Of a stretch of DNA of 35,949 nucleotides, positions 1-35,949 are shown piece by piece; the stretch's first letter is position 1, and the number at the start of each line of letters is the position of its first letter. The notes beneath the pieces are model-generated. The model was not told the DNA's origin and searched no databases. It was given only the letters and a program-made list of their open reading frames with translations. Position numbers and translations under genes: made by a program. Source of the stretch: an uncultured Clostridia bacterium (lineage in GTDB: Bacteria > Bacillota > Clostridia > UMGS1883); assembly GCA_947630525.1 (NCBI GenBank), contig CANRHW010000001.1, forward strand, positions 1-35,949. Direction: 5' to 3'.

Positions 1-2492
1 ATTATCATCAACATCCCGGTATCACGATCCATAACGACCGCATATCCAAAAGCCTCGGCCACATCGCGAACCGGCACAAAGAGCACGCCGTCCTTATCAA
101 TGGGCGGGTACGAAAGCTCGATGCTGCTGGTTGAAACGCTGCCGTCAAGCACATTGACGGTCGACAGATATGCGGTGCCGCTGCCGTACTTTACGGCCAG
201 GGCTACTGTTTCGTCACATATAACCGTCTGTTCGTTTGCCTGATCCCACGCCACGGTCTTTAGCAGAGTTTCCATGAGCGCCTTGGCGGGCGCCATAATG
301 ACCCCGTTTTCCACATAGGGCTGAGGCCCCTCAAAATTCATAAGATAGTTACCGTCGATATTTATATTGACGGCGCTGCCGTCGGGCAGTTCCGGCTCCG
401 CCGGGCGTTCTTTGGCGCCGGCGGTGTCTACGCCCAAGAGCGAGAAGCCGTAATCAAACATCTTTATGGAGTCGGTAAAGCGGCTCTCATTGGCGTCGGA
501 TGGCAAGGTCACGGTGATAACACGCTTGCCGCCCAGCTGAGCGGTGCCGCACATACAGTAGCCCGCCGCGTCGGTCATGCCGTTTTTGAAGCCGTCGGCC
601 CCCTCGTAATAGTAGTCGGTGAACAGCTTGTTAAGGTTGTAATACACCTGACCATGAAATCCGACCGAGGACTGCTTTGTCCTCTCCAATATCTCCGGAT
701 AATCCTGTATCATATGGCGGGCCAGTATCGCAACTTCCCGGGCGGACATGAGGTTTTCGTTCTCGTACTCCGGGTGGAGACAAACGCCGGTGCCATTGTA
801 AAACACCGAACCGATGCCTATTTCTTTAGCCTTATCGTTCATACGCTTCACAAACTCGGCCTCGCTGCCGCAGAGCAGCTCTGCCACGGCGGTAACGCAG
901 GCCGCCGCCGAATCTATAACTATCATATCCAGCATTTCGTCAAGGGTATAGACCTGGTCATAATACAGATTGACCATCATCTTATAGTCCTCGACCCTGG
1001 AAAGGTTATAAACGTTTTCACTTATGGGCACAACGGCGTCAAGCGTTACCTCGCCGTTTTTAATGGCGTCGAGCACCACATATACGGACATCATCTTGGC
1101 GATAGAGGCCACGGGGCGCTGGGTGTCGGCGTCAAAGGAATAGAGTTCGGCGCCCGTGTCGTAGTCCATGATAAAGGCGCTCTTAGAGGTCAGCAGCTCG
1201 CCGCCCACATAGGGCTTGGCCGTATTGACATAGGTGTTGACGACAATAGCCCGTTCGCCGTCCAGCCAGTCGGTCTGATACATAGCCCTGAACTCGTCGG
1301 CGGCAATGGCCGTATATCCGCCCTCGATGTTATAGGCGTTCTTTATCTTATGCAAGGTTTTGCCGTCAAATATTTCCACATTTATCGGCTGACTGTGGTC
1401 AACGCTCAGGGCGACGGCGTCACCCTTGCCATGGTAGGGAGCCGCGTCCATTGGAACAGCCGGTTTGGAGTAATTACGCACCGCGCGGACGGTCCTCGTT
1501 TCGCTGTCAAAATTCAGGTCGAAGCCGTAATTGGACAAATGCTCGACGATCAGCGTCGCCTGACTTTCTCCGCCGAGATAGCTGAAGGTGGGTATCTCCG
1601 CGCCGTCAATAAAGGTGCGCACATCGGTATAGCGGAGAGAATCATACTTTTCAGCCGCGGCGGCAAAGCCATAGTCCAGCAGCCTTGAAATGTCGACAAA
1701 CCTCTGATTGGTAGAAGATGAGCGCATAGTCACCGCAATCATGCGTCTGCCGCCCCTTACGGCCGTACCGCAGAAGCAGAACTTGGCGGCGGAGGTTGTG
1801 CCGGTCTTTAAGCCGTCGGCGCCCTCGTAATAGTAGGTGTCCAGCAGGTGGTTAGTGGTCCTGTAGGTGTTGCCGTGAAAACGCACGGATTTAAGAGAGC
1901 TGCGGTTGAGTATATCCGGATAATCGCGGATTATGTTACGGGCAAGGGTGGCCATGGCAATGGGCGTCACCTGATTGCTGGCAATGCCGCAGCTGTCATA
2001 ATAATAGGCGTCGATGCCCATTTCGGCGGCCTTGTTGTTCATGCGCTGCACGAACGCCGCCTCGCTGCCGCCGCCCACCAGTTCCGCCAGAGCAACGGCC
2101 GCGCCGCTGGCCGAGTGGGCCACAACAACGCTTATCATTTCGTTCACGGTATAGGTCTGGTCGTAATACAGCGGAACGACGTTGGTATAAAGCGGGTCGC
2201 GGGAAATATCATATACCTTTTTGCTTATGGGCACAACGGTATCAAGGCTTATCTCGCCGTTGGCAATGGCCTCGTACACGCAGTAAACGTTCATTATTTT
2301 GGTCATGCTTGCGGGGACGAGCGGCGTATTGCCGTAATACTCATAAAGCACCTCGCCGGTAGCGTAATCCATTACGCAGGCGCCGGCGGAGGATATGTAC
2401 TCACCGCCTACATAAGCGGCCTGCGCTCCCGCCGGGGCCAGAGATAAAACGAGCGTTAGCACAAGTACAAGCGCAAGAACTGACTTTTTCAT
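1..2492 (-). CDS. Secreted tandem-module D-alanyl-D-alanine carboxypeptidase-like protein with two peptidase S11/PBP5-type modules, internal beta-rich repeats and a C-terminal CuAO_N-like wall-anchor repeat. The 3' end lies outside the window.
   Basis: Absent from the ORF track because it has no stop inside the window. I translated the minus strand by hand from ATG 2492..2490 (MKKSVLALVLVLTLVLSLAPAGAQAAYVGG...) and found no in-frame stop down to base 3 (~830 codons). Module 1 carries PASMTK (SxxK) and DGLKTG (KTG). Module 2 carries VASIAKM (SxxK) and DGFKNG. The tail ...DGVLFVPVRDVAEAFGYAVVMDRDTG matches CuAO_N 'stalk' repeats. There is an ATGA start/stop overlap with the upstream gene. Confidence 0.85.
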   Translation of the reverse strand, partial: MKKSVLALVLVLTLVLSLAPAGAQAAYVGGEYISSAGACVMDYATGEVLYEYYGNTPLVPASMTKIMNVYCVYEAIANGEISLDTVVPISKKVYDISRDPLYTNVVPLYYDQTYTVNEMISVVVAHSASGAAVALAELVGGGSEAAFVQRMNNKAAEMGIDAYYYDSCGIASNQVTPIAMATLARNIIRDYPDILNRSSLKSVRFHGNTYRTTNHLLDTYYYEGADGLKTGTTSAAKFCFCGTAVRGGRRMIAVTMRSSSTNQRFVDISRLLDYGFAAAAEKYDSLRYTDVRTFIDGAEIPTFSYLGGESQATLIVEHLSNYGFDLNFDSETRTVRAVRNYSKPAVPMDAAPYHGKGDAVALSVDHSQPINVEIFDGKTLHKIKNAYNIEGGYTAIAADEFRAMYQTDWLDGERAIVVNTYVNTAKPYVGGELLTSKSAFIMDYDTGAELYSFDADTQRPVASIAKMMSVYVVLDAIKNGEVTLDAVVPISENVYNLSRVEDYKMMVNLYYDQVYTLDEMLDMIVIDSAAACVTAVAELLCGSEAEFVKRMNDKAKEIGIGSVFYNGTGVCLHPEYENENLMSAREVAILARHMIQDYPEILERTKQSSVGFHGQVYYNLNKLFTDYYYEGADGFKNGMTDAAGYCMCGTAQLGGKRVITVTLPSDANESRFTDSIKMFDYGFSLLGVDTAGAKERPAEPELPDGSAVNINIDGNYLMNFEGPQPYVENGVIMAPAKALMETLLKTVAWDQANEQTVICDETVALAVKYGSGTAYLSTVNVLDGSVSTSSIELSYPPIDKDGVLFVPVRDVAEAFGYAVVMDRDTGMLMI

Positions 2493-3016
2493 GTATATCT
2501 CTCCTTTTTCGTATTACCGTCCGCCCGTCTGAGCAGCAGTATGAGCGGACAGATAAGAGCCCCGCAGCAGAAGTTGCTGACCCCGTGAACAAAATCAAAG
2601 GGCAGCCCGGCCGCTATCCAGCCTAACATTCCCTTAAAGCTCAGTCCAAACAGCAGCGCCTGGGCCGGAGCGTAAAGAGTGCCGTACAAAAAGCCGTGAG
2701 CGGCCGACATGGTCATATACACCGGCGGCTTTGCCCATTGTGGCAGCCCGGCCGGCAGCAGCATTACGCCTCCCCACAGGGGCAGCCAGATATAGAGATA
2801 GGGTATCCACCAGGTGGCAAAGCCGGAAAACAGCCCCGTCAAAAGCACAAAAACGTAAATTGGGTACAGGGCCTTTTTCCGATAAACCACCGTAAGCGCC
2901 ACAACAAAGCAGCCCAGCAGGTGAACGTTCGGCAGCATCTCCATTATCAGCTTGGAGGCATACATCACCGCTCCAAGCATACCGAAGACCGCCGTTTCCC
3001 TTATCTTCAGCTTCAT
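2489..3016 (-). CDS. ECF-transporter S-component-like integral membrane protein (substrate-capture subunit, substrate unknown)
   Basis: 175-aa ORF that is almost entirely hydrophobic helices (GMLGAVMYASKLIMEMLPNVHLLGCFVVALTVVY..., WWIPYLYIWLPLWGGVMLL...). Size and topology are typical of ECF S components. ATGA overlaps at both ends (3013-3016 and 2489-2492). Confidence 0.65.
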   Translation of the reverse strand: MKLKIRETAVFGMLGAVMYASKLIMEMLPNVHLLGCFVVALTVVYRKKALYPIYVFVLLTGLFSGFATWWIPYLYIWLPLWGGVMLLPAGLPQWAKPPVYMTMSAAHGFLYGTLYAPAQALLFGLSFKGMLGWIAAGLPFDFVHGVSNFCCGALICPLILLLRRADGNTKKERYT

Positions 3017-3438
3017 ATGGTTTCGTACTTAAAGGCGTAACTGTCGCCGTCTATGATCTCGGTGAGGTCCACCCCATAGGTCGCGTACTCGCCGTTCACA
3101 TAAAAGGCCCAGTAGGCCTGATCCTTGTCGGCGTCGGCTTCAATGCCGTTGACAGTCTTGACGTAAAGGCCGTATTGCCCCTGTTCGCCGTCGATGAGCT
3201 CCACCTCCAGCAGGGCGTCGCCCACGGTGGTTTTGTCGGTGTGTACTTCAAACAGAGCGTCCTGCCCATCGGCATCGGTAACGGTCAAATCAAAGACCTT
3301 TTCGCCCTCGCCCAGGACCGTTGCCTCTCCGCCGGCATTGCCGGCCTCCGGCTTATCCTTGCCGCAGCCGGCGGCAAAGGCCAGACTGACGGTCAGCAGC
3401 AGGCACAGCAGCAGAGTGTATATCCTTTTTGTTCTCAT
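3013..3438 (-). CDS. DUF4430-type lipoprotein (transcobalamin/intrinsic-factor beta-domain-like, putative corrinoid binder)
   Basis: Track ORF 3013..3489. I prefer ATG 3438 because GGAGG lies 6 nt upstream (GAGGAGGAAAAACATG). Lipoprotein signal MRTKRIYTLLLCLLLTVSLAFAAGC. The C-terminal part ...GLYVKTVNGIEADADKDQAYWAFYVNGEYATYGVDLTEIIDGDSYAFKY fits the DUF4430 pattern. Confidence 0.75.
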   Translation of the reverse strand: MRTKRIYTLLLCLLLTVSLAFAAGCGKDKPEAGNAGGEATVLGEGEKVFDLTVTDADGQDALFEVHTDKTTVGDALLEVELIDGEQGQYGLYVKTVNGIEADADKDQAYWAFYVNGEYATYGVDLTEIIDGDSYAFKYETI

Positions 3439-3485
3439 GTTTTTCCTCCTCATTGATACGGAGCGGCCGCCGGGCCCCTGCGGGC

Positions 3486-4886
3486 TCATATCGGGTGAAC
3501 CTTATCCGTCTTATCCGCCAGCTCGGCGTCCAGCTTATACTTCCCCGCCTGACGGAACTGGAAGTACTTTACGGCCACCTGGCCAAAGAGCGCGTAGCTG
3601 AGCACGTCCTCGTCCTGCTCGATATATTCTTTTATCTCGCTGCGGAACCTGTCCAGCTCATTGGGTATGCTGTCGGCGGGGCGGCCGGTTATCCGCTTTT
3701 CGTCGCCGATAATCTGCTTGACGAACTCGGGCTTGATCTCCACCGGGGTTTTGCCGTATTCGCCCTTGATAAGGCCGCGGAACTCCTTGGTAACGTTCTT
3801 ATATCTCTCGCCCAAAACCACGTTGAACACGGCCTGGGAACCGACTATCTGGCTTGTCGGCGTTACAAGCGGCGGATAGCCCGCGTCCTCGCGCACCCGG
3901 GGAACCTCTTTGAGCACGTCCTGGAACTTATCCTCGGCGCCAAGCTGTTTGAGCTGAGAGAGCAGGTTGCTGAGCATGCCGCCGGGAACCTGATATTTAA
4001 GGGTATTTACGTCCACCGCAAGGGACTTCGGATTGAGCAGGCCCTCTTTGATATATTTTTCGCGGAGGGGACGGAAGTAGTCGGCCAAATCGCTGAGGAT
4101 GCCCAGGTCGTAGCCGGTGTCGTACTCGGTGCCCTTTAGTGCCGCCACAAGGGACTCCGTCGGGGGCTGAGACGTGCCCATAGCCAAGGGCGAAATGGCG
4201 CAGTCCACAATGTCCACTCCCGCCTCGATGGCCTTCAAATAAGTCATGGAGGCCACGCCGCTGGTGTAATGGGTGTGGAGCTCGATGGGTATTTTTACCG
4301 CCTTTTTCATCTGCGAAACCAGGTCGTAGGCCACATATGGGGTCAGCAGGCCGGCCATGTCCTTGATACAGATGGAATTTGCACCCATATCTTCAAGCTC
4401 CTTGGCAAGCTTCACAAAGGAAGCGTTGTTGTGCACGGGGCTTATGGTATAGGAGATAGCCGCCTGAACATGACCTTTTTCCTTAATGGCGGCGTTGATA
4501 GCGGTTTTAAGATTGCGCACGTCGTTAAGGGCGTCAAAAATGCGTATGATGTCTATGCCGTTGGCAATGGACTTCTGAACGAAATATTCCACCACGTCGT
4601 CGGCATAGTGCCGGTAGCCAAGTATGTTCTGGCCCCGGAAAAGCATCTGGAGCGGGGTCTTTTTGGCCTTGGCCTTAATTTTGCGCAGACGCTCCCAGGG
4701 GTCCTCGTTAAGGAACCGCAGGCAGCTGTCAAAGGTGGCGCCGCCCCAGGCCTCCAGGGCGTTATATCCAACGCTGTCCAGCATTTCCACCGCGCCGAGT
4801 ATTTCATCCGTGGTCATGCGGGTGGCAATAAGGGACTGGTGCGCGTCACGAAGTATAGTTTCCGTTATTTTAACAGGTTTAGCCAT
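3486..4886 (-). CDS. Oxaloacetate decarboxylase alpha / transcarboxylase 5S-type carboxyltransferase with no biotinyl domain
   Basis: 466 aa. RDAHQSL, IKDMAGLL and ELHTHYTSG motifs of the pyruvate/oxaloacetate carboxyltransferase TIM barrel. It ends ...AELADKTDKVHPI with no AMKM biotin-attachment motif. RBS AAGGAGG lies upstream of ATG 4886. Confidence 0.85.
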   Translation of the reverse strand: MAKPVKITETILRDAHQSLIATRMTTDEILGAVEMLDSVGYNALEAWGGATFDSCLRFLNEDPWERLRKIKAKAKKTPLQMLFRGQNILGYRHYADDVVEYFVQKSIANGIDIIRIFDALNDVRNLKTAINAAIKEKGHVQAAISYTISPVHNNASFVKLAKELEDMGANSICIKDMAGLLTPYVAYDLVSQMKKAVKIPIELHTHYTSGVASMTYLKAIEAGVDIVDCAISPLAMGTSQPPTESLVAALKGTEYDTGYDLGILSDLADYFRPLREKYIKEGLLNPKSLAVDVNTLKYQVPGGMLSNLLSQLKQLGAEDKFQDVLKEVPRVREDAGYPPLVTPTSQIVGSQAVFNVVLGERYKNVTKEFRGLIKGEYGKTPVEIKPEFVKQIIGDEKRITGRPADSIPNELDRFRSEIKEYIEQDEDVLSYALFGQVAVKYFQFRQAGKYKLDAELADKTDKVHPI

Positions 4887-4904
4887 GATAATATCCTCCT
4901 TTAT

Positions 4905-6170
4905 TTATGCAAACAGTGCCAGGAATACGCCCGCCGCCACGGCGCTGCCGATAACGCCGGCAACGTTGGGGCCCATTGCGTGCATGAGCAGGAAGTTGGC
5001 GGGGTTTTCTTCCTGACCGACCTTCTGAGAAACGCGGGCGGCCATGGGCACGGCGCTGACGCCGGCGCTGCCGATGAGAGGATTGACCTTGCCGCCGGTG
5101 ACCTTGCACATTATCTTGCCGAAGAGCAGGCCGCCTATGGTGCTTACGCAGAAAGCGCACAGTCCAAGGACTATTATGAGTATGGTCTTGGCCGTAAGGA
5201 AGGTCTCCGCCTTTGCCGTGGCGCCTACGGTGATGCCCAGGAAGATAGTTACAATGTTCATCAGCTCATTCTGAGCCGTTTTGCACAGGCGATCGGCCAC
5301 GCCGCTCTCCTTGATAAGGTTGCCCAGCATGAGCATACCGACCAGCGGAGCCGCGTCGGGCACGATGAGCACTACCACCAGCGTAACTATTATGGGGAAA
5401 AGTATTTTCTCCTTCTGGGTCACCGGGCGGAGCTGCTCCATAACAATCTGCCGCTCCTGCTTAGTGGTAATCATTTTCATGAAAGGCGGCTGAATTATGG
5501 GGATGAGGGCCATATAGGAATAGGCCGCTATGGCAATGGCGCTGAGCAGGCCGGGAGCCAGAGTTTTTGTAACGTATATGGCCGTGGGGCCGTCCGCGCC
5601 GCCGATGATGCCTATGGACGCGGCTTCTTTAAATATGGTCTCGGCAGTGCCGTCGGCGCCGAAGCCGCCGATGCCAAACACGCCAAGAACAATTGCGCCG
5701 ATGAAGGTTATGAACACTCCCAGCTGAGCCGCCGCTCCCAAAAGTATGCTCTTGGGATTGGAGATTAGCGGGCCAAAGTCGGTCATGCAGCCGATGCCCA
5801 GGAAGATAAGGGGCGGATAAATGCCCAGCTTCACTCCCAGGTACAAAAGGTCCAGCAGTCCGCCCTTGTGGAAAATAAGGTTCATATCCAGGTCGTGGCC
5901 GTCAATAAGATATTTCGGATCAATGAAAAATTCGGGGTGCATGACCTCTCCCAAAGGCAGGTTTGCGATGAGCATACCAAAAGCTATGGGCAGCAGAAGC
6001 AGCGGTTCGAACTTTTTAACGATGGCAAGGTAGAGCAGCACGCAGGCGATGGCCAGCATCACCAGCGTTTTAAGGCCGTAAAAATCGTCGGCGACCAGCT
6101 TGGTAAATATTTCGGCAACGCCGGTCTTGGCGAAAAACGCTCCAAAGCCATCTATCAGGTTTGTCAGCAC
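4905..6170 (-). CDS. Na+-translocating biotin-dependent decarboxylase beta subunit (OadB/MmdB/GcdB family)
   Basis: 421-aa polytopic membrane protein (LLLPIAFGMLIANLP..., GIIGGADGPTAIY...). GTG start at 6170 with AAGGAG 10 nt upstream. Confidence 0.85.
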   Translation of the reverse strand: MLTNLIDGFGAFFAKTGVAEIFTKLVADDFYGLKTLVMLAIACVLLYLAIVKKFEPLLLLPIAFGMLIANLPLGEVMHPEFFIDPKYLIDGHDLDMNLIFHKGGLLDLLYLGVKLGIYPPLIFLGIGCMTDFGPLISNPKSILLGAAAQLGVFITFIGAIVLGVFGIGGFGADGTAETIFKEAASIGIIGGADGPTAIYVTKTLAPGLLSAIAIAAYSYMALIPIIQPPFMKMITTKQERQIVMEQLRPVTQKEKILFPIIVTLVVVLIVPDAAPLVGMLMLGNLIKESGVADRLCKTAQNELMNIVTIFLGITVGATAKAETFLTAKTILIIVLGLCAFCVSTIGGLLFGKIMCKVTGGKVNPLIGSAGVSAVPMAARVSQKVGQEENPANFLLMHAMGPNVAGVIGSAVAAGVFLALFA

Positions 6171-6208
6171 TTTATTTCAACTCCTTTATACGTTCTTGTC
6201 CGAGTGAT

Positions 6209-6568
6209 TTACGCTATGGTCACAAGAACGTCGCCGGTATTGACGCTGGAGCCCTTAGAGGTCACAACGGTCACAACTCCGGCCTGTGGAGCCTTTATCT
6301 CGTTTTCCATCTTCATGGCCTCAAGTACGACAAGAGTATCGCCGGCCTTGACGGAGGCGCCGCTTGTCACCTTGATATCCAGCACGTTGCCCGGCATGGG
6401 AGCCTTGACGGGAGTGCCGTTACCGGCGGCGGCCGGAGCGGCCTTTTTGGGCGCGGGAGCGGCAGCGGCGGCCTTGGGCGCCGCGGGGGCGGCGGAGGCG
6501 CCGGCCTCTACCTCCTCAACTTCGACTTCGTAGGAATTACCGTTTACGTTTACAATAAATTTTCTCAT
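6209..6568 (-). CDS. Biotin carboxyl carrier protein (gamma subunit / 1.3S-type)
   Basis: 119 aa with an Ala/Pro-rich linker followed by VLEAMKMENEI (AMKM biotinylation motif). RBS AGGAGG lies upstream. Confidence 0.9.
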   Translation of the reverse strand: MRKFIVNVNGNSYEVEVEEVEAGASAAPAAPKAAAAAPAPKKAAPAAAGNGTPVKAPMPGNVLDIKVTSGASVKAGDTLVVLEAMKMENEIKAPQAGVVTVVTSKGSSVNTGDVLVTIA

Positions 6569-6592
6569 GATTTTATATCCTCCTATAATAGC

Positions 6593-6946
6593 TTAAAATC
6601 TGTTGTCAAGCAGGTCTTTGCGGCCGGCTCTGTTCCAGGCCCCGCCGTCCAGCTTTTTATACGAACGCACCCGTATGGACGACGCGCTCGTACCCATAGA
6701 CGCGGCGACCGCGGCGGTTATCACCGCTATCAGTTCGAAGCCGTCCTCTTCGCGGACCTCCTCCGTCACCGGGGCGGCCGGCTCCTCCTTTTTCTCTTCC
6801 GCCGCCGGAGCGGAGAAAAGAGCCATAGCCTTTATTACGAACATTATGATTATAAGTATCAAGAATACTATGCATATTCCCATTACGGTATAGGCCAAGC
6901 CCTCGCCAAGAACCTCGGCAGGTTCAAAATCTACATATCTCGTCAT
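6593..6946 (-). CDS. OadG/MmdD-like small membrane subunit of a Na+-pumping decarboxylase
   Basis: The track ORF starts at GTG 6955. ATG 6946 has GAGGTG 6 nt upstream. Single N-terminal TM helix (LAYTVMGICIVFLILIIIMFVI), then a charged linker and the conserved tail ELIAVITAAVAA... Confidence 0.7.
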   Translation of the reverse strand: MTRYVDFEPAEVLGEGLAYTVMGICIVFLILIIIMFVIKAMALFSAPAAEEKKEEPAAPVTEEVREEDGFELIAVITAAVAASMGTSASSIRVRSYKKLDGGAWNRAGRKDLLDNRF

Positions 6947-6957
6947 GGCGCTCACCT

Positions 6958-8439
6958 CTACATGGGCATATTATCGTGCTTGCGGGATGGGCCGCAGGCG
7001 CGCTTGCTGGCCAGCATTTCCAGCGCGGCCGCTATGCGGGGGCGGGTCTCGGCGGGCTCAATAACATCGTCCACCAGTCCCATAGCCGCCGCCATGAGCG
7101 GCGAAGCGTCTGTTTCCTTATAAATCTTTTCCAGCTCCTCGCGGCTCGCGCCCTGATGGAGCTTATCCTCATAGAGCAGCTGCACGCCGGTATTGGAGGG
7201 CAGGGGAGCTATCTCGGCCTGGGGCCAGGCATAAACCACGTCGGCGCCAAGCTGTTTTGAGTTCATGACCGCATACGCGCTGCCGCAGGCCTTGCCCACG
7301 ATAACGTTGACTTTGGGAACGGTAGCCTCGGCAAAGGCGTAAAGGAGCTTGGCGCCCTTCCTGGCAAGGCCCCACTCCTCTTCGGCGGCGCTCACGGCGA
7401 AGCCGTCAGCGTTGGTAAAGGTAATGACCGGAATATTGAAGCAGTCGCAGAAGCGCACGAACCGCGCCAGCTTCTCCAAAGCCTGGCCGGTAAGTCCGTC
7501 GCTGCCGGGCTGATTGGCGGCCACGCCTACGGCGGAGCCGTTTATCCGCGCAAAGCCCGCAACGGCGCTCTTTGCATAAGCGGACTGAACCTCCAGCAGG
7601 GCGCCGTCGTCAACCACCTCGGCAATGACCGTGCGCACGTCATATTCGCCGTCGACGCTTTCAAGAGCCGGGCTCGTGCGGTTAAGGTCGTCGGCGCAGT
7701 CCAGCACAGCCGGGTCGGAAAGGTTATTCGCCGGCAAATAGCTCAGCAGCAGCCGAGCAGTTTCAAGACAGAGCTCGTCGCTGTCGGCGGCAAAGTGCGC
7801 GCTGCCGCTGACGGTAAAGCAGCCCTTGCCGTCCACGGCAGCCTTTTTGCCGGTTGAGGACTCAATGACCGTCGGGCCGTTCACAAACAGCCGGCCGGTT
7901 TTTCCGTTGATTATGACAAAATCGCTCATTTCGGCGGCAAGAGCCCCGCTGCCGGCGCAGTTGCCAAGAACAAGACTGACGCTGGGTACCACGCCGCTGA
8001 CGGAAGCCGCCGCGGCAAAAATTTTGCCGGCGGCCGCCTGAGCGGCAACGCCTTCGCCGATTCTCGCCCCGCAGGAATCCAAAATACCCACTATGGGCGC
8101 ACCCATTTTGGCGGCCATTTCATAAACGCCGCAGACCTTGGCGGCGTTCATCTCGCCTATGGCACCTCCCATAACGGCGGCGTCCTGCGAGTAAACGTAA
8201 ACCAACCGTCCGTCCACCGTACCGTAGCCGGTTATAACGCCGTCGGCAGGGGTACAGCTCTCTCTGGCGGAAATCAACGCTCCCAGCTCCACAAAGCTGC
8301 CCTCGTCAAGCAGGGCAAGCACCCTTTCTCTTGCGGTAAGGCCGTCGGAACGCTGACTTTTCCGCTTTTCTTCTCCGCCGCCCTGGGCCGCCTTTGCCCT
8401 GGCCTCGCGAAGGAGCTTAAGCTTTTCCATTGTGTCCAT
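6958..8439 (-). CDS. Acyl-CoA carboxyltransferase (methylmalonyl-CoA decarboxylase alpha / transcarboxylase 12S / PccB family)
   Basis: 493 aa. N-terminus ...GGGEEKRKSQRSDGLTARERVLALLDEGSFVELGAL is typical of this family, as are the two crotonase-like halves. RBS AAGGAGG lies before ATG 8439. Confidence 0.85.
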   Translation of the reverse strand: MDTMEKLKLLREARAKAAQGGGEEKRKSQRSDGLTARERVLALLDEGSFVELGALISARESCTPADGVITGYGTVDGRLVYVYSQDAAVMGGAIGEMNAAKVCGVYEMAAKMGAPIVGILDSCGARIGEGVAAQAAAGKIFAAAASVSGVVPSVSLVLGNCAGSGALAAEMSDFVIINGKTGRLFVNGPTVIESSTGKKAAVDGKGCFTVSGSAHFAADSDELCLETARLLLSYLPANNLSDPAVLDCADDLNRTSPALESVDGEYDVRTVIAEVVDDGALLEVQSAYAKSAVAGFARINGSAVGVAANQPGSDGLTGQALEKLARFVRFCDCFNIPVITFTNADGFAVSAAEEEWGLARKGAKLLYAFAEATVPKVNVIVGKACGSAYAVMNSKQLGADVVYAWPQAEIAPLPSNTGVQLLYEDKLHQGASREELEKIYKETDASPLMAAAMGLVDDVIEPAETRPRIAAALEMLASKRACGPSRKHDNMPM

Positions 8440-8514
8440 GTATTTACCTCCTTAATGTCTATGGCAACCTTTATGCGTGATTGCCTTAAAACCATATTAA
8501 CCCATTATAGCATT

Positions 8515-8543
8515 AGTATATATTAAGCCGGGCTTTTTTGCAA
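8515..8543 (-). promoter_or_regulatory. Candidate sigma-70-type promoter of the decarboxylase operon
   Basis: Read on the minus strand: TTGCAA (8543-8538), 17-nt spacer, TATACT (8520-8515), about 75 nt upstream of ATG 8439, in an AT-rich intergenic region. Confidence 0.35.
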
Positions 8544-8597
8544 GTGTTATTTTTGCCGTATAATGTAAAATAATATTAAAGTTTTTTGTCAGTTTTT

Positions 8598-8682
8598 TTG
8601 CAAAACAAAAACAGACCGTAAAAAGCCGCGCAAGCCGTGCAAAGCTTTTAAGCCATTTAACGGTCTGCGCGGCTTTTTACGG
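8598..8682 (-). terminator. Rho-independent terminator candidate downstream of the BMP lipoprotein gene (17-bp stem, unusually large loop)
   Basis: CCGTAAAAAGCCGCGCA (8616-8632) is perfectly complementary to TGCGCGGCTTTTTACGG (8666-8682), with a 33-nt loop. On the minus strand the stem is followed by TCTGTTTTTGTTTTGC. Confidence 0.5.
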
Positions 8683-8743
8683 CCCATGCGATATTGAGGC
8701 TCGTCAATTTGGCGCGGTCATTCCGCCGCCACCGATACGCCGG

Positions 8744-9916
8744 TTAGTCAATGGGCTCCTCCAGCTCGTCAAGCTCAACTATATTTCGGTAATGCCAGTC
8801 CATTCCGGCAAATTTGCCGTCCTCGCCAAAGGTTTCGCCCTCCGGGCAGACCAGCTCGCCGCGGTTGCTGAACAGCGGGCCGGTAAACACGTCGTTCCCG
8901 GCCAAAATATCGTTCCTGGCCTCTTTGACCGCGGCGGTGGTGCCCCGATTGCAGTTATGGTTCACGGGAGAAAGATCCGCCAGACCGTCGCTCATGCCGC
9001 CCACAAAGTTTTCATTTATCCAGTTTTCTTCGATTATATCCTTTACTGTCGCGGTATAATACAGTCCCCAGTTTATCACCGGCCCCTGAAGGCAGCTCTT
9101 CGGAGCCTCGTCATTCATGTCGGTAACATAGCCGCAGCACTGAACTCCGGCGGACGCGGCTTCCCGCTGGGGCGCGGAGGAATAAGTGTTCTGGGCGATG
9201 ACGTCGCAGCCCGCTTCGATAAGGCTGCGGGCCGTTTTGGCCTCGTCCTCAACGTCAAAGCGCTTGGCGACCTTACGCAGGTAAACGACCGCGTCGGGAT
9301 TTACCCGTTCAACGCCCATCGCGAAGGCGTTTATTTCGGCCAGGTCCCTTTCTTCCCCCTCATAGCCCACAAAGCCTATAACGTTGGCGTCGGTATTGTA
9401 ACCGGCCACCACGCCGCTGAGGTACTGGGTCTGATACATACGAACCACGTAACCGCTCATGTTGTTTTCATTATTTCGATTGCTCAGGGCATTACAGAAT
9501 ACTATATCGGGGTTTTTGTCGGCAAATTCCGCCATAATCGGGGCATATTCCCTGTGCGTGCCGAAAATAACTCTGCATCCGCTCTCAACGCAGGCGGCCA
9601 CGGCCTCCCTTATACGGCCGTTATTGTCAACGGGCACGTCGGTACGGCGGTCGATCTGCTCTTCGGACAGGCCCAGCGATTTGCGCATGGCCTCGATACC
9701 CTGAAAATGCGACCTGACATAGGCGTCTTCGGAGTCCTCGCCGTCGCTGAATATTACGCCGACACGGATGCCGCTCTCGCCGGAAACATCTACCACCGGT
9801 TTTTCGCCTGAAACGGGCCTGTTTTCCTTTTTACAGGCGGAAAAAGACAGTATCGCCAGTATCAAAAACAAAGCAAGAACCGTTCTTTTCACCCTTATAC
9901 ACACCTCTTTTTTCAT
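8744..9916 (-). CDS. BMP-family (PnrA/Med-like) substrate-binding lipoprotein with no adjacent ABC partners
   Basis: 390 aa. Lipobox LSFSAC. Body resembles basic-membrane-protein nucleoside-binding lipoproteins (IGFVGYEGE..., AQNTYS...). GTG 9892 (MKRTVLALFL...) with GAGGTG upstream is an alternative start. Confidence 0.75.
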   Translation of the reverse strand: MKKEVCIRVKRTVLALFLILAILSFSACKKENRPVSGEKPVVDVSGESGIRVGVIFSDGEDSEDAYVRSHFQGIEAMRKSLGLSEEQIDRRTDVPVDNNGRIREAVAACVESGCRVIFGTHREYAPIMAEFADKNPDIVFCNALSNRNNENNMSGYVVRMYQTQYLSGVVAGYNTDANVIGFVGYEGEERDLAEINAFAMGVERVNPDAVVYLRKVAKRFDVEDEAKTARSLIEAGCDVIAQNTYSSAPQREAASAGVQCCGYVTDMNDEAPKSCLQGPVINWGLYYTATVKDIIEENWINENFVGGMSDGLADLSPVNHNCNRGTTAAVKEARNDILAGNDVFTGPLFSNRGELVCPEGETFGEDGKFAGMDWHYRNIVELDELEEPID

Positions 9917-9960
9917 CCAACCTGTTTTGCATTCTTTCGGGGCTTTCCCCTTTTTATTTT

Positions 9961-9989
9961 ATTTTACATCAAATTTATAAATTTTACAA
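9961..9989 (-). promoter_or_regulatory. Candidate promoter of the BMP lipoprotein gene
   Basis: Minus strand: TTGTAA (9989-9984), 17-nt spacer, TAAAAT (9966-9961). It lies just downstream of the terminator at 10020-10049. Confidence 0.35.
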
Positions 9990-10019
9990 GATGTTTTTTT
10001 AAAATTTACAAAGGGGACG

Positions 10020-10049
10020 AAAAAAAGGGGGGGCCGTAATGCTCCCCCC
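10020..10049 (-). terminator. Rho-independent terminator ending the sigma/anti-sigma transcript and repeat copy 1
   Basis: Minus strand reads GGGGGG-AGCATTACGG-CCCCCCC followed by TTTTTTT. Confidence 0.7.
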
Positions 10050-10150
10050 AGACTGATGATAAGCCCCATGAACAATGGGGAAAGCTCGAAAGGGAACTCC
10101 CTTTCGATAAAAAGCATAAAATCTCGGGGAGTGTACCGAGATTTTATACC
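10049..10150. repeat. Structured intergenic repeat, copy 1 (two conserved hairpins)
   Basis: About 102 nt alignable with 11319-11421. The 74-75-nt core is about 90% identical by eye. It contains the perfect palindrome TCGAAAGGGA-AC-TCCCTTTCGA and the hairpin AAAATCTCGG/CCGAGATTTT. Confidence 0.8.
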
Positions 10151-10161
10151 TTAAGCACACG

Positions 10162-10746
10162 TCATCGACCGGACAATGCAAATTCACATTCCCATCCGCC
10201 GGTGACGCGCAGCGGCTGGTCGGCCTTGGAATAGCCCGCAAAGGCGTCGATCACCAGCATGTAGTCCCCGTCTCCGAGGCCGTCCGCCGGCAGGGCTATT
10301 ACCGCCTTTCCGCCGGATATCTCCGCTGGCCCGGCGCTGCCGCCGGCCATCGCTGCACCGGTCATGTCCACTATTTTATAGCTGTCTATGCCAAGGCTGT
10401 CAAATTCTTTGTAGGGCGCCATATCGGGCTCGACCATCGCCGCGGTGACGGCGAGGCCGTTTTCGGCCGAGACGCTGACCTCTATTTCCTCCGAGGCATT
10501 TTCGTAGACGGAGCCTACCACGGTTCCTTTCCAATCCTTTACGTCCTTAAAAAGGCCGGCCCGGCCTGCGGCAAGCGCGGCGCCAAAGCACGTCAGCACG
10601 GCTATGGCCGCGGCTATGAGCGCCGGCCTTACGCCGCGCGGCTTTTTTGCCGGCGCGGCCTCCGTTGCCCGGCGTATTATTCGTTCCTTCATTTCATCGG
10701 TCATTTTTATTTTTTTAGCGCTTTCTTTCAATTTTTCAAGTCTCAT
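10162..10746 (-). CDS. Anti-sigma-factor-like single-pass membrane protein
   Basis: 194 aa. Short cytoplasmic N-terminus (MTDEMKERIIRRATEAA), one TM helix (PALIAAAIAVLTCFGAALAAG) and an extracytoplasmic domain. Its start directly abuts the stop of the ECF sigma gene. Confidence 0.65.
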   Translation of the reverse strand: MRLEKLKESAKKIKMTDEMKERIIRRATEAAPAKKPRGVRPALIAAAIAVLTCFGAALAAGRAGLFKDVKDWKGTVVGSVYENASEEIEVSVSAENGLAVTAAMVEPDMAPYKEFDSLGIDSYKIVDMTGAAMAGGSAGPAEISGGKAVIALPADGLGDGDYMLVIDAFAGYSKADQPLRVTGGWECEFALSGR

Positions 10747-11232
10747 TTACATATACTCCTCTCTGTATTTTTTCTCCAACAGCTCGCGCCCTTTTTTCAG
10801 GCGCATTTTCACCGCGGACGGCGTGACGCGCAGCGCCCGGGCAATGTCGCCCACACGCAGCTCCTCCACATAATGCAGCGTCAGCGCAAGGCGGTATTTT
10901 TCCGGCAGGGACATGAGCGCTTCAAGTATGCCGCTGTCTCCATCCGGGGGCCCGGCGGACAAGGTTTCAAGATATTCCGTGTCCGGCTGCGGATGCCTCG
11001 ACCTGAAGCGAAGCATATCCCGGCATTTGTTTTTTGCGGTGGTTATGAGCCAGGCCTTTTCGTGTCCGGCGTTTTCAAAGTCCGGCGCCTTTTGTATATA
11101 GCTTATCATCACGTCCTGCACGGCGTCCTCCGCGTCGGCCCTTGCGCCGAGCATTATAAAGCACAGACGGAAAAGCATATCGCCGTAGTCGCGCACGGCC
11201 GCCTCGGCTCTTTCGGCCCTCGATCGTTCCAT
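10747..11232 (-). CDS. ECF-type RNA polymerase sigma factor (sigma-70 family, group 4)
   Basis: 161 aa. Region 2 (ADAEDAVQDVMISYIQK, HEKAWLITTAKNKCRDMLR) and region 4 HTH (LPEKYRLALTLHYVEELRVGDIARALRVTPSAVKMRLKKGRELL). Confidence 0.9.
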   Translation of the reverse strand: MERSRAERAEAAVRDYGDMLFRLCFIMLGARADAEDAVQDVMISYIQKAPDFENAGHEKAWLITTAKNKCRDMLRFRSRHPQPDTEYLETLSAGPPDGDSGILEALMSLPEKYRLALTLHYVEELRVGDIARALRVTPSAVKMRLKKGRELLEKKYREEYM

Positions 11233-11295
11233 TGTATCGGCCTCCTTTCACTTATAACACGTTCCGCAGGGCTTTTTGGTCAATTTTTTTACAAA

Positions 11296-11318
11296 TAAAA
11301 AACGGCCCGTCAGGCCGT
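11296..11318 (-). terminator. Rho-independent terminator ending the purF transcript and repeat copy 2
   Basis: Minus strand: ACGGCC-TGACG-GGCCGT followed by TTTTTTATTTG. Confidence 0.6.
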
Positions 11319-11421
11319 CAGACTACTGACAAACCCTATTTACTATGGGGATAGCTCGAAAGGGAACTCCCTTTCGATAAAAAACATAAAATCCCGGGGC
11401 GTGTACCCGGGATTTTATACT
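11319..11421. repeat. Structured intergenic repeat, copy 2
   Basis: Same orientation as copy 1 and the same TCGAAAGGGAACTCCCTTTCGA palindrome. The second hairpin is AAAATCCCGGG/CCCGGGATTTT, which carries a compensatory T-A to C-G change relative to copy 1. Confidence 0.8.
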
Positions 11422-11479
11422 ATAATCGGGGTAGAAAATTTGTCCGCAGACAAATTTTCGTAATCGCAAGCGCTGCCCG

Positions 11480-12919
11480 TCAGTACCCGCGCTCGTTTCG
11501 TATCTTATCATAGGGAACGGGCATGGGGTATTTGCCGGTAAAGCAAGCGTCGCACCAGCCGGTTTTTGCGTCGGGTATCATTTCGCCCAAGGTCTCGACC
11601 GGCAGATAACCGAGACTGTCCGCGCCTATAATAGACTTTACGTCGTCCATGCTCCGCCGCCAGGCGACCAACAGCTCCTGAGAGGGCACGTCGGTGCCAA
11701 AGTAACAGGGGTACAGGAAGGGCGGCGAGGCGAAGCGCATATGAACCTCCTTTGCGCCGGCGTCGCGCATCATGCCAACTATTCGGCGGCAGGTGGTTCC
11801 CCGAACCATGGAGTCGTCTATCATGACCACGCGTTTGCCCTCGACAATATGGCGCAGGGGATTAAGTTTGAGCCGGACGCTGCGCTCCCGCATTTCCTGA
11901 CTGGGCTGTATAAAGGTTCGGCCCATATAGCGGTTGCGTATCATGCCGTGCTCATAGGTTATGCCCGATTCCTCGCTGTAACCTATAGCCGCGTCGAGGC
12001 CGCTGTCCGGCACGCCCACCACAATATCCGCGTCGGCGGGGCAATATCTGGCCAGCAGGCGGCCGGCGTTTTTCCGGGCCTCATAGACGCTCATACCGGC
12101 TATACGGCTGTCCGGCCGGGCAATGTAGATATATTCAAAAATGCACATTCTGGGCTGTACGGCCCGGCAGTTATCCTTAAAGGACAGCAGGCCGCGCTCC
12201 CTGTCGCAGACAACGACCTCGCCGGGCTCTACGTCCCGCACAAACTCGGCCCCCACGGCGTCAAGGGCGCAAGTCTCGCTGGCGAACACCCAGGAATTGC
12301 CGATTTTACCGATAGAAAGCGGGCGCAGGCCGTAAACGTCCCTGGCGGCAATGAGCTTCCGCGGGCTCATTACCAGCAGAGAGTACGCGCCGTGGATGCG
12401 CGGTATACTGCGCACCACGGCTTCTTCCACGCTCTTGCTGCCCAGACGTTCGCCCGCGATAACATAGGCAATGGCCTCAGAATCTATAGTGGTCTGAAAT
12501 ATGAGCCCCCTCTGCTCGAACTGCTCCCGCAGCTCGTCGCCGTTGGTAAGATTGCCGTTGTGAGCAATGGCCAGAGCGCCCTTAACATACTTGGTAACAA
12601 GGGGCTGCGCGTTTTCGCGCCGGCTTTCGCCGGTAGTGGAATAGCGGACGTGGCCAATAGCCATCTCGCCTTTGAGCTGGCTCAGCACGTCGCTTGTAAA
12701 GACCTCGTTCACCAGGCCCATGTTTTTGTAGTGCTTTATGTCCCGATTTTGGCTGACCGCTATGCCGCAGCTTTCCTGTCCCCTATGTTGTAAGGAAAAC
12801 AAGCCGTAATAGGTAAGCTGGGCCACGTCCAAACCGTCGTTATCGAAAATTCCGAAGACGCCGCACTCCTCCTTGGGCTTATGGCTGTCTGTACAAGGTC
12901 CTCCGTTAAAAGCAGACAC
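11480..12919 (-). CDS. purF: Amidophosphoribosyltransferase
   Basis: 479 aa. Propeptide then ECGVFGIF (N-terminal nucleophile Cys), the PRTase motif VVMIDDSMVRGTT and C-terminal cluster cysteines (WCDACFTGKYP). GTG start directly follows the purC stop. Confidence 0.95.
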   Translation of the reverse strand: MSAFNGGPCTDSHKPKEECGVFGIFDNDGLDVAQLTYYGLFSLQHRGQESCGIAVSQNRDIKHYKNMGLVNEVFTSDVLSQLKGEMAIGHVRYSTTGESRRENAQPLVTKYVKGALAIAHNGNLTNGDELREQFEQRGLIFQTTIDSEAIAYVIAGERLGSKSVEEAVVRSIPRIHGAYSLLVMSPRKLIAARDVYGLRPLSIGKIGNSWVFASETCALDAVGAEFVRDVEPGEVVVCDRERGLLSFKDNCRAVQPRMCIFEYIYIARPDSRIAGMSVYEARKNAGRLLARYCPADADIVVGVPDSGLDAAIGYSEESGITYEHGMIRNRYMGRTFIQPSQEMRERSVRLKLNPLRHIVEGKRVVMIDDSMVRGTTCRRIVGMMRDAGAKEVHMRFASPPFLYPCYFGTDVPSQELLVAWRRSMDDVKSIIGADSLGYLPVETLGEMIPDAKTGWCDACFTGKYPMPVPYDKIRNERGY

Positions 12920-13621
12920 TTACAGGCCCAGGCGCTTGAATACCTCGGCATAGGCGCCCTCAACGCCGCCCATATCCCGACGGAAGCGGTCCTTGTCCAG
13001 CTTTTCGTTAGTGTCGGCGTCCCAAAGGCGGCAGGTATCGGGAGATATCTCGTCCGCAAGGATTATCTGGCCGTGATAGCGGCCGAACTCTATCTTAAAG
13101 TCGATGAGCTTGATGTTAAGCTCCTTAAAGAAATCGATAAGGGCCTGATTAACTTTAAAGGTCAAATCGGTTATGGCGGCTATCTCTTCCTTTGTGGCAA
13201 GGCCCAGAGCGTAAATCTGATAATCGTTTATCATGGGGTCGCCAAGGTCGTCGTTCTTGTAGCAGAATTCCAGGGTGGGGCTGAGCAGGGCCTTGCCCTC
13301 CTCCACGCCAAAGCGCTTGGAAAAACTGCCCGCGGCCACATTGCGCACAATGACCTCCAGGGGAACTATCTCCACCTTTTTAACAAGGGTCTCGCGGTCG
13401 CTGAGCTCCTCGACAAGGTGAGTGGGGATGCCCTTTTTCTCCAGCATTTTGAATATAAGGTTGGTCATGCGGTTATTTACGACGCCCTTGTTTTCAATGC
13501 TGCCCTTTTTAAGGCCGTTAAACGCCGTGGCGTCGTCCTTGTAATCCACTATGAGCTGATCCTCGTTGTCCGTGAGCCAAACCTTTTTGGCCTTGCCCTC
13601 GTAAAGCATTTCCTTTTTCAT
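12920..13621 (-). CDS. purC: Phosphoribosylaminoimidazole-succinocarboxamide (SAICAR) synthase
   Basis: The track ORF extends to 13705. I prefer ATG 13621 ([14 protein letters not shown]...) because GGAGG lies 8 nt upstream and the resulting 233 aa fits PurC. Confidence 0.9.
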
Positions 13622-13701
13622 GATTGTGACCTCCGTATAATAAATTTTAAATTGTGTTTTTTTCAAGCTCGCATATTTTTGCGACAACTTTTCTGTCCCT
13701 T

Positions 13702-14004
13702 TCATCCATATATAACTACCCCACTGCTTTTTATTTCCCTGTCTACTCTGGACTCCGGGCGTATCTGGCTTATATCCAGCAAATCGACCTCGTTTTCCAA
13801 GGCCGTGGAAACATCTTCCAGCAAGCCATAAAACGCCAGTCCACGCAGTCCGCTGTCCACAAGGATATCAATATCGCTTTTGGCCCGAGCAGTTCCTTTG
13901 GCATAAGAGCCGAACAGGACGGCCCGGCGCACATGGTGGGCCTCAAAGACAGGACTTAGGATGTCTTTTATTTGATTTACAGTGTAGGCGGCTTCCATCC
14001 TCAC
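13702..14004 (-). CDS. Minimal nucleotidyltransferase (MNT/MntA-like, Pol-beta superfamily), solitary
   Basis: 100 aa. [21 protein letters not shown] carries the GS...DxD nucleotidyltransferase motif. RBS GAGGTGAGG lies before ATG 14004. Confidence 0.85.
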
Positions 14005-14014
14005 CTCAAATCAA

Positions 14015-15234
14015 TTACTTTCCGAAAACCTTTTTTATCCTCTCAATGGCCTCGGCCGTAGCCTCCGCCGTGCCGAAGCCCGTCAAGCGGAAATAGCCCT
14101 CGCCGCTGGGGCCAAAGCCGCTGCCCGGAGTGCCGACCACATTGGCCTTATCCAGAAGCTCGTCAAAGAAATCCCAGCTTGTCATGCCCTCCGGCACCTT
14201 TAGCCATACATAGGGCGAATTTACGCCGCCGCTGACGCTGAAACCGGCCTGAGCCAGACCCTCGCGGATAATGCGGGCGTTATTCATGTAAAAGTCCACC
14301 AGTTCTCTTACCTGAGCCTTGCCCTCGGGGCTGTACACCGCCTCCGCGCCGCGCTGGACTATGTAGGGCACACCGTTGAACTTGGTGGTATGGCGCCTGT
14401 TCCAGAGAGAAGCCACGCTCACCTCGCCGACTTTAAGCTCCTTGGGGATAACCGTAAAGGCGCAGCGGGTGCCGGTAAAGCCGGCGTTTTTGCTGAAAGA
14501 ACGGAACTCGATGGCGCACTCTTTCGCGCCCTCAATCTCAAATATGCTGTGGGGCAAATCCTCGGTGATATAGGCCTCGTATGCGGCGTCGTAGAGAATA
14601 ACGGCCCCATTCGTCCGGGCGTATTCCACCCATTTTCTCAGCTCTTCATAGCCTATGGCCGCGCCGGAGGGATTGTTGGGGAAGCAAAGGTAGATTATAT
14701 CCGGCGTCCGCTCGGGGAGCTGGGCATAAAGCCGTTCTCCTCCAGGCAGGGCATATACACGAGATTTGTCCACATGCCGGTGCTTTCGTCATAGTCGCCC
14801 GCCCGGCCCGCCATGGCGTTGGTATCCACATAAACGGGATAAACGGGGTCGCATACGGCCACCACGTTGTCCACGCCGAAGATATCGCCGATGTTGCCGC
14901 AATCGCTCTTGGCTCCGTCCGAAACGAAAATCTCGTCGGGCGAAATATCCACGCCCCTGGCCTTGTAATCGTTTTCGGCAATGGCGTTCCTCAGGAAGTC
15001 GTAGCCCTGTTCGGGGCCGTAGCCCCTGAAAGTCTCCGCCGCGCCCATCTCGTCAACGGCTTTGTGCATGGCCTCGATAACGGCCTTTGGCAGCGGACGG
15101 GTCACGTCGCCTATGCCTAGGCGTATTATTTTGCTGTCCGGGTGGGCGGCGGAATACTCGTTCACCTTTTTGGCTATGGTGCTGAAAAGATAGCTGCCCG
15201 GCAGCTTAAGGTAATTTTCGTTAATTCTGACCAT
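14015..15234 (-). pseudogene. dapL: LL-diaminopimelate aminotransferase (DapL-type class I aminotransferase) with its reading frame broken by an apparent 1-nt deletion in a G-run
   Basis: Two overlapping track ORFs (14695..15234 and 14015..14773) encode the N- and C-terminal parts of one aminotransferase (...[15 protein letters not shown] | [17 protein letters not shown]...; [13 protein letters not shown]-lysine motif). One extra G in GGGG 14714-14717 would restore a continuous frame. Confidence 0.8.
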
Positions 15235-15274
15235 ATAAAATCTCCATTCCTTTTTGTTTATTTTACAGGCGCGG

Positions 15275-16111
15275 TTACCTGTAGTCCACTTCGGCGGCGA
15301 AGACTTCCGTTGCGGGGCCGGTCATGAACACGCGGTTGGTCTTTTCGTCCCACTGGATGAACAGGTCGCCGCCGCGGAGCTTTACCGTCACTTCGCGGTC
15401 GCAGAGGCCGTTAAGCACAGTTGAGACCGCCACCGCGCAAGCGCCGGTGCCACAGGCCCAGGTCTCGCCCGCGCCCCGCTCCCATACCCGCATACGCAGG
15501 GTCTTGCGGTCAATGACCTTGACGAACTCCGTATTGGTCTTGCGAGGGAACTTTTCGTGAGTTTCAAAATGGGGGCCTATTTTTTCTATATCCAGTCCCT
15601 CCACGTCGTCTATATAGACCACGGCGTGAGGGTTGCCCATAGAAACGCAGGTCACCTTATAATCCGCGCCCTGTACGGTTATGGGCCGGGATACCGCCAT
15701 ATCGTCATCAAAGCCGCAGGGTACCAGCTCCGGCTTTAGTATAGGTTCGCCCATATCCACGCGGACGGCGGCGACCTTGCCGTTCTCAACAGCGAGCTTC
15801 AGGTACTTTATACCGGCAAGGGTGGCTATGCTTATTTCCGTCTTGTCAGTCAGGCCGTGGTCGTAAACGTACTTGCCCACGCAGCGAATGGCATTGCCGC
15901 ACATTTCCGCGCGGGAACCGTCGCTGTTGTACATATCCATCTCAAAATCCGCAGTATCCGAGGGCTTTATGAGAACAAGGCCGTCGCTGCCCACCCAGAA
16001 ATGCCGGTCGCTGAGGTCCTTTGCCGCCCGGTGAGGGTCGGCGACGGTTTCCTCAAAACAGTTTACATAAATGTAGTCGTTGCCAATGCCGTGCATCTTT
16101 GTTATTTTCAC
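15275..16111 (-). CDS. dapF: Diaminopimelate epimerase
   Basis: 278 aa. [11 protein letters not shown], plus both catalytic Cys contexts ([18 protein letters not shown]). Confidence 0.95.
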
Positions 16112-16125
16112 AAAGCTCCACTCCC

Positions 16126-16686
16126 TTAATATACTATCTCGCCCGCCAATATTGCCTTGGCGGTATCTATCATTTTGCTGCCGTTGTTCATGCTCACCCG
16201 CTGGATAAAGCGGTGGGCCTGGTCCTCGGTCATGTTGTTCTGATCCATCAGCAGCTCTTTAGCCCTTGTTATAGTCTGTTTATCCTCATCGCTCCGGCCG
16301 GGGCGCTTATCCTCGCCGCTCTTTTTCGAGCTGGGCCGGTCGTTTATCATTATAACAGTTTTCAGTGTATCCAAAAGCGCGGTCCGGCTGACCGGCAAAT
16401 TCACGCTCTGTATGCCGTAGGGAATATCCACGGAGCCGGCCTGGTTCTGGGCCAGCAACACCATCATCCCCACGCCGGCGGGCAGATTTTCGTACAGTTC
16501 GGCCGCCGTGGTATCCTTTAGTCTGTAGCCGCAGACCACCGCCGATGCGGAAGCCCATTCCATCATGCGCAGGACCTCCGCCCCGCCGGAGCAAACTCCG
16601 CTCACACCGTAGCCGCCAAGCTGGACCACCCTGCGGATAGTCTCAGCCGCTTCGGGATTCTGAAAAGCAATTATCACACTTTTCAT
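16126..16686 (-). CDS. ANTAR-domain RNA-binding regulator with a receiver-like N-terminal domain
   Basis: The track ORF starts at 16710. ATG 16686 (MKSVIIAF...) has GGGGAG 9 nt upstream. The C-terminal [39 protein letters not shown] matches the ANTAR helices. Confidence 0.8.
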
Positions 16687-16730
16687 CAGCTTTGCTCCCC
16701 TCTCAAACATCTCGCCATAAGAGGAGGCGC

Positions 16731-18065
16731 TCAGAATTTGCCCAGATATTTGTCAAGCTCCCAGCGGGTGACCTGGGTGCGGTACTCGTCCCATTCCGCC
16801 CTTTTTGCCCGGGCGTAGTAATCGAACAGGCCGTCGCCCAAAGCCTCGCGCACAAGGCCGTCGCTTTCCATCGCGTTAAGGGCGGCCTCCAGCGTGCCGG
16901 GCAGGCTCTCGATGCCCATGCTGAGGCGCTGCTCGTCGCTGAGGCCGAAGATGGAAACGTTCACGCTCTCCGGCGGGGCAACGCGCTCCCTTATTCCTTC
17001 AAGGCCGGCTTTGAGAATGGCCGCCAGGGCCAGATACGGGTTACAGGTGGGATCGGGGCAGCGAAGCTCGACCCTTGTGCCCATACCCCTTGCCGCGGGT
17101 ATGCGTATGAGGGTGCTGCGGTTGGAAACGCTCCAGGATATGTAGCACGGGGCTTCATAACCGGGCACCAGCCGCTTGTATGAATTAACCGTCGGATTGG
17201 TCACCGCGGTTATGCCCTTGATATGCCTGAGCACGCCGCCGATAAAGCTGTATGCCAGCTCGCTGAGCCCGTCGGCGCTGCCGGCGTCGTAAAAAGCGTT
17301 GCCGCCCTTACCGTTCATAAGACTCATATTGGTGTGCATACCGCTGCCGTTTATGCCAAGGATGGGCTTGGGCATAAAGGTGGCGTGGAGGCCGTGGCGC
17401 TGGGCAATGGACTTGACCACCAGTTTAAAGGTGATAATATTGTCCGCGGTGCGCAGTGCGTCGTCGTATTTAAAGTCTATTTCGTGCTGGCCGGGGGCCA
17501 CCTCGTGATGAGAGGCCTCTATCTCAAAGCCCATTTCTTCTAACGTCTGGATAATATCCCGGCGGCAGTTTTCGCCCCCGTCGATGGGCGCCAGGTCAAA
17601 GTAGCCGCCCTCGTCGTTGGTTTTGACGGTGGGCCGGCCCTCCTCGTCGGTATGGAACAGAAAGAATTCACACTCCGGGCCCACGTTGAACGTATAGCCC
17701 ATGTCGGCGGCCTCTTTAATGGCCTTTTTCAGCACGTACCGCGGGTCGCCCTCAAAGGGTGTGCCGTCGGCCTTATAAACGTCGCAGATAAGGCGGGCCA
17801 CCTTGCCCTGCTGTGGCCGCCAGGGGAATATCGCAAAGGAATCCAGGTCGGGGTGCAGATACATATCCGACTGCTCGATGCTGACAAAACCGTCGATGGA
17901 CGAGCCGTCAAACATACACTGGTTTTCGAGAGCCTTTTTAAGCTGACTCTTCGTAACGGCCATATTTTTAAGCTGCCCGAAAATATCGGTAAATTGGAGG
18001 CGAATAAATTTTACGTCATTTTCCTCCACAAGTCTGATGATGTCGCTTTTGGTGTATTTGCTCAT
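16731..18065 (-). CDS. glnA: Glutamine synthetase, type I
   Basis: The track ORF extends to 18137. ATG 18065 ([30 protein letters not shown]...) has GGAGG 9 nt upstream and gives 444 aa, which is typical of GS-I. Confidence 0.95.
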
Positions 18066-18142
18066 TTGATTAACCTCCCCACGCGCCCGGGACCGTCCCT
18101 GGGCCGTGAATAGCCGAAAGGCCCCTTTGCCCTTCACGTAAT

Positions 18143-18171
18143 ATTATAACAGCCGCGGCAAAATATTTCAA
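18143..18171 (-). promoter_or_regulatory. Candidate sigma-70-type promoter of glnA
   Basis: Minus strand: TTGAAA (18171-18166), 17-nt spacer, TATAAT (18148-18143). This leaves a ~70-nt leader that contains the hairpin CGTGAA...TTCACG. Confidence 0.5.
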
Positions 18172-18250
18172 CCCACTTTTTTACTATTATTTTACCAAAA
18201 CCCGAATTTTTTTTATCTATTTTTTACGGCGGCCGCGCAGACGGGAGAGT

Positions 18251-18302
18251 TAAAAAGCCGCGGCTGAGCGCGCTGAAAAATCAGCGGTCCAAAGCCGCGG
18301 CT
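18251..18302 (-). terminator. Terminator candidate after the murE::argB operon
   Basis: Two copies of the self-complementary AGCCGCGGCT (18256-18265 and 18293-18302) can pair around an inner CGCTGA-TTTT-TCAGCG hairpin. On the minus strand this is followed by TTTTTAA. The outer arms ACGGGAGAG/CTCTCCCGT (18241-18249/18301-18309) overlap the stop codon. Confidence 0.5.
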
Positions 18303-18308
18303 CTCCCG

Positions 18309-20660
18309 TTATTTTTTTATCGTGGTGCCCACCTTTTTTGCGGAAATAAGGCAGGATATAAGGTTGTTTTTCACTTTTCCGTTCAGTATTTCCACCTCGG
18401 AAACGCCGTTTTCCACAGCCTCCACTATATTGCTGAGCTTGGGTATCATTCCTCCGCCCACAAAGCCGTTTTCAATAAGCAGCCTTGCCCTGTCGGACGT
18501 CACGGTTTCAAGCACCGTCTTTTCGTTATTTTTGTCTATAAACAAACCGTTCACATCGGTGATGAACACCAGCTTGCCCGCCCGGAGCTCCCGGGCCAAG
18601 GCCGTGGCCGCATCGTCGGCGTTGACGTTGAGCGGCTCGCCGTACGGGCCGGAGCTCACCGGAGAAACGACCACCACATAGCCCGCGTCAAGGAGCTGAT
18701 TTATAAGGCGGCAGTTGACCGAGGTTATCTCGCCCACAAAGCCAAGCTCCGCCCCGCCGGCAGTTTTGCGCCGGGCCGAAAGAACGCCGCCGTCCCGGCC
18801 GCTGATGCCGACGGCCTTTACTCCGCAGTCCGAAATTGCGCCCACGAGCTTTTTGTTTACGCTGCCGCTGAGTATCATTTCAACAACGCGTATTTCCGCC
18901 TCGCCGGTGACCCGGTAGCCGTTTTCAAAACGGCTCTCAATGCCCAGGCTGCCAAGCATGGAGCTTATCTCCTTGCCGCCGCCATGGACTACGGTAACTC
19001 TCGCCCCCACCATGGACAGCAGAGAAATATCCTCCATCAGCGAACGGGTCAGGGCCTCGTCTTCCATGACGCTGCCCCCCAGCTTAATCACCACGTTGCG
19101 GCCGTAAAGCCGATGCAGCGCCGGCAGTATATCCTGAAAGCCCCGTATTTTTTCAGTGGCGTCTATCTCGTGCACTACGTCGTATTCGTCAAGGAATTTC
19201 TTCGTGTATTCCACATCGCTGGGGCAGTCGATGTACTGTATGCCCCGCTTCTGCCGGGTCTCGTCGCCCTTGCCGGTCACAAGAACCACCGTGGGCCCGT
19301 CGCAGTCCATTATGGCGCGGCGTATGGCCTCGCCCCGATCGTCTATTATCTCATATTCCCCTCCGGCGGCGGCCACATGACCGGCGATTTCGGCGGATAT
19401 CCGCCCGATAGGCTCCTCGCCGGCATCCTCCTCGGTGATATACACCTTTTTGGAGTACCGTCCGGCAATAAGGCCAAGGTCACGGCGGCGGTCAAAGGCT
19501 TTGTTGCCGGGGCAGCCGAAAACCGCCGTTATGGCACGGCCGGGATATTCCCTGCGCACCGAAGAAAACAGATTTTCAAAGCTCAGCTTATTGTGAGCGT
19601 AGTCCACTATGACCGTAACGGTCTTGTCCGCGTTGGCGTAAACCTCCATACGCCCCTTGCTGCGGGCCTTCATAAGCCCCGTCAGCATATACTTGCTTTC
19701 AATGCCAAGGGCCATGGCTATGCCTATGGCGGCAAGGGCGTTTTCCACGTTGAACAGACCCGGTATGGTCAGGGTAAATTCCATGTCAAAGTCCTTTGTC
19801 CTCACCATAAAAGCCGTGTCGCTCTCGTTTTTATGCACCCCGTAGGCGAACACGTCCGCGTCCGCCCGCTTCTGCGAAAAGGTTATTACCCGCCCGGCGG
19901 CCTTTGCGGCCGCGGCCACCTCCTCCGCATGGTCGCAGTCAAGGTTTATGACGGCGGTTTCGCACTGCTCAAACAGTTTGAGCTTGGACTTGAAGTAATC
20001 CTCAAAATCCGGATGCTCTATGGGGCTGATGTGGTCTATGCCTATATTCAGGAAGCAGCCCACGGTAAAGCCCACCCCGAAAACCCTGTCATATTTCAAA
20101 GCCTGACTTGAAACCTCCATGATCAGGCAGTCGATGCCGCTTTTCACGGCATTGTCAAAATGGCGGTGCAAATCGAAAGGCTCCGGCGTGGTCAGGTGGC
20201 TTTCAAAATTCTCGACCCCGTCATAGGTGTCGATGGAAGAAATTATGGCCGACTCCTTTTTGCCCTGGGCGCGCATGGCCTCGTCAAGGATATATTTTAC
20301 AAAATACGCCGTGGTGCTTTTGCCCTTAGTGCCGGTTATGCCCACAAGGCTGAGCTTTTCCCAGGCGCTGCCGTAATAATAGTTCGCCATCAGCGCCATT
20401 GCCCGGCGCACGTCGTCCACAAGTATGCAGTCGCCGGGGACGTCCAACTTTTTTTCGGCCACATAAGCCACGGCCCCCTTTTCAAAGGCGGCGGCCAGGT
20501 ATTCGCTTTTAAAATGAGCACCCTTGCAAAGGAAAAGGGTGTCCGGCCTGACGTCGTTTGAATTACAGGAAATATAAGCTATCCGCCGATCCGGCTCCCC
20601 AAGGGTCTCGGTTTTTAATCCGCCGGCCTCAAACAGCCCGGCAAAATCTCTGAGTGTCAT
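18309..20660 (-). CDS. murE/argB: In-frame fusion protein: N-terminal Lys-type MurE Mur ligase plus a C-terminal acetylglutamate kinase (ArgB, amino-acid-kinase fold)
   Basis: 783 aa. N-terminal ~500 aa: GITGTKGKSTTAYF, IMEVSSQAL, LNIGIDHISP, VDYAHNK, VTGKGDETRQ, with TEEDAGEEP where DAP-type MurE has DNPR. C-terminal ~270 aa: VVIKLGGSVM, VVHGGGKEI, LNVNADDAATALA, GGGMIPKL. The junction is continuous: ...KFLDEYDVVHEIDATEKIRGFQDILPALHRLYGRN... Confidence 0.85.
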   Translation of the reverse strand: MTLRDFAGLFEAGGLKTETLGEPDRRIAYISCNSNDVRPDTLFLCKGAHFKSEYLAAAFEKGAVAYVAEKKLDVPGDCILVDDVRRAMALMANYYYGSAWEKLSLVGITGTKGKSTTAYFVKYILDEAMRAQGKKESAIISSIDTYDGVENFESHLTTPEPFDLHRHFDNAVKSGIDCLIMEVSSQALKYDRVFGVGFTVGCFLNIGIDHISPIEHPDFEDYFKSKLKLFEQCETAVINLDCDHAEEVAAAAKAAGRVITFSQKRADADVFAYGVHKNESDTAFMVRTKDFDMEFTLTIPGLFNVENALAAIGIAMALGIESKYMLTGLMKARSKGRMEVYANADKTVTVIVDYAHNKLSFENLFSSVRREYPGRAITAVFGCPGNKAFDRRRDLGLIAGRYSKKVYITEEDAGEEPIGRISAEIAGHVAAAGGEYEIIDDRGEAIRRAIMDCDGPTVVLVTGKGDETRQKRGIQYIDCPSDVEYTKKFLDEYDVVHEIDATEKIRGFQDILPALHRLYGRNVVIKLGGSVMEDEALTRSLMEDISLLSMVGARVTVVHGGGKEISSMLGSLGIESRFENGYRVTGEAEIRVVEMILSGSVNKKLVGAISDCGVKAVGISGRDGGVLSARRKTAGGAELGFVGEITSVNCRLINQLLDAGYVVVVSPVSSGPYGEPLNVNADDAATALARELRAGKLVFITDVNGLFIDKNNEKTVLETVTSDRARLLIENGFVGGGMIPKLSNIVEAVENGVSEVEILNGKVKNNLISCLISAKKVGTTIKK

Positions 20661-21364
20661 TTGCTATCACCTTTCAACCTTCCCCCGCAGAGCGTGACGC
20701 AGCGTTCCACAAGCACCTTCATCGCGTCCACGTAATAGCTGTCAAGCTCGTGATTGGCCCTGAACACGCTGAGTTCGGTGCAGGCCAGTATGGCGCCGTC
20801 GCAGCCGTTCTTTTTCAGATAGTAGTCCACGGCGGCAAAGTCCTCCCTGCTGCCCTTTTGCCCAGCCTTTATCTGGTCGTAAATAAGGCCCATAACTATC
20901 TTCTGCCGCCGCTCGTCGGGCACAAAGGGTTCCAGCCCCCGGCGGCGCAGAGCGTCGTGATACAGTCCGGCGTCAAGGGTGCCGTTGGTGGCCAGTATGC
21001 CTATACGGCCGCCCGGATGGATACGGCTGACATACCCGGCAGTTTCCTCCACCATGTTTATCACAGGTATGTCAACGCTCTTTTCCACATAGCCGATAAC
21101 GCTGTGGCTGGTGTTGCAGGGTATGGCGATGACATCCGCGCCGAAGCGGCGCAGCTTGACCGCGTCGTCCGCCAGCAGCCGGCCCAGCTCGGCCGCCCGC
21201 CCCTCTCTGAGGGCGGCGGTGCGGTCGGGCATGGAGGCGTGGCTGTAAAGGATTATATCTATGTGATCCTGGTCCCGGGACGCGTCGGTAAGGCTGATGA
21301 TCTCCCGGTACATTAGCTGCGAGGCCTCGGGCCCCATGCCGCCGATTATTCCCAGTGTAAGCAT
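20657..21364 (-). CDS. Aspartate racemase (Asp/Glu/hydantoin racemase family)
   Basis: 235 aa. MLTLGIIGGMGPEAS, plus both catalytic Cys contexts (AIPCNTSH, ILACTELS). ATGA overlap with the murE::argB start. Confidence 0.85.
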   Translation of the reverse strand: MLTLGIIGGMGPEASQLMYREIISLTDASRDQDHIDIILYSHASMPDRTAALREGRAAELGRLLADDAVKLRRFGADVIAIPCNTSHSVIGYVEKSVDIPVINMVEETAGYVSRIHPGGRIGILATNGTLDAGLYHDALRRRGLEPFVPDERRQKIVMGLIYDQIKAGQKGSREDFAAVDYYLKKNGCDGAILACTELSVFRANHELDSYYVDAMKVLVERCVTLCGGRLKGDSK

Positions 21365-21371
21365 AAAAGCC

Positions 21372-22583
21372 CTACTTTCCCAGATATTTTTTGTATTTCC
21401 CGAAATGGGACAGGTGCTGCTTCATTAGCCTAAGCAGACGGCCGGGCTTATTGTCGCCCTTGTAAAAGAGGGGATTAACCGTCTTGCCCTGACGTATAAG
21501 GGATTTCATTCTGGTGCGGTATTCGGCGGGCTTTATGTAGTCGAAGGCCACCTTTTCGGGCACGACGAGCCAGAGATTTTCCCTGTCGGCATAGACCGTT
21601 TCTCCCAAGTCCTCGCCAAGTATTCGGTCGCGCACTACATACTCCGCAATGTTGTAGCCCGCGCCGGTGACATAAAAGTTGCTGCGGCCCTGGCGGACGT
21701 TTATCTCAAACACCTTGAACTTTTTATCCCTCTGGTCATACTTTATATCGAAGTTTGAAAAGCCCGTAAAGCCTATCTCCTCCAGCAAAGCCTGGAATTT
21801 TTCCATAAGCCGGCGGTCGCACTCGTTAATTATCACGGCGTGGTTGCCTATGCCGTAGGGGGTGTGCTCTTCAAGCAGCACATGGCCCAGGCACATGAGC
21901 TTTACCTTGCCGTTTTTGTCGGAATAGTTGGTCAGCACCCGCATATACGTGTCGTCGCCGGGGATAAAATCCTGCACGATAAGGTTGTCCTTATAGCCGC
22001 TGTTATACACGGCCGCAACCGTCTGGCGCAGTTCTTCAAGGCTGGACAGCTTGAACACCTTTTTCTGCCCCTCAAAGGGGTGGGCAAAATACTCGGGGCC
22101 GTTGCAGGGCTTCAAAATATAGGGGGCGTCAAAGTCCGGCGTAACTTCCATGGTGTTTTTGGTGCAGACATAGGTGGCGGGGTACTCGATGCCATGCTTG
22201 TCGCAGAGGGCGTAAAACCGCTCCTTGTCCATGAGCTCGGCCAACTGCGCGCCGTTTCCGTAAGGCGCGACTATATTCGGGGCCAGCCTGTCCATGTTGT
22301 TGGCGATGAGCCGCACGTAACCGTCGCCGCAGCCTATGAGCAGCACCGTTTTGGTCTGGGCCGCCGCGAACTCGTTTACACGCCTGACAAAAACCTCCGG
22401 GTCGTCTATATCCGGCTCGGTGCGCTGATCTATCATTCGGCTTTCGGCGCAGGGAGCGCCGGGCTTTTTGCCTATGGAAGTAGAGCGGAGGCCATAGGCC
22501 TCATGAAAGGCCCTTGCCACGCTGTACACATTGATGTCGTTGCCCAAAAGCAAAGTAACAAAATCCTGTTCCTTAAATTCCAT
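21372..22583 (-). CDS. ATP-grasp carboxylate-amine ligase of the D-aspartate ligase (Asl)-like family
   Basis: 403 aa. N-terminal LLLGNDINVYSVARAFHEAYG, ATP-grasp core (YILKPCNG..., LIVQDFIPGDD..., FDIKYDQRDKKFKVFEINVRQGRSNFY). It sits directly upstream of an Asp racemase, like the Asl/Rac pairs of Lactobacillales. Confidence 0.7.
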   Translation of the reverse strand: MEFKEQDFVTLLLGNDINVYSVARAFHEAYGLRSTSIGKKPGAPCAESRMIDQRTEPDIDDPEVFVRRVNEFAAAQTKTVLLIGCGDGYVRLIANNMDRLAPNIVAPYGNGAQLAELMDKERFYALCDKHGIEYPATYVCTKNTMEVTPDFDAPYILKPCNGPEYFAHPFEGQKKVFKLSSLEELRQTVAAVYNSGYKDNLIVQDFIPGDDTYMRVLTNYSDKNGKVKLMCLGHVLLEEHTPYGIGNHAVIINECDRRLMEKFQALLEEIGFTGFSNFDIKYDQRDKKFKVFEINVRQGRSNFYVTGAGYNIAEYVVRDRILGEDLGETVYADRENLWLVVPEKVAFDYIKPAEYRTRMKSLIRQGKTVNPLFYKGDNKPGRLLRLMKQHLSHFGKYKKYLGK

Positions 22584-22606
22584 CGCTTTATCCCCCAGTT
22601 AAATAA

Positions 22607-23329
22607 TCAGTCTCTCAAAAAATCCAGCACCGCTCCGTTTACCCGGTCGGCTGCCTTGTCAAACACAAAGTGGTCGCAGTTCTGCACGATTTTAAGCTCA
22701 GCCCCCGGAATCGAGCCGGCAATAAGCTTAGTGTGGGCGGGTTTTATCATATCGCGGCTGCCGGCCAGCACCAAAACGGGAACCTTGATCTTATTCAATT
22801 CCGCGGCGCTGATATTCGGCTCGCGCACCATGAGCGACATAACCGCGAGCTTGCGGCGGGCGGCGCTTTCGCGCTGGGCCTTTTTGGCCAACAGCTTAAA
22901 GCCCATTTCAATGGGGAGCTGGTATATCTCCTTTACCCCCCGGGGATTTAGATTGCCGCCGGCAAGGACGGCCTTTTCTATAACGCCGTTTTTATCGCCG
23001 AGCAGCATTTCCAAAGCGGCGTTTGCCCCGTCGCTAAAGCCCACCACGGCGGCCTTTTTGACGTCCAGCGCCTCGAGCAGAGCAAAGCCGTCGGCGGCTA
23101 TCTGGGCCACCGTCAGCTTTTTGCGGCCGAAAGTGGAACGCCCCTGCCCGCGGCTGTCCATAGCGATAAGGGTATATTCCCGGCTCCAGTCTTCAAACTG
23201 CTTCTTGAAGCAGGCGGAGCTTTCGCCGTTTCCGTGGAGGAGCAGAATATGCTTATCTCCCCCGCCGTATATCTCAAAGTATATTTGGGCCGTGTCTATC
23301 TGGATGTATCCGGTTTTGGCAGGCTTCAT
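22607..23329 (-). CDS. Alpha/beta-fold hydrolase
   Basis: 240 aa. HGNGES oxyanion region, GFSDG nucleophile elbow, GSRDM and CDHF acid/His contexts. Confidence 0.8.
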   Translation of the reverse strand: MKPAKTGYIQIDTAQIYFEIYGGGDKHILLLHGNGESSACFKKQFEDWSREYTLIAMDSRGQGRSTFGRKKLTVAQIAADGFALLEALDVKKAAVVGFSDGANAALEMLLGDKNGVIEKAVLAGGNLNPRGVKEIYQLPIEMGFKLLAKKAQRESAARRKLAVMSLMVREPNISAAELNKIKVPVLVLAGSRDMIKPAHTKLIAGSIPGAELKIVQNCDHFVFDKAADRVNGAVLDFLRD

Positions 23330-23376
23330 AAAGGTCCCCCGTTTCCGTAAAAATAATTAAAGGCATACTACAAGAT

Positions 23377-23405
23377 ATTATACCACAATTTTTTCCATTT
23401 GTAAA
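23377..23405 (-). promoter_or_regulatory. Strong sigma-70-type promoter with an extended -10, driving the hydrolase/ATP-grasp/racemase/murE::argB operon
   Basis: Minus strand: TTTACA (23405-23400), 17-nt spacer ending in TGG, TATAAT (23382-23377). About 48 nt upstream of ATG 23329. Confidence 0.6.
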
Positions 23406-23457
23406 GTATTTTATGTGTAAAACTGACCTTCAACGAAAGGGAATACCAAAGCATTGC

Positions 23458-26400
23458 TTAAAGTTCAAATATACTAACCTGGGCGCTCTCCGGCAGGCCG
23501 TCAAAACAGCCCATATCCCTAAGCATTTCGATGTGTTTTTCGCTTACGGACGTGCGCCTGCGGAAGTCGTCCACCGACAGGAAAGGCCCCTCTTCCCGGG
23601 CGTCGGCTATGCTCTGCGCGGCGGACAGCCCCATACCCGCAAGGCTGTTGAAAGCGGGCATTATCTTGCCGCCCACATTTTCGTACCTGGTAGGGTGAGC
23701 CTTGTATAGGTCGATTGGTGTAAACTCAAAGCCGCGGGCGTACATCTCGTTTACGATTTCGAGTATGGTATAAGTGGATTTTTCGGTGGCGGTGGGCTTT
23801 TCGATGGCCTTTATGTCCGCCATGGCCTGGCGGCACCGTTCCCGGCCCCGGGCCATTCTGTCATAGTCAAAGGTGTCGGCGAAAACGGTGAAATACGCCT
23901 GATAAAAGGCAAGAGGCTCATAGATTTTGTACCAGGCGGCCCTGTTCGCCATGGTTACGTAAGCAACGGCGTGGCCCTTGGGGAACATATACTTTATCTT
24001 GTTGCAGCTTTCAATGTACCACTGGGGCACGCCGTGTTCCCTCATTTCGTCCTCGTCGCCGGGTTTAAGCCGCTTGCCCTTGCGGACCTGCTCCATGATG
24101 GTGAAGGCGCGCTGGGGCTCCATCCCCTTGTGCATCAGGTAGATCATAATATCGTCGCGGCAGCAGATAACGTCCTCAAGAGTGTGACCCTCGTTGCGTA
24201 TCAGATTTTGGGCGTTGTTCGCCCACACGTCCGTCCCGTGAGACAGGCCCGAAATGCGCACCAAATCGCCGACCGTTTTCGGCTGTGAATCCACAAGCAT
24301 CTGGCGGACAAAGCCGGTGCCCATTTCCGGTATGGCAAAGGTGCCGGTCTCGCTGCCGATATCCTCCGGCGTTACGCCCAGCGCTTCGGTAGAGGTGAAA
24401 AGGCTGAGCACCTTTTCATCGGCAATGTTGATCTCCGTGGGCTCCACTCCCGTCAAGTCCCGAAGCAGTCTGAGCATGGTGGGGTCGTCCTTGCCGAGGA
24501 TATCCATTTTGAGCAGATTTTGCTCAATGCTGTGGTAGTCAAAGTGGGTGGTTATTATCCCGCAGTCGGTCTTGTTGGCCGGATACTGGACGGGCGTAAA
24601 TTCGTTTATATCATGGCCGTGCGGCAGGATAACCACGCCGCCGGGGTGCTGGCCCGTGGTGGTCTTTACGCCGGTTATCCCGTTTTTGAGCCGTTCAACC
24701 TCGGCGTTGTGGACATATTTATCTCTTTCCTCAAAATAGTGGAGCACATAGCCGTAGGCGGTCTTTTGGGCCACGGTGGAGACTGTGCCGGCCCGGTAAA
24801 CGTTGCCCTCGCCAAAGATCTCCTCCGTGTATTTATGGGCCTTGGGCTGGTACTCGCCTGAGAAGTTCAGGTCTATATCCGGCTGCTTGCCGCCGCCGAA
24901 GCCCAAAAAGGTCTCGAAAGGAATGTCAAATCCGTCCCTTACATAGGGCGTGCCGCACTCAGGGCAGACCTTTTCCGGCATATCGCAGCCCACGAAGTAC
25001 TCGCCGTTGAGGAAAAACTCGCTGCGCTTGCACTTTGGGCAGCGGTAGTGGGGCGGCAGGCCGTTGACCTCGGTTATGCCAAGGCAGAAAGCCAAAAAAG
25101 ATGAACCCACGCTGCCACGGCTGCCCACTATGTAACCGTCGTCGTTGGAGTGCTTCACCAGCATACGGGCGTAATTGTAGAGGTCGGCGTAGCCATGGCC
25201 GACAACGCTCTCTATCTCGTCCTTAAGCCGTTTGTCCAGCAGCTCCGGCAGAGGGTCGCCGTAGAGCTCCTTTGCCCTCTCATAGGCCAGCTTTGGCACT
25301 ATCTCCTCGCTGCCGTCGATTTTCGGCGGGTAGTTGCCCTTGGCGATAGGGGCTATATCCTCTATCATATCGGCTATTTTGTTGGTATTTTCCACAACCA
25401 GCTCATAGGCCCGGTCGCCAAAATAGGCGAACTCCTCCAGCATTTCGTCAGTGGTGCGGAAGTACAGCTCCGACTGAGTGTCGGCGTCCTTGTAGCCCTG
25501 ACTTGCCTGGAGTATTCGGCGGTAAACCTCGTCCCGCTTTTTCAGGAAATGCACGTCGCAGGTAGCCACGGTAAGCTTGCCCATCTCGTCGCCCAGACGG
25601 ACGATTTTTCGGTTAAGCTCCCGCAAGGCCTCGTCGTCGGGGACGATGCCCTCCCTCACCATATAGCGGTTGTTTGTCAGGGGCTGTATTTCAAAATAAT
25701 CGTAAAACGAACCTATTTCCCTTATTTCTTCCTCCGTGGCCCCGTCTCTCACGGCGCGGAACAGCTCGCCCGCCTCGCAGGCGCTGCCGATGACGAGCCC
25801 CTCCCGGTGGGCGGCCAGCACGTCCTTGGGTATAAGGGGCCGCTTGTAAAAGTATTGGGTATGCGATATGCTCACAAGCTGATACAGATTTCTCAGCCCG
25901 GTAAGGTTTTTGGCCAAAATGATTATATGGTAGCGCTTGGTGTCCTTGTGGTTGTATTTTTCCCCATCCCGGATAAGATAGCCCTCGCAGCCGTAGATGA
26001 CCTTCATACCCTCGGGCTTGGCGTGATAAATTTCCGGAAAGGACTGCACAACGCCGTGATCGGTCAGGGCAACGGCCTTATGCCCCCATTTGGCGGCCTG
26101 CTTTACATAGGCGGCGGCGTCCATGACCGAGTCCATGGCCGAGGATTTGCTGTGGGCGTGGAGCTCCACCCGCTTGACCGGGGCGGCGTCCATTATCTCG
26201 GGCATTTTGTCGGCCACTATATCGCGGGCGGTAATGGTCAGCTCCCGGCTATAGGTGTCGTACTCCACCCGGCCCCGAACGCTGACGCAGACGTAGGGCT
26301 TTTCCAGGCGGGCGTAAACGGCCTCGGCCTGCTTGCGTGGCACAAAGGCCTTGACGGTAATGCTGCCGGTATAATCGGTTATGTAAAAGGTGAGCAGGAA

Positions 26401-27120
26401 CTTGTCGCCCTTTTTCAGCTCCCTCATTTCCGCGCCGGGGGTCTTGCCCTTATCGTCGGCCTTGCCGAAGATATCGCCCCGCACCGTAGCGAACTGCACG
26501 TCGTTGTTAATCTCGGATATGGGCGTCAGCTCTTCCTCCGCGTTGAAGTCTTTGCCGAAAATAACCCGGTCATCGGACTTCTCCTCCGCCTTATGGGCGG
26601 GGGCTTTGTCGTAGATGGGCTCTAGCTTGCGCTCCACCTCCATCTCCTGTTCCAAAAAGGCCACGCTGAGCTTTACGCCCAGCCGCTTTTCCAACAGTCC
26701 GGCCATGTGGCGGCCGGCCATGTCGTTTTCAAGTATATCCTTGTTGCCGTGGCGCAGGGTGATATACAGCGTGCCGCCCCGGAGGGCATAAGTACTGTCG
26801 CAGAGTATGGCCCCCCACAGGGGGTTTGTGTCTCTGAGCTCCGACGCAAGCTGCCCGGCCATCTTGACTATGTCCTCTTCGGTGGGCTCGGGTATGTCGA
26901 ACACCGGCTCGATAGCAACCTGCGTCAGCTTGTAGGCCCTGCCTATGTCCTCGCCGTAGCTGTCAATATAGCCCTTGGGTATTATGCGGCTGAAAACCAC
27001 GTCGATTTTGGCGGTACGGTTCTCCTTATTTATCACCATATGGCGTATCACGCCGTCACGGACGCTTTCGTCTCCCTCCGCCGAGGGGAACACATCGCGC
27101 ATTATGTATGTTTTGTCCAT
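23458..27120 (-). CDS. polC: PolC-type DNA polymerase III alpha subunit without the internal 3'-5' exonuclease domain
   Basis: 1220 aa. PHP motif [13 protein letters not shown] and the PolC zinc finger HYRCPKCK...CPECG...[27 protein letters not shown]. Also [24 protein letters not shown] and [13 protein letters not shown]. The PHP region reads ...[43 protein letters not shown]... with no DEDD insert. Confidence 0.9.
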   Translation of the reverse strand: [1220 protein letters not shown]

Positions 27121-27230
27121 AGAGGAGCATCCCCTTTTTTAATCAGTAAAAATTTGCCGCTCCGCGACGCAATGTCAGTTCAAGTTTATTTCACGCTCCA
27201 ATACGTCGGCGAAGCGCTGAAATAAAAGCC

Positions 27231-28289
27231 TCACATACTCTCTATCTCTTTGAAAAGCTCGTCCACGGCGGCGGCTATATCCACCTTGCGGAGTATCTCG
27301 CCCTTTTTAAAAAGCAGGGCCGAACCGCTGCCGCAGGCAAAGCCGATATCCGCTTCGCGGGCCTCGCCGGGGCCGTTGACCACGCAGCCCATTACGGCCA
27401 CGTGTATGTCCTTATCCACGCCCTCCAGCCGGGCCGAGACCTGATTAGCGATATCTATCATGTTTTTTACCTGGCAGCGGCCGCAGGTCGGGCAGGAGGT
27501 GAGCCGCGCGCCCCTGCGCAGGTCAAGGGCCTTTAAAAGCTCGATGCCCGCCCTTACCTCGCGAACCGGGTCGGCGGTCAGCGACACCCGGATGGTGTCG
27601 CCTATACCGTCAAGGAGCAGGGAGCCTATGCCGATGCTGCTCTTGATTATGCCGGTGTATTCGGTGCCTGCCTCGGTGACCCCCAGGTGCAGCGGATAAT
27701 CCGTAAGCCGGGCTATTCGCCGGTAGGCCTCCACCATCAGGGGAACGCTGCTGCTCTTTATGGAAATGCCTATATCGTGGAAATCGCAGTCCTCCAGCAG
27801 GGCGGCGTGGCGCAGAGCGCTCTCGCACAGGGCCTCGGCGGTGGGGTGGCCGTATTTTTCAAGCAGGTCCTTTTCCAGCGACCCGCCGTTGACCCCTATC
27901 CTTATGGGCACGTCCCTCTCCCCGGCGGCGTCGGCCACGGCGCGCACATTGTCCTTGCCGCCGATATTGCCGGGATTTATGCGTATCTTGTCGGCCCCGC
28001 TCTTAATGCACTCCAGAGCCAGCCTGTGGTCAAAATGTATGTCGGCCACAAGGGGGATATTTGTCCGCTCCTTAATGGCCCTGAAAGCCCTGGCCGCGTC
28101 CATGTCGAGCACGGCCAGCCGGGCAATATCGCAGCCGGCGGCGGCAAGGGCGTTTATCTGGCGCACCGTGGCGTCGACGTCACGGGTATCGGTAGTACAC
28201 ATGGACTGGACGCTGACCGGAGCGCCGCCGCCCACTAAAACTCCGCCCACGTTTATTTGGCGGGATGAGCGTCTTTCTGTTTCAGCCAT
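27231..28289 (-). CDS. ispG: 4-hydroxy-3-methylbut-2-en-1-yl diphosphate synthase
   Basis: 352 aa. QSMCTTDTRD, RINPGNIG and the C-terminal Fe-S cysteines (CPTCGRC...). Typical IspG/GcpE. Confidence 0.95.
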   Translation of the reverse strand: MAETERRSSRQINVGGVLVGGGAPVSVQSMCTTDTRDVDATVRQINALAAAGCDIARLAVLDMDAARAFRAIKERTNIPLVADIHFDHRLALECIKSGADKIRINPGNIGGKDNVRAVADAAGERDVPIRIGVNGGSLEKDLLEKYGHPTAEALCESALRHAALLEDCDFHDIGISIKSSSVPLMVEAYRRIARLTDYPLHLGVTEAGTEYTGIIKSSIGIGSLLLDGIGDTIRVSLTADPVREVRAGIELLKALDLRRGARLTSCPTCGRCQVKNMIDIANQVSARLEGVDKDIHVAVMGCVVNGPGEAREADIGFACGSGSALLFKKGEILRKVDIAAAVDELFKEIESM

Positions 28290-28304
28290 AATTATCCTCC
28301 TGTT

Positions 28305-28574
28305 TTACCTTTCGGCTATGCCAAGCTCTTCCAGCTTGGCAACGTAGGTCTCGGCGGCCTCTCTGGCCCCGGCCTCGTCTATCTCGTATTCACCCATGAT
28401 GGCGGACACGAGCTCCTCCATAGTAATCTCGTTTTCAAGCTGCTTAAAAATAAAGGCGCCGGTATCGTTTACGGTGATAAGGCGGCTGAAGTTTACCGAC
28501 TGGCCGCCGCCCAGCTTTACGACTATATATGTGCCGCCCACCTTTCTCAGGCGGTATTTCCCGTTAAGCCTCAT
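28305..28574 (-). CDS. PqqD-family (RiPP-recognition-element-like) small protein, solitary
   Basis: The track ORF extends to 28622. ATG 28574 has GGAGG 8 nt upstream. 89 aa: ...ITVNDTGAFIFKQLENEITMEELVSAIMGEYEIDEAGAREAAETYVAKLEELGI fits the PqqD winged-helix pattern. Confidence 0.7.
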   Translation of the reverse strand: MRLNGKYRLRKVGGTYIVVKLGGGQSVNFSRLITVNDTGAFIFKQLENEITMEELVSAIMGEYEIDEAGAREAAETYVAKLEELGIAER

Positions 28575-28767
28575 AAAATTTTCCTCCTTTTTGTGTATGC
28601 TACATAAGTATATCACATTCAAACCACAATATCAAGTATATGGTGTGAATTTTTTTGTACAGGTGAGACAAAAAACATCGTTCACAAATTATTTACAAAT
28701 TTGTTTTAGAAATGTCTATAAAATAGTGTAAAATATTATTGGAATAAATTACAAAGGAATGAGTCCA

Positions 28768-29220
28768 ATGAACGGGAAGATACTACTTATAAACGGTCCC
28801 AACATGAATATGCTTGGGATAAGACAGCCGGAAATATACGGCAGCGACAACCTTGAGACCATAGAGAAGCTGACGGTCGAACGGGCCGGGAGCCGCGGCT
28901 ATGAGTGCGAATGCTTCCAGTCCAACTATGAGGGAGCCATTATCGAAAAAATACATGAGGCCTATGGGAAATTTGACGGTATAGTGATAAATCCGGCGGC
29001 CTTTACCCATTACAGTTACGCCATTGCCGACGCGGTCAGCGCGGTTAGTCTGCCCGCGGTGGAGGTTCACATGTCGGACATACACAGCCGCGAGGACTTC
29101 CGCCACAACAGCGTTATCCTCCCCTACTGCATAGGTCAGGTCGCCGGCCTTGGCAAAGACAGCTACGCCGCGGGCGTGGATAAATTAGCCGATTATCTGG
29201 AGGGCAAGAGCCATGTATGA
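28768..29220 (+). CDS. aroQ: 3-dehydroquinate dehydratase, type II
   Basis: ILLINGPNMNMLGIRQPEIYG, QSNYEG, INPAAFTHYS, EVHMSDIHSREDFR. The track starts at ATG 28759. I prefer ATG 28768 because the AAGGA spacing is better. Confidence 0.9.
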   Translation: MNGKILLINGPNMNMLGIRQPEIYGSDNLETIEKLTVERAGSRGYECECFQSNYEGAIIEKIHEAYGKFDGIVINPAAFTHYSYAIADAVSAVSLPAVEVHMSDIHSREDFRHNSVILPYCIGQVAGLGKDSYAAGVDKLADYLEGKSHV

Positions 29221-30283
29221 AGAACGAGCCGCCCGTCTGCTCACCGCCGTCAGCGCCAAGGGCGCGGACGCCTGCCTTGTGGCGTCGAAAGAAAACAGGG
29301 TCTTTCTCAGCGGCTTTACCGGCGAAACCGGGGCACTGCTCATCACGGAGCGCAATCTGACCCTGTTTGTGGAGCCCCGCTACGCTCTGCAGGCGGCAAT
29401 GGAGACCAAGGGCTTCAACATTGTCAGCACCGCCGGCGGACTGTATAACAGCATAAACGACACCGTCATAGCCGACGGGGTGAAAAGGATAATATACGAG
29501 GACAACTATTTTACCGTGAACCAGTTCCGTTCGCTGGAAAAGCACCTGCGCTACGAGGAGCTTATCCCGGCCGGGGACCTGATGCTGCGGCTCAGGGCCG
29601 TGAAGGATCCGGGCGAGGTCGGTATAATGACCGAAGCGGCCCGGATAACCGACGCGGGCGTCGCCAAGGTGGAACAGCTCCTAAAGGTGGGCGCGGCGGA
29701 AAAAGACCTTGTCATTCAGGCGGAAACGTACCTCCGCAGCCTTGACGCGGCGGGCTTCGCCTTCCCGCCGGTGATAGTGTCCGGCCCGCGGACGGCCATG
29801 CCCGCGGCGGTGCCTGCGGCAAAGGAAATCGCTTTCGGCGACATAGTTGTCGTAAATCTGGGCATAATATATAAAGGCTACTGCACCGATTGCAGCAGGA
29901 CATACTTCATCGGCAGCGCCGACGACGCGGCGCGGGATATGTTTGACGCGGTGCTCTGCGCCCGCAACGCCGTCCTTGGCGAAGCGCGCACCGGCGCGGG
30001 CTGTCAGACTGTGGACGCCAGAGCCAGGGCCGTGCTTGCCGAAAAGGGATACGGAGAAAATTATCTCCACTGCGTAGGCCACGGACTGGGCCTGTCTGAC
30101 AGGGAACTGCCAATTATGAACCTGCAAAGCACCGACACCCTGTGTACCAACATGACGGTCAGCATTGGGGCCGGAGCCTATAAAAGCGCCTTTGGCGGCA
30201 TCAGAATGACCGACACCGCCGTTGTCGCTCCCGAAGGAGCCGTTTGTCTGACGAAAGCCCCCTGCGAGCTGGCCGTACTGTAA
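29213..30283 (+). CDS. M24-family (Xaa-Pro aminopeptidase/creatinase fold) protein with degenerate metal-binding residues
   Basis: 356 aa. Creatinase-N-like N-terminus plus a pita-bread fold. The ligand contexts read VVVNLG, GYCTDCSRTY, VGHGLGLSDRELP, TVSIGAGAY and GIRMTDT. Its start overlaps the aroQ stop by 8 nt. Confidence 0.8.
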   Translation: MYEERAARLLTAVSAKGADACLVASKENRVFLSGFTGETGALLITERNLTLFVEPRYALQAAMETKGFNIVSTAGGLYNSINDTVIADGVKRIIYEDNYFTVNQFRSLEKHLRYEELIPAGDLMLRLRAVKDPGEVGIMTEAARITDAGVAKVEQLLKVGAAEKDLVIQAETYLRSLDAAGFAFPPVIVSGPRTAMPAAVPAAKEIAFGDIVVVNLGIIYKGYCTDCSRTYFIGSADDAARDMFDAVLCARNAVLGEARTGAGCQTVDARARAVLAEKGYGENYLHCVGHGLGLSDRELPIMNLQSTDTLCTNMTVSIGAGAYKSAFGGIRMTDTAVVAPEGAVCLTKAPCELAVL

Positions 30284-30311
30284 AAAAAATCCAACTATTT
30301 TAAAAAAAGGC

Positions 30312-30340
30312 TTGATTATTTTCCTTGTTTGTAGTATTAT
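30312..30340 (+). promoter_or_regulatory. Candidate promoter of efp
   Basis: TTGATT (30312-30317), 17-nt spacer, TATTAT (30335-30340), about 38 nt upstream of ATG 30379. Confidence 0.4.
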
Positions 30341-30378
30341 ATGTATGATATCAACAAAACACGAAAGGAAGATACAAC

Positions 30379-30936
30379 ATGATTTCCGCAGGTGAATTTA
30401 GAAACGGCGTGACCTTTGAGCTCGACGGCAACGTTTATCAAGTCATCGAGTTCCAGCACGTTAAGCCCGGCAAAGGCGCGGCCTTTGTAAGGACAAAGAT
30501 AAGAAACGTTATTTCCGGCGGCGTGGTTGAAAGGACTTTCAGCCCTACCGACAAAATGCCCAAGGCGCACATCGAGCGCAAAGATATGGAGTACCTTTAC
30601 AACGACGGTGATCTTTACTACTTTATGGACCCCGAGACCTATGAGCAGATACCCATAGGCACAGACAAGCTGGGCGACGCCCTTAAGTTTGTTAAGGAAA
30701 ATATGCAGGTAAAAATACTGTCCTTTAAGGGCAATATATTCGGCGTTGAGCCGCCAAACTTTGTGGAGCTCACCGTTACCGACACCGAACCCGGCTTTGC
30801 GGGCAACACCGCCCAGGGCGCCACTAAACCCGCCACTCTCGAAACCGGTGCTCAGGTACAGGTTCCCCTGTTCATCAACCAGGGCGAGGTTATCCGCGTG
30901 GATACCCGCACCGGCGAGTATATGTCCAGGGCATAA
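30379..30936 (+). CDS. efp: Translation elongation factor P
   Basis: 185 aa. [43 protein letters not shown] is the canonical EF-P N-terminus with the PGKG loop. Confidence 0.97.
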
Positions 30937-30977
30937 AATTTGACAATTAATTTATTTCATTATAAGGAGGCAGCGAT

Positions 30978-31415
30978 ATGAGCTACTTAACCGAAAAAGC
31001 GGCATACCTCAAAGGTCTGCTCGAAGGTTCAGACCTTGACACCACCACTAAGGAGGGCAAGCTCATCAGTTCGGTGATCGAGCTTTTAGGCGAGATCACG
31101 GACGAAATGGAAGGCTACAACGACGAGCTTGACGAGCTTCACGGACAGGTGGACGAAGTTGACCAGGCTTTGGCCGATGTGGAGGACGAAGTCTACGGCG
31201 AATGTGATGACGACGAGGACGAGGAGGATGACGACTGGGATTTCGACGACGATGACGAGCTGGCGGTCGAGTGTCCTCACTGCGGCGACACTATCTATCT
31301 TGACGCGTCTCTTTTGGAGGATTGCGAAAGCTCCATCACCTGCCCTAACTGCAAGGAAGAGATAGAAATAGAATTTACCGACGACTGCGATTGCGGTTGC
31401 CACGAGCACGAGTAA
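30978..31415 (+). CDS. CD1247-N-terminal-domain-like acidic protein with a C-terminal double-CxxC zinc ribbon
   Basis: 145 aa. N-terminal helical part KAAYLKGLLEGSDLDTTTKEGKLISSVIELLGEITDEM, a long D/E tract, then CPHCG...CPNC. RBS AAGGAGG lies upstream. Confidence 0.75.
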   Translation: MSYLTEKAAYLKGLLEGSDLDTTTKEGKLISSVIELLGEITDEMEGYNDELDELHGQVDEVDQALADVEDEVYGECDDDEDEEDDDWDFDDDDELAVECPHCGDTIYLDASLLEDCESSITCPNCKEEIEIEFTDDCDCGCHEHE

Positions 31416-31430
31416 AATTGAACATCAAAA

Positions 31431-31465
31431 TTATGCCCCCGGCAAAGCCGGGGGCATAATTTATA
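31431..31465 (+). terminator. Rho-independent terminator after the efp/acidic zinc-ribbon unit
   Basis: TTATGCCCCCGG-CAAAG-CCGGGGGCATAA followed by TTTAT. Confidence 0.7.
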
Positions 31466-31550
31466 AGGCTTTAGTCAGTATAAAGGGCCGTAAAAAACTC
31501 ACTATGTAATCTGGAGGCACTGGGGCTGTCCAAAAAAATCGCGCAGAACA

Positions 31551-31631
31551 AACGAAAATCAGCTCGCGCAGGCGAAGCCGAGCAAGCACTCCCGACGGCG
31601 TACACAGGTACGCCGAGTGGTGATTTTCGTT
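31551..31631. other. Compact three-helix structured element in a convergent intergenic gap (candidate small RNA, strand unresolved)
   Basis: Perfect 11-bp closing stem AACGAAAATCA/TGATTTTCGTT (31551-61/31621-31). It encloses GCTCG/CGAGC (31562-66/31579-83) and CGGCGTAC-ACAG-GTACGCCG (31596-31615). Confidence 0.25.
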
Positions 31632-31642
31632 CGTAGTTCAAG

Positions 31643-31689
31643 GGCATAAAATAAAAAGAAAAACCGTCTTTTTTTGTAAAAAGACGGTT
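31643..31689 (-). terminator. Rho-independent terminator for the 1313-aa surface protein gene
   Basis: AACCGTCTTTTT/AAAAAGACGGTT 12-bp stem (31662-73/31678-89). On the minus strand it is followed by TTTTCTTTTTATTTTATG. Confidence 0.7.
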
Positions 31690-31913
31690 CTTCCACATTA
31701 ATCTATAGTTTTGATTCTATTGTCGGGTTTATCATCACGTAAATTTGGCTTAATCAAAGACTTCCGGCCAAAATGGGGCCCCCGCAAAATGGCAAAGCCG
31801 ATTTTGTGGGGAAAAGGAGTCACAGCGAGGTGAGCCAGGTTTAGATTTTTTAAATCTAAACTTGCGATACCGAGCTTGTGACGACGCCGGTCTGCGCCAT
31901 TTTTTTACAGCCG

Positions 31914-34900
31914 TTAGTCCTCAGCCTCTTCAATATATACGCGCTGATACTTGTCGCTCCAGTTCACCTCGCAGCCGAAGCCCTCGGCAATGGCGCGTAC
32001 GGGAACCATGGTCCTGTTGTTTATGAGCTGAGCGGGTACGTCAAGCTCCTTGGCGGCGCCGTTCACATAGAGCTGATTGGAGCCGATAGAAATGCTGACG
32101 GTGATATCGCCCCTTACGGCGGTAGCGGTGCTTGTAGCGTCGTCCCACTGAACGTCGGCGCCCATGGCCTCAAATATGGCGCGGAGAGGAACCAAAGTTC
32201 TGTCATTTACAATAACGGGAGCCTGGCCGTAAGGCGTAAAGTCGATATTCTTGCGGTCATAGCCTACAAGTATCTCGCTGTCGAAGGGCACGTTTTCATC
32301 CACATGACCCACCGGCTTGCCGTAAATGGCAACCTCCTGAGGCTTGCCGCCCCAAAGCGCGGACTGGTTATTGTTCTGGATATTCTTAACATCCTCAACG
32401 GTTACCTTAACATATCTGTAAGGAGTGGTGTCGGTAACCCAGCCTACATGGAAGCCGCCGTCGTCGTCATTATTGTCGGTCACGTCGGCTATCATGGTCC
32501 AGTTGCTCATGTCGTTGCTGCCGTAGGCCTTGTAATAAGACGCGCATACGGAACCCATGTAAATATCATTGGTCAGGTTTACCTCGGTGATAACGGTGGG
32601 CGTTTCAAGGTCTACCACAATGTCAAAGGGAAGATTGTCCACCTCGGCCACGGGAGAGGCCTGCATCTGGAGGTTATCGGTAAGCTCCGGGGCCTCGCGG
32701 CCGTTGATGGTGGCCTTCTTGCCGAGAGATACGTACTCGCCGGACTGAACGGCGATAGCGCCCCAGTAGGGGTCATATTCCATGCGGTAGCACCATGCGC
32801 CGGTAGCTATACCGTTGTTGATGGCCAAGTGGAAGAAACGCTGATAGTTATTCCTTCTCCAGCCGCCGCTCTGGCCCCAGTTATAGCCGTGGCCGCGCTG
32901 AACAACTCTGCCGGAATCACTGCCATAGCCCCATACGCCGTTGGCCTGAGTGCCAAAGGTAGAGGTATTGGCAACCTCGCGCAGGGGGCTCCACGCCTGG
33001 TCAAGGGCCGGGCTGCTGGAATAGCGGGCCTGACTCTGGAACCAGCCGTTGGTGGTGGAGGTATATACGTAATAAGCGTTGCCGTCGTGGAATACGGAGG
33101 GAGACTCCTGATGCTGGCCTTTGAGGATAATATTGGTGATCTCGGCGGGAACTACCCAGTTGTCCTGAAGCTTCATGATCATCATATCCTGATTGTTGTT
33201 GGTGGCGCTGAAGGTGTAAAGGTCATGGCCGTCAACAAAGCGCACCATATCTCTGGAGTCGTGGCCAAAGGGACGGCCAACGTACCAGCCGGAAAGCTGG
33301 TTTGTACCGGCGTTGTCATAGAGCTCGTACTGTTCGAGCTGGTCCATATGGTTGATTATCTGGCCGGTAGCGGGAATTACATAGAACGGATCGACCTGAT
33401 GGTCGCCCTTGCCGGGTTGGAAGGTGGCAAAGAACAGCTTGGAGCAGGCGAAGCCGTTGCCCTCGGCATGGGCCGAGAAAGAAATCGTCTCGCCGTCATA
33501 TTTAAGACCGTTCTGCTTGCCTTCCATACGAATGTCCACAAAGATGGGATAGGCATAGGTCCAATCGTTGGGCCAGTTAAAGCCGTCGTCGCTCTCCTTG
33601 TAGCGGATAGCCATAACGGAGCAGGCCTTGTCAAAGTTAGCCAGGTCCTCATCGCTGGTGAAGCCCAGGGACATGAAGGTTTCCTTATTGATACCGTCGA
33701 GGCCCACGCTGTAATACTTGTCGCCGATGTGGTAGCCGCTGGGAGAAGGCTCGACCACGCGGTTGGGATCCTCATTGGGCTTCCAGCCGCCGTTAACGTT
33801 GTCGTCATAGCCGTTGGAATCATTCACGTCTATGGCGAAGGTCATAACGGTGTTGGTGGTGCCTGTGGCGATAGTCGCCCCGTCGGAATCAAGAGCAAAA
33901 ACCGTGTAAGAGATGTTCTTGTTGATAGGCAGGTCGTACTCGTCCAGGCAGTCGCCGATAGCCGTGCCGATGAGAACATTGTCCCTGTAAACGGCATAGC
34001 TGGCGGCGCCGGGATACATGGGCCAGCCTATTTTTACGTTATTTACCGTGTTTTCGCCCTCTATGCGGTATTCCGCGGCGGTGGCGTTCCAAGGCTGATT
34101 GTAGACCCAGGCTTCAACGATGCCGGTCATGGTGCCGTTGGACGCTATCGTCCGGGCCTTTACATGGGCCGTACCGTTGGCGAAGAAAGGACCGGTGTAT
34201 TTCGTGCTCTGGGGGGTGGGGTCGGTGCCGTCCAGAGTGTAATAGATGTAGTTGGAAGCGTAATGGCCGATAGTTATGGGCTCGTAGGTGTCCACAAGAT
34301 AGTTTTCGCTGCCGCCGCTGACATTCATAACGGGGGTAACGTAGCCGGCCATGTACTCGTCGATATCCTGAGCGGTCAGGGCGCGGTTGAACACATAGAT
34401 ATTGTCAACATAGCCCGTACCGGCCAGAGCCAGAGAGGAGATGCCGCTGAGCACGCCGGCCACATTGTAGCCGCCGGGAGCGGAAACAAGCGCGCCGTTC
34501 ACATAAAGCCTTATCTCACCGGCCGAATAGGAAACTACCACCTTTTTCCAGGCCGTACCAACGCCCGCCGCGGAAACGCTGCCCTCGGGGGCGGCGGCGG
34601 TAACAACCGAGCCGGTGTCGGTAACGGTAAACCTCGCGCCCGCGTCGGCAAGAATAATGCCGTCGGTATCGGAGGTCTTGCTGTCATAGGAAATTGTAAA
34701 GGAATCAAGGCCGCTGAGAGCCACGGAATTGATGAGCATTCCGCCCGCGCCGGGTTTCACGGCATTACCAAAGCACTCCATAGAGGGCTCCGTCACGTAA
34801 TCGCCGGAAAGGCTTGCGCCGTAAGGCTCCTTGTCAAAGTCAACGGAAGCGAGCAGACTGTCGCCGGCGTCCGTCGGGAGCAGAGTAACGTTTACGTCCT

Positions 34901-35855
34901 TGCGGTTGCCGTTCCACACCATGGTGAGGCGCACGTTTTTCGGAGCCTCGCCGTAGGCGGGGCGGTTGACGGCGCCGGTCACGGGGTCGATGGCGGCGGG
35001 ATCTTCCGACTCCCACGTAAGGCCGGTGAAATCGGGCAAATCAATGTTGCCGCGTATCTTCATACCCTCCATGGAAGCGGTCTGCTTCTGGAGATTTTCC
35101 CATATGGCGGGGCCGTTGGCGTCAACGTCGATATCCACGGTTATTTTCAGGCCCTGCATGGCCATGGCGGCGTACTGATTGTTCCACTGGCCAAGGTTGG
35201 CGCTGATGCTGCCGATACCGTTGATGGAGGCTACCGTTTCGGTGCCCACGTTTTTGCCGTTGCTGGTATATGTAACCGTCCAGCTTCCGCCGTTCTTGGC
35301 GGCGACTATCTGCATGGACGTACCGCGGAGAGCGTAAACCGCGTCTTTGCCGTCGGCATAGGTGGCCGCGCTGGAACCGCCGGCGCCGGCCGTAGCCTTA
35401 ACGCCCTGATCGTAATATACGGTGGCAAAGGTGTTGCCATCCAAGTCTTTAAAATACCATGTCTGGTAGTTATTGTCCTCATCCTGCATGGCGAAGGTGT
35501 AGTCGATGACGATTTTTTCCGCCCCGGCGCTTATTTCCCTGCCGGATATATTGGCGGTTTTGTCCTCGTCATTGCCATCCTGCCTGGCGCCGACACGCCA
35601 GAACATAAGGCCCGCCGCGCCCCAGGGGTCGGTGTTCCAGGTGCCCTTATTGCTCCACTGAGAGCTGAATACGGCGCCCTGATCGCCGGACCAGCCGTAG
35701 TTGGTCAGAGCGATGTCGCCATGCGTGCTTGTGTCGAGCATGGATGCGTCGAACAAAACATAGCTCCCCGCAGCCGCGCTGGCCGTTATGGCCATCATGG
35801 GCACACAGGCAATCACCATGGCCAGAGCAACGGCCAATGATAAAATTTTTTTCAT
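31914..35855 (-). CDS. Large secreted, wall-anchored multidomain glycoside-hydrolase-like protein with LamG-like, FN3-type, GH43-like beta-propeller and discoidin-like segments and 2x CuAO_N-type repeats
   Basis: 1313 aa. Signal peptide MKKILSLAVALAMVIACVPMMAITASA. LamG-like ...GEIRLYVNGALVS...YVDNIYVFNRALTAQDIDEY. IYYTLDGTDPTPQSTKYTGPF (chitobiase-C/FN3-associated type). Propeller-like ...QESPSVFHDGNAYYVYTSTTNGW... Discoidin-like ...YRYVKVTVEDVKN... C-terminal RTLVPLRAIFEAMGADVQWD and RTMVPVRAIAEGFGCEVNWS. RBS AAGGAGAG lies before ATG 35855. Confidence 0.85.
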   Translation of the reverse strand: MKKILSLAVALAMVIACVPMMAITASAAAGSYVLFDASMLDTSTHGDIALTNYGWSGDQGAVFSSQWSNKGTWNTDPWGAAGLMFWRVGARQDGNDEDKTANISGREISAGAEKIVIDYTFAMQDEDNNYQTWYFKDLDGNTFATVYYDQGVKATAGAGGSSAATYADGKDAVYALRGTSMQIVAAKNGGSWTVTYTSNGKNVGTETVASINGIGSISANLGQWNNQYAAMAMQGLKITVDIDVDANGPAIWENLQKQTASMEGMKIRGNIDLPDFTGLTWESEDPAAIDPVTGAVNRPAYGEAPKNVRLTMVWNGNRKDVNVTLLPTDAGDSLLASVDFDKEPYGASLSGDYVTEPSMECFGNAVKPGAGGMLINSVALSGLDSFTISYDSKTSDTDGIILADAGARFTVTDTGSVVTAAAPEGSVSAAGVGTAWKKVVVSYSAGEIRLYVNGALVSAPGGYNVAGVLSGISSLALAGTGYVDNIYVFNRALTAQDIDEYMAGYVTPVMNVSGGSENYLVDTYEPITIGHYASNYIYYTLDGTDPTPQSTKYTGPFFANGTAHVKARTIASNGTMTGIVEAWVYNQPWNATAAEYRIEGENTVNNVKIGWPMYPGAASYAVYRDNVLIGTAIGDCLDEYDLPINKNISYTVFALDSDGATIATGTTNTVMTFAIDVNDSNGYDDNVNGGWKPNEDPNRVVEPSPSGYHIGDKYYSVGLDGINKETFMSLGFTSDEDLANFDKACSVMAIRYKESDDGFNWPNDWTYAYPIFVDIRMEGKQNGLKYDGETISFSAHAEGNGFACSKLFFATFQPGKGDHQVDPFYVIPATGQIINHMDQLEQYELYDNAGTNQLSGWYVGRPFGHDSRDMVRFVDGHDLYTFSATNNNQDMMIMKLQDNWVVPAEITNIILKGQHQESPSVFHDGNAYYVYTSTTNGWFQSQARYSSSPALDQAWSPLREVANTSTFGTQANGVWGYGSDSGRVVQRGHGYNWGQSGGWRRNNYQRFFHLAINNGIATGAWCYRMEYDPYWGAIAVQSGEYVSLGKKATINGREAPELTDNLQMQASPVAEVDNLPFDIVVDLETPTVITEVNLTNDIYMGSVCASYYKAYGSNDMSNWTMIADVTDNNDDDGGFHVGWVTDTTPYRYVKVTVEDVKNIQNNNQSALWGGKPQEVAIYGKPVGHVDENVPFDSEILVGYDRKNIDFTPYGQAPVIVNDRTLVPLRAIFEAMGADVQWDDATSTATAVRGDITVSISIGSNQLYVNGAAKELDVPAQLINNRTMVPVRAIAEGFGCEVNWSDKYQRVYIEEAED

Positions 35856-35949
35856 AGCTTTCTCTCCTTTTTTAAATTATACGTACATTATATCACTATT
35901 TTTTCCGTATGTCCATACCCATTTTACATTTTTTTAATTTGTGCAATTA

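Follow-up and report, generated by a model that had tools for sequence, protein, structure and literature searches.

A clade-wide MurE-N-acetylglutamate kinase fusion in Oscillospirales-type Clostridia and its possible role in supplying ornithine for peptidoglycan synthesis

The peptidoglycan precursor ligase MurE and N-acetylglutamate kinase (NAGK, or ArgB) are encoded by a single open reading frame (ORF) in the window analysed here, a 35,949 nucleotide stretch of DNA from an uncultured Clostridia bacterium. Judged by its sequence, the gene product is truly bifunctional, each half having an intact active site of its own, and both halves are likely to be active. This combination of two textbook enzymes is undescribed, yet hundreds of species in a dominant gut clade have conserved it. 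The best explanation, put forward tentatively, is that a kinase resistant to feedback is co-expressed with the genes for wall precursors, the most plausible purpose being the supply of ornithine. The joining of NAGK to MurE would keep the acetylated glutamate-to-ornithine pathway open alongside wall-precursor synthesis, independently of the arginine level since the kinase would be feedback resistant. The most economical reason for such an arrangement would be that L-ornithine is either the position-3 residue used by the fused MurE or limiting for it, with an L-Orn-D-Asp wall as the outcome.

The ORF (18309..20660; this and all other features described here lie on the minus strand), identified from the ORF listing and domain searches, runs from an ATG start to a TAA stop and encodes 783 aa, consisting of MurE (aa 1-498) followed, without a linker, by NAGK (aa 499-783). 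Pfam matches are to Mur_ligase_M (PF08245, aa 108-315, E 9e-41), Mur_ligase_C (PF02875, aa 336-465, E 7e-24) and AA_kinase (aa 523-760, E 2e-44), and the NCBIfam models TIGR01085 murE (296.5 bits, cut-off 257.3) and TIGR00761 argB (222.1 bits, cut-off 151.3) are both exceeded. The original prediction, which left the strand unstated, had described a single 783-codon ORF; this was confirmed, and every motif that it quoted was recovered in the translation. In the MurE half these are GITGTKGKSTT (aa 107-117), MEVSS (aa 181-185), NIGIDH (aa 205-210), DYAHNK (aa 353-358), TEEDAGEEP (aa 409-417) and GKGDETRQ (aa 463-470), and in the kinase half FQDILPALHRLYGRNVVIKLGG (aa 508-529), HGGG (aa 559-562), NVNAD (aa 678-682) and GGGMIPK (aa 735-741). 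Its view that both halves look catalytically intact likewise agrees with the conservation of catalytic residues and with the curated cut-offs passed. As the same ORF is present in hundreds of independent assemblies, an assembly artefact was ruled out; the indel that the original prediction had suggested checking by read mapping could be excluded without reads, through homologues in these assemblies.

The MurE half (19167..20660; TIGR01085) comprises the N-terminal UDP-MurNAc-binding, central ATPase and C-terminal domains, and is matched by PDB MurE structures over aa 21-475 and by stand-alone MurE relatives over aa 3-498. Residue conservation was counted in 120 family members, the best-matching protein clusters. 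Within the Mur-ligase P-loop (aa 107-117; 20310..20342), G107, T109-K114, T116 and T117 do not vary, and conservation is at least 90% for I108 and S115; E182, H210, K226, D353-N357, T409-D412 and G414-E416 are also invariant. The DNPR specificity motif is replaced by TEEDAGEEP (19410..19436), in which the arginine position is deleted. In meso-DAP-adding MurE (EC 6.3.2.13), this arginine binds the distal carboxylate of DAP (PMC3829189). When the fusion is aligned to E. coli MurE, the gap falls at R416, the DNPR arginine itself; the DNPR-aligned stretch reads E-D-A/P-G, or E-D-A with the arginine position deleted, the arginine is found in 0/120 family members, and T-E-E-D-x-G-E-E is invariant in 120/120.

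Because the DNPR arginine is deleted, the MurE half is, by its sequence, of the non-DAP type, and should therefore add lysine or ornithine. The specificity loop, acidic and free of arginine, is compatible with either, reading TEEDxGEE as against the D(D/N)P(N/A) kind, and all DAP-type MurE equivalog models in NCBIfam score far under their cut-offs. The original designation of a 'Lys-type MurE' consequently stands as regards the exclusion of DAP, but not as regards lysine, which is not shown; the L-Lys-adding equivalog NF010628 / PRK14022 (EC 6.3.2.7) reaches 337 bits, well short of its cut-off (536), and ornithine remains. The L-Lys-adding MurE of Staphylococcus aureus (PDB 4C12/4C13; PMC3829189) shares with the fusion the three domains, the P-loop, a conserved lysine (K226 in the fusion) at the expected carbamyl-lysine position and an acidic specificity loop without the DNPR arginine. 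By contrast, it is distant in sequence (E 1e-25), has D-N-P-A where the fusion has T-E-E-D-x-G-E-E, and differs from the fusion in the 285-residue kinase at the C-terminus of the latter. Glu411, which replaces the Asp at the S. aureus D406 position, was considered as evidence of ornithine use, on the idea that it makes up for the shorter ornithine side chain, and dropped as weak, since stand-alone MurE proteins of the wider subfamily have D/E/Q/M/K/I at this position and only the Asp that follows it is constant. Motif data for ornithine-type MurE were not found in the literature, and full-text searches and a review gave nothing usable on the wall chemotype of Flavonifractor, Intestinimonas, Lawsonibacter or Oscillospiraceae.

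The kinase half (18312..19166; TIGR00761) is, on its sequence, a complete NAGK, derived from the hexameric, arginine-inhibited class. Its best PDB matches (E 1e-61 to 4e-51) are the hexameric enzymes of Synechococcus elongatus (2JJ4, E 1e-61), Thermotoga maritima (2BTY, E 5e-60) and Pseudomonas aeruginosa (2BUF), as against E 2e-28 for E. coli 1gs5, and it retains their fold and N-terminal helix, together with every residue for catalysis and NAG binding. K526, G528, G529, H559-G562, G581, R583, N678, N680, D682 and K741 are invariant in the 120 family members. These include the equivalents, placed on the fusion by motif correspondence, of the E. coli ATP/phosphate residues K8, G11, G44 and K217 and NAG residues G64, R66 and N158 (PMC3236213), with K526, G529, G561 and K741, and G581, R583 and N678, respectively, each present in 120/120. 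The ArgB-like N-terminal helix noted originally, which is typical of hexameric NAGKs, was borne out at aa 500-518 (19107..19163) by alignments to 2bty, 2jj4, 2rd5 and 2buf. The kinase-half alignment begins at residue 6 of PaNAGK and residue 30 of SeNAGK, thereby taking in the kinked N-helix, and AlphaFold places helices at aa 501-504 and 508-516. NAG is a likely substrate of this half.

Unlike the hexameric NAGKs, the fused kinase continues at its N-terminus from MurE, is encoded outside an arg operon and has a degraded arginine site. The sequence CLISAKKVGT (aa 770-779; 18324..18353) stands in place of the arginine-site signature E-L-F-(T/S)-x-x-G-x-G-T (PMC3236213). Across the 120 members, the Phe position is I/L/V in every case, none has Gly at the first Gly position and the Glu is found in 12. 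Similarly, the Tyr/Phe position of the N-helix in arginine-sensitive NAGKs is occupied by A514, with Ala in 99/120 members and an aromatic residue in none; Tyr15 of tmNAGK belongs to the arginine site (PMC3236213). As the arginine-binding signature has been lost, it is moderately likely that the fused kinase is arginine-insensitive and not subject to feedback inhibition.

The two halves meet in a junction or hinge, IDATEKIRG (aa 499-507; 19140..19166), which connects the last helix of MurE to the N-helix of NAGK. Aa 470-525 are gap-free in 119/120 family members, the other having a one- to three-residue gap at aa 498-500, and D500, E503, K504 and I505 are each at least 92% conserved; an A6 run lies inside the codons of E503-K504-I505, residues that are 92-97% conserved. 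In the AlphaFold model of the fusion (mean pLDDT 87, pTM 0.74), the sole stretch under pLDDT 50 is aa 502-506. The conserved junction, and the direct joining of a full hexameric-NAGK N-helix to the last MurE helix, could reflect a structural or regulatory module, with the kinase half either oligomerising MurE through its interfaces and N-helix or gating wall-precursor synthesis by sensing NAG, ATP or nitrogen; glnA and an ANTAR regulator indeed lie downstream of the fusion in this window and in its two closest relatives. Such a role is nonetheless unlikely, given that a scaffold needs no strict invariance of the catalytic Lys, Asp and Gly, that the modelled hinge and the pTM suggest no fixed interface, and that the glnA neighbourhood is confined to those three loci.

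The fusion is widespread. All three domains were found in 120/120 of the best protein clusters (778-821 aa, identity down to 55%), and a second search yielded 119 more at 781-835 aa and one 640-aa partial; the architecture occurs in more than 240 protein clusters. In contigs representing one genome per species, 533 stretches were confirmed by tblastn, corresponding to at least 533 GTDB species. All carriers are Oscillospirales-type Clostridia, among them Intestinimonas, Lawsonibacter, Pseudoflavonifractor, Evtepia and Candidatus Fimenecus. At 50% identity the whole family clusters to one full-length representative, and the MurE parts of the fusions form one clade in neighbour-joining trees. 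The database search proposed in the original prediction therefore returned matches spanning both halves; its remark that no characterised MurE-ArgB enzyme was known holds in that a full-text search of the published literature found no description of one, but the architecture is clade-wide rather than rare.

Immediately upstream lies an aspartate racemase gene (20657..21364; PF01177, E 3e-42; TIGR00035 asp_race, 206.9 bits, cut-off 93.1), the TGA stop of which overlaps the ATG of the fusion (ATGA). It adjoins a gene for an ATP-grasp protein, a putative D-aspartate ligase (21372..22583), which has a weak ATP-grasp_3 match and homologues of 56-59% identity that carry the JGI name 'D-aspartate ligase'. 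Loci were compared across 80 listed among the 533 stretches, all from independent assemblies: a racemase homologue is upstream of the fusion in 45 and immediately upstream in 41, and the ATP-grasp gene is upstream in 48, usually with the aspartate racemase gene. Here and in most relatives the fusion appears to be translationally coupled to the racemase gene, and the three genes are predicted to constitute a tool-kit for D-Asp-bridged (A4-type) peptidoglycan. Most known D-Asp-bridged walls use lysine. The Aslfm/Racfm pair of Enterococcus faecium and Lactococcus lactis, reportedly a D-aspartate ligase and an aspartate racemase, is similar in that an ATP-grasp gene adjoins an aspartate racemase gene by a wall-precursor gene, a likeness that depends on the JGI naming of the ATP-grasp homologues; linkage to murE and to a kinase distinguishes the present cassette from that described system. 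In the Fimenecus group, the fusion is present with D-Asp genes absent nearby.

Further upstream is an alpha/beta-hydrolase gene (22607..23329; Abhydrolase_1, E 1e-16), kept only in the closest relative among the loci listed (L004), which may head the operon in this lineage alone. It is preceded by a sigma-70-like promoter match (23377..23405; TTTACA, 17-nt spacer, TATAAT, TG extension) at 11/12 positions, a match to consensus only, such sites in the region being no more frequent than the shuffled expectation. A terminator scan gave no minus-strand match within the operon, and an Rfam scan of the whole window revealed no leader or riboswitch. An alanine-racemase-like gene is upstream of the fusion in 11 of the 80 loci.

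The wall-gene context of most loci also bears on a proposal of the original prediction, that an amino-acid-kinase module was recruited to phosphorylate a wall-related carboxylate, of the muropeptide or its D-Asp branch, for amidation or transfer. MurE and NAGK alike form a gamma-glutamyl phosphate on an N-acylated glutamate, and the domain has a canonical argB as its paralogue, as seen in one species treated below. This proposal is disfavoured, and now seems improbable, because the NAG-binding residues (G581, R583, N678) never vary among the 120 members and the ArgB equivalog cut-off is passed. Moreover, MurE and ATP-grasp ligases carry out carboxylate activation themselves, the 80 loci listed show no amidotransferase partner, and the cassette of the P0125 lineage, described below, works without a kinase domain. 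It is likewise improbable that the cassette, fused MurE included, is an accessory to a canonical dcw-cluster MurE, providing an alternative precursor in some conditions, for instance for the spore as opposed to the vegetative wall. Such a role would fit the position of the fused murE, which varies between lineages and lies outside the DCW1 cluster that houses the murE of most Clostridia (PMC8136486). By contrast, the MurE subfamily cut-off is exceeded, mreC-mreD-PBP lie directly upstream of the fusion in some Intestinimonas loci, and a second murE was absent within 10 kb in 83 loci, although this is a weak test.

No arg genes lie within 10 kb of the fusion in the 80 loci listed, and no second argB was found in any locus examined (10 kb either side). 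The fusion of Intestinimonas butyriciproducens (P0418) is similarly at a locus without an arg gene, and a published curated table lists the ArgB of this species as peg.660 (Table S2A, PMC9026213), in the cluster argG655-argH656-argC657-argJ658-argB660-argD661-argF662. Since the arg operon has its own argB, the fused kinase is an extra copy, a second NAGK, in this one species, which answers for I. butyriciproducens the question raised originally of a stand-alone argB. With a separate argB in at least I. butyriciproducens and the arginine-site signature lost, the fusion is not simply two housekeeping enzymes that are co-translated. A lineage without the kinase half, P0125, is nested within the fusion clade (49/50 bootstraps, neighbour-joining) and retains the ATP-grasp, racemase and MurE cassette; no decayed argB remnant is found downstream of its stand-alone MurE. 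In this lineage at least, the wall chemistry can therefore do without the kinase.

This single loss, with the cassette retained, would suit an account in which loss of a stop codon joined a Lys-adding MurE to a normal NAGK isozyme, possibly a spare one, the two activities having no metabolic link and being kept as harmless or for equal expression. Each half resembles a standard enzyme, neither arg nor ornithine genes are nearby in the 80 loci listed, and the kinase half evolves faster, as judged from a mean identity across the family of 53-56%, compared with 62-64% for the MurE half. Such an accident is rather doubtful, however, in the light of retention across at least 533 species, a strongly conserved and nearly indel-free junction, and family-wide loss of the arginine-site signature with every catalytic residue kept; a redundant neutral copy beside the argB of the arg operon would be expected to decay.

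The original prediction's reading of the fusion as a Rosetta-stone link between wall synthesis and arginine/acyl-phosphate chemistry survives, and its refinement to ornithine supply is one that we infer: ornithine is a possible link between MurE and the kinase, though far from an assured one. A feedback-resistant ArgB would be insufficient for ornithine were argC, argD and argJ repressed, and the absence of the kinase half from the P0125 lineage, where the wall cassette persists, the Fimenecus fusions without D-Asp genes nearby and the lysine of most known D-Asp-bridged walls also speak against this reading. Extended to the clade, the proposal that a large group of gut Oscillospirales builds L-ornithine-based, D-Asp-bridged peptidoglycan, with ornithine secured by a feedback-resistant second NAGK on MurE, is more speculative still.

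Other Mur ligases share a chain with a second enzyme, as in MurE-MurF (NCBIfam NF008896) and the 803-aa 'Multifunctional fusion protein' of PDB 8F5D, which we take to be chlamydial MurC-Ddl and which gave no match to the kinase half. The partners in those proteins perform consecutive steps of peptidoglycan precursor synthesis, whereas here the partner belongs to arginine/ornithine biosynthesis. Similarly, bifunctional NAGS/K (PMC3236213) and the NAGK of yeast Arg5,6 (PMC3329491) demonstrate that a NAGK domain tolerates a larger chain, the extra domains modulating arginine control. Their partners are C-terminal to the kinase and catalyse neighbouring arginine steps, whereas the partner here is N-terminal and from another pathway.

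If the ornithine reading is true, this would be the first case of a Mur ligase carrying an enzyme of amino-acid biosynthesis as a module dedicated to supplying its substrate, and abundant commensals would shed Orn-type, not DAP-type, muropeptides. As NOD1 senses DAP-type fragments and NOD2 muramyl-peptides, wall chemotype decides which innate-immune receptors are engaged, and the fusion offers a concrete chemotype hypothesis for organisms with essentially unstudied peptidoglycan. A natural NAGK that seems to have escaped feedback control by arginine is also of interest for ornithine and arginine production. In public annotation the 780-790-aa fusion is usually named 'acetylglutamate kinase', a label that hides a probably essential murE and can make metabolic reconstructions miscount argB.

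The minus-strand gene at 18309-20660 is a single open reading frame (ORF) of 783 codons, starting with ATG, in which a MurE ligase (aa 1-498) is joined to an N-acetylglutamate kinase (NAGK, or ArgB; aa 499-783). It matches three Pfam domains, Mur_ligase_M (aa 108-315), Mur_ligase_C (aa 336-465) and AA_kinase (aa 523-760), and exceeds the curated cut-offs of two NCBIfam models, the MurE subfamily model TIGR01085 (296.5 bits, cut-off 257.3) and the ArgB equivalog-domain model TIGR00761 (222.1 bits, cut-off 151.3). This bears out the original prediction that one ORF encodes both enzymes, and the motifs quoted in its support all occur in the order described. Whether database matches cover both halves had been posed as a check: the best 120 protein clusters (90% identity level), all from Clostridia, each contain the three domains, being 778-821 aa long with identities down to 55%. 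The family is conserved and, judged by sequence, bifunctional. Searching again from an Intestinimonas member added 119 full-length clusters and one 640 aa partial sequence, and screening a single genome for each GTDB species confirmed the fusion in at least 533 stretches. The best 80 of these encode full-length or nearly full-length proteins of 53-88% identity, and come from Clostridia labelled as Oscillospiraceae, Candidatus Fimenecus, Evtepia, Lawsonibacter, Intestinimonas, Pseudoflavonifractor phocaeensis and similar taxa. The full-length homologues in all 120 clusters, together with the 533 or more confirmed stretches, rule out an assembly artefact as the origin of the fusion.

The fusion is confined to one clade of Clostridia. 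Clustering of the library at 50% identity reduces it to one full-length sequence and fragments, and the next matches are ordinary MurE proteins of 500-513 aa, at most 56% identical and aligned to aa 3-498 of the query; this indicates a single tight family, in which the MurE part ends at approximately aa 498. Both component families are already known, and databases carry many copies of the fusion as 'acetylglutamate kinase' and a few as a DAP (diaminopimelate) ligase. For instance, fusions of 780-796 aa (P0014, P0064, P0119, P0418 and P0453) are called 'acetylglutamate kinase' in NCBI, JGI and UniRef or, in one metagenome-assembled genome (MAG), 'UDP-N-acetylmuramoylalanyl-D-glutamate--2,6-diaminopimelate ligase', a label that is probably wrong; either name conceals one half of the protein. 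As originally supposed, no description of a MurE-ArgB fusion was found in literature searches aimed at it, and what is new is the architecture, its wall context and an apparent loss of arginine control.

The junction is also conserved. Only one of the 120 members has a gap within aa 470-525, at aa 498-500, and positions at least 92% conserved include Y476, D482, V483, L490, D494, D500, E503, K504, I505, L512 and P513. The codons of E503-K504-I505 (GAA AAA ATA; window 19140-19160, minus strand) place a run of six adenines at the domain boundary, the reading frame of which is validated by the conservation of these residues across the family. In an AlphaFold2 model derived from the family alignment (mean pLDDT 87, pTM 0.74), pLDDT drops below 50 only at aa 502-506, where the final helix of MurE (482-496) gives way to the N-helix of the kinase (501-516), suggesting a short hinge rather than a linker. 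Structure prediction had been proposed as a means of seeing whether the two active sites face each other; the model provides no evidence of a fixed orientation between the halves.

Across the 120 members, the MurE half shows little or no variation in its P-loop or at E182, H210, K226 and D353-N357. The best solved relatives are diaminopimelate (DAP)-type MurE enzymes (E about 1e-53), and the DNPR specificity motif is replaced in every alignment to solved MurE structures: HMMER sets E-D-A-G of the fusion opposite D-N-P-R of the Mycobacterium tuberculosis enzyme, and places a gap exactly at R416 of Escherichia coli MurE. The motif T-E-E-D-x-G-E-E is found in its stead in all 120 members. The DNPR arginine contacts the distal carboxylate of DAP, and the lysine-adding enzyme of Staphylococcus aureus combines its absence with an acidic pocket (PMC3829189). 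The missing arginine and acidic loop thus mark the MurE half as a predicted non-DAP type. This much of the proposed 'Lys-type' assignment stands; the preference for lysine over ornithine does not, as sequence cannot distinguish the two substrates. The score against the Lys-ligase equivalog model is 337 bits, below the cut-off of 536. An argument from the Asp-to-Glu change was dropped because the residue that opens the motif differs across the wider MurE subfamily.

The kinase half most closely resembles hexameric, arginine-inhibited NAGKs, including those of Synechococcus elongatus (E 1e-61), Thermotoga maritima (E 5e-60), Arabidopsis thaliana and Pseudomonas aeruginosa, the alignment beginning within their N-terminal helix; dimeric E. 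coli NAGK is a far weaker match (E 2e-28). In the E. coli enzyme, ATP, the transferred phosphate and N-acetylglutamate (NAG) are bound through K8, G11, G44, G64, R66, N158 and K217 (PMC3236213). The counterparts matched by motif correspondence, K526, G529, G561, G581, R583, N678 and K741, are invariant in all 120 members, and NAG itself is therefore most likely to be the substrate. This disfavours the earlier idea that the kinase acts on a carboxylate of the muropeptide, which is now considered improbable. That the kinase half is instead a scaffold or sensor seems unlikely. The arginine site has the signature E-L-F-(T/S)-x-x-G-x-G-T, accompanied by an aromatic residue in the N-helix, Tyr15 in T. 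maritima NAGK (PMC3236213). Four solved arginine-sensitive NAGKs all have ALP[YF] and E-[IL]-[FM]-[ST]-x-x-G-x-G-T. Among the 120 fusions, Ala takes the place of the aromatic residue in 99 and no aromatic residue is ever found there, the signature Phe is always I, L or V, the first Gly is never retained and the Glu survives in just 12. By its sequence the kinase half is a complete NAGK whose NAG site is intact and whose arginine site is degraded; from this signature we infer that arginine feedback has been lost.

The genomic context is that of the cell wall, not of arginine synthesis. An aspartate racemase gene (20657-21364, minus; TIGR00035, 206.9 bits, cut-off 93.1) overlaps the fusion start codon with its stop (ATGA), and an ATP-grasp gene (21372-22583, minus) lies 7 nt further upstream; JGI labels homologues of its product, 56-59% identical, as 'D-aspartate ligase'. 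Of the 80 loci in which the fusion gene is complete, 48 carry the ATP-grasp gene upstream and 45 the racemase gene, which in 41 is the immediate neighbour; none has an arg gene, and neither another murE nor another argB lies within 10 kb of the fusion. This places the putative non-DAP MurE in what appears to be a D-Asp-type wall operon. Eleven loci, including those named as Lawsonibacter, add an alanine-racemase-like gene (355 aa; Ala_racemase_N, E 7e-43) ahead of the ATP-grasp, racemase and fusion genes, so that four wall genes, two of them for racemases, are clustered (as in L056, L057, L061, L068, L069, L070, L074, L078, L082 and L083). The fusion gene has relocated within Intestinimonas: in several loci, from I. 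aquisgranensis and some MAGs (L059, L064, L067), it directly follows mreC, mreD and a class-B PBP gene, and in I. butyriciproducens-type contigs (L090, L091) it follows RelA, ATP-grasp, racemase and HTH genes. Fusions of the Fimenecus group neighbour an MFS_2 transporter and a metallophosphoesterase, unrelated to the cassette. It is quite doubtful that the fusion is part of an accessory system.

Neighbour-joining trees built from the MurE part group the 46 fusions sampled into a single clade, which in 38 of 50 bootstraps takes in no more than one stand-alone protein. That protein, a 508 aa MurE present on 18 contigs (P0125), falls inside the clade in 49 of 50 bootstraps and is up to 63% identical to one fusion subclade. 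Its loci share the arrangement of RelA, ATP-grasp, racemase and MurE, with no kinase or remnant of one. Most simply, the two enzymes were fused once and the kinase half was later lost at least once, which would make the kinase accessory to the wall cassette rather than required. In three such loci from human gut metagenomes (L084-L086), a 440 bp gap after the MurE gene precedes an 868-residue gene lacking a Pfam match and another of at least 1,246 residues with no Pfam match on record.

The suggested check for a stand-alone argB succeeded for one species. In I. butyriciproducens, the fusion (P0418) lies in the order RecJ, RelA, ATP-grasp, racemase, HTH, fusion, M16 peptidase, in a locus devoid of arg genes, and a curated arginine subsystem lists for strain ER1 ArgG, ArgH, ArgC and ArgJ (peg.655-peg.658) followed by ArgB (peg.660), ArgD (peg.661) and ArgF (peg.662) (Table S2A of PMC9026213). 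This argB, situated between argJ and argD, is not the fusion gene; hence the species has both a canonical and a fused copy, the latter being a second NAGK that appears not to be the housekeeping ArgB. The same source lists an arg-cluster argB for F. plautii and P. capillosus.

Position 3 is L-ornithine in the wall chemotypes A3-beta and A4-beta, and walls of the L-Orn-D-Asp kind occur in nature. To our knowledge, this residue is the sole point at which stem-peptide synthesis intersects the first half of the arginine pathway. By joining a presumably feedback-resistant kinase to MurE, the fusion may keep the glutamate-to-ornithine branch active in step with wall synthesis, a link through ornithine that is put forward tentatively. 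The main rival, unlinked co-translation of the kinase with a Lys-type MurE, is possible though somewhat doubtful.

Immediately downstream of the fusion, genes for a type I glutamine synthetase, an ANTAR-domain regulator and dapF (15275-18137, minus) form an arrangement common only to the two closest relatives (L007, L008) rather than family-wide. A strong sigma-70-like consensus match precedes glnA (18143-18171; TTGAAA, 17 nt spacer, TATAAT). The suspected frameshift in a putative dapL gene was also found: this LL-diaminopimelate aminotransferase-like gene, recognised by eye (14015-15234, minus), lies in two overlapping ORFs in different frames, encoding N-terminal (14695-15234, minus; 179 aa) and C-terminal (14015-14773, minus; 252 aa) parts, a frameshift that reflects either an assembly error or a pseudogene. 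Between it and a purC-like gene, a 100 aa ORF (13702-14004, minus) resembles by eye a small nucleotidyltransferase (GS-x-A-x-G, D-x-D). A 1,313 aa ORF (31914-35855, minus) with a signal-peptide-like N-terminus, MKKILSLAVALAMVIACVPMMAITASA, probably encodes a large secreted or surface protein.
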